A stretch of DNA of 64,000 nt from an uncultured Acidobacteriota bacterium (GCA_963741955.1 CAVUKB010000005.1:160001-224000); one strand, 5' to 3'. Positions 1-64,000 are shown, counted from the stretch's first letter. A program made the numbers and translations. Notes: generated by a model not told the origin, from the sequence alone.

Positions 1-447
1 TTCGGTGACGACGGGACCTCTTCCTACACGCCGATCGTCTCGCCGGTCCGGCTCCACTACCCGGAAAGGCCGGAGTACTTTGCGCTCGAGGCCCGCAAGC
101 CCGACCAGATGAATTACGCGCAGCTCCGGCATTACATTCAGACTCTCAAGTCCTCCGGGTATTCGTCGGACGAGCTCTCCGTGAAGTTGTACGAGAAAAC
201 GTCGTGGCCGTTCATCAGCCTGGTGATGGCGCTGATCGCCCTCCCCTTCTCATTCAGGATCGGGAAGCGGGGCGCGCTCTACGGGATCGGAATCGCGCTC
301 TTCCTCGCGTTCATCTATTGGACGATCTTCGGAGTCTTCACCAAGTTCGGCGAGGTGGGCAACTTTCCGGCGATACTGTCCGCCTGGAGCGCCAACATCC
401 TCTTCGGCCTGGCCGCGGTCTACCTCTTCCTTCGAGTCGAGACCTGA
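1..447 (+). CDS. LptF/LptG family LPS export permease, C-terminal part (5' truncated by window edge)
   Basis: Frame open from base 1; 'MNYAQLRHYI...LYEKTSWPF...LALPF' followed by three TM helices ending 'AWSANILF', typical of the LptF/G C-terminus. Confidence 0.85.
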   Translation, partial: FGDDGTSSYTPIVSPVRLHYPERPEYFALEARKPDQMNYAQLRHYIQTLKSSGYSSDELSVKLYEKTSWPFISLVMALIALPFSFRIGKRGALYGIGIALFLAFIYWTIFGVFTKFGEVGNFPAILSAWSANILFGLAAVYLFLRVET

Positions 448-518
448 CCCCTTTTCCGGAGACATGACCCTGCATCTGGAGATCTGACCCCGCTTCTGGA
501 GACGTGACCCTGCAGGAG
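439..518. repeat. Four tandem degenerate 20-bp repeats (GAGAYNTGACCCYN...)
   Basis: Units start at 439, 459, 479 and 499, between convergent genes. Confidence 0.8.
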
Positions 519-540
519 GATGGTCGAATTGCGGGCCCGT

Positions 541-2100
541 TCAGACCGCCTGGACGATGACCGGATTCAGTCCCGGCCACTTCGCGAGATACTCGCGCCG
601 CTCCCGGGCGTACTTCTCGACCAGCTTCCGGTATTCCTCGATTCTCCCCTGCCGCTCGTACATCTTCTTCGGCTGGAGGTAATCGGAGTCGTCGATCCCC
701 GGGACGACCGTGGCGACGTCGTACCCGAAGTCTTCGTCCCGCGTCCATTCGATGGTTCCTTCGGCGATCGCCTTCACCACCGCGCTGGAGTGCTGGATCT
801 TCACCTTCTTCGAGCGCTCGTCGTTCTCCCCTCCGCCGATCCGTCCCGTGTTGAGAAGGAAGACCTGCATCGGGCTGTTCTCGAGGAGCTCCAGCATCCG
901 GTTCCCCTGAAACGCGTGGAGCAGAGGGAAGAACGGATTGGTGCCGGGCACCCGGAGCGATTTCCCTGCTTCGGCGGCTCCGCCGGCGCTGGTTCCCTTC
1001 GTCTCACCGAGCATGAAGAACGCCGCCGCCTGAGCCCCTTCCAGCCGTGCCACTGTGGGAATGATGTTCTCGTTGCGGTTGAGGATGAGGAGGAAATCGG
1101 CCTTCGACATCTCCCGGGCATCTCCTGCACCCTGAATGTCGGCCATCCGGATCACCGCGCGTCCGTTCTGGGTGTAGGAGGTGTCGAAGAAATCGACCTT
1201 CCCCTCCTCGTCCTGTGACACGTTCTCCAGATACGCGTGCGGTGACGTGCACGCGCGATAGATGGTCGGCTCGTCCGCCTCGCTCAGACCGAACGTCTTC
1301 GCGAAGCAGCCGTTCTCGGTGGCGTAGACCTTTCCTTCCGGCATCAGGCCGACGAAGTCGTCCTGCACCGGCTGGGAGTCGTTCTGTTTCGTGAACGTGG
1401 TGGTCGTCTTTCCGGTCCCGGAGAGGCCGACGATCAGGAGCACCTTCTTTTCGTCGCCCACCGGGATGATCTTGCAGCCGGCATGAAGAGCGAGCCCCCC
1501 GCGCTCGTAGACCAGGCGGTTCCACATCCGGAGCCCGCCCTTCTTCGATTCGCCGAAGTAGTCGGAGTTGAAGACGCGGGTGACGTTGTTCTCGAGGTCG
1601 ACCGCGATGAGACGGTCGTCGGGATATCCGGGCATCGGAAGATTCGGCGTGTAGATCACCGTCAGCTGGGGCTCGAATCGATCGCGATCCGCTTCGCTCG
1701 CCGGGTAATAGAGGATCTGCTGCATCGCGGCGATGTTGGCGTTCGCCGTCTCGATGATCAGGCGGGCAGCGACGCGAAACGACGGATCGTTGCCGATGAA
1801 CCCGTCGATCACCACCATTTCACGATCCCGAATGTACTCGTCCTGGATCGCCGAGACGCGGTCGAACTCCGCGCGGGGCATGGTCTGGTCGGAATGACGG
1901 GATGGGTCGTCCGTGGCGATGTACGTCGAGAGCTTGCTCCGCGAGACCACTCGGGTGCCGACGTTCAGGTTTCCGAATTCGGTCTCTCTCGCATTCGGCA
2001 TGGCGGAGGCCATCTGACGCAGCTCTTCGCGCGTCGGATTCCACACCACGTTCCTCGGGGTCACGGGAAGCTTCTTCGATTCGGTTGCCAGTTCGCTCAT
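541..2100 (-). CDS. pckA: Phosphoenolpyruvate carboxykinase (ATP)
   Basis: YFGESKKG, LHAGC, GLSGTGKTT P-loop, QDD, ENGCFAK, TQNGRA, NTG motifs; GAGGAG RBS before ATG 2100. Confidence 0.9.
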   Translation of the reverse strand: MSELATESKKLPVTPRNVVWNPTREELRQMASAMPNARETEFGNLNVGTRVVSRSKLSTYIATDDPSRHSDQTMPRAEFDRVSAIQDEYIRDREMVVIDGFIGNDPSFRVAARLIIETANANIAAMQQILYYPASEADRDRFEPQLTVIYTPNLPMPGYPDDRLIAVDLENNVTRVFNSDYFGESKKGGLRMWNRLVYERGGLALHAGCKIIPVGDEKKVLLIVGLSGTGKTTTTFTKQNDSQPVQDDFVGLMPEGKVYATENGCFAKTFGLSEADEPTIYRACTSPHAYLENVSQDEEGKVDFFDTSYTQNGRAVIRMADIQGAGDAREMSKADFLLILNRNENIIPTVARLEGAQAAAFFMLGETKGTSAGGAAEAGKSLRVPGTNPFFPLLHAFQGNRMLELLENSPMQVFLLNTGRIGGGENDERSKKVKIQHSSAVVKAIAEGTIEWTRDEDFGYDVATVVPGIDDSDYLQPKKMYERQGRIEEYRKLVEKYARERREYLAKWPGLNPVIVQAV

Positions 2101-2481
2101 GAACTCCTCATCTTTCGTCGGTCTCATGGTGGCGCTCGACATCTCTCGTTCGACCCGGGTCCTCACGGCGGCGCCGGCCGTTGCTGTGTGCGGAGTCGAG
2201 GTGAATGAGTTCGTTTGCAAAGCCTGAACCGTCGACAGCGAAGGAACTGGCCCGCCTGAACCCGTATCCGTCCGGAGACGGCCTCCGGGCCGATGCGCGC
2301 CACGCTCGGAATCACGACACCACCAGGGAAAAAGCGTCCGGCGGGACGGGACGCTCCGCTGCGAACGAGGCTCCTGCAAGCCTCCAACTCCCTACTTCTT
2401 TTAAACGATCGGACTCTTCGGGTCAAGTCGGCTGCTCGCCGGGACTTCTCTTTTTCACGTTCGCCAGTACAATGACGCCCA

Positions 2482-3483
2482 ATGAGCGATTCGGAAAAGT
2501 CGGCCGCCGCAGAGGCCATGACGCATCCCTCGATTCTGGAGGCCCGTCGCGTCCTGGAAGTCGAATCGGCCGCCATTCTCGGGCTCATCGATGGGCTCGA
2601 CGACCAGTTCGTCGGCGCCGTCGAGCTGATCCGAGGCTCCACCGGACGCGTCGTCACCATGGGGATGGGGAAGTCGGGAATCATCTGCAAGAAGATCAGC
2701 GCAACTCTCGCCTCGACCGGCACCCCTTCGCATTTTCTCCACCCCGCCGAAGCGATCCACGGCGATCTCGGGATGATCGTCCGCGGAGACGTGGTCCTGG
2801 CCGTCTCCAACTCCGGAGAAACGGAAGAGATCGTCCGGCTGATCGAAGTGATCAAACGACTCGGCGTGACGTTGATCTCGATCACCGGAAACGCGCGGTC
2901 GACGCTCGCACGTAATTCCGATTTCCACCTCTCCGCCGCGATCTCTCGCGAAGCCTGTCCGCTCGGCCTCGCTCCGACCGCATCGACGACCGCGACTCTG
3001 GCGCTCGGCGACGCCCTGGCGATGGCCCTCCTGATCCGGAAGGGATTTCGCGAAGAGGATTTCGCGATCCTCCATCCCGGAGGCAAGCTCGGCAAGAGAT
3101 TTCTCAAGGTCAGTGACCTGATGCACACCGGAGACGATGTTCCGTCCGTGCCTCTCGACGCGCCGATGCGGGACGTGATCTACGAAATGTCGAAGAAGAG
3201 TTTCGGCATCACCGCAGTGGTGGAGAATGGCGCGAAGCTCGTCGGGGTGATCTCCGACGGCGACCTCCGCCGCCTCCTGCAGAGCGATGACGAGGTGATC
3301 CGCCTGACGGCCGGCGAAGCGATGAAGGAGCATCCCCTCACCATCGCCGGAGGCGCGCTCGCGTCTGCCGCACTTCAGATCATGGAGAATCGCAAAATCA
3401 CATCGCTCTTCATCACCACCGAGGAAGGAGCGCTCGAGGGAATCGTTCACCTTCACGATCTCTGGGGCCTGGAGCTCTTCTGA
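2482..3483 (+). CDS. kdsD: Arabinose-5-phosphate isomerase (KpsF/GutQ; SIS + 2 CBS)
   Basis: GMGKSG, HPAEAIHGDLG, SNSGET, EACPLGLAPTAST, HPGGKLG. Confidence 0.95.
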   Translation: MSDSEKSAAAEAMTHPSILEARRVLEVESAAILGLIDGLDDQFVGAVELIRGSTGRVVTMGMGKSGIICKKISATLASTGTPSHFLHPAEAIHGDLGMIVRGDVVLAVSNSGETEEIVRLIEVIKRLGVTLISITGNARSTLARNSDFHLSAAISREACPLGLAPTASTTATLALGDALAMALLIRKGFREEDFAILHPGGKLGKRFLKVSDLMHTGDDVPSVPLDAPMRDVIYEMSKKSFGITAVVENGAKLVGVISDGDLRRLLQSDDEVIRLTAGEAMKEHPLTIAGGALASAALQIMENRKITSLFITTEEGALEGIVHLHDLWGLELF

Positions 3484-3875
3484 TGACCGATATGAATTCA
3501 GCGGATTCGTCACGGCAGGAAACAGTACTCAGGTTTCGAGACGGAAGCACCGAACGGCTGACCGGAGTTCTTTCGATCGATCGCGAAGAGCAGGTCGTAT
3601 CGGTCGAGGCGGGCGACTCGCCGAGGCCGATCCCCTTCTCCAGTTTGAAGGCGGTCTTCTTCCTCCGGTCCGGTACGGAATCGGCACTCGAGCCCCCCGA
3701 GGGGGGAATCACCCTCTCGGTCGAGTTCGACGACGGCGAAGTCATCCGCGGAGTTTCCCCCGATTACTCTCCTCAGCGGTCGGGGTTCTTTCTGGTACCT
3801 TTCGATCGGAGCAAAACCGATTCGATTTTTGTTGTGAACTCCGCGATTGTTTCGATCGAGATCGAAAAATTCTGA
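3483..3875 (+). CDS. Hypothetical protein (resembles DUF6982-type proteins)
   Basis: Overlaps kdsD stop; 'LKAVFF...VEFDDGEVIRG...GFFLVP' pattern. Confidence 0.65.
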   Translation: MTDMNSADSSRQETVLRFRDGSTERLTGVLSIDREEQVVSVEAGDSPRPIPFSSLKAVFFLRSGTESALEPPEGGITLSVEFDDGEVIRGVSPDYSPQRSGFFLVPFDRSKTDSIFVVNSAIVSIEIEKF

Positions 3876-3924
3876 CGATCGACCACGGCCTCCCTTCGGA
3901 GCCGTGGCTCATGACACGGGTGAC

Positions 3925-4542
3925 ATGAAGAAACTCCTCTTTTCATCAATTCTGTTGTTCGCTCTTCCCTTCTCCCTTTTTGCGGACGAGCTTGCGAACA
4001 TCGACGCCGCTCTCAGGAGCGCGGCGGGGCTGACCGCCTCGTTTACCCAGAAGTTCACACCGAAGGGATTTCACCACGTCCAGATCGAGAAGGGTGACGT
4101 CGTCTTCGGCGCTCCGCCGAAGATGCGGTGGACCTACCGGACGCCGGAGAAGAAAGTGTTCGTCTTCGACGGCGAGACTTCCTGGTCCTACGTCCCGGAG
4201 GAGCGACAGGTGACGGTGACCCATGTTGGCGAGGCGCAGAGGAAAGAGATCCCGTTTCTCCTCCTCGCCGATTCGGCGACTGCCAGCCGCCAGTTCGAGG
4301 TCTCTGAGTCGCGTTCGGGCGAAGGGATCACCACTCGCCTCGTCGCGAAGGATCCCGGAGCGATGATCCGGAACGTCGCGATCATTTCCGACCCGAAGAG
4401 CCACCGGGTCAGCCGTCTCGAATACGACGACCGCCAGGGGAATCACACCGTTTTCGAATTCTCCGGCTACCGGGACGTGAAGCCGGGTAACGATGCGTTC
4501 GACTTCGTCCCGCCGGCCGGTGTCGAGGTGGTCCGCAACTGA
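3925..4542 (+). CDS. lolA: Outer-membrane lipoprotein carrier protein
   Basis: Signal peptide MKKLLF..., 'ASFTQ...PPKMRWTY...FDG...D.QGN', C-terminal FDFVPPAGVEV. Confidence 0.9.
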   Translation: MKKLLFSSILLFALPFSLFADELANIDAALRSAAGLTASFTQKFTPKGFHHVQIEKGDVVFGAPPKMRWTYRTPEKKVFVFDGETSWSYVPEERQVTVTHVGEAQRKEIPFLLLADSATASRQFEVSESRSGEGITTRLVAKDPGAMIRNVAIISDPKSHRVSRLEYDDRQGNHTVFEFSGYRDVKPGNDAFDFVPPAGVEVVRN

Positions 4543-4583
4543 GAAATGCCGCCATGTTCGGCGGCGAGAGCACAGGAGATTGA

Positions 4584-5078
4584 ATGGCGCAGGAATTTTC
4601 GTTCGACGTCGTATCGAAGACCGACATGCAGGAAGTCTCGAATGCCATCCAGCAGGCGAAGAAGGAGCTCGCCAACCGCTTCGACTTCAAAGGGAGCAAG
4701 TCGGAGATCGAGCTGAAGGCCGACGAGATCGTCCTGGTCAGCGACGATGCACAGAAGCTCAAGAGCGTTCGGGACATCCTGGAAGACAAGCTCGTGAAAC
4801 GGAAGGTCGCGCTCAAGGCCATCGACTATCAGAAGGTCGACGACGCTGCGCTCGGCACAGTCCGTCAGGCTGCGAAGATCGTTCAAGGCATCGAGTCGGA
4901 GAAGGCGAAGGCGATCGTCAAAGCCATCAAGGACCAGAAGCTGAAGGTTCAGGCTTCGATTCAGGGCGATCAGGTCCGGATCGTCGGGAAGAGCAAGGAT
5001 CAGCTCCAGACCGCGATTCAGCTCATCCGCGACCATGATTTCGGCATCCCGCTGCAGTTCATCAACTATCGTGGTTGA
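4584..5078 (+). CDS. yajQ: YajQ family nucleotide/c-di-GMP-binding protein
   Basis: SFDVVS, RFDFKGS, QASIQGDQVR, LQFINYR. Confidence 0.95.
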   Translation: MAQEFSFDVVSKTDMQEVSNAIQQAKKELANRFDFKGSKSEIELKADEIVLVSDDAQKLKSVRDILEDKLVKRKVALKAIDYQKVDDAALGTVRQAAKIVQGIESEKAKAIVKAIKDQKLKVQASIQGDQVRIVGKSKDQLQTAIQLIRDHDFGIPLQFINYRG

Positions 5079-5090
5079 TCCGTTCGAGCA

Positions 5091-6173
5091 ATGGGGGACG
5101 GATCGGGAGAGGTCGCGCTTTTCACCGTCCCGCGAATCCGGTATTCTTCCGCGGTGACCATCCCAGGCGCAGGCATATCGGCCGCGAACCAGACCGCCAG
5201 TCGAATCGAACGCTATCTCGACATCGTCGCGCCCAAGCTTCTGCAGGTTGAAGAGGAGCTTCGGAAGAAATTCGATTCCGACGTGCTGACGATCCGGGAA
5301 GTCGGTGACCACGTTCTCGAAGGCGGAGGAAAGCGTCTTCGCCCCATGCTCGTCCTTCTCGTCTCCGACATGCTCGGGTACGAAGGTTCGCGCGACATCA
5401 CGTTCGCCGCGGTGATCGAATTCATCCACACCGCCACTCTCGTCCACGACGACATCATCGACGAGGCGGCGGTCCGCCGTGGCAAGACTTCCGTCAACTA
5501 CCGCTGGGGCAACCACCTCACGGTCCTGATCGGCGACTTCCTCTACGCCCACGCGATGGACATCGGTCTCGAGGACGGAGGGGTGGACGTTCTCCGACTC
5601 CTGTCGAAGGTCACCATCCGCATGACCGAGGGAGAGATCCTCGGGCTGGAAAGAAACGGTCGCGCCGACCTCACCCTGGACGACTATTTCGACATCGTCG
5701 AACGCAAGACTGCGGCTCTTTTCGCCGCCAGCTGCCGCATCGGCGCACTTCTCACCAAGGAGTCGGAGGACGTCGGCCGGCGCCTCTGGGACTACGGCCT
5801 GAATCTCGGCATTTGCTTCCAGCTCGTCGACGACCTTCTCGATTTCACCTCCAGCACGGAGGTCCTCGGGAAGCCGGTCCTCGCCGATCTGAAGGAAGGG
5901 AAGCTCACCCTTCCACTGATTCTCGCGCTTCCGCAGGCCACACCCGAAGAACGGCAGATGATCGAGCGCGTGCTGTCGGAGAAGACTTTCGGCGATCTCG
6001 ATCCGACCGACATCGTCTCGATCGCGAACCGATACGGATCGATCGACGAAACGCGCGTGATCGCACGGGAGTACGCGGATCGTGCGCGGGAGGCGATCTC
6101 CATCTTCCCCTCCTCGCGTTCGCTGGAAGCGCTGGAATGGGCAGTCGATTTCGTTCTGAGTCGCGACCGCTGA
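5091..6173 (+). CDS. Long-chain polyprenyl diphosphate synthase (IspB/HepT-like); start uncertain
   Basis: GGKRLRP, first Asp-rich motif HDDIID..RRG, KTA, second motif FQLVDDLLD, DLKEGK. Confidence 0.9.
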   Translation: MGDGSGEVALFTVPRIRYSSAVTIPGAGISAANQTASRIERYLDIVAPKLLQVEEELRKKFDSDVLTIREVGDHVLEGGGKRLRPMLVLLVSDMLGYEGSRDITFAAVIEFIHTATLVHDDIIDEAAVRRGKTSVNYRWGNHLTVLIGDFLYAHAMDIGLEDGGVDVLRLLSKVTIRMTEGEILGLERNGRADLTLDDYFDIVERKTAALFAASCRIGALLTKESEDVGRRLWDYGLNLGICFQLVDDLLDFTSSTEVLGKPVLADLKEGKLTLPLILALPQATPEERQMIERVLSEKTFGDLDPTDIVSIANRYGSIDETRVIAREYADRAREAISIFPSSRSLEALEWAVDFVLSRDR

Positions 6174-6185
6174 CGCGCTTCATCC

Positions 6186-6214
6186 TTGACCCCGCCGGGC
6201 AAGCACCTTAAGAT
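6186..6214 (+). promoter_or_regulatory. Putative sigma70 promoter for TPR-coaD
   Basis: TTGACC-17 nt-TAAGAT. Confidence 0.55.
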
Positions 6215-6259
6215 ATTCGCAGTCAACGATTAGTCTGAACGCTGGGGAGGGTGTGACGG

Positions 6260-6640
6260 ATGCAGCGTGAAGCCGGTCAATCGAGCGTGTCCACGGGTCG
6301 CCGCCTTCTCTCGGCTCTGCTGACCCACCTGCCGGGCGCGTGGATTCAACCCTCCAATCGGGAGCTCAAGTCGCTCTATCGCGTGCACTACGAGCGCGCG
6401 CTCGCGGAGCAGCGCTACGACTCAGCGATGATCTTCCTCAACAAGATGCTGGAAGCCGATCCGCACGATCTCGAAGCGCGCCTCCTGGTCGGAGAGCTGT
6501 ACCACCGGCATCTTCACGACTACGATCGCGCAGTCGAGCAGTACAACAAAGTCCTGCGTCTCACCTCGGGTGTCCGCTCGTCGCCGATTCACACGCGTGC
6601 GCGGGTCTCGCTCTCCGAGCTGATCGAACTGCTGAGTTGA
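6260..6640 (+). CDS. Small TPR-repeat protein
   Basis: TPR-like pattern 'YDSAMIFLNKMLEADPHD...YDRAVEQYNKVL'; GGGAGG RBS. Confidence 0.75.
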   Translation: MQREAGQSSVSTGRRLLSALLTHLPGAWIQPSNRELKSLYRVHYERALAEQRYDSAMIFLNKMLEADPHDLEARLLVGELYHRHLHDYDRAVEQYNKVLRLTSGVRSSPIHTRARVSLSELIELLS

Positions 6641-6654
6641 GCTACCATTCCGGA

Positions 6655-7131
6655 ATGCGAACTGCCGTCTATCCCGGCTCCTTCGATCCGATCACCTTCG
6701 GACACCTCGACATCATCCGCCGCGGCACGCGAATGTTCGACCGAGTGGTGGTGGCAGTGCTGCAGAACGAAGAGAAGCGGGCCCTCTTCCCGGTCGGGGA
6801 ACGGATCGAGATGATCCGCGAGTCCACCGCGGACCTTCCGCAGGTGGACATCCAGCACTTCAGCGGCCTCCTGGTCAACTTCATGAAGACCATCGACGCG
6901 CACGTGGTGGTGCGAGGCATCCGAGCGGTCTCCGATTTCGAATACGAGTTCCAGATGGCACTCATGAATCGAGCTCTCGCTCCGGAAGTGGAGACCATCT
7001 TCATGATGCCGGCGGTCGAGTACACGTATGTCTCCTCGCGGCTGGTGAAGGAAGTGTTCCGGCTCGGAGGAAACGTCGAGCACCTCGTCCCCGCGCACGT
7101 TCTCGCCCGGATGAAGGAAAAGTTCGCCTGA
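6655..7131 (+). CDS. coaD: Phosphopantetheine adenylyltransferase
   Basis: AVYPGSFDPITFGHLD, RGIRAVSDFEYE, VSSRLVKE. Confidence 0.97.
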   Translation: MRTAVYPGSFDPITFGHLDIIRRGTRMFDRVVVAVLQNEEKRALFPVGERIEMIRESTADLPQVDIQHFSGLLVNFMKTIDAHVVVRGIRAVSDFEYEFQMALMNRALAPEVETIFMMPAVEYTYVSSRLVKEVFRLGGNVEHLVPAHVLARMKEKFA

Positions 7132-7143
7132 GCGCGCGGCTGA

Positions 7144-8130
7144 TCAGATCCCGCGGAGGGTCGGATCGAGCGCTTCCCGGAACCGGTCGCCGATGAGGTG
7201 ACAGGCGGCGACGGTCAGGAAGATCGCGACGCCGGGGAAGAGTGCCAGCCACCACGCGTGACCGACGAACTGGTTCGCCGCGGAGAGAATGCTTCCCCAC
7301 GACGGCATCGGCAGAGGAACTCCGAATCCGAGGAACGAGAGGGCCGATTCCACCAGAATCGCGGATGCGACTCCGAAGCTCGCGGAGACGACCACCGGCG
7401 CGAGCGCGTTCGGCAGGATGTGCCGGAACATGATCCGTACGTCCCCTGCGCCGGTCGCCCTCGCCGCCTGCGCAAATTCCATCTCCCGCACCTTCAGGAA
7501 CTCTCCTCGTATGAATCGCGCCTCGTTCGGCCATCCGGTGATCCCCAGTGCAATGACGATGGTCAGTACCGAAGGCCGCATCAGGGCCACGATCGCCAGC
7601 ACCAGCACGAGCAGAGGGAAACAGAGGACGATCTCGATCAGCCGCGAGATGATCCAGTCCACTCCCCCGCCGTAGTAGCCTGCAAGGGATCCAAGGAGAA
7701 TTCCAACCAGCAGCGCGATTGCCGTCGCACAGACACCGACCGTGACCGAGACCCGTGATCCGTGGATCATCCGTGACAGGACGTCCCGTCCCAGCTCGTC
7801 CGTCCCGAGCAGGTGACTCTTCGATGGAGGCTCGAGGCGCCGCGTGAGATCGATCGAATTCGGCGAGAACGGCACTGGAGCGTGCACCACCATCGCACCC
7901 GCCCCCGCCGATCGGACCAGCGCGTCGGCTGCCAGCCGGTTTCGCAGGAAAGGAAGAACCCATCCACTGCGCGTGTGCATCGCGAGCGGTTCGTCATTCG
8001 CCAGGAGAGGCGCGATGAGCGCGACGAGCACCAGAGCGGCGAGGTAGACCGCAGCGAGCCGCACCGCGACCCGCGACGCGCGGAATCCATAGTCGTTCAC
8101 CCCGAGCTCATCGGCTCTCGACGGGGTCAT
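7144..8130 (-). CDS. Peptide ABC transporter permease OppC/DppC
   Basis: HLLGTDELGRD, EAA-like loop AQAARATGA, RHILPN, ESALSFLG; ATGA overlap with upstream permease. Confidence 0.92.
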   Translation of the reverse strand: MTPSRADELGVNDYGFRASRVAVRLAAVYLAALVLVALIAPLLANDEPLAMHTRSGWVLPFLRNRLAADALVRSAGAGAMVVHAPVPFSPNSIDLTRRLEPPSKSHLLGTDELGRDVLSRMIHGSRVSVTVGVCATAIALLVGILLGSLAGYYGGGVDWIISRLIEIVLCFPLLVLVLAIVALMRPSVLTIVIALGITGWPNEARFIRGEFLKVREMEFAQAARATGAGDVRIMFRHILPNALAPVVVSASFGVASAILVESALSFLGFGVPLPMPSWGSILSAANQFVGHAWWLALFPGVAIFLTVAACHLIGDRFREALDPTLRGI

Positions 8131-9110
8131 GTCTCCATCACCCTGATTCTCGGATCCACCAGAGGATAGAGAAGATCGGTCACCAGGCTGGCGAGCAGCG
8201 TAATGACCGCGGTGACCACCGTCAGTCCCATCACCATCGGATAGTCGCGGGCGAGGATGGAGTCGAAGAAGAGGAGTCCCACCCCGTCCCACTGGAAGAT
8301 CCGCTCGATGACCACACTCCCTGAGATCAGGAACGGAATCGTCAATCCGAACAGCGAGATCATCGGAACCATGGCGTTGCTCAGCGCTTCCCGAAAGAGG
8401 AGACGCCACTCCCCCGCTCCTCTCGCGCGCGCCGCGGTGATGAACGGCTTCCGTACCACTTCTCCCACCACGGTCCTCGAGAATCGAATGAAGACCGCAA
8501 TCTGCACGTATGCGAGCGTCGTCACGGGGAGAATCAGATGCGTCACCCGATCCATGAAGCGCGCTCCGAACGAGAGCTGCAGGTAGTCCGGTGAGGTGAT
8601 CCCGTAGAGCGGAAGGATGTCGAGACGCATCGACAGAAGTTCCAGGAGGAGCACCGCGACCCAGAAGCTCGGAAGAGAATAGAGAACGAAAGAGAGAAGG
8701 CCCGTGAATCGGTCGAGCTTTCCGTGAGGTCGCGCCGCGCTCAGCACCCCGGCAGGAATGGCCACCGCCAGTGCGACCAGCAGAGCGAGAACGTTCAGCA
8801 GCACGGTATTCGGGAGTTTGTCCGCGATCCGGGCCATCACCGCTCTCCGGTCCGTGATCGACTCACCGAGGTCGAGAGTCGCGACGCCGCGGAACCACCG
8901 CCAGTACTGCGCCGGAAGCGGCTCATCGAGATGATAGCGGTGACGGATCGCTTCGATGACCCTGGGTGGCGCGGAGGACGAACGAATCCCGCCGAGGTAG
9001 AAAGAGACCGGATCTCCGGGGGCCGCGTGAATCATCACGAAGACCACCAGGGTGATGCCCCAGAAAGTGATCGCCGCGTAGGCGAGACGGCGGATGACGT
9101 AACCGAGCAT
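8127..9110 (-). CDS. Peptide ABC transporter permease OppB/DppB
   Basis: PGDP, DLGES, AARARG, IERIF.WDGVG, RDYP, DPRI. Confidence 0.92.
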   Translation of the reverse strand: MLGYVIRRLAYAAITFWGITLVVFVMIHAAPGDPVSFYLGGIRSSSAPPRVIEAIRHRYHLDEPLPAQYWRWFRGVATLDLGESITDRRAVMARIADKLPNTVLLNVLALLVALAVAIPAGVLSAARPHGKLDRFTGLLSFVLYSLPSFWVAVLLLELLSMRLDILPLYGITSPDYLQLSFGARFMDRVTHLILPVTTLAYVQIAVFIRFSRTVVGEVVRKPFITAARARGAGEWRLLFREALSNAMVPMISLFGLTIPFLISGSVVIERIFQWDGVGLLFFDSILARDYPMVMGLTVVTAVITLLASLVTDLLYPLVDPRIRVMET

Positions 9111-9120
9111 CGCAGCCGGC

Positions 9121-10788
9121 TTACTTCGTGCTCCCGGTCGCGACCGGCGGTCCGCTCTTCCGCAGTGACATCGGAATCCACCAGTCGAACGGACCGGGAG
9201 ACCAGTAGAACAGTCCCAGTCCTCCTGCGATCTGAACGTTGCGCATCCGCCGGCTCACCGCCCACTTGTTGGTGACCTGCACCGTCCAGGTGTACGGCTC
9301 GTCCTGATGCAGGATCTGGTGGAGCCGGTGGTACAGCGCCTTTCTCTTGTTCATGTCGAGCTCACGCCTTGCCTCTTCCATGATCCGGTCCGCTTCTGGA
9401 TTGGAGTAGTAAACCCAGTTCTGGCCGTTGGGCGGAAACTGCGAGGAGTGGAACTGCGGATATGGATCCGGGTCGAGATCGTTGCTGAACGCCATGAAAG
9501 CGCCCTGATACTTTCCGGTAGTGAGCCGCTGCACGAGCGTCGGGAAATCGACCGTGGTGAGCCGGACCTCGATGCCTGCCTCCTGCAGTCCCTGCTGAAA
9601 AATCTGCGCCTGATCCTTCGACGCCTGATTCGTCAGGAGAAGCTCGAGCTCGAACTTCTTTCCGTCGCGGTCGAGGACTCCGTCTCCGTCATGGTCGGAC
9701 CACCCCGCCTGAGCGAGGAGGCTCTTCGCCCCTTCCGGGTCGTAACGGTATGGCTCCACGCCCGGGTCGTAGGCCCACTGATCCGGCGTGAACGGTCCGG
9801 TGATGATGCGCGCGGTGCCGTGATAGAGGTTGTTCACGATCGCGGCACGATCCAGGCACATCGTCAGCGCGCGGCGCACGCGTGCATCCGACAGGATCGG
9901 ATCGCGCTCGTTCCACGGAATGAAGTTGTACCCGAGCTGATAGAACCGGTGGATGTCGACGGTCCGCTGAACGCGCGGGTCGTCCTTTTCCAGGAGCCAC
10001 TGGTCGGACGTGATGCGCGTCTCGTCGATGTCGCCTTTCTTCATCGCGTTCCACGCGACAGTCTGATCGGCGATCACCCGGAAGACCACATTCTGGATGT
10101 ACGGCTTGTCCCCGGCGTAGTCGGTTCGTCGCGTGAGCAGGATCTGTTTGCCCGGCTCCCTTCGCACCAGCCGGTACGGTCCGTTCCCGATCACGCGGTC
10201 GTTGTAGTCCTGCTGGAAATTTCCCTTCTCGTAGACGTGCTTCGGGAGAATCGGAATGTCGAACGAGAGGATCTGACCGGCCCGGACGTCCTTGAATCCG
10301 ATCTGCGCGGTCCGGGCGTCGATCGCCTTCGTCTCGGCGGGATCGAGGTCGTCGAAGCTCGACGCGAGCTCGGACGAGAGGGTGGTCGGATCGACGATCT
10401 TCTCCACCGTCCACACCACATCCTCCGCGGTGACCGGAGTTCCGTCGCTGAACGTCGCGTCGGGATCGAGGTGGAACGTGTACAACTTTCCGTCGCTCGA
10501 GATGTCCCAGCTCTCGGCGAGGCCGGGGATCACACGGAGATTCTGGTCGATGTCCACCAGCCCGAGAAAGAGGTACGAGAGGACGTCTTTCTCATACGCG
10601 GAAGTCGTCAGTAACGGGTTGAGAGAATGGACATCACCTTCCAGGCGGCGATACACGGTGCCGCCGGGCTCGGGGACGGGGTTGGCGACGAGTCCGGGCT
10701 GGCTCCCGGACGCAACTTCGGATCGTCGGCAACTCCACATTGGGCAGAGTGCACCCACGACGAACAGGACCGCGATGAACCTTCTCAT
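9121..10788 (-). CDS. Peptide ABC transporter substrate-binding protein (family 5)
   Basis: Signal/lipoprotein N-terminus, PGLAESW..S.DG..YTFHL...FSDG.PVTA.DV, GNGPY. Confidence 0.92.
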   Translation of the reverse strand: MRRFIAVLFVVGALCPMWSCRRSEVASGSQPGLVANPVPEPGGTVYRRLEGDVHSLNPLLTTSAYEKDVLSYLFLGLVDIDQNLRVIPGLAESWDISSDGKLYTFHLDPDATFSDGTPVTAEDVVWTVEKIVDPTTLSSELASSFDDLDPAETKAIDARTAQIGFKDVRAGQILSFDIPILPKHVYEKGNFQQDYNDRVIGNGPYRLVRREPGKQILLTRRTDYAGDKPYIQNVVFRVIADQTVAWNAMKKGDIDETRITSDQWLLEKDDPRVQRTVDIHRFYQLGYNFIPWNERDPILSDARVRRALTMCLDRAAIVNNLYHGTARIITGPFTPDQWAYDPGVEPYRYDPEGAKSLLAQAGWSDHDGDGVLDRDGKKFELELLLTNQASKDQAQIFQQGLQEAGIEVRLTTVDFPTLVQRLTTGKYQGAFMAFSNDLDPDPYPQFHSSQFPPNGQNWVYYSNPEADRIMEEARRELDMNKRKALYHRLHQILHQDEPYTWTVQVTNKWAVSRRMRNVQIAGGLGLFYWSPGPFDWWIPMSLRKSGPPVATGSTK

Positions 10789-10952
10789 GCACCTCTCCCC
10801 ACACGGCGCGAGATCGCATACGACCTCACGCGCTCGATTCATCCCATTATAGAGGGACTCCCCTCGCATGGAAGGTCCAGGCGACAACGCGACGGTGGTC
10901 CCGAATGACGAACCACGAAGGGACCGGTCGTTCGGGACGAAGGAAGCACGTT

Positions 10953-13127
10953 CTACTTCGAGAGATCGATGGTGGTCGTGGTCACGTTGTATTGTCCGTC
11001 CATCGCGCGGACGATCACGAAGTGTCCCTGTACGTCCTCTCGCTTGATTCGGAACGTCTCGTGATTCGAATCGGCGATTCCGTCCTCCGGTACCAGCCGC
11101 ATCCATTTGTGCGCGTCGACCGACCAATCCACCTTCGTGATGGGTGAGAGTGCGTCCGAGATCTCCACGGTCACCGAATCACGACTCGGCTGAACGGCGA
11201 CCACCGGAGGGGTGTTGTCGATGAGCATGGTCAGCCCTTCCCGGCTCGATTTCAGCGGATTCTCGGCGTTACTCCGCGCATCCGACGCCGTGAGCTGAAG
11301 TTCATAGATGCCGTCCGGGAGCTGCGATCCGTCGAAATTGAATTGTGTCCCGTCGATGTCGTCGTGGAGGCGGAGCCACTTGTCGGAGCCCTTCCGGCGG
11401 AACTCGAGCGAGTACCGGACATCGTCACCGTTCTCATCGTGTCCTGACCAGGAGATGGTGCGAAATCCCTTCCGGAAGTACTTCTTTCCCGGCTGATCGT
11501 TTTTCGGCTGCGGCGAATCCACCGAGGTGAAGATCCCGTGCTCGTCGGGATTGGTGGCCTCGATCACCTGCGGCGGCGCGGGAAAGTTCGAGCTGATGAA
11601 GATCACTCCCGGATCCTGCACCTGGACCGCATCGATCACCGGAGCGACGTTGCGGTTCACGTACGCTGCGGTCATGTCGTCGACCACCATCCCCGGATGA
11701 TCTCCGGTACCGCTGATCTTCCACTGGAGGAATCGCGCCGCGGGAGCGGAGACCGTCCCGTCCGGAGCCTTCCCCGCCGGAATCCATTCGCTCCAGGTGT
11801 CGTCCGGAGAGCTGGTGTTCCCGCTCCGGAACGCCACCTCGTAACCACCGGACGAAAGCCCTGACCCCTCGAGGTGATAGTGACCGAAACGCGAGTAGCG
11901 CGCGGTATCCTTGACTGGAGAGCGGTACTCCCACTTCCCGCCAGTGCTGTCGGAGAGCCTGTAGACCGCGCCGCCGTTGGTCGTGGTGACCACCAGCCCC
12001 TTCCCTTCGTTGCGTGCCGAGACGACCTGCTTGTCGGGCACCGTACCGGCGAGCGCAAGTGTCCCGTTCTTCCATTCGTAGATCCGTCCCTGCGGGCCGG
12101 TGGAAAGATAGATCCCCCCGTCCGGAGCGGCGCCGATACCGTAGATCAGCTGATGATCGAACTTCCGCACGGTCTGCACGAATCCGTCCGAGTCGATCCG
12201 GTAGAGCTCCGCGCTCCCCGAGGGCTCGGGCGTGTTGGTGGAGCTCGATGACGGCTCGAACGAGAGCGAGACATCGACCGATCCGGACGGTTCCTGCTGA
12301 TTGGCCGACGTGTCGTTCTTCGAAGTGGCGGTCGCGTGGACTGCCTGGTTCGCCTGCGGTTTCGGAACGGCCGTGGGAAGGACGTTCGACACTCCCGCGG
12401 CCCACGTGGTACCGGTTCTCGAGTCGTACCAGATGGCGGGAATCTCGTTGAATCCCGAATCGTACAGAGCGCGCGCTCTCTTTCCCGGATTCACCTCGTA
12501 GATCCGACCCTCACCCGAGCCGCCGACCAGGATCGTCCCGTCCTTCCGGACTGCGATCGAACGGAGATGCGTCTCCGGCGCTTCGAACAGTACGGTCGCA
12601 TTTCCGCTCCGGTCGACCCGGTAGAGTCGCCCCTGAATACCGGTCGCGACGACCAGGCTCCCATCCTGAAGCGGCTCGATCGCCCAGATGTACCCCTGCT
12701 TCGGATCGAACAGCTCCGTGCTCTTCCCGCTCTCCGGGTCGATCCGATACACCTTTCCGTTCGGCGAGCTCCCGACGTAGAGCGCACCATTCGCGTACGC
12801 AAGAGCGTAGACCTCCGGCTCCGGTGCGGTGAAGAGGAGCGTCGTCTTTCCGTCCTTCAGACGGTAGACGTGACCCTCGTTTCCTGTTCCGAAGTACATC
12901 GCTCCGCCCGGCCCGGCGGCCTGGGCGAACACGAAAGGATCGTTGAACGAGGCGAGCTTGTCGATGGCGGGGCCCGGGATGAGATGACCCTCCGCGGTCA
13001 CCGTCATTCCTTCGATCTCACCACCGAGAAGCTCGTCGGCGCTGCCGACGCTCCAGAACTGGGGCGTCACGGCAAAGGCGGTCGTTCCGAACAGAGCGAG
13101 TACCAGACTGCAGAGCAGTTTCATCAT
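10953..13127 (-). CDS. Secreted beta-propeller protein with C-terminal FN3/Ig-like domains
   Basis: Signal peptide; repeated 'GT/S..GxVYR' blades; 'ISW...DENGD...Y', 'LPDGIYEL...ASD', 'IDNTPP'. Confidence 0.75.
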   Translation of the reverse strand: MMKLLCSLVLALFGTTAFAVTPQFWSVGSADELLGGEIEGMTVTAEGHLIPGPAIDKLASFNDPFVFAQAAGPGGAMYFGTGNEGHVYRLKDGKTTLLFTAPEPEVYALAYANGALYVGSSPNGKVYRIDPESGKSTELFDPKQGYIWAIEPLQDGSLVVATGIQGRLYRVDRSGNATVLFEAPETHLRSIAVRKDGTILVGGSGEGRIYEVNPGKRARALYDSGFNEIPAIWYDSRTGTTWAAGVSNVLPTAVPKPQANQAVHATATSKNDTSANQQEPSGSVDVSLSFEPSSSSTNTPEPSGSAELYRIDSDGFVQTVRKFDHQLIYGIGAAPDGGIYLSTGPQGRIYEWKNGTLALAGTVPDKQVVSARNEGKGLVVTTTNGGAVYRLSDSTGGKWEYRSPVKDTARYSRFGHYHLEGSGLSSGGYEVAFRSGNTSSPDDTWSEWIPAGKAPDGTVSAPAARFLQWKISGTGDHPGMVVDDMTAAYVNRNVAPVIDAVQVQDPGVIFISSNFPAPPQVIEATNPDEHGIFTSVDSPQPKNDQPGKKYFRKGFRTISWSGHDENGDDVRYSLEFRRKGSDKWLRLHDDIDGTQFNFDGSQLPDGIYELQLTASDARSNAENPLKSSREGLTMLIDNTPPVVAVQPSRDSVTVEISDALSPITKVDWSVDAHKWMRLVPEDGIADSNHETFRIKREDVQGHFVIVRAMDGQYNVTTTTIDLSK

Positions 13128-13229
13128 CACCTCTTCGTTTTGGATTCCGGATGAGCGCAACAGGCGCGCGATAAATGCACGGCTCCTGATACCGAATCGG
13201 ACTGGTGCGGTGTTTCATGAAACACGACA

Positions 13230-15041
13230 CTAGAGCCGTGGAGTGATGTCGAGATCGATCTTCAGGGCGCCTTCCACGATGTAGTCCAGCGGCCGGACCA
13301 GAGTGTCAGGCGCGTGGTACTTCACCGGAGCGGTCGCCGAGTTCGTGGAGTCCGAGCTCACCACCGCCTGAACCGACGGAGGAAGCTCAGGGAGGTAGAC
13401 ACCGGCCATCACCGCACCCTGCGAGGACGAGTAGAGTCCGACCGTCAGATCCGTCGATGCACGGAGCCGCTCGACCACTCCGATCACCTGAGCGAGCGTG
13501 CGGGGATCCGGCGGAACGAGCGAGAAGCTCAGCTGGTTCGCCGCCGAACCGCTCCCGACGAAGAGATACGCTTTCCCCGGCTTCTGCCCTTCGGGAATCT
13601 TCACCTCGAACGTCTCGACGAACGACTCTCCGCGATACGGCCGGAGGACCGTCCGCACCGCGACGGTATCTCCCGGATGGACTTCGCCGCTCTTCGGGGT
13701 CTCGACCGACGCTTCGATCAACCGCGCGGTCTTGACCTTGTCGTCGTGATGGAGCTTCAGATCGACGCTTCGGATCGTCGCGTCGCCGAATTCGTTCGAA
13801 AGAAGATAGCTCGATACCACCGCGAGATACGCCGGGATCGACTGCCGGGCTTTGTCGCCGGCCCATCCTTCGCGGAGGTGGATCGGGGCGAAGCCCTCCA
13901 CGTCGATGTCCGAGTCGAGGATCACCGTCCGCTCGCCCGCTCCCTTCTGGGTGTTCGCAACCACGCTGTCGCACGCCATGGCCAGAAGGACGGGGAAGAG
14001 CTGCGGATCACGAACTGCCTTGAAGTGGTACGTGTGCGGTGCGGAAGAGCCATTCACCGTGATGGTGACGGGGATCATGTCGTCTTTGGCTCCGAGCTCG
14101 CCGAGAATTCCTGCCGCACGATCCTGCCGGAGCGTACCGATGATCGCACCGGTGTTCGAGAACTTGAACGAGCGCGCGACGTTCGGAAGGACACCGAGGA
14201 TCTCCGCCTTCGCCATCGGGAAACTGACGTCGCCCATGTCGAGGAAAGGATGTCCGAATGCATAGACCTTGTCGCCGTCGACGTAGCTGACCGTCCCGGT
14301 CGCCGCGACGGAGAAGTCTCCATCGATCAGCACTCCCGCGATCGGGTCGCCCGGCTGGAACCGCCGCGAATCGTCGCCTGCTGCCGTCGATCCATCGCCG
14401 TTTGCACTTCCGCTCACCACCGGCATCAGGCCGTTCGCTTCGAGGATCCCGCCGAACCGGTCGATGGTGTCACTCGAGAAACTGGAGAAGGAGACCGGGA
14501 TGGAGATCGGCAGCGCACCGGAGAAGGCGGCGGCCGGCGAGCGCCGCAGCGGGCCGAGCAGCTTCTGGAAGGCGGGGCCGAAGTCACCGCTCGAGAACGA
14601 CTGCATCAGCATCGCGGTCGTCACGGGGGTCGCCGGACCTGCAGGCTTACCCGTGAACTGCCCCTTTCCGATCGCGAGCATGTCCTCGATCGGAGTGATC
14701 CCGGCGATCGGTTCCTTCGCGAATTGCCAGGAGTACGCGAGCGCGCCGATGACCTTCCCGTCGATGTAGATCGGAGATCCGCTCATCCCCGCGATCACCC
14801 CGGCGCGACGGATCATGTCCGAGTCCACCCTGGCCAGAATCAGGTTCTGGTCGGGACCGACATTGTGCATCACACCGAGGATCTCGACGTCGAATCGCTG
14901 AACGTTCGTTCCGTCGAACACCGTCAGGCCGTAGCCCTTCATCCCCTTCTTCACCTGGGAGAGCGGAAGGATCTCCGCGGTGGCGAGGAGGGGCGCGAGA
15001 ATCAGGAGTACCGTGGTCAGGGTGAGCGCGATTTTTCTCAT
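13230..15041 (-). CDS. SpoIVB-like peptidase S55 domain secreted protein
   Basis: Signal peptide; GMKGYGLTV, AGMSGSPIYIDGKVIGAL, AFGHPF. Confidence 0.85.
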   Translation of the reverse strand: MRKIALTLTTVLLILAPLLATAEILPLSQVKKGMKGYGLTVFDGTNVQRFDVEILGVMHNVGPDQNLILARVDSDMIRRAGVIAGMSGSPIYIDGKVIGALAYSWQFAKEPIAGITPIEDMLAIGKGQFTGKPAGPATPVTTAMLMQSFSSGDFGPAFQKLLGPLRRSPAAAFSGALPISIPVSFSSFSSDTIDRFGGILEANGLMPVVSGSANGDGSTAAGDDSRRFQPGDPIAGVLIDGDFSVAATGTVSYVDGDKVYAFGHPFLDMGDVSFPMAKAEILGVLPNVARSFKFSNTGAIIGTLRQDRAAGILGELGAKDDMIPVTITVNGSSAPHTYHFKAVRDPQLFPVLLAMACDSVVANTQKGAGERTVILDSDIDVEGFAPIHLREGWAGDKARQSIPAYLAVVSSYLLSNEFGDATIRSVDLKLHHDDKVKTARLIEASVETPKSGEVHPGDTVAVRTVLRPYRGESFVETFEVKIPEGQKPGKAYLFVGSGSAANQLSFSLVPPDPRTLAQVIGVVERLRASTDLTVGLYSSSQGAVMAGVYLPELPPSVQAVVSSDSTNSATAPVKYHAPDTLVRPLDYIVEGALKIDLDITPRL

Positions 15042-15225
15042 GAGTGCTGCTCGTCTGAACAAAGGCGCGAATCGTTCAAATTTCGGGCGACGGCGTTTCG
15101 AGCACTCTTTGCCACCGTGTTTCCCAATTCCTCGCATCTGGTTGCGGGCGCCGACAGCTCGGATGCGAACCGCCCGCTCCCCGACCTTGCACCGCTAGCG
15201 CCACCAACCGGATGGGAGGCTTTAG

Positions 15226-15403
15226 CCCGCATTTCTCACACCATCTCTGCTGCGGAGCCGGATAGCGGCCTGTCTGCTGCGTTGAGCCCCTCTTCGGCTC
15301 CTCGACATAGTCACCGCTATGCCTTCGTCGCCGAAGCGAGGCGCGCCTTGCATCCAGGCCGCTCTCCGCCTCCTCCGCGACGAGATGGTGTGAGAAATGC
15401 GGG
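15226..15403. mobile_element. MITE-like element, family A
   Basis: Perfect 22-bp terminal inverted repeat CCCGCATTTCTCACACCATCTC/GAGATGGTGTGAGAAATGCGGG flanked on both sides by TTAG; related sequence at 30337-30444. Confidence 0.75.
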
Positions 15404-15407
15404 TTAG

Positions 15408-15563
15408 GAGTCTTCCCAGTAGAAACTGTCCTACTGCGAAAGCGGATCAGCGGTCCAAGTCCGCCCGGATTTTCGGCGAGTAGCCACCGCCACGCACCTC
15501 GAATCCGAACGAATCTGGCTGCTCCGCTTTCTCGCTACGGACGTTTCTACCCGTGAAGAGTCC
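15408..15563. mobile_element. MITE-like element, family B (degenerate copy)
   Basis: Homologous to 31651-31809 (GTAGAAACTGTC..CTGCGAAAGCGGATC...GCTACGGACGTTTCTAC). Confidence 0.7.
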
Positions 15564-15631
15564 GGGTCAGGAAACACGACACCGGGCACCGGAATGCGAT
15601 GCTGCACCACTCGTGTCGCCGTCTTCCTCCG

Positions 15632-16750
15632 TTATTCGACCACGTCGCCGGCGCGGACGAATCGGTAGCCGCGACGCTCCAGCTTCGGCAACTCTCTTTG
15701 AAGGATCCGTACCGTCAGCGGATGTACGTGCCCGATTCCGATGGCCACCCCATCTGCGTCGGCGACCGACGCGAGCTCGTTGAGCTGGCGGACGATGGCC
15801 GCTTCGTTCTGATCCGCGTCGAGAAAGACGTCCCGCGCCGCGGTCGGAACATTCATCTCACGGGCGATCGGCTCGACCACCGAGCGAGGTGACGTTCGCG
15901 AGTCGATGAAGAACGCCCCGGCTCGAAGCATCGCCGCCATGACATCGCGAACCACGCGCGGATCCGACGTCGCCTTCGACCCCATGTGATTGTTCGCGCC
16001 GGCAGCGAACGGTACGAGGCGGTAATCGTCGAAGGCCGTCCTGCGGATCTCCTCGTCCGACATGCTCGTCAGAATCGCCTCCCCTCCCGGAGAGATCCGC
16101 GGATATTTCTCCGGTTCCATCGGCAGATGACAGAGCACCTGGAATCCTCGGGCGTTCGCCAGTCGAGCGGCCTCGGCGGCATTCGGAGCGTTCGGGAGGA
16201 CGGAAATGTTCAGAAGCGCATGGATGGTGAGCGCGTCCCGCAGGGTTTCGTTGTCGTAGCCGGCGTCGTCGAGAATCAGAGCAATCCGTGGCTCGTCCCC
16301 GCTCTCCACGAGTCCCGCTCCCGAATCGACCGTACGCAGCGGAAGCACCCGCAGGAGATCGTCGCCCGCTGCAGTCCTGATGCGGATCAGAGCTCCGCGA
16401 CGGGAAATGACGGCACCCGGATTCTGAGCTTCGATCTTCGCGGCGACCGTTTTCGCGGGGTCGATCGTTTCGATGGTGGCCCTCCGTCCGTGCCGGGTCA
16501 GACGGCTCGTGTCGACGCCGGCCGTGCGGAGCATCGTTTCGAGCGTCGCCTCGCTTCGCGGGGATGGAGTCCGCTCTGATTGTCGAGGAGCAGACGGATG
16601 CGATGCGAAGAACGACCAGGCCAGCCACCCCAGGATCGCGAGCAGCGGAAGGGCGATCCAGAAATAGAAGAGCGGAGAGACCCGCCGGGAGCGTCGCACG
16701 ATCCTGCGGCGTCCCCCTCGTCCCGTCCCCCCGCTCGGCGTCGGCATCAC
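15632..16750 (-). CDS. Divergent polysaccharide deacetylase (YibQ-like)
   Basis: IALILDDAG, HLPMEP, NNHMGS, FIDSRT, RDVFLD, IGIGH; N-terminal TM. Confidence 0.9.
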   Translation of the reverse strand: MMPTPSGGTGRGGRRRIVRRSRRVSPLFYFWIALPLLAILGWLAWSFFASHPSAPRQSERTPSPRSEATLETMLRTAGVDTSRLTRHGRRATIETIDPAKTVAAKIEAQNPGAVISRRGALIRIRTAAGDDLLRVLPLRTVDSGAGLVESGDEPRIALILDDAGYDNETLRDALTIHALLNISVLPNAPNAAEAARLANARGFQVLCHLPMEPEKYPRISPGGEAILTSMSDEEIRRTAFDDYRLVPFAAGANNHMGSKATSDPRVVRDVMAAMLRAGAFFIDSRTSPRSVVEPIAREMNVPTAARDVFLDADQNEAAIVRQLNELASVADADGVAIGIGHVHPLTVRILQRELPKLERRGYRFVRAGDVVE

Positions 16751-17937
16751 GCAGCTTTATCGAGGACCGTCTCGCTCTCCCCGAAGAGGCCGAGCGCCTT
16801 CTCGAGGATCAGGTCCTCCTGCTTCGCCTTCTCCTCACCGTTTTCCTTCTGGATTGCGAGCATCGCAAGGTCGACGTTCACGTCCGGACGCAGTCCCTGC
16901 GAATCGATCGGCTTCAGGTCGGGGGAGGTGTAGTGCCCGATGGTCAAGTCGAGCGCACCGCCCGACGGGAGCGCCACGACCTTCTGATAGATCGCCTTTC
17001 CGAACGTGGTCACACCGACGCTCTTCGCTCGCCCGTTTCCCGTCAGTGCCGCAGTGAAGACTTCGGCGGCATCGGCAGTCGATCGATCGGTCAGCACCTC
17101 GATATCACCGGAGAAGCCGACGGCCGGGTCCGCCTGCCACCTCTTCGCGTCGACGCGCCGTCCCTCGAGTGAGGTGATCACGCCTTTGGAGAGAAGCTCG
17201 TCGGCGGTTGCGATGGCGTCGTCGACTTCGGCCGATGCGTTGCCGCGGACGTCGACGATCAGCTGCTTCTTTCCGTTCGCGTTCACGTCGACGAGAAGCT
17301 TCGTCACCTGGGCCGGGGTCTCCCGCGTGAAGTACGGGATCCTGATGTACGCGACGTTGCCGTACATGGTGAGTGAGGGAGGAGTGGGGATGTAGCTCTT
17401 CGCATGCACCTCCACCTCGCTGCGATTGCTCATTCCGGCATGAATGATGGTCAGCTTCAAGGTCGATCCGGGCTGGACCTGCAGACCCTGCCGGATCTGC
17501 CAGACCGCCATCGGCTGGGTGGGCTGGCCGTTGATCTTCTCGATGAAATCTCCCGTCTCGATCCCCGCCTCGTCGGCCGGAGATCCGGGGATCGGCGCGA
17601 TCACGTAAGCAAAGCCGAACCGCTTGGTGGCCACCAGTCCGACGTTTCGAAGATCGTTGTCGACGAAGGTTCGGAACCGCGGCATGTCGGCCGGCGGAAC
17701 GTAGAAGCTGAACTCATCGATCGCGTCGGTGACGCCTTTGAATGCGCCGTCGACCAGTTGATCGGAGGGAACTGCTTCCACGTAATTGCTGCGGACCAGC
17801 GAGAAAACTTCGGTGAACGTGCTCAGGTACCGATAGATACCGTCTTTCTGCAGCGGCTCACCAAAAACGCCGACTGCGAGAAGCAGCACCATCGCGGTGA
17901 CCGAGACGACCAGAAATGCGATTTTCCTGAAATTCAT
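16747..17937 (-). CDS. S41 (CtpA-like) PDZ peptidase homologue, possibly catalytically inactive
   Basis: PDZ 'PGSPADEAGI..GD.I', AYIRI..F, TFGK, G.RPDV; catalytic motif reads TADAAE. Confidence 0.85.
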   Translation of the reverse strand: MNFRKIAFLVVSVTAMVLLLAVGVFGEPLQKDGIYRYLSTFTEVFSLVRSNYVEAVPSDQLVDGAFKGVTDAIDEFSFYVPPADMPRFRTFVDNDLRNVGLVATKRFGFAYVIAPIPGSPADEAGIETGDFIEKINGQPTQPMAVWQIRQGLQVQPGSTLKLTIIHAGMSNRSEVEVHAKSYIPTPPSLTMYGNVAYIRIPYFTRETPAQVTKLLVDVNANGKKQLIVDVRGNASAEVDDAIATADELLSKGVITSLEGRRVDAKRWQADPAVGFSGDIEVLTDRSTADAAEVFTAALTGNGRAKSVGVTTFGKAIYQKVVALPSGGALDLTIGHYTSPDLKPIDSQGLRPDVNVDLAMLAIQKENGEEKAKQEDLILEKALGLFGESETVLDKAA

Positions 17938-17946
17938 GAACGCTCC

Positions 17947-19134
17947 TCAGCGAAGCCACTTCTCCGGGTCCGCCGGCTGATTCCGGTCGCGGATCTCGAA
18001 GTAAAGAGTACTCGGGGCATCTCCCTCGCCTTCGGCTACCTCGCCGATCACCTCTCCCGTGTGAACCTGCCGGCCGACCGAAACCTTCGTGTTTTTCGTG
18101 TTGCCGTAAAGCGAAAAAACGCGATCGCCATGGTCTACGACGATGAGATTCCCGTACCCTTTGAACCACTGGGAGAACAAAACTGTTCCCTCGAAGACCA
18201 CGTGGATCGGAGTCCCGGGAGGGGCGGCGATCTTCAGACCGTTGTTCGAAGTCACGGTCGCGAAACGGGGATCGCGCTGTCGGCCGAAGTGCTCGAGCAC
18301 CTCTCCCTGAACCGGCCATTCGAGCGCTCCCTTGAACTCGTCGATCGTGGCCGGCGAAGGAGATTCGCTCGAGCGGCTCCCGTACAGATAGGCGAACAGT
18401 TTCTCCAGGCGCCTCGCCTTCTCCTGCAGCTCGGCGAGTCGTCTCGCCGAGTCGGTCGATTCGGCGCGCAGCCTTTCGAGGAGGCTCGCCTTCTGCCGTC
18501 GCGATCTTTCCATCTGTTCGCGCTGCCGGGCCACCAGTTGCTGCACGACCTGCACGCTCCGGCTCTTTTCCGCCAGAGCGCTCCTCTCCTCCAGAAGGCG
18601 TCGCCGTGTCGATTGGAATTCCGTCACCGTCGCAGCGTCGCGTGCGATCAGATACCGGAGCATCTGCACCGCTTCGATCGGGTCCTGTTTCGTGTCGAGC
18701 GACAGAAGCATCCGGAGATAGCTCATCGGACCAAGCCGGTAGAGGGCGTCGAGTCTGTGCGCGAGATAACGCTTCTGCTGCTCCAGTCGCGGAGAGAGGG
18801 ATGCGATCTTCGATTCGATCCCCGCCTTCTCCGTTTCCACTTCCTGCTGCGCGTCGACCGCGAGGTTCAACTGCCGGGTATGGACGGCGAGCTCGAGCTC
18901 GATCTGCTCGAGCTCCTGCTCGACGCTCCGGGCGCGTGTGCGGACATGCGTCAGACTCTGGCGGAGCTTTTCGATCTCCTTCTGAACCCGGTCGATCGCC
19001 GGGTCGGGAGCATGAGAGGCATTCTCGCCTTGCGCAGTGCCCGACAGCAGCAGAGCGAGCGAGGTCGCGACGATTCCGGCGACACGAACCGGAACGGCCA
19101 TTCCGCGCCGGCCTCTTCGGAGGTGGAGGATCAT
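17947..19134 (-). CDS. envC: Murein hydrolase activator EnvC (coiled coil + degenerate M23)
   Basis: Long coiled coil; WPVQG, NNGLKI, GYGNLIVVDHG, SLYGN, LYFEIR; envC-ctpA-yibQ synteny. Confidence 0.85.
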   Translation of the reverse strand: MILHLRRGRRGMAVPVRVAGIVATSLALLLSGTAQGENASHAPDPAIDRVQKEIEKLRQSLTHVRTRARSVEQELEQIELELAVHTRQLNLAVDAQQEVETEKAGIESKIASLSPRLEQQKRYLAHRLDALYRLGPMSYLRMLLSLDTKQDPIEAVQMLRYLIARDAATVTEFQSTRRRLLEERSALAEKSRSVQVVQQLVARQREQMERSRRQKASLLERLRAESTDSARRLAELQEKARRLEKLFAYLYGSRSSESPSPATIDEFKGALEWPVQGEVLEHFGRQRDPRFATVTSNNGLKIAAPPGTPIHVVFEGTVLFSQWFKGYGNLIVVDHGDRVFSLYGNTKNTKVSVGRQVHTGEVIGEVAEGEGDAPSTLYFEIRDRNQPADPEKWLR

Positions 19135-19868
19135 GAGCCGCCCGGGGAGGTCTCCTTCGCCTGACGTTCACTCTGGATACGGAGTGCGTCCTTGGCTGCC
19201 TGCTGTTGGGCTTCCTTCTTGGACGATCCTATCCCGCGAGCCACCACCCGGTTCGCGAGTCGCACCTCCACGACGAATCGCTTCTCGTGGTCGGGTCCCT
19301 GCTCTTCGACGACCGTGTACTCGGGAAGAGTCAGCCCCATCCCCTGGGCGACCTCCTGCAGGGCGGTCTTGTAGTCGTGAAATAGCAGATCCTCGCGATT
19401 GATCTGGTCGAGGTCGTCGGCGAAGCTCCGGTCGATGATCTCCCGCGCGAGATCGATCCCTCCGTCCAGATAGGCTGCGGCGATCACCGCTTCGAACAGA
19501 TTTGCGAGCAGCGAATCCTTGTTGCGTCCGCCCGACTTCTCCTCTCCTACCCCGAGGAAGAGGGCGTCTCCCATCGAGTACTCCCGCGCCTTTCGGGCGA
19601 GGATGGGGGCGCTCACCAGATACGCCTTCATCTTCGAGAGTGCTCCTTCGTCCAGATCGGGAAAGCGGCGGAAGAGGACATCGCCGATCACGAATCCCAA
19701 CACCGAATCGCCGAGAAACTCGAACGTCTCGTTGTCCTGCAGCTCGCGGGAACGTGCCTCGTGGGAGTAGGACTTGTGGGTCAGGGCGCGAACCAGCAGC
19801 GATCGCTCGCGGAATCGATGGCCGAGCCTTTCTTCGAAGGCGTCGAGATCTTCGGATTCGATCGTCAA
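19131..19868 (-). CDS. rnc: Ribonuclease III
   Basis: ALTHKSY, NETFEFLGDSVL, FEAVIAA.YLD, dsRBD DYKTALQE...GPDH...G.SKKEAQQ.AA; TTG start chosen by eye. Confidence 0.95.
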   Translation of the reverse strand: MTIESEDLDAFEERLGHRFRERSLLVRALTHKSYSHEARSRELQDNETFEFLGDSVLGFVIGDVLFRRFPDLDEGALSKMKAYLVSAPILARKAREYSMGDALFLGVGEEKSGGRNKDSLLANLFEAVIAAAYLDGGIDLAREIIDRSFADDLDQINREDLLFHDYKTALQEVAQGMGLTLPEYTVVEEQGPDHEKRFVVEVRLANRVVARGIGSSKKEAQQQAAKDALRIQSERQAKETSPGGS

Positions 19869-20027
19869 GACCCAGCAAGTATAGCGTAGAGGCTGGAGAT
19901 CCGGGCTCGTCGGAGGCCCTGGCTCGGGGTCCGGAAGCGACCGGGACTCGGGGCTCGAGGCTCGAAAAAGGACCGAGGCTCGAGGCTCGGGATTGGAAGC
20001 TCGACAATGGACCGGGGCTCGGAGGCG

Positions 20028-20055
20028 AAAAAAGGCCCCTGATTTCTCAGGGGCC
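20028..20055 (-). terminator. Intrinsic terminator after tRNA-Phe
   Basis: Minus strand GGCCCCTGA-GAAA-TCAGGGGCC-TTTTTT. Confidence 0.85.
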
Positions 20056-20068
20056 AGCGTCATTCGGT

Positions 20069-20144
<76 letters not shown>

Positions 20145-20249
20145 GTGTCCGTTGCCGGGCCGAAGGTCTCCGGCGCTCTCGAGTATCGCCGGGCCGGTTC
20201 GAGCCCCGTGACCGCGCTCTTCAGGACGCGCGATCCGCAGCGGGCGCGG

Positions 20250-20277
20250 ATGATAACACATCCGGCAGACCGGTCAA
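20250..20277 (-). promoter_or_regulatory. Putative sigma70 promoter for tRNA-Phe
   Basis: Minus strand TTGACC-16 nt-TATCAT with extended -10 TG. Confidence 0.65.
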
Positions 20278-20364
20278 TCCCGGTTCCGTTCGTATCTGCT
20301 GAGGGCATGGGATGCCCCGGTTCGGACCCTCCCCCGCTCGAGCTTTCAAAACGGACAGTTTGGA

Positions 20365-20393
20365 TTGACCCCGGCCGCCGCTCAGCTTAGATT
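20365..20393 (+). promoter_or_regulatory. Putative sigma70 promoter upstream of the riboswitch
   Basis: TTGACC-17 nt-TAGATT, about 40 nt before the aptamer. Confidence 0.65.
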
Positions 20394-20435
20394 ATCGGTG
20401 TCGCCGGGGAACTTGGGTGTACCGGCGATGGCTTG

Positions 20436-20562
20436 TCAGCCAAATCCCCGGCGCCGGGGAGCGGGGGACCCAAGCGGAGACGGCTTGCCACCGTCCGGGG
20501 TGAATCCGGCCAGAAGCCGGTAGGGTTTCCAGCCCGAATCCGACAGCTAACCTCGTAGGCAA
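20436..20562 (+). promoter_or_regulatory. ydaO/yuaA (cyclic di-AMP) riboswitch aptamer
   Basis: All hallmark blocks in order: AATCC...GAGCGGGGGACCCA...GACGG/CCGTC stem...GGGGTGAATCC...GTAGGG...CCCGAATCCGACAGCTAACCTCGTAGGC. Confidence 0.92.
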
Positions 20563-20578
20563 CCGGATGGCAAGTCCG

Positions 20579-20616
20579 CAAACGCCGCGCAGATTTGCGC
20601 GGCGTTTGTCCTTTCC
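20579..20616 (+). terminator. Terminator-like hairpin after the riboswitch (possibly bidirectional)
   Basis: 13-bp perfect stem CAAACGCCGCGCA-GATT-TGCGCGGCGTTTG followed by a weak TCCTTTCC tail. Confidence 0.7.
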
Positions 20617-20776
20617 GGCCCTCCCTGCAGGACGATCGTTTCCGGCCCACGGGCAAATCGCTCTGCACAACGGTTCGTCGCGCAGAATATTCTGCAACAG
20701 GTCGTCTCGGCAGAATAAAATTCCGTACAGACGCCTTGACACAGAATAATCGACTGCGCGGAAAGCTGCCACAGGC

Positions 20777-21652
20777 TCAGCTGACCCGATCCCGCACCAT
20801 CGACGCGATCTCCCGCAGATGTTTCGCCGCGCCGCCGAGAAATGCAATCGCGTCGAGCGAAGTATCGATCAGCTCTTCGGTGAGCTGGCGCGCTCCCTCC
20901 ACGCCGGCGAGCTTGACGAACGTCAGCTTCTGCTCATCCTTCCCGACGTCTTTTCCCAGCTGCTCGGGTGTCGAGGTGACGTCGAGGATGTCGTCCGTGA
21001 TCTGGAACGCGAGTCCGAGGTTCTTCGCGTATTGCTCGATTGCGCGGATGCCGCCGGTCGGAGCGTTTGCGAGCATCGCACCGGTCACCGCGGCGGCGCC
21101 GAAGAGCGCACCCGTCTTGCGCGAGTGGATGTATTCGAGGGTGCCGAAATCGAGAGAGGCCGCCTCGCTGTGGAGGTCCACCGCCTCTCCTCCGATCGTC
21201 CCGTCCCAACCGACCGCCTGCACTACCCCGTCGAGGACCTTCCGGAGCGGCCACCGTCGTGGATTCACGGCAGCGTGATTGTCGGCGATGAGCCCGTACG
21301 CGTGGTTGAGAAGCGCGACCGCCGCGAGGATCGCCAGATCCTCTCCCACCGCACGGTGCAGAGCCGGCAAGCCGCGCCGCAACTCGGCGTCGTCCATTGC
21401 CGGGAGGTCGTCCAGCACCAGGGAACAGGTATGGATCATCTCGAACGCACACGCGGCGTCGAGAAGTTTTTCCGGCCGTACGCCCCACGTCTCACCCACC
21501 GCGAGGGTCAGGACTCCACGAAATCGTTTCCCCGGGGTGCTCAGTGCGCGCTGGAGCGGTTCACGAAGTGGATCCGGGCTGACGGCGCGGTCGAGCACCG
21601 CGGCGAGCCGGCGGTCCACGAGAGCTCTCTGGGCGTTGAAGTAGTCGTTCAA
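20777..21652 (-). CDS. Short-chain polyprenyl (FPP/GGPP) synthase, IspA/CrtE-like; start uncertain
   Basis: [48 protein letters not shown]. Confidence 0.92.
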
Positions 21653-21692
21653 GATCAGTCCGATTATGGTAGCATCCGAATCCGGCAAGTCT

Positions 21693-24600
21693 ATGAAGAA
21701 TCGGCTCTTGTACGGTAGGTCCCTACTCCTTCTGTGGATCGCGTGGCTGCTTTTTTTCTCGATCCTTCTCGCGATCCTCACGCCGGTGTCAGGCGGCCGT
21801 TTCTGGGCCGTAGTCGGCGTCGCGGCGCTCTCCACCTTCGTGGTCATCGCGAGAGTCTGGTACAAGCCTCTCGGCGTGCGTCTCGGTGAAGACAGCGTCA
21901 CTCCGGTACTGAATCAGATCACCGCCGGAGATCTGACGATCCGCACTGACGAGATCCGCGCAAAGATCTCCTCGAAGGAGCTCTCGGGCTCGATCCGGGC
22001 ACTTCTGCTCAACCTGGAACGGACGATCACCCGTTTCTCCCAGCTCGTCTCCGACGTCACCACCGCCGGCGACCAGATCAGCCGGAGGGCTCGTGCCCTT
22101 TCGATGACCGCCGGCGAGCAACTCTCCTCCACCCAATCGACGTCTCAGTCCCTCGAGCAGATCGACGCGTCGATCAAGAGCGTCGGGAAGAGCATGGAGA
22201 ATCTCTCGCTGAACGCCGAGGAAACGTCGACCTCGGTGCTGGAGATGTCCGCCTCGATCCAGGAGGTGACCCGAATCGGCGAGAACCTCTCCGAATACGT
22301 AGAGCAGACCGCGTCGGCGATCGAAGAGATGATCGCGTCGATCAACGAAGTGGCGACCAACACCGAGAGCTTCTCGTCGTTCGCGACCGAGACCGCCAGC
22401 TCGATGATCGAGATGAACACCACCACCCAGGAGATCGCCAAGTCGGCGCAGCAGTCCTCGGATCTTGCCCGCTACGTCATGGACTCCGCCGGCGAAGGGC
22501 TCGAGTCGGTCCTCGGTACGGTGGAAGGAATGCGCAAGATCCAGGGCTCGGTCGATGAGTCGAAGAACGCCCTGATGCAGCTCGCCGAACGATCCGCGGA
22601 GATTGGTGAGATCGTGCGGGTGATCGATGAGATCGCCGGACAGACCAACCTCCTCGCGTTGAACGCGGCGATCATCGCCGCGCAGGCCGGCGAGCGGGGA
22701 AAGGGATTCGCCGTCGTCGCCGACGAGATCCGCGATCTCTCCGAGCGCACCTCCGTCTCCACGGAAGAGATCCGGACCCTGATCAGCAACGTTCAGCGCG
22801 GGGTCGACCGCGCGATCGAGCAGATGAACGTCAGCTCCGAGCACGTGAACGAAGGAGTCGGTCTCACCTCCCGCGCAGAGACCGTACTGACCAAGATCCG
22901 GGACCTGATCGAGCGATCCACCCAGTCGATCTCGGAGATCGCCCGCGCCACGGAAGAACAGATGCGCGGCAGCGAGAGCACCACCCAGGCGATCGAAGAA
23001 GTGACCAAGATGGTGCAGCAGATGGCAGCCGCCACCCAGCAGCAGTCCATCACATCACTGAAGATCGGGCAGCAGACCTCGGTCGTGCGCGACTACATGA
23101 AACACCTGCAGCGCGCGATGGAAGAACAGGAGAGCGGAAGCAAGTCCATCGGCTCGGCGATGGAAAACGTGATGAGTGCGGTGAGCATGGTGCTCGAGTC
23201 CACATCGATCCTCGCGAACGAGAGCGCCGCCGTGGTCTCCTCGATGGCGGTGATCGAACGGGGTGCGCGAGAGAGCAACTTCGGCGTGGCGGACCTCAGC
23301 CAGATGGCCAACACGCTCCGCCACGAGTCGTCGCTCCTCCAGCAGGAGCTTCAACGCTTCCAGCTTCCCTCCGCCGCTCAGGGAGGACGGGTGGTCACCG
23401 CGACCGTCATCCCCCAGCTCACTCTCGACCCGGTCTACGCCCAGTTCATGGCTCTCAGCTACGTCCAGAAGGCCATCCACGAAAACCTGGTGCTCTTCGG
23501 AGAAGGCGCAGAGCTGGTTCCCGGCCTCGCCGAGCGGTGGGAGGTCCTCGATCATGGAACGGTCTACCGCTTCCACCTTCGCCCCGATGCCCGGTTCCAC
23601 AACGGACGTAGCGTCACCGCGAAAGACGTGAAGGAAACCTTCCTTCGCCTGCTCTCCCCGCAGATCAACTCCAGCGGGAAATGGATCATGCGTTTCGTCT
23701 CCGGAGCCGATGCGGTGATCGATGGAAAAGCGAGCGACGCGGCCGGATTCAGGGTGGTCAGCGATCGAACGATCGAGATCGTTCTCGAAGAGCCGCTCGC
23801 TTTCTTTCTGCTCCTCCTCTCGATGCCCGAGGCGGCCATCGTTCCGATTGAGGAAGCCCGGGATGCCGCCCGGTTCCGCACCCATCCGGTGGGCGCCGGG
23901 CCGTTCCGGGTGGACGAGGTCAGAGAAGGTGAGTTCGTACGTCTGGCCCGCAATCCGTCCTACTTCAGACCCAATATCCCGCACGTGGACGAGCTCGAAT
24001 TCCGTCTCGATCTGAAGAGCGCCAAAGATGTAGCGAACGCCTTCTTCGCCGGCGATCTCGACATCGCTCACGGAGTTCCTCTCCCGGTCGTAAAGGAGAT
24101 TCGCGAAGACCCCCAGCGTGCGCCCTATCTCCGCGACACGATCATGCTTCACACTTCATACCTCGGGTGGGACAATTCCGTCGCTCCCTTCGACCGCGTG
24201 GAAGTGCGACAGGCAGTGAGTCATGCGATCAACAGGAACCGGCTGAACGAGAACATCTTCTCCGGGCTGGGAATGATCGCGGAGTCCCTCCTCCCGCCCG
24301 GGCTTCCGGGGTACGACCCGAACCGGAAGGGCTACCAGTACGATCCGGAGCGCGCACGCGCGCTGCTGCGGAAAGGAGGATTCCCTTCCGGCTTCTCGAT
24401 CGACTACTGGAGATGGGATACGGACGAGTTCTACAACTCCGGCCTCATGGATCTGATCGTCGAGGATCTCGCCGCCATCGGGATCCGGGTCAACGTCACT
24501 CTTCACGACGCGAAGGAAGCGAGAAGCGCACAGCTCGCGCCCGGGCACAAGCGAATCTTCGCCGCCAACTGGTATGCCGATTTCCCCGATTCCGACAACT

Positions 24601-24881
24601 TCTTCTTCATCTTCTTCCATTCGGAATCGGAAGTCCTGAAGGGCCTCGGATACGGCAGCGCGGAGATCGACGGGCAGATCGAGCGGGCACGCCGGACCAA
24701 CGATCCGGAGGAGAGGGTGCAGATCTATCGTACGCTCGACGAGAAGATCCTCCAGGATTCTCCGATCTCGTATCTGTTCCACGACCGGCTGTTCGTGCTG
24801 CACAAGCCGGAAGTCCGCGGTCTGAGGACGTACCTCGCGCCGCCCCCGGTGCGCTATCACGACGTCTGGCTCGAACGCTGA
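21693..24881 (+). CDS. Methyl-accepting chemotaxis protein fused to a C-terminal family-5 solute-binding domain
   Basis: 2 N-terminal TM, HAMP-like segment, [36 protein letters not shown] hairpin; then LDP...PGLAERW...FHNG..VTA.DV, GAGPF, W.ADFPD. Confidence 0.9.
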
Positions 24882-24911
24882 GGCGGCACGCCTCACCCGC
24901 CGTACACCGCC

Positions 24912-25817
24912 ATGCAACGATCGGTACTCCGCGTCCACGCGGCACTCGGCACCGTCGCGCTTCTCTTCTCGATCAACTACGTCGTGGCGAAGATCGCCCT
25001 TCGGGAGATCGATCCGCTGGCGTTCGCATGGCTGCGGGTGGTCGGCGCCGCGGCGTTGCTCCACGCACTCGCGCGCTCCCGACGGTCCCCTCTCTCCGCC
25101 CGTCTCACGCGCTCCGATCTTCGCAAGCTCGTCGGCTATACGTTTCTCGGCGTCGTCTTCAACCAGCTCCTCTTCATCAACGGGCTCGCACGCACTTCTG
25201 CACACGAAGCGGCGATTCTGATTACCACCATTCCCATCTTCACCCTCATCGGCGCGTTCGCGTTGCGGCTGGAGAAGGCTTCTCTCGCCAAAGCGGCGGG
25301 AATCGCCATCGCGGCCTCCGGTGCTCTACTCATCATCGGACTCGAGGGCGCTGCGCAGCGGCAGGGACGGCTGACGGGAGACATCCTCATTCTCCTCAAC
25401 TGCATCTCCTACGGCACGTATCTCGTAGTCTCCCGCCCTCTGGTGATGCGGCTCTCCCCTGCCCGCGTGATCCGTATCATCTTCACCCTCGGCATTCCGC
25501 TGATGCTCCCCTTCTCGATCCATTCACTTCTGGCCCAGGACTGGAGCTCCGTCCACGCTTCCTCCTGGGCCGCTCTGGCCGTCGTCGTCGCGGGACCGAC
25601 GGTCGGAGCCTATCTCCTCAACGCGTGGGCGCTCGCCCGCATCGAGAGCTCGGTCGTCGCCGCCTACACCTATCTGCAGCCCGTCTTCGCCTCGATCCTC
25701 GCATTCCTGGTGCTCGGCGAGAGGTTGAGTCTGGTGACGGCCGCCGGAGCGCTCCTGATCATCGCCGGGGTCTGGCTGGCGAGCGGTAAACGAAATCCCT
25801 CCCGTTCCGTCTTATAG
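24912..25817 (+). CDS. DMT/EamA family transporter
   Basis: About 10 hydrophobic helices; P.F...A..L.E repeats, YLQPV. Confidence 0.88.
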   Translation: MQRSVLRVHAALGTVALLFSINYVVAKIALREIDPLAFAWLRVVGAAALLHALARSRRSPLSARLTRSDLRKLVGYTFLGVVFNQLLFINGLARTSAHEAAILITTIPIFTLIGAFALRLEKASLAKAAGIAIAASGALLIIGLEGAAQRQGRLTGDILILLNCISYGTYLVVSRPLVMRLSPARVIRIIFTLGIPLMLPFSIHSLLAQDWSSVHASSWAALAVVVAGPTVGAYLLNAWALARIESSVVAAYTYLQPVFASILAFLVLGERLSLVTAAGALLIIAGVWLASGKRNPSRSVL

Positions 25818-25819
25818 TC

Positions 25820-26443
25820 GTGACCGTGGCGACCATCGAACGGCATGATGCCGTCTCTGCTCCCTCCGACGAGGAGTTGATCGGCCGGACCATCTCCGGA
25901 GAGACCGACGCGTTCGAGGTGCTCGTCGAGCGATACCAGAAGAAGATCTATCGTGTGGCCTACTCGATCGTCCGATCGGAGGCGGATGCGGACGGGGTGA
26001 CGCAGGATACGTTCGTGCGCGCCTTCACGAAGCTCGCACGTTTCGAGAACCGGTCCGGATTCGAGACCTGGCTCACGCGGATCGCGATCAACCGCTCCCG
26101 GGACGTCCTCCGGGGACGCCGCTGGGTCTCTCTCGATAGCATGGAAGGAGACCGCGGTAGCGCCGCGGCTTTCGAGCTGGCCGACTCGGGAGCCGACTCG
26201 GAACGCGCCCTCTTCTCCCGTCAGATCGAGAAGGCCATCGAGCGTGCCGCAGCGACTCTTTCCGCACGGCAGCGAACCATCTTCCGTCTCCGGCATTTCG
26301 AGGAGCTTCCGCTCGAAGAGATCGCCCGGATGATGGGGCTCCGCGCCGGTACGGTGCGCTCGCACCTCTTCCGAGCCGTGCAGAAGTTGCGGCGCGAGCT
26401 CGAGGAATGGATGCGACCCGCCGCCACGAAGGGACGCGCATGA
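25820..26443 (+). CDS. ECF RNA polymerase sigma factor
   Basis: AFEVLVERY, TQDTFV, FETWLTRIAIN, EEIA..MG...GTVRSHLFRA. Confidence 0.93.
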   Translation: MTVATIERHDAVSAPSDEELIGRTISGETDAFEVLVERYQKKIYRVAYSIVRSEADADGVTQDTFVRAFTKLARFENRSGFETWLTRIAINRSRDVLRGRRWVSLDSMEGDRGSAAAFELADSGADSERALFSRQIEKAIERAAATLSARQRTIFRLRHFEELPLEEIARMMGLRAGTVRSHLFRAVQKLRRELEEWMRPAATKGRA

Positions 26444-27024
26444 CAGGATCCATCATGACCACTCACTACGAAACATCCGACCTCCTGGAGCACTACTACG
26501 TGCCCGACGAACGAGGCCACCTCGCCTCTCACCTCCGCCAGTGTCTCGAATGCGCCGGGCGCTTCGAAGCGCTGAAAAGAGAGATGTCGGCAGCCGCGGA
26601 GGCTTCCCGAAGCGAAGCCTCGTCCAGGCCGGAATGGTTCTGGTCCCGGCAACGGATGGCGATCCGCCGAAGAATCGAAGAGGGTGGCCGGTCGAGATTC
26701 AGGAGCGGGTGGCTGCGGCCTCGCACCTGGAGCTACTCGCTGGCAGGAATCCTCCTCGTTGCTGCTGCGATCCTCACGCTTCGCTCCGACTTCGGCCGCG
26801 ATCACCGTGCGCAGGTCCGGACCACGCACAGCATCGCTCAGACGACGGAGACATCCTCCCCCGACTCGAGCCGGGCGTCGGCCATGACCGACGACGAGAC
26901 TCTTCTCGGTGGGTCGAGGACGCCCTGGAGCGACGATGCCATCAGCGACTTCCACCCGGCCGTCGAGTGGGAGTCGTGGCTCGAGACAACCGACGGCGAA
27001 TCGAATCCCGGAGGAACCTCATGA
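26440..27024 (+). CDS. Zinc-binding anti-sigma factor (ZAS)
   Basis: HLRQCLEC (HxxxCxxC) plus one TM; ATGA-coupled to the sigma gene. Confidence 0.8.
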   Translation: MTGSIMTTHYETSDLLEHYYVPDERGHLASHLRQCLECAGRFEALKREMSAAAEASRSEASSRPEWFWSRQRMAIRRRIEEGGRSRFRSGWLRPRTWSYSLAGILLVAAAILTLRSDFGRDHRAQVRTTHSIAQTTETSSPDSSRASAMTDDETLLGGSRTPWSDDAISDFHPAVEWESWLETTDGESNPGGTS

Positions 27025-27476
27025 AACGAATCGTACCGATGATTCTCGCAATTGCCGCTCTGGCGACTTCGCTTCCGGCGCAGCAGCTTCCACGCGGGAA
27101 GTGGTGGACTCGCCCCGAAGTGGTGCAGCGACTCGGTCTGACCAGCGAACAGCAGGAGAAGCTCGACGCGATCTTCCAGGCCGCCGCGCCACAGCTGATC
27201 GACTTCAAGGCGGAAGTGGAGAAGGCCGCTGTCGCGCTGCGTGGCGAGATCGATCGCCCCGAGCTCGATCGGGAGCGGGTGGAAAGGGCCGCCGCGCGAA
27301 TCAACGATGCACGTGGACGACTCTTTCAGCGTGAGCTGGCGATGCTCGTCGACATGCGCTCCGTTCTCAGCACTGAGCAGTGGAATCGCTTTCGTTCCGT
27401 CCTCGAGAGAATGGACGGACGTCAGAAGATGCGTCCTCAGCGAGGAGCTCCGCGGCGGCCCGGCGCGCCGCAGTAG
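27021..27476 (+). CDS. Spy/CpxP-like periplasmic protein
   Basis: Signal peptide; LGLTSEQ and VLSTEQ (LTxxQ-like) motifs; GGAGG RBS. Confidence 0.85.
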   Translation: MKRIVPMILAIAALATSLPAQQLPRGKWWTRPEVVQRLGLTSEQQEKLDAIFQAAAPQLIDFKAEVEKAAVALRGEIDRPELDRERVERAAARINDARGRLFQRELAMLVDMRSVLSTEQWNRFRSVLERMDGRQKMRPQRGAPRRPGAPQ

Positions 27477-27599
27477 TCTTCCGTGTTCGTCGGGACGTTC
27501 GGGTCGGAGCTCTCTCCCGGCGATCTGTCTCGACGCGAAGAGGCGGGTCGCGAGGATGTGAGGCCACGCGCGAGCCCTACCCTCCGCTACAATTCCAGC

Positions 27600-28625
27600 G
27601 TGCTCGACGTCGCGTTGGACCAGGTCGCCTTCTGCTACCGGGACGCATCAGTCCCCCTCGAGATCACCACACGCTTTCCTGCCGACTCCCGAACGGCTCT
27701 CCTCGGCGCCGGCGGCTCGGGCAAGACGACCCTTCTCCGCCTGATCGAAGGATCGCTCCGCCCCGACTCCGGAACGATCCGCATCGGGGCCCATGACGTC
27801 TCCAGGATGCGGCCGGCGCAACGTCCGGTCACCAGCATCGGTCTCGCCGCGCCTCTTCCCGCTCGCTGGTCTGTTTCGCACTTCCTCGTCGCGGCGCTCC
27901 GCCGGACGAAACTCGATCGCGCCGACCGCCTCGAGGAAATGACGCGCCTGGTGAACGAGTGGGGACTCGAGCCGTTCGCCGGACGGCGGATCGCGACGCT
28001 CTCCCGGGTCGAACATCTTCGGCTCGTCGGTGCGTGGCTCGAGCTCCTTCGCCCTCCGATCGTGGTTTGGGACGCATCAGGTTCAACCGCACCGCCGGAC
28101 GCGAGGCGACTCACCGAGCGAATCCACTCGAACTTCCGTGCTCACGGGACGACGGCCGTCGCTGCAGTCGGGACGATCGAGGATGCGGGATGGTTCGATC
28201 GCGTGGTCGTCCTCGATCACGGCAGAATCGTCGCCGGCGGTCCTCCACGGACGATCTACTCGGGGGCTGAGACGAGAGCCGGAGCCGAGGCGGTCGGAGA
28301 TCTCAACATCATTCCGGTGCATGTACGCGGCTCGCTGGTCCGCTCCCCGATCGCGGAGTGGGAATTGCCGGATGCTCCGTTTCAGGGAGACGGGACGGCA
28401 TGGGCGCGGCCCGAAGATTTCACGCTCGCCGCACCGGGTGAGGAGTCGGACTTTTTTCTTCCGGTGGAGGAAGCCAGGTTCGTCGGCGGCCGCTGGCTCG
28501 TCTCCGGGATGCTCAGCGGCGGGATCACACTGAGGGTCTTCCTTCCGTACGATACGCGCCTGGAGAAGGGACGCCTGCTCGCTCTCCGCTGTGCAGTCGA
28601 ACGTTTCCGTCTGGTTCCGGGCTGA
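27600..28625 (+). CDS. Degenerate ABC ATP-binding protein (PotA/FbpC-like with TOBE-like tail)
   Basis: Walker A GAGGSGKTT intact; signature, Walker B Glu and H-loop degenerate; GTG start by eye. Confidence 0.75.
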   Translation: MLDVALDQVAFCYRDASVPLEITTRFPADSRTALLGAGGSGKTTLLRLIEGSLRPDSGTIRIGAHDVSRMRPAQRPVTSIGLAAPLPARWSVSHFLVAALRRTKLDRADRLEEMTRLVNEWGLEPFAGRRIATLSRVEHLRLVGAWLELLRPPIVVWDASGSTAPPDARRLTERIHSNFRAHGTTAVAAVGTIEDAGWFDRVVVLDHGRIVAGGPPRTIYSGAETRAGAEAVGDLNIIPVHVRGSLVRSPIAEWELPDAPFQGDGTAWARPEDFTLAAPGEESDFFLPVEEARFVGGRWLVSGMLSGGITLRVFLPYDTRLEKGRLLALRCAVERFRLVPG

Positions 28626-28911
28626 CTCGGATCTTTTTTCCTCGAAGCGCCCCGATCGAGTTCCGCAGCAGAGAGAAATGCGGGCTGGAGGCGGATCACT
28701 TCGCGGGTCTGCATTCCGCAGGCGAACGCCACCGTCTCTGCCGAAAAGGTGGACGGGGACCTCTCCGCTGCGAATCTCTTGTTTCTGCCTCAAAAGTTAT
28801 TTAAAATCGAAGAAAGCCTGCCGGTGCAGCCGTCCTACCCTGCAGGGTATGTGACTTGCAGTGCCTCCGGGGCGTTCGCTACACTGAAAAACCCCGACAG
28901 GACGAGACAAA

Positions 28912-29319
28912 GTGCGCGTCAGAAGAGCCCGACAATCCCTTCGAAAGCTCCTCGTCATCGAGGACGACGCGAGACTGCTCGCATCGTACTGCGATCTTCT
29001 TTCTCCTTACGGATTTCACGTCCTCACCGCCCCCGATGGAGAGAGCGCGATCACCGTCGTCCAGGAGCATCCCGACATCCAGCTGGTGATCCTCGATCTG
29101 ATGATGCCGCGGATGGATGGCCGTGAATGGCTTCGCTGGTATCGCGCCCTGCAGCGCGAGTCTCCGGTCATTCTGGTGACGGGGTATGCGTCGACCGTCG
29201 ATCCGGAAGAAATGGGACTGGCTGCGGTACTTCAAAAGCCATTTCACGTGGCCGAGCTGCTCGACCTGGTGGGCCTCTTCTGCGGTCTCGGAACACCCGC
29301 AGCGTCGATCATGATCTGA
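28912..29319 (+). CDS. Single-domain response regulator receiver
   Basis: LLVIEDD, ILDLMMPRMDG, VTG, KPF. Confidence 0.88.
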   Translation: MRVRRARQSLRKLLVIEDDARLLASYCDLLSPYGFHVLTAPDGESAITVVQEHPDIQLVILDLMMPRMDGREWLRWYRALQRESPVILVTGYASTVDPEEMGLAAVLQKPFHVAELLDLVGLFCGLGTPAASIMI

Positions 29320-29343
29320 TTCCGCAGGGCGACGCCGTAAACC

Positions 29344-30189
29344 TCAGATGCCGAGCGCCGTCACTGCGTTCTCGACTTCCTCGATCACGTAGTCCGGAGT
29401 CGATGCACCCGCGGTCACCCCGATCCCCCTAGCCCCTTCGAACCAGGCTCGATCGAGATCGTCCGCTCCCTGGATCAGGTACGATGGCTTCCGTTCCCGG
29501 CAGATCTCCCACAGGTGCTTCGTATTGGCACTCTGCCGCCCGCCGATCACCAGAATCAGGTCGATCTCCGGATCGGCTGCGAGCTTCCGGGCCGCCTCCT
29601 GATTCTCCTTCGTCGCGTAGCAGATCGTATCCGCCCGTTCCACCTGCCGCACCGCGTCGATCGTCCGCACCACGTCCTCGTAGTCCTCCGCGTTGAGCGT
29701 GGTCTGGTAGAAGACCTTGAGCTTCGGGTACTGCTTCCAGTCCACGGCGTGCGCCCCTTCGACGGTGGAGACGATGTGGTAGAGCTCCGGATTGAGATCG
29801 CCGGTGTAGCCGATCACCTCGCGATGCTCGGGATCACCGATGAAGATGAGATGGTAACCCTCGTCCAGTGCCTTCTTCGACTCGCGATGGATGTCGTAGA
29901 CGAACTTGCAGGTGGTGTCGAGGATCTCCAGTCCGCGCTTCCGCGCGTTCTCGTGAAACGAGCCCGGCACGCCGTGCGCCGAGAAGACGATGGTCGGCTC
30001 CTCGATCTCATCCAGCTCCTCGACGGTCCGCACACCGAGTGCTTCCATCTCCTGCACCACCCGCTCGTTGTGAACGACCTGTCCGAGGATTGCCCCGGTA
30101 CCACCCTTTCCAACGAAACGCTTGACCTTCATGTCGGCAATGCGAACGCCGGAACAGAACCCGTACTTTTCCGCTCTCTTGATGATCAT
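29344..30189 (-). CDS. ispH: 4-hydroxy-3-methylbut-2-enyl diphosphate reductase
   Basis: GFCSGV, VHN, SAHG, DTTC, H.EV, QTT, TICYAT, SAN, TAGASTP. Confidence 0.95.
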   Translation of the reverse strand: MIIKRAEKYGFCSGVRIADMKVKRFVGKGGTGAILGQVVHNERVVQEMEALGVRTVEELDEIEEPTIVFSAHGVPGSFHENARKRGLEILDTTCKFVYDIHRESKKALDEGYHLIFIGDPEHREVIGYTGDLNPELYHIVSTVEGAHAVDWKQYPKLKVFYQTTLNAEDYEDVVRTIDAVRQVERADTICYATKENQEAARKLAADPEIDLILVIGGRQSANTKHLWEICRERKPSYLIQGADDLDRAWFEGARGIGVTAGASTPDYVIEEVENAVTALGI

Positions 30190-30336
30190 CGTTGCTCTGA
30201 ACAGCCTCCCGCGGCGAAGCATTCTACAACGCCCCCGTGAGCCCCCGATCGGCGCTTTCCGCCGGTCCGAGCGTTCCATTCGGATTCCCGGAGCGGCCGC
30301 GCCGGCTCGCATCCGACGTGTCTGGGCCAGCAACCA

Positions 30337-30444
30337 GACGAAGGCATAGGGGTGAGTATGTTGAGGAGCCGAAGCTGTGCGCAACGCAGGAGACAGGCCG
30401 CTATCCGTCTCCGCAGCAGAGACGGCGGGGAAAATGCGGGCTAG
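30337..30444. repeat. Partial inverted copy of MITE family A
   Basis: Reverse complement matches about 15223-15330 (GACGAAGGCATAG...GGCCGCTATCCG.CTCCGCAGCAGAGA...AAATGCGGGCTAG). Confidence 0.75.
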
Positions 30445-30453
30445 AATCCGCCC

Positions 30454-31650
30454 GTGAAACGCGCTTCCCTCACCTCCAGGCCCGAGCCGCTCTTCACCCC
30501 GGCGTTTCTTCTGATGTGCGGCTTCAACCTCGTCGCGTTCCTCTCCGCGTTCCAGCTGCTCCCCACCATTCCCTTCCGCATCCTCGCCCTCGGCGGAACG
30601 AGAGCCGAGGCGGGATGGTTCCTCGCCGTGTACACGTATGCGAGCGCGTTCTCGGCACCACTGACCGGTGCGATCGCGGACCGGATCGGCCGTCGCAGAG
30701 CGATCTTCATCTCCTGCAGTCTCTTCATCGTCTTCTCCGTCGCCTACGGTTTCGTCACCTCACTCGTTCCGCTCCTCGTCGTCGGCTGCATTCACGGAGT
30801 GGCGTGGTCGTCGATGCTCTCCTCCGGTGGAGCGATCATCAGCGAAGCGATCCCCGAGGGGCGGAGAACGGAAGGAATGGCGTACTACGGACTCGCGAGC
30901 ACCATCGCCGTCGCCATCGCGCCCTCCATCGGCCTCTTCGTTTACGGGTTCAGCTGGCTCGCGCTCTGCCTCGAAATGGCGGGTCTTTCGGCCGTGCTGC
31001 TTCTCGTCGCCACGCGCATCCCTCGCGAGATCCGTCTCCTCCATCGCGCTTCGTGGCATCCGCGCGAGCTCGTGATCTGGCGGGTGGTCCTCGTGGCGAT
31101 GGCGATGTTCGCGGTCTCGTTCGGCTACGGCGGCGTGACCAGCTTCGTCGCGCTTCTCTCGCAGGCCCGCAACATCCATCCCGAGTCGATCTTCTTCACC
31201 GTCTTCGCCATCGCGGTTCTCTTCACCCGCATCTTCACTTCGAGACTCGGCGACCGATTCGGCCCGGCGTATCTCCTCTATCCGACACTGGCGATGATTC
31301 CTCCCTCCCTGCTGATTCTCGCCCTCTCGCAATCGAGGACGGGAGTGATCCTCTCCGCCACGATCTTCGGAATCGGCTTCGGGAGTGCGTATCCGGCGTT
31401 CATCTCCTTCGTACTGGGGCGAACCGATCCCGCGCGCCGCGCGAGCGTCTTCGGGAGCGTGCTTTGGGCATTCGACACCGGAATCGGTACCGGATCGGTC
31501 GTCACGGGATGGGTCGCCCAGGAATGGTCCTTCGGCGCGGCGTTCATCGTCGCAGCGTGCTTCTCCACGCTGTCGATCCCGATCTTCGCCGCTACGTCGA
31601 GGCTGCTGGGACGAGAGGATCAAGACGTCAGCGGTCCGCGAACGGGCTAG
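30454..31650 (+). CDS. MFS transporter
   Basis: Motif A GAIADRIGRR and RLGDRFG; about 12 TM. Confidence 0.92.
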   Translation: MKRASLTSRPEPLFTPAFLLMCGFNLVAFLSAFQLLPTIPFRILALGGTRAEAGWFLAVYTYASAFSAPLTGAIADRIGRRRAIFISCSLFIVFSVAYGFVTSLVPLLVVGCIHGVAWSSMLSSGGAIISEAIPEGRRTEGMAYYGLASTIAVAIAPSIGLFVYGFSWLALCLEMAGLSAVLLLVATRIPREIRLLHRASWHPRELVIWRVVLVAMAMFAVSFGYGGVTSFVALLSQARNIHPESIFFTVFAIAVLFTRIFTSRLGDRFGPAYLLYPTLAMIPPSLLILALSQSRTGVILSATIFGIGFGSAYPAFISFVLGRTDPARRASVFGSVLWAFDTGIGTGSVVTGWVAQEWSFGAAFIVAACFSTLSIPIFAATSRLLGREDQDVSGPRTG

Positions 31651-31809
31651 GAGTCTGCGCGGTAGAAACTGTCTTACTGCGAAAGCGGATCAACGGTCCA
31701 AATCCGCCCGGATTTTCGGCGAGTAGCCACCGCTACGCACCTCAAATCCGAACGAATTTGGCCTCGCTGCTCCGCTTTCTCGCTACGGACGTTTCTACCG
31801 CGCAGACTC
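31651..31809. mobile_element. MITE-like element, family B (intact copy)
   Basis: Perfect 19-bp TIR GAGTCTGCGCGGTAGAAAC/GTTTCTACCGCGCAGACTC flanked by CTAG on both sides. Confidence 0.8.
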
Positions 31810-31820
31810 CTAGCCCGATG

Positions 31821-33743
31821 TCAGATCCGGACCACACCCGCCTTCTGGAAAATTTTCGCCTCGATGAAGAGATCCACCAGCGAGGGATCGAGGAGCCCGT
31901 CCGCCATTTCCATCCGGAGGATGTCGAGCGCTCGCTCCGTCGGGACTGCCTTCTTGTACGGGCGGTCGTTCGCGGTGAGCGCGTCATAGATGTCCGAAAC
32001 GGTCATCATCCGCGACTGCACTGAGATCTCCGGCGCCGGGAGTCCCCGAGGATACCCTCGCCCGTTCAGTTTCTCGTGGTGTGCGTACGCGATGTCCGGG
32101 ACCGTGCGCAGATCCCGGGTCCACGGAATCTTCGAGAGGAACTCGTACGTGTGTGTGACGTGACTCTCGATCTCGCCTCTCTCCGTGGAATCGAGATTTC
32201 CCTTTCGGATGGAGAGCGTGCGCAGCTCGTCCGGCGTGAGCAACGTGCGAACCGCGCCGCTCGCGTCGAGATACTCGTACTCCGACAGATGCACGAGGTG
32301 ATCGAAGTCCCCTTCGGGAAGAATCGTCGGTTCGTTCGACCGCACCACGAGCTGATAGAAGCCCGACAGCTCGTCGAGCGTCCGGATCAGCTCCGCCGTG
32401 ATCTGCTGATCGAACGCCTCGAAGCCGGTGTGGCCGTGCCGGAGCAGATGCTCGATGCGCCTCCGGTCGTACTCCGCCTCGATCTGCTTCGCCCGGAACT
32501 CGAAGCGGGCGCGGATCAGGTCGATCTGCAGCGGGTACAGCTTCTTCTCCTTCACCAGCACTTTCTCCCGAACTCCGACTTTTCCGAAGTCGTGGAGTAG
32601 TGATGCATAGCGGATTTCCCGGATCTGTTCGGGGGTGAAGCGGATGGAGCCGAACTCGCCGGCGTCGATTCCGTCGACTGTCTTCGCGAGCTCCACGGTC
32701 AGGTCCGCGACCCGGAACGAATGACCCGAGGTGGTCGGATCGCGTTGCTCGATCGCGGTGACCGACGCCGTGACGAAACCTTCGAACAGCCGTTCGATCG
32801 ATTCGTAGAGAGCCTGGTTCTCCACTGCGACGGCAGCCTGCCCCGCGAGAGATCGCATCAGCTTGATGGTGTGCGGATCGAACGGGATCACTTCGTCCGG
32901 AACCGTCGTCGCGGTGAGCCGGACCGTCGACCCCGCGCGCTTGCGGTTGATCAGCTGAAGCACTCCGATGATCTCGTCCTGATGGTTCGTCATCGGAAGA
33001 ACGAGCATCGAGCGCGTGAGGTATCCCGTCTCGCGGTCGAAGCTCGTGTTGATGGTGTACTCCGCGCCGGCGTCGAGCTCGTACGCATCATCGATGACCA
33101 GCGTCTCGCCGGTATACGCGACGTACCCGGCGATGCTGCTCCGCGTGATGGGGAGAACCTTCTCTTCGAAATCGACCGGGATCGAGTCGTTCTGCGCGAG
33201 CTTCCAGCGAAGGACTTTCCCTTCCCCCGGAACATCTTCGAGCAGATAGAGCGAGCCGGCGTCGGAGCGACTCAGCTCGCGGCTCTTCGTCAGAATCATC
33301 GAGAGGAGAACTTCGTGGTCGCGCTCCGAGCCGAGCGCCATTCCGATCTTGTTCAGCTCTTCGAGCTCCTGACTCCGCTGCCGCAGCTCGAGCTCGAGCT
33401 GATGGTTGCGTACCGCCACCTCGAGATACTCGTGAGCGCGATGCACCGCATTCGCGAGGAGTGCGGGATCGGGATGGTCCGGCAGATGGAGAAAGATCTC
33501 CTTCCCCACCGCGGAGCTCACTCCGTTCAGCCCCACGCCAAGGACCGCGACCGATTCGCCTGCGTCGAACGGATCACTACCGAGGAGCTCGGGGTCGAGC
33601 AGAAGAATGGACAACTGCGCCGGAGACGATCGGAGATCGCCCACTCGGTCGATGAGTCGGGGCACGACCTCCTCACCGGCGAGCGCGGCCTGATATTGCG
33701 CGATCGGAAACGCGCGCGAATGAAGCAGGTTCAACCGAGCCAT
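31821..33743 (-). CDS. GAF + HD-GYP cyclic dinucleotide phosphodiesterase
   Basis: GAF (GVLQLINRK); RDPTTSGHS, LHDFGK, HHEKLNGRGYPRG, DIYDALT..RPYK. Confidence 0.92.
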   Translation of the reverse strand: MARLNLLHSRAFPIAQYQAALAGEEVVPRLIDRVGDLRSSPAQLSILLLDPELLGSDPFDAGESVAVLGVGLNGVSSAVGKEIFLHLPDHPDPALLANAVHRAHEYLEVAVRNHQLELELRQRSQELEELNKIGMALGSERDHEVLLSMILTKSRELSRSDAGSLYLLEDVPGEGKVLRWKLAQNDSIPVDFEEKVLPITRSSIAGYVAYTGETLVIDDAYELDAGAEYTINTSFDRETGYLTRSMLVLPMTNHQDEIIGVLQLINRKRAGSTVRLTATTVPDEVIPFDPHTIKLMRSLAGQAAVAVENQALYESIERLFEGFVTASVTAIEQRDPTTSGHSFRVADLTVELAKTVDGIDAGEFGSIRFTPEQIREIRYASLLHDFGKVGVREKVLVKEKKLYPLQIDLIRARFEFRAKQIEAEYDRRRIEHLLRHGHTGFEAFDQQITAELIRTLDELSGFYQLVVRSNEPTILPEGDFDHLVHLSEYEYLDASGAVRTLLTPDELRTLSIRKGNLDSTERGEIESHVTHTYEFLSKIPWTRDLRTVPDIAYAHHEKLNGRGYPRGLPAPEISVQSRMMTVSDIYDALTANDRPYKKAVPTERALDILRMEMADGLLDPSLVDLFIEAKIFQKAGVVRI

Positions 33744-34044
33744 CCTCGAAAACCTCGACCCGCGCAGCGTCTCTCCCGCGGGTGACTTCCCCTTCGTCCC
33801 CGTGTCGTCGCGCGTCGGCTGCCCGCGCACGAAAATGCGACTGCCACTGCCTGGACTGCGTGCGAATATTGTACTATCCCACTCGACAGCTGACTACAGA
33901 ATGCAACGGGCGGCAGGCCTGTTGTGACTCCTGACCCGACTCTATCGATGCTCCGTTCCGCCGCGCCGAGGCTGCGCCCGAGGAACCGTAGCATCTGCAG
34001 AAGAGGCGGGCCGGCTGCGGAAAATCTCACGATCGGAGGACGGA

Positions 34045-35301
34045 TTGGCTGCATACACGACGGAAACGATCAGGCCGAAGTACCACGAGGCACTCGTCGG
34101 CTGGCAGAAGAAGAACTTCCCCGAGATGCACTTTCTCCTCGACCACTGGGACGATCATTTCGGTCGCCAGCGGAGGTTCGAGCTCGTGGCGAAGATCGGA
34201 CGGCTCGGCTCGGAAACGGTCGAGCTCGGGCGTTTCACCGGGCGTCCCAAGTTCCAGCGCGCGGGCGACATGGTCGGCAACATGTTCTACTCCGCCCGCG
34301 ACATCATCCGCGCCCAATGCTCCACCGAGCTCGGGTCGATCCAGCAGCACCGTCTCACACTCGAGACCGCTCCCAGCGACGAGATGAAGCTCTCCGTCCT
34401 CCGGATCATGGCCGAGGAGCTGCGGCACGCGTATCAGATGTTCTGGGTGCTGGATCACGACGAGAGCTGGCACAAGCCGGGACACCCCGACATCGCCAGC
34501 GAGACGCTCGACGAGCTCCTCTCGATGCAGCTCGGCGAGCACGTGCTCGACGCGTTCAACATCCGTTTTCACAACTTTCTGGACAACGTCGTCTTCGCCA
34601 CGGTGATCGACCTGGTCGGCAAGTATCAGCTCGAGATGCAGCGCGTCTTTTCGTATGTCCCGATGGCGCGCTCGATGAGCCCGATGCTCTCTGAAGAAGG
34701 CTTCCACATCGGATCGGGAAGGCTCTTCCTCCGCGCCATCGCTGCGGATGCCACCGACGGTAAAGGTGACTACTCCATCGCCGACATCCAGAAGTCGCTG
34801 AATCTCTGGTTGCCGCGCGGTTTCGAGATGTTCGGAAACGAGCGCGGGGGAGAAACCGCGATCGCGTTCGGATTCAAGGACAAGCTCAACGGCACTGCAC
34901 AGTCCGAGTACCTGAACGAGGTTCGCGAACTGATCGAGCTCACCAACGTAGCCGTCGTGCAGACGAAGATCAGCGACATCAGCGCGCCGGATGCCCGGAG
35001 CCTCGTGCGCGAAGTCCAGGACACCGGAGAAAATGTGCGCGGCGTCCGGCCGGAAGATATGGTCTACGTTCCCGACGTGAAGTTCTTCCGTCAGCGCGGA
35101 CCGGAGGACGTGGTGTTCTTCCCTTACGACGTCGCAGGGAAACTCCTGACCGAGAATGGGAATCCGATCCCGGGCGAGAAGTACCTCGACTACCTCTCGA
35201 CCGTGCTTCCCGACTATTTCTTCTCGGACCGCGAGTTCTTCAAATACAAGGGAAAGCTCCTCGGCGATCCGGCTCCGACGTCCGGCAGCTACGGCTGGTA
35301 G
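34045..35301 (+). CDS. Ferritin-like di-iron protein, BoxB/PaaA (aroyl-CoA epoxidase)-like
   Basis: STE..SIQQ, EELRH, D..GKYQL, EEGFH; TTG start with GGAGGA RBS. Confidence 0.75.
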   Translation: MAAYTTETIRPKYHEALVGWQKKNFPEMHFLLDHWDDHFGRQRRFELVAKIGRLGSETVELGRFTGRPKFQRAGDMVGNMFYSARDIIRAQCSTELGSIQQHRLTLETAPSDEMKLSVLRIMAEELRHAYQMFWVLDHDESWHKPGHPDIASETLDELLSMQLGEHVLDAFNIRFHNFLDNVVFATVIDLVGKYQLEMQRVFSYVPMARSMSPMLSEEGFHIGSGRLFLRAIAADATDGKGDYSIADIQKSLNLWLPRGFEMFGNERGGETAIAFGFKDKLNGTAQSEYLNEVRELIELTNVAVVQTKISDISAPDARSLVREVQDTGENVRGVRPEDMVYVPDVKFFRQRGPEDVVFFPYDVAGKLLTENGNPIPGEKYLDYLSTVLPDYFFSDREFFKYKGKLLGDPAPTSGSYGW

Positions 35302-35512
35302 GACGTTTCGGGATTTCCGGAACCCCCGCACTCGTCGAGGCTTCACAGAACCCGGCGGGTGCGGGCTCACGCCTTCCGCGTCTCTACGAGTCTGACGCGC
35401 ACCCCGCACCGGACTTTCCTGCCCACTGGATTGAGGATCCGCTGCAAACGCCATCGTCGCAGGCTCTTCCGCGCATTTCTGAAATGGCCGCGACCTTGCA
35501 GAAATCAATTCC

Positions 35513-36625
35513 ATGAAATGTCCCGAATGCAGTGCAGCTCTCGAAGAGGGAGCGACGCACTGTTCGAGCTGCGGCCTGATTCTGATGAGGGAGAAAGCGC
35601 CTCCGCCGAGACGGCGGAGGGAGGATCTGTCGCGGCACCGCCGGCGCGCGTCGGATCACGACCGCGTCGAATGTCCTTTCTGCAAGAGTGAGATTCTCAG
35701 GTCGGCGGTCCGCTGCGGTCACTGCAGTGAGATCGTCAACGAAGACTACCATCGAGAGAAACTCCACCGCCGTCGCTCACAGATTCTCTACTCCAGCTGG
35801 GTGGCTTATCTCCTGGGACTCGCCGCATTCCTCGTCTTCCGTCCGGTCGGCCTCTTCGCCATTGCGGCGGGGATGATCCTCTCGATCGTCTACTACGCGA
35901 TACCGGCCGACCCGAGCCCTCCCGGTGAAAAGCCGAGCTTCTCACGATTCTGGTCCACTCTCCGGAAGCAGCTGAAAGTCGAGACCATCCCCATTCCGAT
36001 TCCCCATTTCCCGAAGGCCCGTCTGATATTCGTCGGCACGCCTCTCATCGCGGCGGCACTCGGCTATTTCGCGAACTTCTTCATCCTCCAGCAGCCGATG
36101 AACCGGATCCTCGCGAGCAGTCCGGTCTTCCACGGGATTACCGTCTCCACCCACTACGAGTACTGGATCTTCCCGCAGATCCTGGTTTTCGATCTCGAGA
36201 AGATCGACCCTGCACAGAGTCCGCTCGTCGTTCACACTGCACTCCTCGAGTATGCGCAGCAGATGCAGGGATACCGGTGGAGCCGCATCGAGCTTCAGTA
36301 CCACGGCAACACCCGCTTCTCGATCAAGGGGGCCGATTTCTCCAAACTCGGGGCCGAATACGCGCGCAGCAACATCAGCTTCGTCGTGTTCGAGTTTCCC
36401 CGGTTGGTCCGGCCTGCCGACGGCAATGCCGCTCCACTCCCGAAGGACGGAAAGGACGCGTTCATCGAGCTCTACAAGCGATGGTACGTGAACGATCTCG
36501 TCGCCAGGACCACGCCCGGAACGAAGGAGCGCCGTCTGGCACTCTTCTCCGGTCACGGGCCGCCCCTGACGCCCGGGAATCAGGAGTCAGGGATCGGGGA
36601 TCGGGGGCATGCGCACACACTTTGA
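35513..36625 (+). CDS. Membrane protein with N-terminal zinc ribbons
   Basis: Four CxxC pairs (CPEC, CSSC, CPFC, CGHC), three TM, C-terminal soluble domain. Confidence 0.75.
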   Translation: MKCPECSAALEEGATHCSSCGLILMREKAPPPRRRREDLSRHRRRASDHDRVECPFCKSEILRSAVRCGHCSEIVNEDYHREKLHRRRSQILYSSWVAYLLGLAAFLVFRPVGLFAIAAGMILSIVYYAIPADPSPPGEKPSFSRFWSTLRKQLKVETIPIPIPHFPKARLIFVGTPLIAAALGYFANFFILQQPMNRILASSPVFHGITVSTHYEYWIFPQILVFDLEKIDPAQSPLVVHTALLEYAQQMQGYRWSRIELQYHGNTRFSIKGADFSKLGAEYARSNISFVVFEFPRLVRPADGNAAPLPKDGKDAFIELYKRWYVNDLVARTTPGTKERRLALFSGHGPPLTPGNQESGIGDRGHAHTL

Positions 36626-36786
36626 GGAGCGGAATGATCCGACCGCCCGACGCATGCAGAATTCAGGATTGAGAACTCAGGCGCGACCGGCGGGCGACGG
36701 CCACCTTTGACCAGACGAATGGCGAGAGCGAATTCAAGAATCGTCCTGCCGCGACGGGGCCGCCACCGGAAAAATTGCCGCCCTCT

Positions 36787-37419
36787 TCACCTCGCGGTCG
36801 GTTTCAGCAGGCCGTCTCTCTCCAACTCGGCCGTGAGGTCGAGAGTATTGTGAAACTGGTAGGCGGTGATCCCGAGGTTCTTTGCCGCGCTGACGTTCTC
36901 CGCGAGATCGTCCACGAACACCACCTCGTCGGGATCGGCCTGCAGCTCGTGCAGGACGCGGTTGAAGATCGCAGGGTCGGGCTTCGCGCATTCATAGACG
37001 TGCGAGAAGAAAAGGCGGTCTTCTTTCCGGAAGAGAATCGCGAACTGGCGCGGGATCACCTCGGCGTGCACCGGGTTCGAGTTGGAGAGAAACGCCACGC
37101 GGTATTCGGCGCGCACCCGCTCCAGCAGCTCCTCGATCCCTTCGATCGTTCCGTCGAAGAAATCGCTCCAGATGCGGTATAGCTCGTGGATGTCGTCGCG
37201 ATACCCGGCAACCTCGACCAGATGCTGGTGAAACTCACGAAAGGAGACCGCACCGCGCTCGAGGTCGTGGTATCCCCCCGGTTCCTCCATCAACCTCACC
37301 AGCTCGTCGCGCTGGACGTCGGAGCGGCTGCATATGGCCGCAAGGACTCTCTCGTACGCCACTTTGACGACGACATTTCCGAGGTCGAAGATGAACCAGC
37401 ACTTGTGCGGCATGATCAC
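36787..37419 (-). CDS. HAD family phosphatase (YihX-like)
   Basis: FDLGNV, LSN, KPDPAIF, FVDD..ENV. Confidence 0.88.
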
Positions 37420-39023
37420 ATCCGGAAGACACCGAACTTCATCTCCGGGATCGGAGCATTGTACGAGGAGGAGATCGCAAGTCCGAGCACCGTCCGTGTG
37501 TCGGCAGGGTCGATGATGCCGTCGTCCCAGATGCGGGCCGTGCTGTAGTAGGGATTTCCCTCTTCTTCGTACTTCTTCCGCACCGGATCCGCAATGGACG
37601 CCTCGTCTTCTGCCGAAAGAGTCTTCCCTTCCCGCTCCAGCTGATCACGCTTCACCGTGGTCAGGACGCCTGCCGCCTGCTCTCCTCCCATCACGCTGAT
37701 GCGCGCGTTGGGCCACATCCAGAGGAAGCGGGGATCGTACGCTCTTCCGCACATTCCGTAGTTCCCTGCACCGAACGAGCCGCCGATGATCACCGTGAAC
37801 TTCGGCACCACCGAGTTCGCCACGGCGTGAACCATCTTCGCTCCGTCCTTCGCGATCCCTCCCCGCTCGTACTCTCGTCCCACCATGAATCCGGTGATGT
37901 TCTGCAGGAAGATCAGCGGGATCGCGCGCTGGTTGCACACCTCGATGAAGTGCGTCGCCTTGAGCGCCGACTCACTGAAGAGGACACCGTTGTTCGCGAG
38001 AATCCCGACCTTGTAGCCGAAGATCCGCGCGAAGCCGGTGATGATGGTCGGTGCGTAGCGCTCCTTGAACTCCTGAAAGCGTGAGCCGTCGACGATCCGC
38101 GCGATGATCTCCCGGACATCGAACGACTTCCGTCCGTCGAGAGGCATCACTCCGTAGATCTCTTTCGGATCGTAGAGAGGATTCTCCGGCATGATCCGCG
38201 TGTCGGGCTCCCGCTTACCCCGCGGCAGCGTCTCGACGATGTTCCGCACGATGGCGATCGCGTGGTGGTCGTCTTCCGCGAAGTAATCCGCCACTCCCGA
38301 GATTCTGGTGTGCACATCGGCACCTCCGAGATCCTCGGCGGTGACCTCCTCTCCCGTCGCTGCCTTCACCAGAGGGGGCCCGCCGAGGAAGATCGTACCG
38401 GTGCCCTTCACGATGACCGATTCGTCGGACATTGCGGGGACGTACGCACCTCCCGCGGTGCACGAGCCCATCACCGCGGAGATCTGGGGGATTCCCATCG
38501 CGGACATCCGCGCCTGGTTGTAGAAGATCCGTCCGAAATGCTCCTTGTCGGGAAAGACTTCCGCCTGCAGAGGGAGGAACGCGCCGCCCGAATCGACCAG
38601 ATAAATGCACGGAAGATGGTTCTCCTGCGCGATCTCCTGGGCCCGGACGTGCTTCTTCACCGTGAGCGGGAAGTAGCTCCCCCCCTTCACCGTGGCATCG
38701 TTCGCGATGATCATGCACTCTCGCTCGTCGATGCGGCCGATCCCGGTGACGATCCCCGCTCCCGGCGCCTCGCCGCGGTACATTCCGTGCGCGGCGAGCT
38801 GGGAGAACTCGAGGAACGGGGTGTCGGGATCGAGAAGCTCCCCGATGCGCTCGCGCGCGGTGAGCTTTCCCTGCTGGCGGTGGCGCTCGACGTACTTTCC
38901 GCCTCCCCCCTCCCGTGCGCGCTCGATCTCCTCCCGCAACTGCGCGACGAGCTGCTCCATGCGGATGCGGCTCTCACGGAACTCCGCGGAGGACGAATCG
39001 ATGTGACTCTCAAGCTGTTCCAT
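37416..39023 (-). CDS. Acyl-CoA carboxylase carboxyltransferase (methylcrotonyl-CoA carboxylase beta-like)
   Basis: [53 protein letters not shown]. Confidence 0.93.
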
Positions 39024-39729
39024 GTGAACCTCCCGATGAATGCAGCTCGGCATGACGTTTCGCCAGGAGATGAACCTGCTGCGGGGTCAGACGTTCACTC
39101 GCGCTCAGTATCTCGCGGACCGATGCGAACCATGGTCCGTCGGTGCGCGATAGCCGTTGAAGACGCGCCTCGAGCTCCGCGCCTTCCGGATCGCAGACCT
39201 CGTCCACCATTCCGATCCGCTCCGCCCCGGCAGCGTCGAAGACTGCATTGTCGAGAAGGAGACGCGCCGCCGCGGTGCGCCCGATCAGTTTCCGCCAGCG
39301 CGAAGTCCCTCCGAATCCGGTCGGGATCCCGATTTTCGATCCGGGATGGGAGAAGCGTGAAGCCGCGCTCGAGAAGCGGAAGTCGAACGACATCGCAAGG
39401 TCCAGCGCGCCGCCGAAGCAGTCGCCGTCGATGATCGCGGCGGTCGGGAACGGGAGCCGCTCGATCCGTCCGAAGAGCGTCTGCCCCTTTTCCGCGAAGC
39501 CGACGGCGTCGCGCCAGTCGAACTCCTTCATCTCCGCCATGTCGGCCCCCGCGGCAAAGAGACCCCGGCGGCCGCTGCGGAAGGCGAGCAGGCGGACGCC
39601 GGACGGCATCGCGTCGAGCACGGAAGAGAGCTCCGAGAGTGCCTCGGCCGACAGGAGGTTCATCCCCCCGTCGTCGAATCGGAGCTCCAGAATTCCGCTG
39701 CGGAGCGTGGTGCGGAAACGGTCGGTCAT
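39010..39729 (-). CDS. Enoyl-CoA hydratase/isomerase family protein
   Basis: [27 protein letters not shown]. Confidence 0.85.
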
Positions 39730-40127
39730 CGATGCGCGACGGCTTCCCGGATCGCGTCCACTGCAGCGGACGTCGGAGTCCCGGGGAGGAACACGGCGCG
39801 GACGCCGATCCCCTTCAGCCGCGGAATGTCCTTCTCCGGAATGATTCCCCCGGCGAAGACGATGATGTCCCCCGCCTCCTGCTCGGCCAGGAGCTTCATG
39901 ATCTCGGGAATCAGGACGTTGTGGGCTCCGGAGAGGATGGAGAGGCCGATCGCGTCGACGTCTTCCTGCACCGCGGCGGCGACGATCTGTTCCGGCGTCT
40001 GCCGCAGTCCGGTGTAGATCACTTCCATCCCCGCGTCCCGCAGTGCGCGCGCGACGACCTTCGCTCCACGGTCATGTCCGTCGAGACCGGGTTTCGCAAT
40101 CAGGACTCGGATTTTGTGCTCGCTCAT
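39726..40127 (-). CDS. Methylmalonyl-CoA mutase-type cobalamin-binding subunit
   Basis: [26 protein letters not shown]. Confidence 0.93.
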
Positions 40128-40666
40128 ACCTGCGGCTCCGGTTCTTTGAATGTCTCTTTGAATACCGAAAGGATCACGATGTCGTGGTACTCCCCTTCCC
40201 GATAAAAATCGCCGGCGAGCTTCCCTTCCTGAGCGAATCCCTGTGCCGCCAGGATCCGTTTCGCCCGCTCGTTGTAATCGAATACGTTGATGCGCAGCTT
40301 GCGCAGGTTCATCTCCTGAAATGCGAAACGTACCAGAGTCCGGATCGCATCGCTCCCGAATCCCCGGTTCCACGCCGCCGGCTCGCCGATGAAGAGCCCG
40401 AACTGCGCCCGCCGCGAGACCCAGTCGATCTCGTGCAGCGACGCGTTGCCGATGTGCGCTCGGGTGTCCTTCTGCTCGATCGCGAAATGGCGCTCGTCGG
40501 GCGAGCCGTCCACCGCACGCTCCAGCCATTCCGCCTCGGTGTGAAACGGCATCGGATACCGCGACTTGAGTGTCCGCACGATCTGCGGATCGTTCATCCA
40601 GCGGTACGAACGTTCCAGATCCGACGCCTCCAGAGCCCGCAGAATCACGTGCTCTCCGGCGATCAT
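40124..40666 (-). CDS. GNAT (RimJ/RimL-like) acetyltransferase
   Basis: LRALE..D, WNRGFG, F..MNLRKL, N.RA....GF..EG. Confidence 0.88.
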
Positions 40667-41005
40667 GAACCTCTTCCGTCCATACGCTTCCGGGTCAGGC
40701 AGCATGCCTCGTTCCGTTCTCCTCACCATGCGGGCGGGATTATATGGGAAACGCCCCAAAATCCCCCACCTCGCTCCCCGCTGACGCCACGGGTCGGGTT
40801 CCACGCCCCCGTGGGTCGCGCGTTTCGCGCGATGGCGAGCGGCGTTTCGCCGCGAGCGACCGGTCCAACTTGCGACGGCCCACGCTACCGGGCACTCCCG
40901 CGTTCAAACCGCGCACCGTTCCTGCTCGGCCCGACTCGGCAAGCCCGCTCCCTCTCCAACCACCGATCTTCCCGTCACGCAACTTGCAGCACGAGTCCGT
41001 CACGA

Positions 41006-41686
41006 ATGAGCATCGACGAACGACGCACCGCCGCCCTCATCCTCGACGTCGACGGGACACTTCTCGACTCCAACGAAGCTCACGCGCACGCCTGGGTCGA
41101 AGCGTTCTCCGCCTCGGGAGTCGATCTCGATCCCACCGACATCCGACCGCACCTCGGGAAGGGAGGCGACCTCCTCGTCCCCGACCTCCTCGACGCCCGC
41201 GCCATGCGACGCATCGGAGACGACGTCCGCGCCCGCAAGAAGGAGATTTTCGGACAGAAGTACCTCCCGGATCTCCGCCCCTTTCCCGGCATCCGTTCCG
41301 CTCTGGAGAAACTCCGCGCGCGCGGGATTCATCTGGTCCTCGCGACGTCGGCCGGTTCCGAAGAGCTCGACCGCTATCTCGAGATCCTCGACATCGGGGG
41401 GCTGATCGACGGGAACACCTCCCGAAGCGACGTCAGCGCCTCGAAACCGGTTCCGGACGTCTTCCGCGCGGCTCTCGAGCGCCTCGACGCACCGGCAGAG
41501 CTCACTGCTGTCGTCGGGGACACTCCATACGATATCCTTGCGGCCCATCGGGTCGCGCTACCGGTCGTCGCGGTGCGGACCGGAGGCTTTCCCGACGAGC
41601 TTCTCCGAAAGGCGGAGCTGATCTTCGACGACGTCAACGAGCTTGCAGGAAGGATCGAAGAACTCGATGAGTGGTTCCATGAGTGA
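41006..41686 (+). CDS. HAD family hydrolase
   Basis: DVDGTLLDS, ATS, SKP.PD, VGDTPYD. Confidence 0.9.
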   Translation: MSIDERRTAALILDVDGTLLDSNEAHAHAWVEAFSASGVDLDPTDIRPHLGKGGDLLVPDLLDARAMRRIGDDVRARKKEIFGQKYLPDLRPFPGIRSALEKLRARGIHLVLATSAGSEELDRYLEILDIGGLIDGNTSRSDVSASKPVPDVFRAALERLDAPAELTAVVGDTPYDILAAHRVALPVVAVRTGGFPDELLRKAELIFDDVNELAGRIEELDEWFHE

Positions 41687-42806
41687 GACCGAACGAGCAC
41701 GCGCCATCCACCGCAGGGCGATCACCGTCGACGGACACTGCGACACGCCCTACCGCCTCCACCGGCATTCCGTCGGTCTCGCCGCCGAAGACCCGAGCGC
41801 GCAGGTCGATCTCGACAAGCTGCGCCGCAGCGGAATCAACGCGTCGTTCTTCGTTTCGTACGTCCCTTCGTATTACGTCGGCCGCGGCGCATACGGCTTC
41901 GCCGAGCATCTGATCGATCTCATCCAGCGCGAGATCGCCGCGAACCCGGAGCTCCTCGCAGCCGCCTCCGCCGCCGACATCCGCCGCGCACGCGAGGAGA
42001 ACCGGATCGCCATTCTCATCGGCATCGAGGGAGGTCACGCGATCGAGGATTCCCTCGAGAAGCTGGCAAAACTGTACGAACGCGGAGCGCGCTATCTCAC
42101 CCTCACCCACGTCAATAACAACAACTGGGCCGACTCGTCCGGCGACGCGCCGCTGCACGGCGGCCTGACTCCGCTCGGTCGCCAGATCGTCCAGCGGATG
42201 AACGATCTCGGCATGCTGGTCGACGTCTCGCACGTCGCCGACTCGACCTTCAGCGACGTCCTCGCGACCACGCGTACCCCCGTCATCGCGTCGCACTCTT
42301 CCTGCCGCGCGCTGACCACCCATCCGCGCAACCTCACCGACGAGATGCTCCGCGACCTGGCGGCGAACGGCGGCATCTGCATGATCAACTTCTTCAGCGC
42401 CTTCATCAGCCAGAGTGTTGCCGACTGCCTTCGGAACGCTCCCAAGGGTGATTCGAAGGAGTCGCCGGTCGAACCGGAACTGGAAGAGCTTCCGAACGAC
42501 CGGAGCCACTGGAATGAATATCTCGAGTGGTGGAGCTCGCTCGACTGTCCGCAGGCGACGCTCGACGACGTGATCGCGCACATCGTCCATGCCGTGGAAG
42601 TCGCGGGCATCGACCACGTCGGCATCGGGACGGACTTCGACGGAGTCCCGGCTCTCCCCCAGGGCGTCACCGACGCCTCGATGTTTCCCGCCGTGACCGA
42701 GCGTCTTCTCCGGCACGGCTTTTCCGATGCCGACGTCCTGAAGATCCTCGGCGAAAACTTCATGCGTGTCTTCGAAGCCGTGGAGGGGGGACGCACGTCC
42801 GTCTGA
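41679..42806 (+). CDS. Membrane dipeptidase (M19)
   Basis: DGHCD, EGG, TLTH, DVSH, ASHS, HVGIGTDFDG. Confidence 0.92.
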   Translation: MSETERARAIHRRAITVDGHCDTPYRLHRHSVGLAAEDPSAQVDLDKLRRSGINASFFVSYVPSYYVGRGAYGFAEHLIDLIQREIAANPELLAAASAADIRRAREENRIAILIGIEGGHAIEDSLEKLAKLYERGARYLTLTHVNNNNWADSSGDAPLHGGLTPLGRQIVQRMNDLGMLVDVSHVADSTFSDVLATTRTPVIASHSSCRALTTHPRNLTDEMLRDLAANGGICMINFFSAFISQSVADCLRNAPKGDSKESPVEPELEELPNDRSHWNEYLEWWSSLDCPQATLDDVIAHIVHAVEVAGIDHVGIGTDFDGVPALPQGVTDASMFPAVTERLLRHGFSDADVLKILGENFMRVFEAVEGGRTSV

Positions 42807-42818
42807 TCAGGAGCGCCG

Positions 42819-44105
42819 ATGAAGTCCGAGTCACGACCGCACGTCGTCATCATCGGCGGAGGATTCGCCGGTCTGTACGCAGCGCGTACGCTGAAGAAGG
42901 CGCCGGTGCGCATCACACTGCTCGACCGGCGCAACCACCACCTCTTCCAGCCACTCCTCTACCAGGTCGCCACCGCCGCACTGAACCCGAGCGACATCGC
43001 CGCTCCGATCCGCGGCATTCTCCACCGGCAGAAGAACGCGAGCGTGATCATGGCCGACGTTCGTTCAGTCGACGTCGTCCGTCGGAAGGTCGTCCTCGAA
43101 GAGGGTGAAGTCGGCTTCGATTACCTCATCGTCGCGACCGGAGCGACACACTCCTACTTCGGACACGACGAGTGGGCCACGCTCGCTCCCGGACTCAAGA
43201 CGATCGAAGATGCGCTCGAGATCCGCCGACGGATCCTTCTCGCGTTCGAAGCGGCGGAGCGTGCGGCGTCCGCCGAGGAGCGGAAGACGTGGTTGACGTT
43301 CGTGGTGGTGGGGGCGGGGCCGACCGGGGTGGAGCTCGCAGGTGCGCTCACCGAGATCGCGCGCCATACCCTCGCCCGCGACTTCCGCCATTTCGATCCG
43401 CACGACGCCCGAGTGATTCTCGTCGAAGGTCTCCCTCACGTGCTGCAGACCTACCCCGAATCGCTCTCGGAGAAGGCGCGGAGACAGCTCGAGGATCTCG
43501 GCGTCGAAGTTCTCACCGGCGCGCGCGTCACGTCGATCGACGCCGGGGGCGTCTCGCTCGACGAGAAGCGCATCTCCGCCCGGACCGTCCTCTGGGCCGC
43601 CGGCGTCACGGCCTCCCCTCTCGGCAGATCCCTCGGCGCACCGCTCGACCGCGCCGGACGGGTCGAGGTCAATCCGGACCTTTCCATTCCCGGATCGGAC
43701 GTGGTCTTCGTCGCCGGCGACCTCGCCGCGCTGCGTGAGAGCGGAAAGGCCGTCCCCGGCGTCGCTCCCGCCGCGATCCAGGAAGGAAAGCACGCCGCGG
43801 AGAACATCGAGAGAATGGTGCGAGGAAAACGCACCCGGCCGTTCCACTACTTCGACAAGGGATCGCTCGCGACGATCGGAAGGGCAGCCGCGGTGGCGGA
43901 CATCGGGCCGCTGAAGTTGAGCGGCTTCATCGCCTGGATGGCATGGCTCGTGATCCACATTTTCTTTCTGATCGGGTTTCGCAATCGTTTCTTCGTCATC
44001 GTACAGTGGGCGTGGGCCTACCTGACCTTTCAGCGCGGCGCGCGCCTGATCACCGGAAGCGTGGACGAGGCGCTCCGCACTCAACCGCCTTATGTTGATC
44101 GCTGA
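42819..44105 (+). CDS. ndh: Type II NADH dehydrogenase
   Basis: GGGFAG, FQPLLYQVAT, GAGPTGVELAG, WAAGV, GD, DKGSLATIGR. Confidence 0.92.
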   Translation: MKSESRPHVVIIGGGFAGLYAARTLKKAPVRITLLDRRNHHLFQPLLYQVATAALNPSDIAAPIRGILHRQKNASVIMADVRSVDVVRRKVVLEEGEVGFDYLIVATGATHSYFGHDEWATLAPGLKTIEDALEIRRRILLAFEAAERAASAEERKTWLTFVVVGAGPTGVELAGALTEIARHTLARDFRHFDPHDARVILVEGLPHVLQTYPESLSEKARRQLEDLGVEVLTGARVTSIDAGGVSLDEKRISARTVLWAAGVTASPLGRSLGAPLDRAGRVEVNPDLSIPGSDVVFVAGDLAALRESGKAVPGVAPAAIQEGKHAAENIERMVRGKRTRPFHYFDKGSLATIGRAAAVADIGPLKLSGFIAWMAWLVIHIFFLIGFRNRFFVIVQWAWAYLTFQRGARLITGSVDEALRTQPPYVDR

Positions 44106-44132
44106 CGGATCGGGAGCTCAGGAGAAACTTCG

Positions 44133-44669
44133 ATGCATCCATGGCACGACGTGAAACTCGGCGAGAACGCACCGAACCTCATTCCGGTGGTGATCGAAGT
44201 CCCGAAGGGATCGAAGAACAAGTACGAGCTCGACAAGCCGAGCGGTCTTCTTCGAGTGGACCGCGTCCTCTTCAGCTCCGTCCATTACCCGGCGAACTAC
44301 GGCTTCATCCCTCAGACCTATTGCGAAGATCACGATCCGCTGGACGTTCTCGTGCTCGGTCAGGAGTCGGTCGTGCCGCTGACGATCATGATGGCGAAGC
44401 CGATCGGGGTGATGAAGATGACCGACCAGGGAGAGGCGGACGACAAGATCATCGCAGTGCACGCGAACGATCCGGAGTACGTCCACTACGATTCGATCTA
44501 CCAGCTCCCTCCGCACCGGATGACCGAGCTCGGTCGCTTCTTCCAGGACTACAAACTGCTGGAGAACAAGACGGTGGTGATCGAGAACTTCCTCGATCGC
44601 GACGAAGCACTCGAGATCATCCGCGCCGCGATCCGCCTCTACTCCGACAACCGCGACATGCTCCGCTGA
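44133..44669 (+). CDS. ppa: Inorganic pyrophosphatase (family I)
   Basis: [27 protein letters not shown]. Confidence 0.95.
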
Positions 44670-44825
44670 CTGCCAGGATAAGTTGCCACCGAGTCGAATA
44701 GGTGTCGGTCTTCCATCTTCGTGACGAAAAGCTGGCCAGGCTCCTATGGATCATGAAGCCCGCCTCCCCCTGAAGTTCGCGACCTCGGGAGATCGAGAAA
44801 GGGCCGAGGGGACTGCCTTGTCTTC

Positions 44826-44992
44826 CGATCCTCGATCCTCGATGCTTCAGATCCTCGATCCTCGATCCCAGATCCTCGATCCTCGATCCCAGATCCTCGA
44901 TCCCAGATCCTCGATGCCTTCCGATCCTCGATCCTCGATCTCAGATCCTCGATGCCTTCCGATCCTCGATCCTCGATCTCAGATCCTAGATG
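44826..44992. repeat. Heptameric tandem array (mostly GATCCTC/GATCCCA)
   Basis: About 23 units counted by eye, about 19 containing GATC. Confidence 0.9.
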
Positions 44993-44995
44993 TCT

Positions 44996-45559
44996 CTAAA
45001 TGTCTCTCGCCGCCCGCTCGCCTTCTTTCCACGGACGATCGGTGATCAGTTCGGGGTGTTGGAGGCGGAAGCTTTCTGCGACGTGGCAGGTCCAGCAGAC
45101 CGGCTCGTGCGTTCGTAGGATGTCGGGGATCTGTTCGGGTGCGACCTCGTGCCAGCGAACGGTCACACCTTCCGGAGAGCGGAGCGCGGGCTTGTGGTCG
45201 TGCCAGTGCGCGGCGTCGATCGGACGGCTGCAGTAGACGCAGATCGCCCCCTCGTACCATTTGCGGATGATGTTCACCAGAGCGCAGTCGTCCGGGGACG
45301 TCTCGATCTGCGCGAGACACTCCTGTCCGCAGTTCGCACGCTCCGGCCAGCGGTTGCACACCACCAGGCGCATCTGCACGTCACCGGTCGCCTTGGTCAG
45401 GGCGGCGTCGAGGGCATCGAGCTGCACTGCGGCAGTCTGGTGCGTTTCGGGACAGGTGACCAGCCGCGTTCCCCGGAAGCGGCGGTAGTCGAGGAACAGC
45501 AGCAGCGCGATCACGGCGACCACAGCTGAAAGAACGAAGGCGATCGTTTCGGCGAACAT
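44996..45559 (-). CDS. Cys-rich membrane-anchored hypothetical protein
   Basis: N-terminal TM; CPET, C..WP...CGQEC, CVYC, CWTCH; GGAGG RBS. Confidence 0.75.
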   Translation of the reverse strand: MFAETIAFVLSAVVAVIALLLFLDYRRFRGTRLVTCPETHQTAAVQLDALDAALTKATGDVQMRLVVCNRWPERANCGQECLAQIETSPDDCALVNIIRKWYEGAICVYCSRPIDAAHWHDHKPALRSPEGVTVRWHEVAPEQIPDILRTHEPVCWTCHVAESFRLQHPELITDRPWKEGERAARDI

Positions 45560-45666
45560 CGGCACCTCCCCAGGAAAACCGCGGCGACGGATCGCGTGGA
45601 TGATCCATGCGATCTGCACCGTGATTCGAATGTAGGGCCCCCCTGCCGGACGGACTATGACGTTCG

Positions 45667-46359
45667 TCACTGCGAGGTGTGCTGGCCGGAACAGAGAGGC
45701 AGAAGGCGGGACAACTCCCGAAGCAGTAGAAACATCCCGAACATCACCAGCTCCGCTCCGACGATGTAGAACGGCCACGGTCCGAACCAGTCGAGGAGGG
45801 ACGGTTCGACCGGCTTCGCGCGGAGGTAAAGGAAGTTCATTCCGGTGGCGACGTCGACCGTCGCGACGACGCACGCGTACGCATTCGTGGCGATCACGGC
45901 CCGGAGGACCGCACCCGGTGCGGGCCGGTCGCCGAGGCCGAACACGAGCACCGCAGCTGAAACGACGACCGCGCCGTGGAGCACGAAGAATGTCACCGTG
46001 CGCCAGCGGAGGAAGCCGCCGGCGACGTCCGGCATCAGGATCGCGAGGAGTGTCCCCGAGCCCGCCCAGAAGTAGAGGAGCTCGACCGCGGGACGCCATC
46101 GGGTCAGGAGGGCGAAGATCGCCAGGAAGAGTGCGAAATCGCAGAGCTGGAGCGGGATGAAATCCCACCGGGTCAACTCCCCCGCCCGAAACGAGAGCAC
46201 CCAGTAGGCCACGACTGCGCACGCTACCGCCGCGGCGAGCGCGACGCGGACTCCCTTCGACATTTCAGGGTGTCTTCGTACGATCCACGTCATCCCCGAT
46301 GCCGCGACGACGATCGTCCCGATCGCGATCAGATGCGCCGTATGGAAACGGAGGAACAT
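45667..46359 (-). CDS. YwaF/TIGR02206-like integral membrane protein
   Basis: PLQLCD, FFVLHG, NFLYL..KP...SLLD.FGPWPFY. Confidence 0.85.
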   Translation of the reverse strand: MFLRFHTAHLIAIGTIVVAASGMTWIVRRHPEMSKGVRVALAAAVACAVVAYWVLSFRAGELTRWDFIPLQLCDFALFLAIFALLTRWRPAVELLYFWAGSGTLLAILMPDVAGGFLRWRTVTFFVLHGAVVVSAAVLVFGLGDRPAPGAVLRAVIATNAYACVVATVDVATGMNFLYLRAKPVEPSLLDWFGPWPFYIVGAELVMFGMFLLLRELSRLLPLCSGQHTSQ

Positions 46360-46480
46360 GCAGAGGAAGGATGGAACGGTTCAGGAGCGGGCGCAAATGC
46401 CCCAGCGGAAATGCGTGACGAGAGACGACGAGTGCGCGACGGCCGTCACGCGCATGCAGAGATGGCAGTGGTTCGCCCCT

Positions 46481-46945
46481 TCATGGCTTTCCCAGCTTCC
46501 GCACGATGTCGAACTCCTTCTTCGTCACCGGCTGGATGGAGAGGCGTGAGCCCTTCTTCAGCACCACCATATCCTCGAGTCCCTGCGTCACGCGCAGTTC
46601 CTCGAGTGAGATGACCCGCGGGAACTTCTCCACGAAGCCGATGTCGACCATCACCCAGATCGGGGTCTCCTTCGTGCTCTTCGGGTCGAAGTAGATGTGT
46701 CCCTTCTTCGTCGCGAAGGCGTCCGGATACGCCTCCCGAACCACCAAGGCGGTCCCCGTGACGCCGGAGGGCTCCGCATTCGAAGCGTAGAAGAGGACTC
46801 CGTCGCCCTTCTTCATGTCGTCGCGCATGAAATTGCGGGCCTGATAGTTCCGGACTCCCTCCCAGCTCGTGGTCCCGTCGCGCTCCAGATCGTCGATCGA
46901 GTACGCCGCGGGCTCGCACTTCATCAGCCAGTACTTTTTCGCCAT
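46481..46945 (-). CDS. EVE domain protein
   Basis: YWLMKCEP, WEGVRNYQARN, YFDPKS, RLSIQPV. Confidence 0.93.
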   Translation of the reverse strand: MAKKYWLMKCEPAAYSIDDLERDGTTSWEGVRNYQARNFMRDDMKKGDGVLFYASNAEPSGVTGTALVVREAYPDAFATKKGHIYFDPKSTKETPIWVMVDIGFVEKFPRVISLEELRVTQGLEDMVVLKKGSRLSIQPVTKKEFDIVRKLGKP

Positions 46946-47083
46946 TCAACTCCCCCTGATCAAAATGTACTGCGCGCGAGAAGAACCGACGACGGGATGC
47001 CATCTTCTGAATTCGACTTCGAGCCGGCGCTCGCCGTTCGAAATCATTTTCCTGGTGGCCCCACCCGCGATAAAGTTCGCGAC

Positions 47084-47320
47084 ATGAACTGGGGACCGAT
47101 CGGACGTGCTCTCGACGCAATACCCTACTGGATGATTCTATGGGTCGCGTTCGTCCTCGCCATCATGCCCATCGGTCAGCCGCACCTGATCGAGAAGATC
47201 CGGATGCTCGTGCATGGGACGCTGCATCGTCCTCTCGACTGGTTCGACCTCTTCCTTCACGGCTTCCCGCTGCTGATCCTTCTCGTCAAGATCATCTACG
47301 ATCTCGCGCGCCGTTCGTGA
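47084..47320 (+). CDS. Small membrane protein
   Basis: Two hydrophobic segments; PHLIEK..ML..G.L..P.D.FDL..H pattern. Confidence 0.65.
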   Translation: MNWGPIGRALDAIPYWMILWVAFVLAIMPIGQPHLIEKIRMLVHGTLHRPLDWFDLFLHGFPLLILLVKIIYDLARRS

Positions 47321-47373
47321 GTCGAAGGCCTGCCGAGCACGCAGCTCCGGCACGCCGACGGTCATTCTCCACT

Positions 47374-47622
47374 TTACTGCGCCTCCTCGGCGGCATTGAT
47401 CTCTTTGACCCGTTCGTTCTCCTGTTTCTGCAGCTCCTCCGCTTTCTCCCTCGCGCGCAGCCCGGCCTTCCCCGCCTTCGTGGCCATACTGTCGTCCGGC
47501 TTCTCCTGCAGCGCCTGGCTCTTCTCCGTCGCCGAGGCGGCGTGAGGCTTCGTCGCCCCGTTTCCGCATCCGACGAGGGCGAGGCCCGCGACGATCATCA
47601 GTGCCATTGCTCTCTGCTTCAT
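47374..47622 (-). CDS. Small lipoprotein
   Basis: Lipobox LVGC; GAGGAGG RBS. Confidence 0.65.
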   Translation of the reverse strand: MKQRAMALMIVAGLALVGCGNGATKPHAASATEKSQALQEKPDDSMATKAGKAGLRAREKAEELQKQENERVKEINAAEEAQ

Positions 47623-47717
47623 CAACCCTCCTCGCGCCTTACCAGATGGACCGACACGAGACCCCCCCCGCATCGATCGCGGCCATCCTCTCATCCTCGA
47701 TGCCTTTCAGATCCCAA

Positions 47718-47832
47718 GAGTCTGCGCGGTAGAAACTGTCCTACTGCGAAAGCGGATCGGCGGTCCAAATCCGAACGAATTTGGCCTCGCTGCTCCGCTT
47801 TCTCGCTACGGACGTTTCTGCCGCGCAGACTC
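47718..47832. mobile_element. MITE-like element family B, internally deleted copy
   Basis: Same termini as 31651-31809; segment between two CAAATCCG repeats is missing. Confidence 0.75.
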
Positions 47833-47877
47833 CTAGATCCTCGATCCTAGATACTAGATACTAGATGCTTTTAAGCT

Positions 47878-50613
47878 TCATTTGATCGTCGCCATCCACA
47901 CGTCTCCTTCCATGCTGGCGGCGACGTAGTAGATCGACGTACCGTCGGAGGAGACCTGCGGGTCGAGAACATCGGCATGTCGGGTGTCGAAGATCTCCTT
48001 CTCCTCCTTCGTCAGGCGATCCAGGAGAAACATTTTCGTCCCGTCCGCGAAGATCAGATGACGTCCATCCGGGAGAAAGCGCGCGCGACCGCGGTAGCCA
48101 CCGGCGTGATCGGTCAGCTTCTCGTAGCTCCGTTTCGCGATCGAGTAGATCCAGAGTCCCGGTTCCGGTTCCGATCCCTTCAGTACCGATCCGACCAGGA
48201 GGGTTCCATCCGGAGACCAGTCGTTCGCCTGGAATCGCAGGCCCGCGGGCATGGGCGAAAGCCTCTCTCTCTGCGCGTGTGGCGTTCCGGCGAGCGCGAA
48301 GAGGAACGGATCGCCGTCGGCGCTCGCGGCAAGCCGCTTTCCGTCCGGAGAGACGACCGGCGAGAGAATGTCGGGCGAGGTGAAATTCGAGACGGCGCTG
48401 AGGTCGCTCCCGTCCGGGTGGACCGACCAGAGGTTGTAGCTTCCGCCGCGATCTGAGTAGAAGACGATCTCCTTCCCGTCCGGCGTCCACCGCGGACCGC
48501 GCTCTTTCGACGCGTCGTCGGTGAGTTTCCGCAGGCCGCTGCCATCGGTGTGGACCACCCAGAGGTCCTCCGGCGAATCGACGCTGCGCATCGCCACCAT
48601 GTCTCCGGCGGGGGAGAGGCTCTCGTCGATGAACCGCATCGCTCCGGCCGTCACCGGCGCCGGCGGTCCGTGCGCAGTGAGCGTCGCCACGTCGAACCCG
48701 ATCTTCTGGACGTCGGTGTGAGCGGCGAATGTCGTGTACGCGAGCTCCGGAGCGTGCAGAGCCGTCGACAGATCGCCGCTCCATTGCGACGGCGTGGTCA
48801 GCGGACGCAAAGCACCTTCGGGTTTGCCGCTCGACTCGTCGATCGCGACCGCCCATACGTTCATGCTTCCTCCGCGATCGCTCGCGAAGTAGAGAGTCGT
48901 TCCGTCAGGCGACCAGACCGGACTCCAGTCCATTGGTGAATCGTCGGTGACTTTCACCGCTTCGCCTCCGCCCGCCGGAATCGTCGCCACGTCGCGCTGC
49001 CCGCTCCCATCCTCCGGCAGGGCCCAGAACGCGATCCGTGTACCGTGCGGAGACCAGGCCGGTCGAACTGCATCGCCGTCGTAGATCTTCTTCTTCGTGC
49101 CGCTCGCCACGTCGACAATCCAGAGAGCGCTCTTCGCCACCCTGCTGCTCGGATCGTGGCCCGACTCCGTGCCGACGACCAGAGACTTCCCGTCCGGCGA
49201 CCACGACGGGTTGTATCCGAAGTCGGTCAGCCGGTGCACCGACTCGCCGGTGGCTCCCATCACGAAGATGCCTCCTCCGCCGCGCTCGGAGCGAAACGCA
49301 ATCTGCTGCCCGTCCGGAGAGAATGCAGCCTGGTAGTCGTCGTCCGGCGAGCTCGGCGTCAGGTCGATCGCATTGCTTCCTCCGACCCGCTGCAGATAGA
49401 CGTCGCTGTTCTCGATCGAAGGGTTCGGCCGGGCAGTGAACGCGATGTACTTCCCGTCCGGAGAGAGAGACGGTTCGGATTCGACGTCCACTCCGCTGGT
49501 CAGCCGTGCGAATGTCGCCGACAGCGGCGCGCTGCTCCGGGAGTTGGCGTGACGCATCACGTACCACGCGACGAGCGCTCCGATCCCCAGCAGTGCCACC
49601 GCCGAGACTACCGCCAGCGCGCTGCGCTTCTTCTGCGGCGAGATCATCGCCCGGATCCCCGAGTCCGAACCTCGTGAGGGCGACGAGATCGAGAGCTGAT
49701 CGAACTCCGCCTCGATGTCGTGCAGCGCCAGAGAGAGATCCTTCATCGATTGGTATCGCTTCTCCGGATCTTTCTCCAGGCATCGCCGGATGATCCTCCG
49801 AAGCTCGGTCGGCACATCGGGGTTCAGCTCCGTCACTGGAGTCGGCGGCACGTTCAGGATCCGGTGCAGGGTCTCGATGTCGCTGGACGCGTTGAACGCC
49901 TGATGGCGCGTCGCCGCCTCGTACAGCATGCAGCCGAACGCGAAGATGTCCGACCGCTCGTCGACCGGCTTCCCCTGCACCTGTTCGGGCGACATGTAGC
50001 CGACCGTTCCGACGATCGCCCCTTCCCGCGTCTGTCCGACCACCGTCGTCGCATCACCACGAACCCCGAGCGCATCCGCGCGCTCGGTCAGCTTCGCCAG
50101 TCCGAAGTCGAGAATCTTCGCGAACCCGTCGCGGGTGATCATCACGTTCTCCGGCTTCAGATCGCGATGGATGATCCCCGCTGCATGCGCTTTCGCCATA
50201 CCGTCGGCGACCTGTGCCAGCCAGCCCACGAGATCCCGAAGAGGCGTCCGCTCTCGGTGGATCTTCTCCTTGAGCGTCACACCACGCACCAGTTCCATGG
50301 CGATGAAGTGCAGCTGCGAGATCGGAGTGGCGAACTCGCCCGTCCCCTCCACGGAGGGTGGCTCGGCCTCGCCTATGTCGTAGATGTGGACGATGTTCGG
50401 ATGATTCAGCCCGGATGCGGAGCGCGCCTCCTGGATGAACCGGCGCACCCGGCCCTGGTCGGCGACGAGGGAAGGAGGAAGAATCTTGATCGCGACGGAG
50501 CGCTCGAGACGTTCGTCATGAGCCTCGTAGACTTCGCCCATTCCGCCCGCGCCGAGGGCGCCGACGATCGTGTAATGCGCGACGGGAAAACCTCGCTCGA
50601 GCGTGACGGGCAT
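47878..50613 (-). CDS. Hanks-type Ser/Thr kinase with TM and PD40/TolB-like beta-propeller
   Basis: GAGGMGEV, VAIK, HRDLKPEN, DFG, GTVGYMSPEQ; repeated WSPDG. Confidence 0.95.
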   Translation of the reverse strand: MPVTLERGFPVAHYTIVGALGAGGMGEVYEAHDERLERSVAIKILPPSLVADQGRVRRFIQEARSASGLNHPNIVHIYDIGEAEPPSVEGTGEFATPISQLHFIAMELVRGVTLKEKIHRERTPLRDLVGWLAQVADGMAKAHAAGIIHRDLKPENVMITRDGFAKILDFGLAKLTERADALGVRGDATTVVGQTREGAIVGTVGYMSPEQVQGKPVDERSDIFAFGCMLYEAATRHQAFNASSDIETLHRILNVPPTPVTELNPDVPTELRRIIRRCLEKDPEKRYQSMKDLSLALHDIEAEFDQLSISSPSRGSDSGIRAMISPQKKRSALAVVSAVALLGIGALVAWYVMRHANSRSSAPLSATFARLTSGVDVESEPSLSPDGKYIAFTARPNPSIENSDVYLQRVGGSNAIDLTPSSPDDDYQAAFSPDGQQIAFRSERGGGGIFVMGATGESVHRLTDFGYNPSWSPDGKSLVVGTESGHDPSSRVAKSALWIVDVASGTKKKIYDGDAVRPAWSPHGTRIAFWALPEDGSGQRDVATIPAGGGEAVKVTDDSPMDWSPVWSPDGTTLYFASDRGGSMNVWAVAIDESSGKPEGALRPLTTPSQWSGDLSTALHAPELAYTTFAAHTDVQKIGFDVATLTAHGPPAPVTAGAMRFIDESLSPAGDMVAMRSVDSPEDLWVVHTDGSGLRKLTDDASKERGPRWTPDGKEIVFYSDRGGSYNLWSVHPDGSDLSAVSNFTSPDILSPVVSPDGKRLAASADGDPFLFALAGTPHAQRERLSPMPAGLRFQANDWSPDGTLLVGSVLKGSEPEPGLWIYSIAKRSYEKLTDHAGGYRGRARFLPDGRHLIFADGTKMFLLDRLTKEEKEIFDTRHADVLDPQVSSDGTSIYYVAASMEGDVWMATIK

Positions 50614-51376
50614 CGTAGACGTACTGCCGTGATCGTGAATTCCGGAGCTCTTTCGATTCTACCCGTCTTTGTCCGCGATCGCGAAAACGTGTCGACCCGG
50701 GCAGGTGCGCCTTCCGCGGAATACGGCAACAATGCGCCGCAACCCATCTCGGAGTTGACCTTCCAGGCTCCCGGAGTCCGCTCGACTGAGGGAGCCGGTC
50801 GAGCGCCGAAGTGATCCCGAGCAATTGGCGGAACGACCCAGAGAAGAGAGAGCCGTGGTCCGCACCTTAGAGCGTTCAGCCCTCCCGATGCCGGCCCTCC
50901 ACTTCTCTGCGTCGCTCTGTTGGACGGATCGGGGTCGGATTTTTCCCGGGCGGCCCGGCCTCAGTCGCTGCTGTCGAAGAGACGCAGCGAGGAAAGCGGC
51001 CTCTGAACGTGCTTTCGATGGAGTGAGACGCTCGCCGGGGGAATCTCCGGAACGGCCGCCTCGAGAATCTGGGACCCTCTCGTCACCGGTCGCTCGGGGA
51101 GAGTTGCCGGGAGAGAGCTGCAAGGGGCGGTCAAAGTCGCTGCACAGAAGATGCAGACCACGAACATCATCGTCGTCCCCGGTCTCGAGAACCTTCGTGC
51201 GAACTCTCCCCTCTTCCCGATTCCCGCCATCATCGGGTTGGACGGACGCAGGAGATGAATTTCGGAGGAGGGGCCGAGGATTTGCTGCCGACGGGCGACA
51301 GCCAACCGCGGCCGGTGGTCGTCCGTGCGTGTCGGTCGGGCGCGTTCGGCGGGATGCGTGAGCGAAGTGTGTCGCG

Positions 51377-51868
51377 TCAGGAGCCGAGCAGGCGCCGGCC
51401 GGACTCGAGATCGAGAAGCCAGCGCTTGATTGCGATGCCGCCGCCGAAGCCGGTGAGCGCACCGGTGGATCCGATCACGCGATGGCACGGGACGATGATC
51501 GGGATCGGGTTTGCGCCGTTCGCTGCGCCGACCGCGCGTGAGGCGGCGGGCCGGCCAATCTCCTGGGCGATCCATCCGTATGTTCGGGTCTCGCCGTAGG
51601 GAATGCGCCTCAGAGCGTTCCAGACGTCGAGCTGGAACGGGGTACCGTCCGGATCGAGCGGTACGGTGAAGCTCCGACGCTTCCCGCTGAGGTATTCGGT
51701 GAGCTCCGTCGCGGTCTTCTCGAGCGCGGCGGGGTCATGTCTCCATTCCGGATCGGGCTCGCTCCTCCTCCCCTTCTCGAATTCAATCCGAACCACTCCT
51801 TTCTCGCTCGTCGCGAGGAGGAGTGTGCCGATCGCGGTCGGGAGGTGGCAGTAGCGGATGGGGGTCAC
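51377..51868 (-). CDS. ogt: Methylated-DNA--protein-cysteine methyltransferase
   Basis: GTPFQ..VW, IPYGET, RAVGAANG.NP, PCHRV. Confidence 0.93.
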   Translation of the reverse strand: MTPIRYCHLPTAIGTLLLATSEKGVVRIEFEKGRRSEPDPEWRHDPAALEKTATELTEYLSGKRRSFTVPLDPDGTPFQLDVWNALRRIPYGETRTYGWIAQEIGRPAASRAVGAANGANPIPIIVPCHRVIGSTGALTGFGGGIAIKRWLLDLESGRRLLGS

Positions 51869-51917
51869 AGGAGGATGATAGACGAGGATCGGGGATTGTG
51901 GATTGTGGATCCGTCGG

Positions 51918-52820
51918 GTGGGTCGGATGTCCCGTCCGATGCAGGCCCAGTGGGTTGGACGCCCCGTCCGATGCAGGCCCATGTGGGTTGGACGTCCCGT
52001 CCGATGCAGGCCCAGTGGGTTGGACGTCCCGTCCGATGCCCAGTGGGTTGGACGTCCCGTCCGATGCAGGGTGGCGTCCCGCGCCGCCCTGCCCACGGCA
52101 AGTTACGACGATCGTCCCGAAAGAAGAGAGTCACCAACTGATCGCCGCGCGAGAGGAACGATTCGCGTGGCGTTGACGCCGTCGCTCCCCGGCAGGATGC
52201 CGGGGAGCCTCGCGCGGGACGCGCGACCCACTTGCGCGCAATCCACATGTGGGTTGGACGTCCCGTCCGATGCAGGGCGGCGTCCCGCGCCGCCCTGTCC
52301 CGGGCAAGATACGACGATCGTCCCGAAAGAAGAGAGGCACGAACTGGCCGCAGGGCGAGAGGAGCGATCTGCGTTTCTTTGACGCCATCGCTCCCCGGCA
52401 GGATGCCGGGGAGCCTCGCGCGGGACGCGCGACCCACTTTCGCGCGACCCACATGTGGGTTGGACGTCCCGTCCGATGCCCAGTGGGTTGGACGTCCCGT
52501 CCGATGCCCAGTGGGTTGGACGTCCCGTCCGATGCCCAGTGGGTTGGACGTCCCGTCCGATGCAGGGAGGCGTCCCGCGCCACCCTGCCCACGGCAAGTT
52601 ACGACGATCGTCCCGAAAGAAGAGAGGCACGAACTGGCCGCAGGGCGAGAGGAACGATCCGCGTGGCGTTGACGCCGTCGCTCCCCGGCAGGATGCCGGG
52701 GAGCCTCGCGCGGGACGCGCGACCCACTTTCGCGCGACCCACTTTCGCGCAATCCACATGCGCGTGACCCACATGCGCGCGGCCCACTCGTGCCTAACCC
52801 ACTCCCGCGTGACCCCACTC
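51918..52820. repeat. REP/BIME-like cluster: ten GTGGGTTGGACGTCCCGTCCGATGC-type units and three about 190-bp composite units
   Basis: Units at 51918, 51950, 51983, 52015, 52043, 52249, 52455, 52483, 52511, 52539; composites start at 52043, 52249 and 52539. Confidence 0.9.
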
Positions 52821-52838
52821 CCCTTCCCTCCCTGACCC

Positions 52839-54284
52839 TCAGAAGTCGGCGACGCGCTGGGCGATCGAGTCGAGAATCTCGATCGCTTTGCTGGAGCGGC
52901 CGGTGTGCTGATTGACGATGGCGGTCACGTAACGCACACCGCCGTTGCGGCCCACGATGATGCCGCTCAGTGCATTCACGCCGTCGAGCGTCCCGGTCTT
53001 CCCGCGGAAGCGATTCTCCAGTCCGGCGAGACGATGGTGCAGCGTCCCCTCTTCTCCCGGAGTGGCGAGGAGGGACCAGAAGAGACCACGACGCGGAGGC
53101 TCGTACATCCACCGCAGCAGCTTCACCGCCGCCGTCGGTGTGATGCGGTCCTCGACGGCGAGTCCCGAACCGTCGTCGAACGAGAAGTCGTTCCCGTCGA
53201 TGCCGACGGTGTTGATGAGAAAGTCACGTTCGATCGCTTCGGACGCGGGATACGACGCGGGATTCGGTCCGCCGAGGGACAGATCTTTGTAGAGCATCTC
53301 GGCGTAGAGATTCTGCGAATTCTTGAGGACGGTGGTGAGGAGGAGATAGTACGGCGGAGAGGTGCGAACCGCGAGCCTCGTGCTCCAGGTGTGCGGATCG
53401 GTGACCACGGATGGCGCGCTGCCGAGCGGGATCCCTGCTCGGCGGAGGACGTCGTCGAGCGCCATTGCGGCGTAAAGGCCGGGAGCGTCGGCACCGACGA
53501 GATCGGAAAACGTCTTGCCGACGAGCTCCGGCTTCACCTCGCCTCTCTCGTCGACCACGTCGTTGGAGACCACGAAGTTCAGGGGGCCGACCCCGCACCG
53601 AGTCGTGCTCGAGGCGGGAACGAAGCCGGGATCGGTGGTGATACCGAGAGCCGCGCAGTCGACGACGTTGGTAACCACGCCGATGGCGTTCTCGTTGTAC
53701 GCGAGTGCGTCGACCGGAACCGCGTAGTCGGATCCGATGTTGTCGTACTTCCAGCTTCCGGGGATCGTCTGGCGGTCGTACGCGGAGACGTCGGCGACGA
53801 CGCCACCGCGAATGGAGACGACGCCGTCCGAAGCGAGCGCGTCGAGGACGGGCCGGAACTCCGCGTCGCGATTCCCTTCGACGTAGCGTCCTCCGAGCGA
53901 TGGGTCTCCACCACCGCGGATGACGAGGTTGCCGTCGAGGATGCCGTCATGGACGGTGCCGTCGATCCAGAATTCGGTATCGAGGGTCTTCGCCACCCCG
54001 TCGCAGCCGACGACCGTAGCCATGGCGAACATCTTCCGGTTCGACGCAGGAGTCATCAGGATCTCGGGGTTGTGGGCGTAGAGCACGCGGCCGTTCGCGT
54101 CTTCGACCACGATTCCCCACACCGCGTGGTTGAACGGCGGTTGGCTGATGCGGGCATCGATGAAGCGCGCCAGCGACGGACGGGTACGTGCGGACGCGCA
54201 TCCGGTCACGGAAAGAAGGAGCGCCACGGTCATCGAAACGAGGAGCGGGAAGAGGCGGGATCGCTCGTTCAATCTCATTCTCAT
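52839..54284 (-). CDS. dacB: D-Ala-D-Ala carboxypeptidase/endopeptidase (PBP4, S13)
   Basis: PASNRK (SxxK), GGGDPSL, SQN (SxN), DGSGL, KTGT. Confidence 0.92.
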   Translation of the reverse strand: MRMRLNERSRLFPLLVSMTVALLLSVTGCASARTRPSLARFIDARISQPPFNHAVWGIVVEDANGRVLYAHNPEILMTPASNRKMFAMATVVGCDGVAKTLDTEFWIDGTVHDGILDGNLVIRGGGDPSLGGRYVEGNRDAEFRPVLDALASDGVVSIRGGVVADVSAYDRQTIPGSWKYDNIGSDYAVPVDALAYNENAIGVVTNVVDCAALGITTDPGFVPASSTTRCGVGPLNFVVSNDVVDERGEVKPELVGKTFSDLVGADAPGLYAAMALDDVLRRAGIPLGSAPSVVTDPHTWSTRLAVRTSPPYYLLLTTVLKNSQNLYAEMLYKDLSLGGPNPASYPASEAIERDFLINTVGIDGNDFSFDDGSGLAVEDRITPTAAVKLLRWMYEPPRRGLFWSLLATPGEEGTLHHRLAGLENRFRGKTGTLDGVNALSGIIVGRNGGVRYVTAIVNQHTGRSSKAIEILDSIAQRVADF

Positions 54285-55348
54285 GCGAAGTTCCATTCGT
54301 CGAACGCGGCCGACGTCTCGAGATTGTACTTCGCGAGACGCGGGAGCACATCCCACTCGATGGAAGGAAAGCGGCGGCGCATACGATCGGCGATGGAGAA
54401 GGATTGAAGAGTTGCGGCGTAGTCGCGGGCGTACGGGTAAACCGGCGAAACGGGTTCCATTTCAACCCCGCCGATCCCTGCGGGAGCCTCGCGATCGTGA
54501 GAACGGGACGATGACGAGACCTCGCCGAGGTCGAGGAAAGGTCTGACCCTGTCGAAAAGAGAGGGATCGGCACCGGCTTCGATGGCGGTAAGGAGGGCGT
54601 CGTACAGCGCAACGTGGTGGAACGACACGATGTCGCCGTCGCCGGCGATGAACGCTTCCAGGAGAACGCCGGCGAGACGGGCTCGCTCGGCCCGTTCGAA
54701 CGCGCGGGGGGACTGCTCGTCCCGTATGCCGTCGCCCGACTCCGCGTCAGAGTCGCCCTTCTCGCGAGATCCGCGACCCGCCGAGCCCCACTCCACGAGC
54801 GCGGTCCGAAGAATCCCGAACCGCCGCTCCGGGGGAAACCGTGCGGCAAGACGCCAGACCGCGGCCGCGACGATGAGGCCGTGCCCCAGGTCGTCGAGAA
54901 AGGACGAGGCGGCCTCGAAGAAAAGAGCGGCGAAGTCGTCCCGCTCCCGAACACTCACCAGCCATCGCTCCGCCGTCTCGAGGTCGCTCGAGGCGAGCGC
55001 TTCGTGCAGCCGGGCCGGATCGGTGAAAGCCGGATCGGGCGCCGGCTCGTTGAACACCGGAGGCTCCGTCCACGGCGGGCGCGACTGCCCGACATAGATC
55101 GCACACTCGGTGAGGATCTCCGCACTCAGCGGCGGAAATCGCTCCAGGAGATCGAACGCCGCGACGCACGCGAGGAGCGCGTGCTTTCCGTGCTGTGACG
55201 GCGTGAACCCGAGCACCGCGAATCCGGTGACGGAAAGAAGGGCCGCCTCCTCTCCCTCTTCGCGGGCGAGGCGCGGGATCTCTGCGCGGATCGCGTCGTC
55301 GTCCCGGACGATCAGCGATTCGAAGAGGGATGCGAAGGGGTTCGACAT
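54281..55348 (-). CDS. Hypothetical helical protein
   Basis: Translationally coupled to both neighbours; AAGGAG RBS. Confidence 0.65.
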   Translation of the reverse strand: MSNPFASLFESLIVRDDDAIRAEIPRLAREEGEEAALLSVTGFAVLGFTPSQHGKHALLACVAAFDLLERFPPLSAEILTECAIYVGQSRPPWTEPPVFNEPAPDPAFTDPARLHEALASSDLETAERWLVSVRERDDFAALFFEAASSFLDDLGHGLIVAAAVWRLAARFPPERRFGILRTALVEWGSAGRGSREKGDSDAESGDGIRDEQSPRAFERAERARLAGVLLEAFIAGDGDIVSFHHVALYDALLTAIEAGADPSLFDRVRPFLDLGEVSSSSRSHDREAPAGIGGVEMEPVSPVYPYARDYAATLQSFSIADRMRRRFPSIEWDVLPRLAKYNLETSAAFDEWNFA

Positions 55349-55644
55349 CACTCCTTCGGATTCTTCGGAACCTGCTTCCCCAGATCCTTTTTCGCTGCAG
55401 GCTTGACGTCGGTCGAAGTCGGCGCGTTCGGATCGGTGAGGACGCCGCCGTCGTTCGGAGAGCGCTCGTCGCCGATCTCGACGGTCTGGGTGAGCGCGGT
55501 ATCGGTGTCCGTGGTGTCGGTCCCGGCGTCGGGCGTCGCGGCACGGATGGTCTCGGTCGGAATCCCGCGCTTCTGCCGGTTTGCGCATCCGGCGAGCGGG
55601 AGCGCAACGAGAACGAGAGCCGCGACCGCGAGACGTCCTGTCAT
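55348..55644 (-). CDS. Small lipoprotein
   Basis: Lipobox LAGC after a hydrophobic stretch. Confidence 0.65.
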   Translation of the reverse strand: MTGRLAVAALVLVALPLAGCANRQKRGIPTETIRAATPDAGTDTTDTDTALTQTVEIGDERSPNDGGVLTDPNAPTSTDVKPAAKKDLGKQVPKNPKE

Positions 55645-55723
55645 ACGGACGAGGCAATGCAACCGAGGGACCATTGGAGATCGGCCCCGCCGAGAGTCTG
55701 CGCACATTGCGCCATTGGCGTCT

Positions 55724-55912
55724 GTGGGTTGGGCGTCTCGTCCGAGGCAGGGCGGCGTCCCGCGCCGCCCTCCCCAGGGCAGGTTGCGACGGTCGTCCCT
55801 AGACGAGAGAGACGAATGCACCACATCGCGAGAGGAAGGATCCGCGTGGCGTTGACGCCATCGCTCCCCGGCAGGATGCCGGGGGGAGCCTCGCGCGTGA
55901 CGCGCGACCCAC
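55724..55912. repeat. Single copy of the about 190-bp REP-like composite
   Basis: GTGGGTTGG...CAGGGCGGCGTCCCGCGCCGCCC...CTCCCCGGCAGGATGCCGGGG...CGCGACCCAC. Confidence 0.85.
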
Positions 55913-56049
55913 TGTGCAGGGGGGAATCGCCATCCGGGCCCCACGAGCGCGATCGTTCCGGCGGCGTCGTCCGCTCGATTTATGTCAAATCCTCCTCCGC
56001 TCCAGCCCGCCTACACCTCACGCACGCCATCGCATATCATTCGCGGGTG

Positions 56050-57624
56050 ATGAAGAAACGCATCGGCATTTTCGGCTGGGGCGTAGTCGCCCCGAAATCC
56101 CCCGACATCGACAGGTTCGCCGAGAATCTCGAAAAGGCTGGCAACTGGCTCGAGCCTTTTCGCGGCTTCGGTCCCTCGAATTTCCTGGTCGGCATCCCCG
56201 AATTCGACTTCAACGACTATCGCGACTGGTTCGACCAGCGCTTCGCTCCCTCCAAGTTCGGTCAGCTGAACGAGAAGATGGGACCGATGACGAAGTTTGC
56301 GATGGGTGCATTCATCCAGTCGCTCCGCCAGAACGATGGCATCGAGGGTTACCTCAAGTCACTCGGACAGCAGTGTCACGTCTACGTCGGCACAGGGCTC
56401 GGCGAGATCACCATCCAGCACGAGCAGTCGGTCCGTTTCGACCGCGCGCTCAAACGCTGGAACGCGTTCTGGGGGTCGCCGGAGCGCTGTGATGCGTTGC
56501 GCCAGCACTTCACCGGCGATCCTGAACCGGATGCTCCGCAGAATCCGGAAGACGTTCCGATGGGCACCGAGGAGTGGATCGAGGCGAAGCATGCGTGGGA
56601 GGCGTTCTGGACCACGAAGAGCGACGCGCTCCACGATTATCTCGACGAGGCGGCGGAGATTCACGGAGAGCCCGTTCCTCCCTCCTCGGGTTCGGCGAAG
56701 CTCGGGCTGATCCGCCAGAAGCTGAACCGGATCAAGGCACTGAACCGGAAGTGGGGATGCCCCGAGGAGCCGTGGGCAGCGGTGTCGGCGAACCTCCTGT
56801 GGAACATCGCGAACATTCCGGCGGCGCAGATCTCGATGATCGGCGGGATCATGGGGCGCGCGATCGCCCCGGTCGCGGCGTGCGCTTCGTTCGGCATCGC
56901 GCTCAAGCTCGCGATCAACGCGATCGAGGTGGGAGACGCGACGGCCGCGGTGGTGGGGATGACGGATCCTCCCCCGCACGGCGTGACCATCTCCGCGTTC
57001 TACAACGCGAACGTCCTCGCGGCGGATCCGAACGTCTCACGTCCGCTCACCGGACTGAAAGGCACTCACGTCGCCGGGGGCTCGTGCGTCTGGATCGTCG
57101 GCGACGCCGATGCGATGATGGCTCAGGGATTCAAACCGCTGGGGATGGAGATCGTCGCCGTCGGGACCTCATCCGACGCACATCACATCATCACCCCGTC
57201 CAAAGGCGGTCCGCAGCTCGCGATGAAGGAAGCGATGCGCGGGATCGATGCGAAGGAGATCCTCACCTGGGACATGCACGCCACGGCGACTCCGGGCGAC
57301 TCGACGGAAGTCGAGCATTCGCTCGAGCTGCTGCACTCGGATGTGCTCTTCACCGCTCGGAAAGGAACGTTCGGCCATGGCATGTCCGTCGGCGGAGGAT
57401 GGGAGCTGACCGCTCAGCACCTCGGCGTCCAGCGCGGGAAGCTCTTCCCGGTGGTGCTCACGGAGGGCGAGCTGCACGCGGACATTCAGATCCACCAGGC
57501 GAAGTTCGTCCAGCAGGAGGGGTGCGCGGTGCAGCCCGGCTACTCCGGGAAACTGAGCATGGGGATCGGCGGGGTCAACTCTTGCGTGATCAGCCGGCCG
57601 TGGGACGCGGGAGAGAAGAAGTAG
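56050..57624 (+). CDS. Atypical beta-ketoacyl synthase (FabF-like with large insertion)
   Basis: GTGLG, AACAS (Cys), SDAHHI..P, MHATATP (His), KG.FGHGM (His), MGIGG.N. Confidence 0.85.
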   Translation: MKKRIGIFGWGVVAPKSPDIDRFAENLEKAGNWLEPFRGFGPSNFLVGIPEFDFNDYRDWFDQRFAPSKFGQLNEKMGPMTKFAMGAFIQSLRQNDGIEGYLKSLGQQCHVYVGTGLGEITIQHEQSVRFDRALKRWNAFWGSPERCDALRQHFTGDPEPDAPQNPEDVPMGTEEWIEAKHAWEAFWTTKSDALHDYLDEAAEIHGEPVPPSSGSAKLGLIRQKLNRIKALNRKWGCPEEPWAAVSANLLWNIANIPAAQISMIGGIMGRAIAPVAACASFGIALKLAINAIEVGDATAAVVGMTDPPPHGVTISAFYNANVLAADPNVSRPLTGLKGTHVAGGSCVWIVGDADAMMAQGFKPLGMEIVAVGTSSDAHHIITPSKGGPQLAMKEAMRGIDAKEILTWDMHATATPGDSTEVEHSLELLHSDVLFTARKGTFGHGMSVGGGWELTAQHLGVQRGKLFPVVLTEGELHADIQIHQAKFVQQEGCAVQPGYSGKLSMGIGGVNSCVISRPWDAGEKK

Positions 57625-58076
57625 ATTTGCCATAGCTTGGACGGGCGCTTTTCGCCAGAACGAGTATGGGGCGCGGAAAGGACTACGGCTTCGAGCACGA
57701 TTTCATTTGCGCGATTTGCCATAACCCGGGCGGGCACTTTTTGCCGGAACGAGCACGGTGGGCGCAAAGGCAGCGGCTTCGAGAGCGATTTCATTTGCGC
57801 GATTTGCAGGCACCGCAACTCCGTTCAGCCCGAGGCGTAGGAACAACGGAGGCTTTGAAATCGTCGCAGCTCCGCTTCCGGGCCGGGTGGTCTTCAAATC
57901 GCGCAATTCAAATCGTCCTCGACGTCCGCGCCCGCTCCACCACGCCGCTCGCGCTTGCCGAAGACGCCCGTTCAACCGATGGCAAATCGCGCAATTGAAA
58001 TCGTCCTCGAAGCCTCTGCCCATGCGTGCGCGGCGTTCGCACCTGCAGCAAGCGCCGGCCCGGACTATAGGAAATC
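57624..58076. repeat. Large imperfect palindrome built from 88-bp period repeats
   Basis: Core GGCTTCGAG..CGATTTCATTTGCGCGATTTG at 57687 and 57775; inverted copies at about 57895 and 57983. Confidence 0.8.
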
Positions 58077-58713
58077 AGAACGTCTCTCTCCACGCTTCAT
58101 GTCCCGTGATGATCGCGAGCGATCTGTCGAGTAACTCCCGATTCTCCTCGCGGTTGAGCCACGTCGAACGGCCGGAGGGGTGCGGGAGGACGACGACGTC
58201 GAAGCAGTGGCCTGCGCGCTCGACCCGGTGGATCCGCCCGACGGCGTCGGCGAGCTTCGATCGGCCGGTCAGTTCCAGCGAGGCGAGGGTTCCGACTGCG
58301 ATCACCAGCTTCGGTTCGAGCAGACGGATCTCGCGGTCCAGGTGCGCCGAGCAATTCGCGATCTCTTCCGGCGACGGAGGGCGGTCGCCTCCGGCCGGGC
58401 TGCGCCCCGGGAAGCAGCGCGCGACGGCGCCGATCCAGACGTGTGCGCGGAATGCGTCCTCGTTCACGCCCCGCTCGGCAAACCACGCAAAGAGCTTCTT
58501 CCCCGCGGTGTATGCGAAGGGGCGCCGCTCCGCCTCCTCCCGCGGGCCGGGGGCCTGGCCGATCAGAAGGATGGAGGCATTCTCGACCGGTCCGGTGACC
58601 GGAGTTCCGCAGACGTCCGGACAGAGCCGGCAGGCGAAGAGCATCTCGAGATGCCGCAGATATTCCGAATGCCTCCCTTTCGAGCCCGTTTTGCGCTTCG
58701 AAGTTCGATTCAA
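58075..58713 (-). CDS. Uracil-DNA glycosylase family (Fe-S, family 4/5-like); start uncertain
   Basis: CRLC, GQAPG..E....PF, RCFP, C, HPS. Confidence 0.88.
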   Translation of the reverse strand: MNRTSKRKTGSKGRHSEYLRHLEMLFACRLCPDVCGTPVTGPVENASILLIGQAPGPREEAERRPFAYTAGKKLFAWFAERGVNEDAFRAHVWIGAVARCFPGRSPAGGDRPPSPEEIANCSAHLDREIRLLEPKLVIAVGTLASLELTGRSKLADAVGRIHRVERAGHCFDVVVLPHPSGRSTWLNREENRELLDRSLAIITGHEAWRETF

Positions 58714-58751
58714 ATTGACTCTCTCTCCCCCGCTCCATAAGATCGTTGCCG

Positions 58752-59477
58752 ATGCCGCGCACCCTTGCCCGATTCGCCGTCATCGCTCCCCTTCTGCTCC
58801 TGATCGGATGGACACCCGCATCCGAGCAGAGGATCGCGCGGAAAGGGGCGGAGCTCGCTCCGCCGGACCTGAAGCTGCTGATCGATCTCTATTCCGAAGA
58901 CTACCAGAACGGACTCGCACGCGCCGCCGCTGCGGGAGCACAACGCTCGTCTCCCGGCACGCTCCAGTCAGAGATCGAGCGGGAAACTCAATCCGCGATC
59001 CGGATGGTCCGTACCCACCAGCCGCTCACATCGTTCGTCGAACGCCTCGGCGTGCTCGCCCATCTGGTCGGGAGAGCGAACAATCCGTTCTCGTTCGTCC
59101 CGCCCGATTCCAGACTGGCACCGAGCGCGGACGATTTCGCGCGTTACCTGGACTCGCGGATGTCCGTCTTCCCCACCGTGTTCTACGGTCTCGACGACGA
59201 CCTCCGCCTCGACCGGTACGTCGGCGGGATGCTCAACCGGACCCGCAGGCTGACACCGCTGCTCGACGAGGAGTACTTCCGCTTCGGGCAGCGCCGCAAC
59301 TGGCGCGACTTCGACGACCACTCGACGGCGTTCGGCGTCGCGTCGCTCTCCTACTCCCATTCCGTGACCGATCTCGTCAACCTCTATTACTACATATGGA
59401 AGGAAGCAGGTGGAGACGTCCGCACCGCGCGCGCGTTGCGAAAGGGAAACCTGCTGTTGAACGAACATGCCCGCTGA
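58752..59477 (+). CDS. Secreted protein, Zn-dependent phospholipase C / S1-P1-like fold (degenerate)
   Basis: Signal peptide then Trp; LGVLAHLVG..NNP; C-terminal 'VTDLVNLY..IWKEAG'. Confidence 0.6.
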   Translation: MPRTLARFAVIAPLLLLIGWTPASEQRIARKGAELAPPDLKLLIDLYSEDYQNGLARAAAAGAQRSSPGTLQSEIERETQSAIRMVRTHQPLTSFVERLGVLAHLVGRANNPFSFVPPDSRLAPSADDFARYLDSRMSVFPTVFYGLDDDLRLDRYVGGMLNRTRRLTPLLDEEYFRFGQRRNWRDFDDHSTAFGVASLSYSHSVTDLVNLYYYIWKEAGGDVRTARALRKGNLLLNEHAR

Positions 59478-60987
59478 AAGAGCCATCCTCTCCGTTTACG
59501 ACAAGACCGGAATCGTGGATCTTGCACGGTTCCTCACCGGCCGCGGCGTCGAGATCCTCTCGACCGGCGGCACCGCGCGGCACCTGACCGAAGCCGGCAT
59601 CGAGGTCACACCGATCTCGAAATACACCGGCGCGCCCGAGATCCTGGGCGGGAGGGTCAAGTCTCTCCATCCCAGAGTTTTCGGCGGAATTCTGTTCGAT
59701 CGCGCCAACGAAGCGCATCGAAAGGATGTCGAGCAACAGGGAATCGGCGAGATCGGGCTGGTGGTGGTGAATCTCTACCCCTTCGAGGCGACCATCGCGC
59801 GGGAGGGAGTGACGCTGGCTGAAGCGATCGAGCAGATCGACATCGGAGGTCCATCGATGCTCCGTGCCGCCGCGAAGAACTTCAGGAACGTGGTGGTGCT
59901 CTGCAATCCGGAATCGTACGAGGAGTACATGACCGAAGCACGCGGTGGCGCGCTCTCGGAGGAGTTCAGGAAGCGGTCCGCAGCGGCGGTCTTCGAAATG
60001 ACGTCGCGTTATGACGCGGCGATCGCGACGTTTCTCAGCGGAAAGGAAGCGACCGCGTCGTCACTTCCGGACGAGCTCGAGCTGAGCCTCCACAAGGTGC
60101 AGGAGCTTCGCTATGGTGAGAATCCGCAGCAGAGCGCGGCGTTCTACCGAGCGATGGTTCCCGGAGCCGCGACGCCGTTCGTGCAGTTGCAGGGGAAGGA
60201 GCTCTCCTACAACAATCTTCTCGACCTCGATGCTGCCTGGAAACTCGCGCAGGCGTTCGACGAGACGGCGGCGGCGGTGATCAAGCACACCAACCCGGCC
60301 GGCGCGGCGAAGGGTTCGACCATCGGTGAGGCGCTGAAACGCGCGATCGAGACCGATCCGGTTTCAGCGTTCGGCGGGATCGTGGCGACCAATCGCGAGT
60401 TCGACGCGGCGGCGGCGGAAGCGGTCGGCTCCCTCTTTCTCGAGGTGGTGGTCGCCCCCTCTTTCTCCGAAGACGCGCTGGCGCGCCTGGAGAAGAAGAA
60501 GAATCTGAGGATCATCGTTGCGGAGAAGCTCGAAACGCCATTCGAGATCCGCGCCGCGGCAGGGGGCTTCCTGGTTCAGAAGGCGGACGTCCTCTCGACC
60601 GAAGGATGGCGCGTAGCGTCGAAGAAGCAACCGAACGACGAGCAGATGGCATCGATGAAGTTCGCCTGGTCGGTCTGCATGCACGTGAAGTCGAACGCAA
60701 TCGTCCTGGCAAAGGAGAATCAGCTGGTCGGCGTCGGGGCAGGGCAGATGAGCCGCGTCGATTCGTGCAGGATCGCGGTGATGAAGGCGAATCTTCCGAC
60801 GATGGGGACGGTGGCGGCATCCGACGCGTTCTTCCCCTTCCGGGACGGCGTCGACGTCCTGGCAGAGGCGGGAGTCACTGCAGTGATCCAGCCGGGCGGC
60901 TCGGTGCGTGACGAGGAGGTGGTCGCCGCGGCCGATGAGCGTGGATTGGTGATGGTCTTCACCGGCGAACGGCACTTCCGCCACTGA
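59467..60987 (+). CDS. purH: Bifunctional AICAR transformylase / IMP cyclohydrolase
   Basis: [55 protein letters not shown]. Confidence 0.98.
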
Positions 60988-60994
60988 GCGCGCG

Positions 60995-61528
60995 ATGACG
61001 GTCGACGTCAAGCAGATCCGAATCATCGTCTCCGACGTCGACGGCGTCTGGACGGACGGGAAGATCATCTATTCCGGTGACCATCGCGAGATCAAGGAGT
61101 TCAACGTCCGGGACGGCCTCGGCGTCAAGCTTGCGCAGCGCGCCGGCATCGAGGTGGCGGTGATCACCAGCCGCCGCTCGAAGGCGCTCGACCGCCGCTG
61201 TCGCGAGCTCGGCGTGCGCGAAGTGGTGCAGGGTGCCCGGGAGAAGATGAGCGAGCTCCGGAAGATCCTCGAGGCGAGAAGCCTGGGGTTCGAGAGTCTC
61301 TGCTACATCGGAGACGACCTTCCCGATCTGGCGGCGATCGAAGCGGCCGCGCTTTCTGCCGCACCCGCGGACGCAGTGGCGGAGATTCGTGCCGTCGCGA
61401 CGTGGACTCTCGCCTGCCGCGGAGGCGAAGGTGCGTTCCGGGAGCTGGTGGAGCGGATCCTGCGCGAGCGAGGAGAGTGGGACGGAGTGGTGGATGAATA
61501 CCGGGCGGCGAAGATTGCACGGAGCTGA
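60995..61528 (+). CDS. kdsC: KDO 8-phosphate phosphatase
   Basis: [30 protein letters not shown]. Confidence 0.93.
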
Positions 61529-61601
61529 GCAAGAGAGAAGATGACTTCACACCTCCCCCCGGCTTCCTTCGCCGTTTTGAATCCTGCATTCGGGTTTCCT
61601 C

Positions 61602-62483
61602 ATGGCGCGTAAACCCCACAAGCTGAAGAACAGCGTCATCTACGGCGCACTCTCCCTCGCGAGCGGATTCGCGAGGCGGCTCTCGCTTCCCACGGCACGC
61701 TCACTCGGAGCCATGGTCGGAGGGGTGGCGCATGCGGTGCTCGGAAGGGAACGGAGGAAGGCGCTGCGGCACCTCGCGATGGCGTTTCCGGAGATGCCGG
61801 AGGCGCGGCGGTCCGACATTGCCTCGTCCATGTTCCGGCACCTCGGCGAGTCGCTCTTCGAGATCGGGTGGATGCCGAACCTCGGCGCAAACAATCTTCA
61901 CGAACTGACCGTATTCGACGGAGTGGAGAACATGCAGGCGGCGGTCGACAGCGGGCGCGGCGTGGTCCTCTTCACCGGACACTGCGGGAACTGGGAGTGG
62001 ATGGCGGCATCGATCGGGCTGCTCGGTTTCTCGATGAGCGTGATCGCGCGGGAGATCTACGACCCGCGGATCAACGAGTTCGTGGTGGTGTCGCGCGCAC
62101 GACACGACGTCCGCACCATCGGCCGCGGTTCGGCGGCATCCGCGAAAGAGATGCTCCAGACCCTTCGCCGCGGCGAGATCCTCGGCGTGCTGATCGACCA
62201 GAGCCTGCGGGCGGAATCAGGGAACGTGCCGTTCTTCGGGATCCCTGCTCCGACTCCGATCGGCCCGGCACGGATGGCGATCCGTTCCGGTGCGATGGCC
62301 ATCGCCGGATTCATCGAGCGGCGGGACGGGATGCAGTACGTACGATTCGAGGCGCCCATCGAGACGTCGCGCGATGACGACGCGGTGGAACTGACTGCGC
62401 GGCTCACGAAGTCGATCGAAGATCAGATCCGCAGAGCTCCGGAGCAGTGGGTCTGGATGCACGAGCGGTGGAAGCTGCGATAG
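61602..62483 (+). CDS. Lipid A late acyltransferase (LpxL/HtrB family)
   Basis: HCGNWE, LIDQ, PFFG, PEQWVWMHERWK. Confidence 0.9.
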   Translation: MARKPHKLKNSVIYGALSLASGFARRLSLPTARSLGAMVGGVAHAVLGRERRKALRHLAMAFPEMPEARRSDIASSMFRHLGESLFEIGWMPNLGANNLHELTVFDGVENMQAAVDSGRGVVLFTGHCGNWEWMAASIGLLGFSMSVIAREIYDPRINEFVVVSRARHDVRTIGRGSAASAKEMLQTLRRGEILGVLIDQSLRAESGNVPFFGIPAPTPIGPARMAIRSGAMAIAGFIERRDGMQYVRFEAPIETSRDDDAVELTARLTKSIEDQIRRAPEQWVWMHERWKLR

Positions 62484-62530
62484 CTCCCCTGTGGCCGACG
62501 TTTCAGGCGGAGCACAGTGGGTCGCGCCAG

Positions 62531-62717
62531 GTGGGTCGCGCATTCTGCGCGAGGCTTCCCGGCATCGTGCCGGGGAGCGATGGCGCCAACGAGTCGCCAG
62601 TCGTTCCTCTCGCGCGGGGGTGCGTTCGTGTCTCTTTACTCGGGACGATCATCGTATCTTGCCCGGGGCAGGGCGGCGCGGGACGCCGCCCTGCATCGGA
62701 CCGGAGGTCCAACCCAC
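62531..62717. repeat. Reverse-orientation copy of the about 190-bp REP-like composite
   Basis: GTGGGTCGCG...CAGGGCGGCGCGGGACGCCGCCCTGCATCGGAC...CCAACCCAC. Confidence 0.85.
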
Positions 62718-62934
62718 TGGTGCCACCCTGCATCGGGCGAGGACGCAGAGTCTTCGATCTCTCGAATTCCGTTCTGCGTATCCGGACTCCAAAAGTTTGG
62801 TAAACCGTGCGTCTCTCCCCAGTCGGTTCCTTCCACCAAACTTTTGGAGCAGCGCTGCGAAGACGAGTTCTCCAGCCGGCAGATCCTCTCCTCGAACTTC
62901 GAGCAGGAATCTTTGAAAGTTCGGCCACGACCGC

Positions 62935-63678
62935 TTACACCGCTCGCGCGAGCGTCAACGCTGCGACGTGGCTGGCGCCGGCACGGCGAAGCGCGCGGGC
63001 GCAGGCGGCGAGAGTCTCGCCGGTGGTGCAGACGTCATCGATGAGAAGGATCCGCGAGTCATCCAGAGGTCGGACGCATTCGAACACGCCGCGGACATTC
63101 GCCGCGCGCTCGCTCCTCCGGAGGGTCGACTGCGGGGCTCGTTCGATGCGCTTCCGGAGAACGCGACCGTCGAACGGGATTCCGGTCAGCCTCGCGAAGC
63201 GTCGTGCGAGGAGTTCCGACTGGTTGTAGCCTCGCCGTCGGAGCCGCGAACGGTGAAGAGGAACGGCTGCGACGCGTGCGAAATCATCGTCTGCTCGCTC
63301 TTCGAACCGGCGGGAGAGGAGCTCGCCGAGCTGGTCGGAGAGAAAATCGTGCCCCTCGAACTTGAAGGCGTGGATCAGCCTCTCGAGAGTCCCTTCGTAG
63401 CGTCCGAATGAATCGATCCACTGCAGCGGGAGCGGACTCCGGGCGCATTCGATGCAGGTGAAGGTCTCGCCGGGACCTCCCCCGTCCCACGGAATACCGC
63501 AACTGGCGCAGCGTGCACCGATGAGTTCCAGGCTCTCCCAGCACTCCGAGCAGCACGAGCCTCGGCGGTTCCGCCACGGGAGCTCTCCGCCGCAGACGAC
63601 GCAGGGAGAAGCCAGCACGATCCGTCCGGCCTCGCCGAGGATTCCGTGGACCGCCGAAACTAGCGACCTTGCCCGCAC
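62935..63678 (-). CDS. comF: ComF family protein (zinc ribbon + PRTase); start uncertain
   Basis: Four CxxC pairs, VPLH..R...RGYNQS, LIDDVCTTGET. Confidence 0.88.
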   Translation of the reverse strand: MRARSLVSAVHGILGEAGRIVLASPCVVCGGELPWRNRRGSCCSECWESLELIGARCASCGIPWDGGGPGETFTCIECARSPLPLQWIDSFGRYEGTLERLIHAFKFEGHDFLSDQLGELLSRRFEERADDDFARVAAVPLHRSRLRRRGYNQSELLARRFARLTGIPFDGRVLRKRIERAPQSTLRRSERAANVRGVFECVRPLDDSRILLIDDVCTTGETLAACARALRRAGASHVAALTLARAV

Positions 63679-63760
63679 GTCTGAATTGTACGTTGCAAGG
63701 GTGCGGATTGGACGCGCATCCTCGTTGAAAGGAAGGGGTGCTTTGCTTATAGTGACGCGC

Positions 63761-64000
63761 ATGAAAAAGTACGTGATTCTCTCCGCCCTCCTGATTCTGT
63801 CCGGCATTCCCGCGTTCGCACAGCAGAACGCTCTGGGCTTCTCGGCGGGGAGCGGCGAATCGATGAAGAACGGCTTCGACCTGAAGCTCGACAATCCGGT
63901 GAAAGAGATCTTCTTCGAGACCGAGATGGAGCCCGGAACCACGTTCACGATCAAGCTCGGCCGGGTCAACTCGGACAAGATCGTCGAGGTCGGCAACGCC
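63761..64000 (+). CDS. Secreted/outer-membrane protein (3' truncated)
   Basis: MKKYVILSALLILSGIPAFA signal peptide; frame open to window end. Confidence 0.65.
   Translation, partial: MKKYVILSALLILSGIPAFAQQNALGFSAGSGESMKNGFDLKLDNPVKEIFFETEMEPGTTFTIKLGRVNSDKIVEVGNA

Follow-up and report, generated by a model that had tools for sequence, protein, structure and literature searches.

In their known role, riboswitches that sense c-di-AMP are leaders that turn off the transporter or cell-wall genes next to them. They are usually partnered with transporters of K+, osmolytes and amino acids or with cell-wall enzymes, as described in the sections of PMC7266159 and PMC9960051 drawn on here. Other riboswitch RNAs are also relevant to the locus described below. 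First, the terminated transcripts of SreA and SreB, SAM riboswitches of Listeria monocytogenes, act in trans (PMC8079631, excerpted text), and a SAM-I riboswitch/sRNA has been described in Desulfovibrio vulgaris (bioRxiv 10.1101/803072, excerpted text). Second, AspocR of Listeria is a B12-riboswitch-controlled antisense RNA to pocR that is short with the ligand and a long antisense transcript without it. Third, the sRNA Rli55/EutX, controlled by a B12 riboswitch, works by sequestering the regulator EutV. The last two are both taken from the same excerpts of PMC8079631.

The window analyzed here, a 64,000-nucleotide stretch of DNA from an uncultured Acidobacteriota bacterium, contains a c-di-AMP aptamer at 20428–20575 on the + strand. 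The RF00379 covariance model matches this segment over positions 1–134 of 134 with 77.1 bits against a gathering score of 38 (E 3.7e-16), which bears out the near-consensus ydaO aptamer reported in the first-pass annotation of this DNA. The description of the aptamer as an orphan also holds, since the match is the sole RF00379 copy in the 5.4-Mb genome and is followed by no conserved co-directional gene. The genome search for a diadenylate cyclase that had been proposed there returned one PF02457 domain (139.9 bits), and thus the ligand, c-di-AMP, can be made. The explanation that we favor, with a probability of about 0.5, is that the locus is an autonomous gene for a trans-acting, c-di-AMP-binding RNA of ~215 nt. 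Specifically, a strong sigma-70-type promoter (20365–20393) would drive an RNA of that length from near 20400 to near 20615, in which a 5′ hairpin precedes a full ydaO/kimA-class aptamer that an 8–9-bp outer helix holds closed, with the invariant hairpin GACGG-CUUGCCA-CCGUC and a stable terminator as the further parts. The product would be the terminated RNA itself, which would bind c-di-AMP and act in trans.

There is extensive covariation in the predicted fold. The fraction of paired cells over 62 modelled pairs is 97.5%, compared with 93.4% in shuffles; both-side changes occur in 16 of these pairs, a level reached in 0/500 shuffles, and slid controls give pairing of 31.9%–48.9%. Relatives from all genomic contexts score 68–85 bits against RF00379. 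Judged from these comparisons, the aptamer is genuine and under selection. The predicted RNA would bind c-di-AMP. The aptamer is closed by an outer helix (helix 2) in which GGCTTGTCA (20430–20438, + strand) pairs with TGGCAAGTC (20568–20576, + strand), enclosing both P1 and the pseudoknot strand. This helix has 8 pairs, with 96% of cells paired and both-side changes in 2 pairs, and it covaries among relatives. The sequence TGGCAAG (20568–20574) had previously been read as one arm of an alternative to the aptamer fold, pairing either with CTTGTCA before it (20432–20438) or with CTTGCCA inside it. The first pairing stands, but covariation identifies it as the outer closing helix and not as an alternative to the aptamer; the second lacks the covariation support that the outer pairing has, for example at pair 44–201, which is U-A in relatives L017 and L021. 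The hairpin GACGG-CTTGCCA-CCGTC (helix 7; 20479–20495, + strand) is a lineage-specific insertion relative to the Rfam model and is unchanged in 22/22 aligned relatives; the species-representative genome collection has 97 stretches with a 26-nt motif that contains it. A canonical ydaO-type pseudoknot (helix 12) would join loop TTTCC (20526–20530, + strand) to GGAT at 20565–20568, a placement that we infer from the crystallised sequence in the excerpted text of PMC5393176. Pairing of (C)UUCC with GGAA(G) holds in 90.8% of cells among 22 sequences, and 3/4 pairs form in the window, with one U.U mismatch.

The aptamer is flanked by its own transcription signals. The promoter, TTGACC-17-TAGATT (20365–20393, + strand), has 9/12 consensus matches and is one of 2 promoter-like sites in 19900–22100, where shuffles give 0.2 ± 0.5. 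By the same criteria, a promoter is found in the same position in 74/98 family loci (82/98 with a looser pattern), most commonly as TTGACA-16-TACACT, and the −35 context of the cassette promoter is shared with the promoter of the adjacent tRNA-Phe gene (GGATTGACC). Transcription would start near 20400. Directly before the aptamer is the 5′ hairpin P0 (helix 1; TCGCCGG/CCGGCGA, 20401–20428, + strand, arms 20401–20407 and 20422–20428), with 5 pairs, both-side changes in 3 of them and 92.3% of cells paired. After the aptamer comes the intrinsic terminator CAAACGCCGCGCA GATT TGCGCGGCGTTTG TCCTTTCC (20579–20617), a 13-bp stem with an A-tract before it and a T-tract after it that probably works in both directions. 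Its arms (20579–20591 and 20596–20608) are each 13 nt long, 100% complementary, separated by a 4-nt loop and followed by GTCCTTTCC. A simple terminator scan omitted 20579–20608 because too few T lie beyond the full stem, three being counted within it. The stem (helix 13) is conserved and covarying, with compensatory variants in relatives L040 and L050, and its pairing probability is ≥0.99 in 94/94 relatives folded. That the terminator varies so little in sequence could also be a sign of a regulated platform. The promoter, the 5′ hairpin and the 13-bp stem had all been recognized in the first-pass annotation, at or near these positions. Termination is likely to be efficient, with a 3′ end near 20615, and the 5′ hairpin, the terminator and the tRNA-Phe-like −35 context would together fit a stable, well-expressed RNA.

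A cis-regulatory platform of this class would couple the aptamer to a mutually exclusive terminator and antiterminator. Here the terminator shares no bases with P1 or the pseudoknot strand, both of which are enclosed by the outer helix. No conserved antiterminator was found in 80 truncated folds, in which the 5′ strand of the terminator had no consistent partner (partner shares of 0.18, 0.17, 0.12, 0.11, 0.06 and 0.02 for six regions); the folding is at equilibrium, leaving room for a kinetic antiterminator. In these models, the expression platform looks constitutive.

The distribution of the cassette (~250 bp, promoter to T-tract) appears to resemble that of an RNA gene. It is present in 100/124 genomes of the family and in 73/84 of the high-quality ones, in one copy per genome except in G001, which has two. 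There is no RF00379 match in 11/84 high-quality family genomes, so either the RNA is dispensable or the locus is sometimes unassembled; the relatives compared are all uncultured MAGs. Beyond the family, the cassette occurs in 1/16 genomes of the same class, which is Thermoanaerobaculia according to the record titles of the cassette-bearing Acidobacteriota. Column identity across 96 loci rises from 0.40 ahead of the −35 box to 0.66 in the promoter, 0.75 in the 5′ hairpin and 0.92 over the aptamer and outer helix; it is still 0.86 in the terminator and drops to 0.40 downstream of it. On the alignment, conservation is confined to a unit with sharp boundaries that runs from the −35 box to the T-tract.

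What lies next to this unit varies. The comparison of synteny in related genomes that had been suggested earlier was made by classing 98 loci: the cassette is followed by a TonB-receptor-like gene in 59 and by rnc in 17, converges on ispA in 12 from 10 genera (the arrangement in the window), and has other neighbors in 8, with 2 loci too short to class. The neighbors in the 8 other loci, named by eye from N-terminal sequence, are CbrC-like (with the receptor gene divergent upstream), VWA-like, Arr-like, small CarboxypepD-like ORFs and tRNA-Phe. An independent set of 80 metagenome contigs contains 38 receptor, 3 rnc, 9 ispA and 8 other contexts, with 22 too short. Single genera (g54 and g46) hold differing contexts, and a tRNA-Phe gene lies ≤900 nt from the cassette, in either orientation, in 56/98 loci. 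The ispA-convergent form corresponds to the rnc form with the cassette alone inverted; a weakly resolved ispA tree is compatible with a single origin of this form and does not fix the number of inversions. The survey points to at least five contexts, with neither neighbors nor orientation conserved.

The commonest of these contexts could be taken to mean that the element is a conventional cis riboswitch, acting by termination and read-through on the TonB-receptor-like gene or on an operon of rnc and an M23 peptidase gene, and orphaned here. This genome would have lost the receptor gene and the cassette would have been inverted, leaving a targetless remnant kept by inertia or as a terminator for ispA. 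We consider this unlikely. It is true that the same CarboxypepD_reg/Plug/beta-barrel gene follows the cassette in all 59 receptor-type loci, by true cis linkage or by inherited synteny, that a consensus −35/−10 promoter is found in just 3/59 of the spacers between them, and that this genome has no receptor orthologue (best identity 32%). In rnc-type loci, moreover, an M23 peptidase gene follows rnc, and cell-wall enzymes are typical c-di-AMP riboswitch targets in the excerpted text of PMC9960051. However, an inert remnant should decay, yet all parts of the cassette are intact in the 12 ispA-convergent loci, with column identity of 0.90 in the aptamer and 0.80 in the terminator and scores of 70.8–82 bits. 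The distance from the end of the aptamer to the start of receptor homology is long and variable (157–977 nt), and in L022 the receptor gene is upstream and divergent. In addition, the extended −10 motif TGNTANNNT, a pattern match and not a mapped start, occurs ≤150 nt after the terminator in 44/59 receptor-type loci (6.1 expected), compared with 0/15 rnc-type, 0/12 ispA-type and 1/8 other loci. In the commonest context, then, the downstream receptor gene seems to be served by a promoter of its own. Relatives with an ordinary gene directly behind the aptamer had been named beforehand as a finding that would tell against a special role for this element; such a gene is indeed there in the receptor-type loci, but mostly behind a spacer with this promoter motif. 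No homologue of the receptor gene at E ≤ 1e-90 was found in 8/12 ispA-convergent genomes, including this one, and thus the cassette persists without that gene. The literature searched yielded no association of a c-di-AMP riboswitch with a TonB-receptor-like gene.

In the window itself, no credible conserved sense gene follows the aptamer. A 60-aa ORF (20567–20749) has an ATG start in 1/22 aligned relatives and no Pfam match. From the terminator to the ispA stop codon runs a non-conserved spacer (20618–20776) that contains the palindrome GCAGAATATTCTGC and three CAGAATA copies. The polyprenyl synthetase (IspA-like) gene beyond it (20777–21652, − strand; PF00348, 168.7 bits) is convergent with the RNA gene; on our own reading of the sequence it starts with TTG at 21652, and 170 nt separate its stop codon from the terminator. 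The next co-directional gene is a MCPsignal+SBP_bac_5 ORF (+ strand) that starts at 21666 or 21693, the latter judged likelier by eye. Its start is ~1.05 kb away and past the convergent ispA, so the aptamer is not in its 5′ leader. On the other side, tRNA-Phe (GAA) (20072–20144, − strand) is a divergent neighbor with its own promoter (20277–20250, − strand).

From this arrangement the first-pass annotation had proposed a ligand-controlled antisense RNA or an excludon directed against ispA. At high c-di-AMP, transcription would stop at 20608–20617; at low c-di-AMP, read-through would produce antisense RNA over ispA (20777–21652), with less prenyl-diphosphate synthesis, and could possibly continue into the MCP-SBP/EamA cluster. 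The + strand aptamer does face the 3′ end of ispA from a distance of 170 nt, and the convergence recurs in other genomes (12/98 loci from 10 genera and 9/80 metagenome contigs), with the aptamer intact in all 12 loci. According to the excerpted text of PMC9960051, the class prototype is an OFF switch that acts by termination, and AspocR, as presented in the PMC8079631 excerpts, is a precedent. Nevertheless, such control of ispA is doubtful. The arrangement is a minority one for an otherwise identical cassette, the interval between terminator and ispA has no conserved sequence and ranges from 2 to 301 nt, and in L019 a tRNA-Phe gene lies within it. In 7/12 loci the terminator is ≤45 nt from the ispA stop codon, as expected for a shared terminator. 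The terminator is also highly stable, and the 80 truncated folds revealed no conserved antiterminator that could release it. Read-through into the chemoreceptor cluster fares no better: relatives whose cassette faces away (e.g., L016, L021 and L100) still have MCP and ispA as a divergent pair, meaning that the MCP cluster does not depend on read-through and has its own promoter. The IspA-like gene is best described as a neighbor of the RNA gene and not as a demonstrated target.

What might the RNA do? The first-pass annotation had offered, as a fallback, that the short RNA acts alone, and this is the part of it that the comparative data favor. If the cassette is an autonomous RNA gene, its antisense orientation to ispA would be incidental, the result of inversion within a rearrangement-prone ispA/tRNA-Phe/rnc interval, and its symmetric terminator would then serve the convergent ispA too. 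The mode of action that we favor is that of a ligand-sensing riboregulator or a protein-binding RNA, with the invariant hairpin as the effector surface. A discrete terminated transcript is predicted from the promoter, the 5′ hairpin and the terminator, and it would act in trans. An 11-mer complementary to the top of the invariant hairpin occurs once in the genome (6.8 expected), on the antisense strand of the gene itself, so that exact 11-mer complementarity across the whole genome gave no trans target. The second mode would be a c-di-AMP buffer, or “sponge”: a stable, strongly transcribed, partnerless aptamer RNA would damp swings in the free messenger. The aptamer is pre-organized by the outer closing helix, the promoter is strong and the ends are stabilizing, this is the only riboswitch of its class in a genome with one cyclase, and the exact 11-mer search of the genome found no base-pairing target. 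Solved structures have two c-di-AMP ligands per RNA (PMC5393176, excerpted text). A sponge would, however, leave unexplained the invariance in 22/22 relatives of a peripheral hairpin outside the Rfam core, and a narrow literature search found no precedent for a second-messenger sponge RNA. Buffering, which we consider unlikely, is a form of the RNA-gene explanation, and what probability it has is counted within that of the whole.

What are the implications of an autonomous c-di-AMP RNA? The aptamer of a well-known leader appears here to behave as a gene, with one copy per genome in ~100 species, its own promoter and terminator, and the freedom to be flipped and given new neighbors. A more tentative proposal, which we hold with somewhat less confidence than the main reading, is that an Acidobacteriota family carries a free-standing RNA receptor for a second messenger, one per genome, that serves as a trans riboregulator, as the partner of a protein or as a buffer. 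If true, an RNA receptor for a second messenger can do more than control the next gene, and this would be the first stand-alone RNA of its kind for c-di-AMP. It would also provide a defined RNA of ~215 nt with which to look for trans targets, protein partners and buffering of an essential, toxic messenger. There is a warning here as well: a riboswitch need not act on the gene that adjoins it or on one that lies antisense to it, and comparative context should be considered before an excludon is inferred.

How does the element compare with known systems? With the canonical ydaO/kimA class, it shares a full-length RF00379 match at twice the gathering score, the core helices and the pseudoknot, together with an intrinsic terminator after the aptamer; the Bacillus subtilis prototype has one too, and its transcription stops when the ligand binds (PMC9960051, excerpted text). 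It differs in lying outside any gene leader in this genome, in the helices that it adds (the outer closing helix, the 5′ hairpin and the inserted, invariant hairpin) and in being found as one copy per genome with varying neighbors and orientation. Its terminator does not overlap the P1/pseudoknot strand, and no antiterminator was found. TonB-type receptors and RNase III are not among the usual partners given in the sections of PMC7266159 and PMC9960051 drawn on here. In SreA/SreB and the Desulfovibrio SAM-I RNA, as excerpted, a terminated riboswitch transcript of ~200–230 nt is itself a functional RNA, which is what we predict here. Those RNAs also control a downstream operon in cis and have known trans targets, whereas the element here has no downstream gene and its ligand is a second messenger. 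AspocR, as excerpted, shares the geometry of a riboswitch and terminator facing into a gene on the opposite strand, but its long antisense transcript has been demonstrated, whereas the present locus is known from sequence alone; moreover, the cassette occurs in several geometries, of which this is one, and nothing downstream is conserved. Rli55/EutX, again in the excerpted account, shares a riboswitch within a non-coding RNA that has its own promoter, and there the partner is bound in trans. In Rli55 it is only in the absence of ligand that the effector part, an ANTAR site downstream of the riboswitch terminator, is made. Here, by contrast, nothing is conserved after the terminator, and thus any effector surface would lie within the aptamer RNA itself.

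The window contains a c-di-AMP aptamer on the plus strand at 20428-20575, where the entire RF00379 model is matched at 77.1 bits (gathering score 38, E = 3.7e-16), confirming the ydaO-type assignment made in the first-pass annotation. The other parts of the cassette described there are also present in the sequence: a plus-strand match to promoter motifs, TTGACC-17-TAGATT (20365-20393); a plus-strand 5' hairpin formed by the complementary TCGCCGG and CCGGCGA (20401-20407 with 20422-20428); and a terminator whose arms (20579-20591 and 20596-20608) make a perfectly complementary 13-bp stem ahead of a T-rich tail, with the potential to act on both strands. The absence of a credible sense gene downstream was likewise upheld. 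The only ORF, of 60 codons (20567-20749), matches no Pfam family, and its ATG is found in one of 22 aligned relatives and absent in the other 21, so it was rejected as a gene. The window genome (5.4 Mb, 99% complete) has no second RF00379 copy. A search for a diadenylate cyclase, suggested by the first-pass annotation, found one such domain in the genome.

The cassette converges on ispA, a polyprenyl synthetase gene identified by a PF00348 domain match (20777-21652, minus strand), beyond which lies a plus-strand ORF of 1071 aa with MCPsignal and SBP_bac_5 domain matches (21666-24881). In this ORF, the MCP signalling domain (residues 266-449) precedes the family-5 solute-binding domain (616-987), the opposite of the usual sensor-then-signalling order; homologues of its N-terminal part (32-57% identity) are divergent to ispA in many relatives. 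Upstream of the cassette, the minus strand carries tRNA-Phe (20072-20144), which has a separate promoter, followed by the RNase III gene (rnc) and an M23 peptidase gene. The promoters of tRNA-Phe (TTGACC-16-TATCAT with TG) and the RNA gene are divergent (20250-20393) and have an identical 9-nt sequence around the -35 box, GGATTGACC, whose two copies form an inverted repeat with a separation of 81 nt. These two -35 regions are the sole flanking pair in 20140-20790, where no inverted repeats bracket the cassette, and the idea of an invertible element was discarded. The palindrome GCAGAATATTCTGC and three copies of CAGAATA lie at 20682-20751, and units of 7-8 nt in short arrays, tandem or inverted, sit beside the cassette or tRNA at six other loci (L003, L010, L012, L002, L019 and L016), for example ATTCTGC x6 at L003 and GAATTGA arrays that make a long hairpin at L010.

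What is conserved is the cassette itself. In an alignment of 22 loci, the conserved stretch runs from the -35 box to the T-tract. Mean column identity per segment over 96 loci is 0.40 upstream of the -35 box, 0.66 in the promoter, 0.75 in the 5' hairpin, 0.92 in the aptamer plus outer helix, 0.86 in the terminator and 0.40 downstream. The consensus fold combines a covarying 5' hairpin and the standard aptamer helices with an extra 8-bp outer helix (GGCUUGCC/GGCAGGCC in the consensus, GGCUUGUCA/UGGCAAGUC in the window) that surrounds P1 and the pseudoknot 3' strand. It also has an inserted hairpin, GACGG-CUUGCCA-CCGUC, invariant among the aligned relatives, and a 12-13-bp terminator 6-10 nt past the outer helix. 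Standard pairs make up 97.5% of pair cells, and both-side changes occur at 16 pairs, matched by 0 of 500 shuffles. The pseudoknot, placed by analogy with the crystallised sequence in PMC5393176, would join the loop CUUCC to the tail GGAAG; on this assignment, pairing reaches 90.8% in relatives, with three of the four pairs formed in the window. The first-pass annotation had proposed an alternative pairing of the 3' strand with CTTGCCA, either inside the aptamer or in a variant copy 5' of it. Because the covarying changes follow the 5' copy, this pairing is mainly the outer closing helix, where U-A covariation is seen in L017 and in the public locus L021. The inner CTTGCCA is invariant, and its pairing with the 3' strand finds no support in covariation.

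The cassette is widespread in one family of Thermoanaerobaculia. In a first sample, RF00379 matched 20 of 24 other same-family genomes and 1 of 16 that belong to different families in the class; across the whole family, matches were found in 100 of 124 genomes, 73 of 84 high-quality genomes and 35 of 40 genera. The sole out-of-family match in the first sample (L004, genome G036) precedes an ORF whose N-terminus, by eye, resembles a Kup-type K+ transporter, apparently the textbook arrangement. Matching genomes have one copy each, except G001, where one cassette converges on ispA and another precedes a TonB-receptor-like gene (L008 and L023); this genome may be a mixed bin, since its MAG contamination is given as 3%. 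In a species-representative collection, 97 stretches contain a 26-nt motif that spans the lineage-specific hairpin, and among the 80 matches listed nearly all are titled Thermoanaerobaculia or Acidobacteriota MAGs, with one labelled Planctomycetota. The genome counts, including those for receptor homologues below, include five unpublished genomes (G022, G030, G061, G107 and G108), and L017, from G022, supplies a row to each 22-row alignment (A1 and A2) and counts among the 17 rnc-type loci; these genomes are never the sole basis of a conclusion.

The neighbours of the cassette vary. Context was surveyed at 98 oriented loci from 97 genomes, with three unpublished genomes excluded and L017 kept. 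At 59 loci, a CarboxypepD_reg/Plug/beta-barrel (TonB-receptor-like) gene follows the cassette; at 17, it is rnc with an M23 peptidase gene behind it, tRNA-Phe sometimes intervening; and at 12, drawn from 10 genera and including the window, the cassette converges on ispA. Eight loci have other neighbours and two are too short to class. Metagenome contigs, which are DNA of at least 1 kb each and inform on context, gave 38 receptor, 3 rnc, 9 ispA-convergent, 8 other and 22 too short among 80. At 56 of the 98 loci, tRNA-Phe lies within 900 nt of the cassette, with neither its side nor its orientation fixed. At L016, a minus-strand piece resembling, by eye, the 3' half of tRNA-Phe lies ~380-410 nt past the aptamer start, upstream of a complete tRNA-Phe, possibly left behind by an integration or rearrangement event at that tRNA. 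The rnc-type order is MCP (reverse), ispA, cassette, tRNA-Phe, rnc. In L014, L017 and L002, a TATACT box seen by eye sits ~10-20 nt ahead of the start codon of rnc, which suggests a very short or absent rnc leader.

The window has the rnc-type order with the cassette alone reversed, and at L022 the cassette is reversed relative to the receptor gene. Single genera (g54 and g46) contain differing contexts, and context classes are interleaved in a quick ispA tree whose deep nodes are weakly supported; the ispA-convergent form could still have a single origin. One rival reading, held improbable, is a cis riboswitch that lost its gene and was inverted. At receptor-type loci, 157-977 nt separate the aptamer end from the start of receptor-gene homology. 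Few of these spacers (3 of 59) contain a consensus -35/-10 promoter, but an extended -10 motif, TGNTANNNT, lies past the terminator at 44 of 59 (6.1 expected; median distance 47.5 nt), which suggests that the receptor gene brings its own promoter. The motif follows the terminator at none of 15 rnc-type and none of 12 ispA-type loci. No receptor-gene homologue at E <= 1e-90 was found in 8 of the 12 ispA-convergent genomes, including the window genome, where the best identity is 32%. Thus, the cassette persists without the receptor gene.

The receptor-gene leader has features of its own. Some 20-300 nt past the terminator, L009, L018, L020 and other receptor-type loci share conserved blocks: GTTCACC..TTTACA; the extended -10 TGNTA(A/G)(A/G)(C/G)T, present at 44 of 59 loci; GATTCAA...TTGAATC, an inverted repeat with a GGAAC-containing sequence; and a ribosome-binding site, GAAAGGAG. 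This leader may be a separate regulatory element. Where the receptor gene lies away from the cassette (L025-L031), no clear leader similarity was seen beyond the ribosome-binding site, in a comparison limited by the low identity of the genes (51-57%). No leader remnant was seen by eye in the window at 20618-20776.

A further rival, also improbable, is that the RNA silences ispA by ligand-controlled antisense transcription, as the first-pass annotation proposed. The convergent arrangement recurs, with gaps from terminator stem to ispA stop codon of 2, 12, 16, 18, 26, 41, 45, 68, 68, 170 (window), 211 and 301 nt. The gap sequences at these 12 loci are not conserved, and at L019 a tRNA gene sits between cassette and ispA. 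All 94 full-length folds form the terminator with a probability of 0.99 or more, and the variant terminators of L040 and L050 have compensatory changes. It overlaps neither P1 nor the pseudoknot strand, and in 80 transcripts folded after truncation just before its 3' strand, its 5' strand had no consistent partner region (shares of 0.18, 0.17, 0.12, 0.11, 0.06 and 0.02). The folding, which models equilibrium and would miss a kinetic switch, argues for constitutive termination. Flanked by an A-tract on its 5' side and a T-tract on its 3' side, the hairpin probably works as a terminator in both directions; in the majority of ispA-convergent loci it is the sole candidate terminator for ispA. The further suggestion that read-through feeds the MCP cluster was not sustained: relatives whose cassette points the other way also have a short divergent MCP/ispA interval, and the cluster therefore needs no cassette read-through.

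What, then, is the cassette? The simplest account of all the data is an autonomous RNA gene, to which a probability of about one half is assigned: its product would be a terminated c-di-AMP-binding RNA of ~215 nt, with its orientation to neighbours incidental. In the favoured mode, the RNA would sense the ligand and meet a partner through the invariant hairpin; in a second mode, it would act as a messenger buffer. A genome search for a trans target by extended complement of the invariant hairpin returned only the gene's own antisense strand. Literature searches found nothing linking "Thermoanaerobaculia" with "riboswitch" and, judged by title and abstract, nothing related for "c-di-AMP riboswitch" with "Acidobacteria". 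They also found no c-di-AMP riboswitch RNA acting beyond the next gene, though published gene-association tables and supplements may list TonB-type or gene-less cases. In print, "orphan riboswitch" refers to an unknown ligand rather than a missing gene. The class prototype stops transcription when it binds its ligand and lies ahead of genes for transporters or cell-wall functions (PMC9960051, PMC7266159). For other ligands, SAM and B12, there are riboswitch RNAs whose action extends past the adjacent gene: SreA/SreB, AspocR and Rli55 (PMC8079631) and a SAM-I riboswitch/sRNA (bioRxiv 10.1101/803072).
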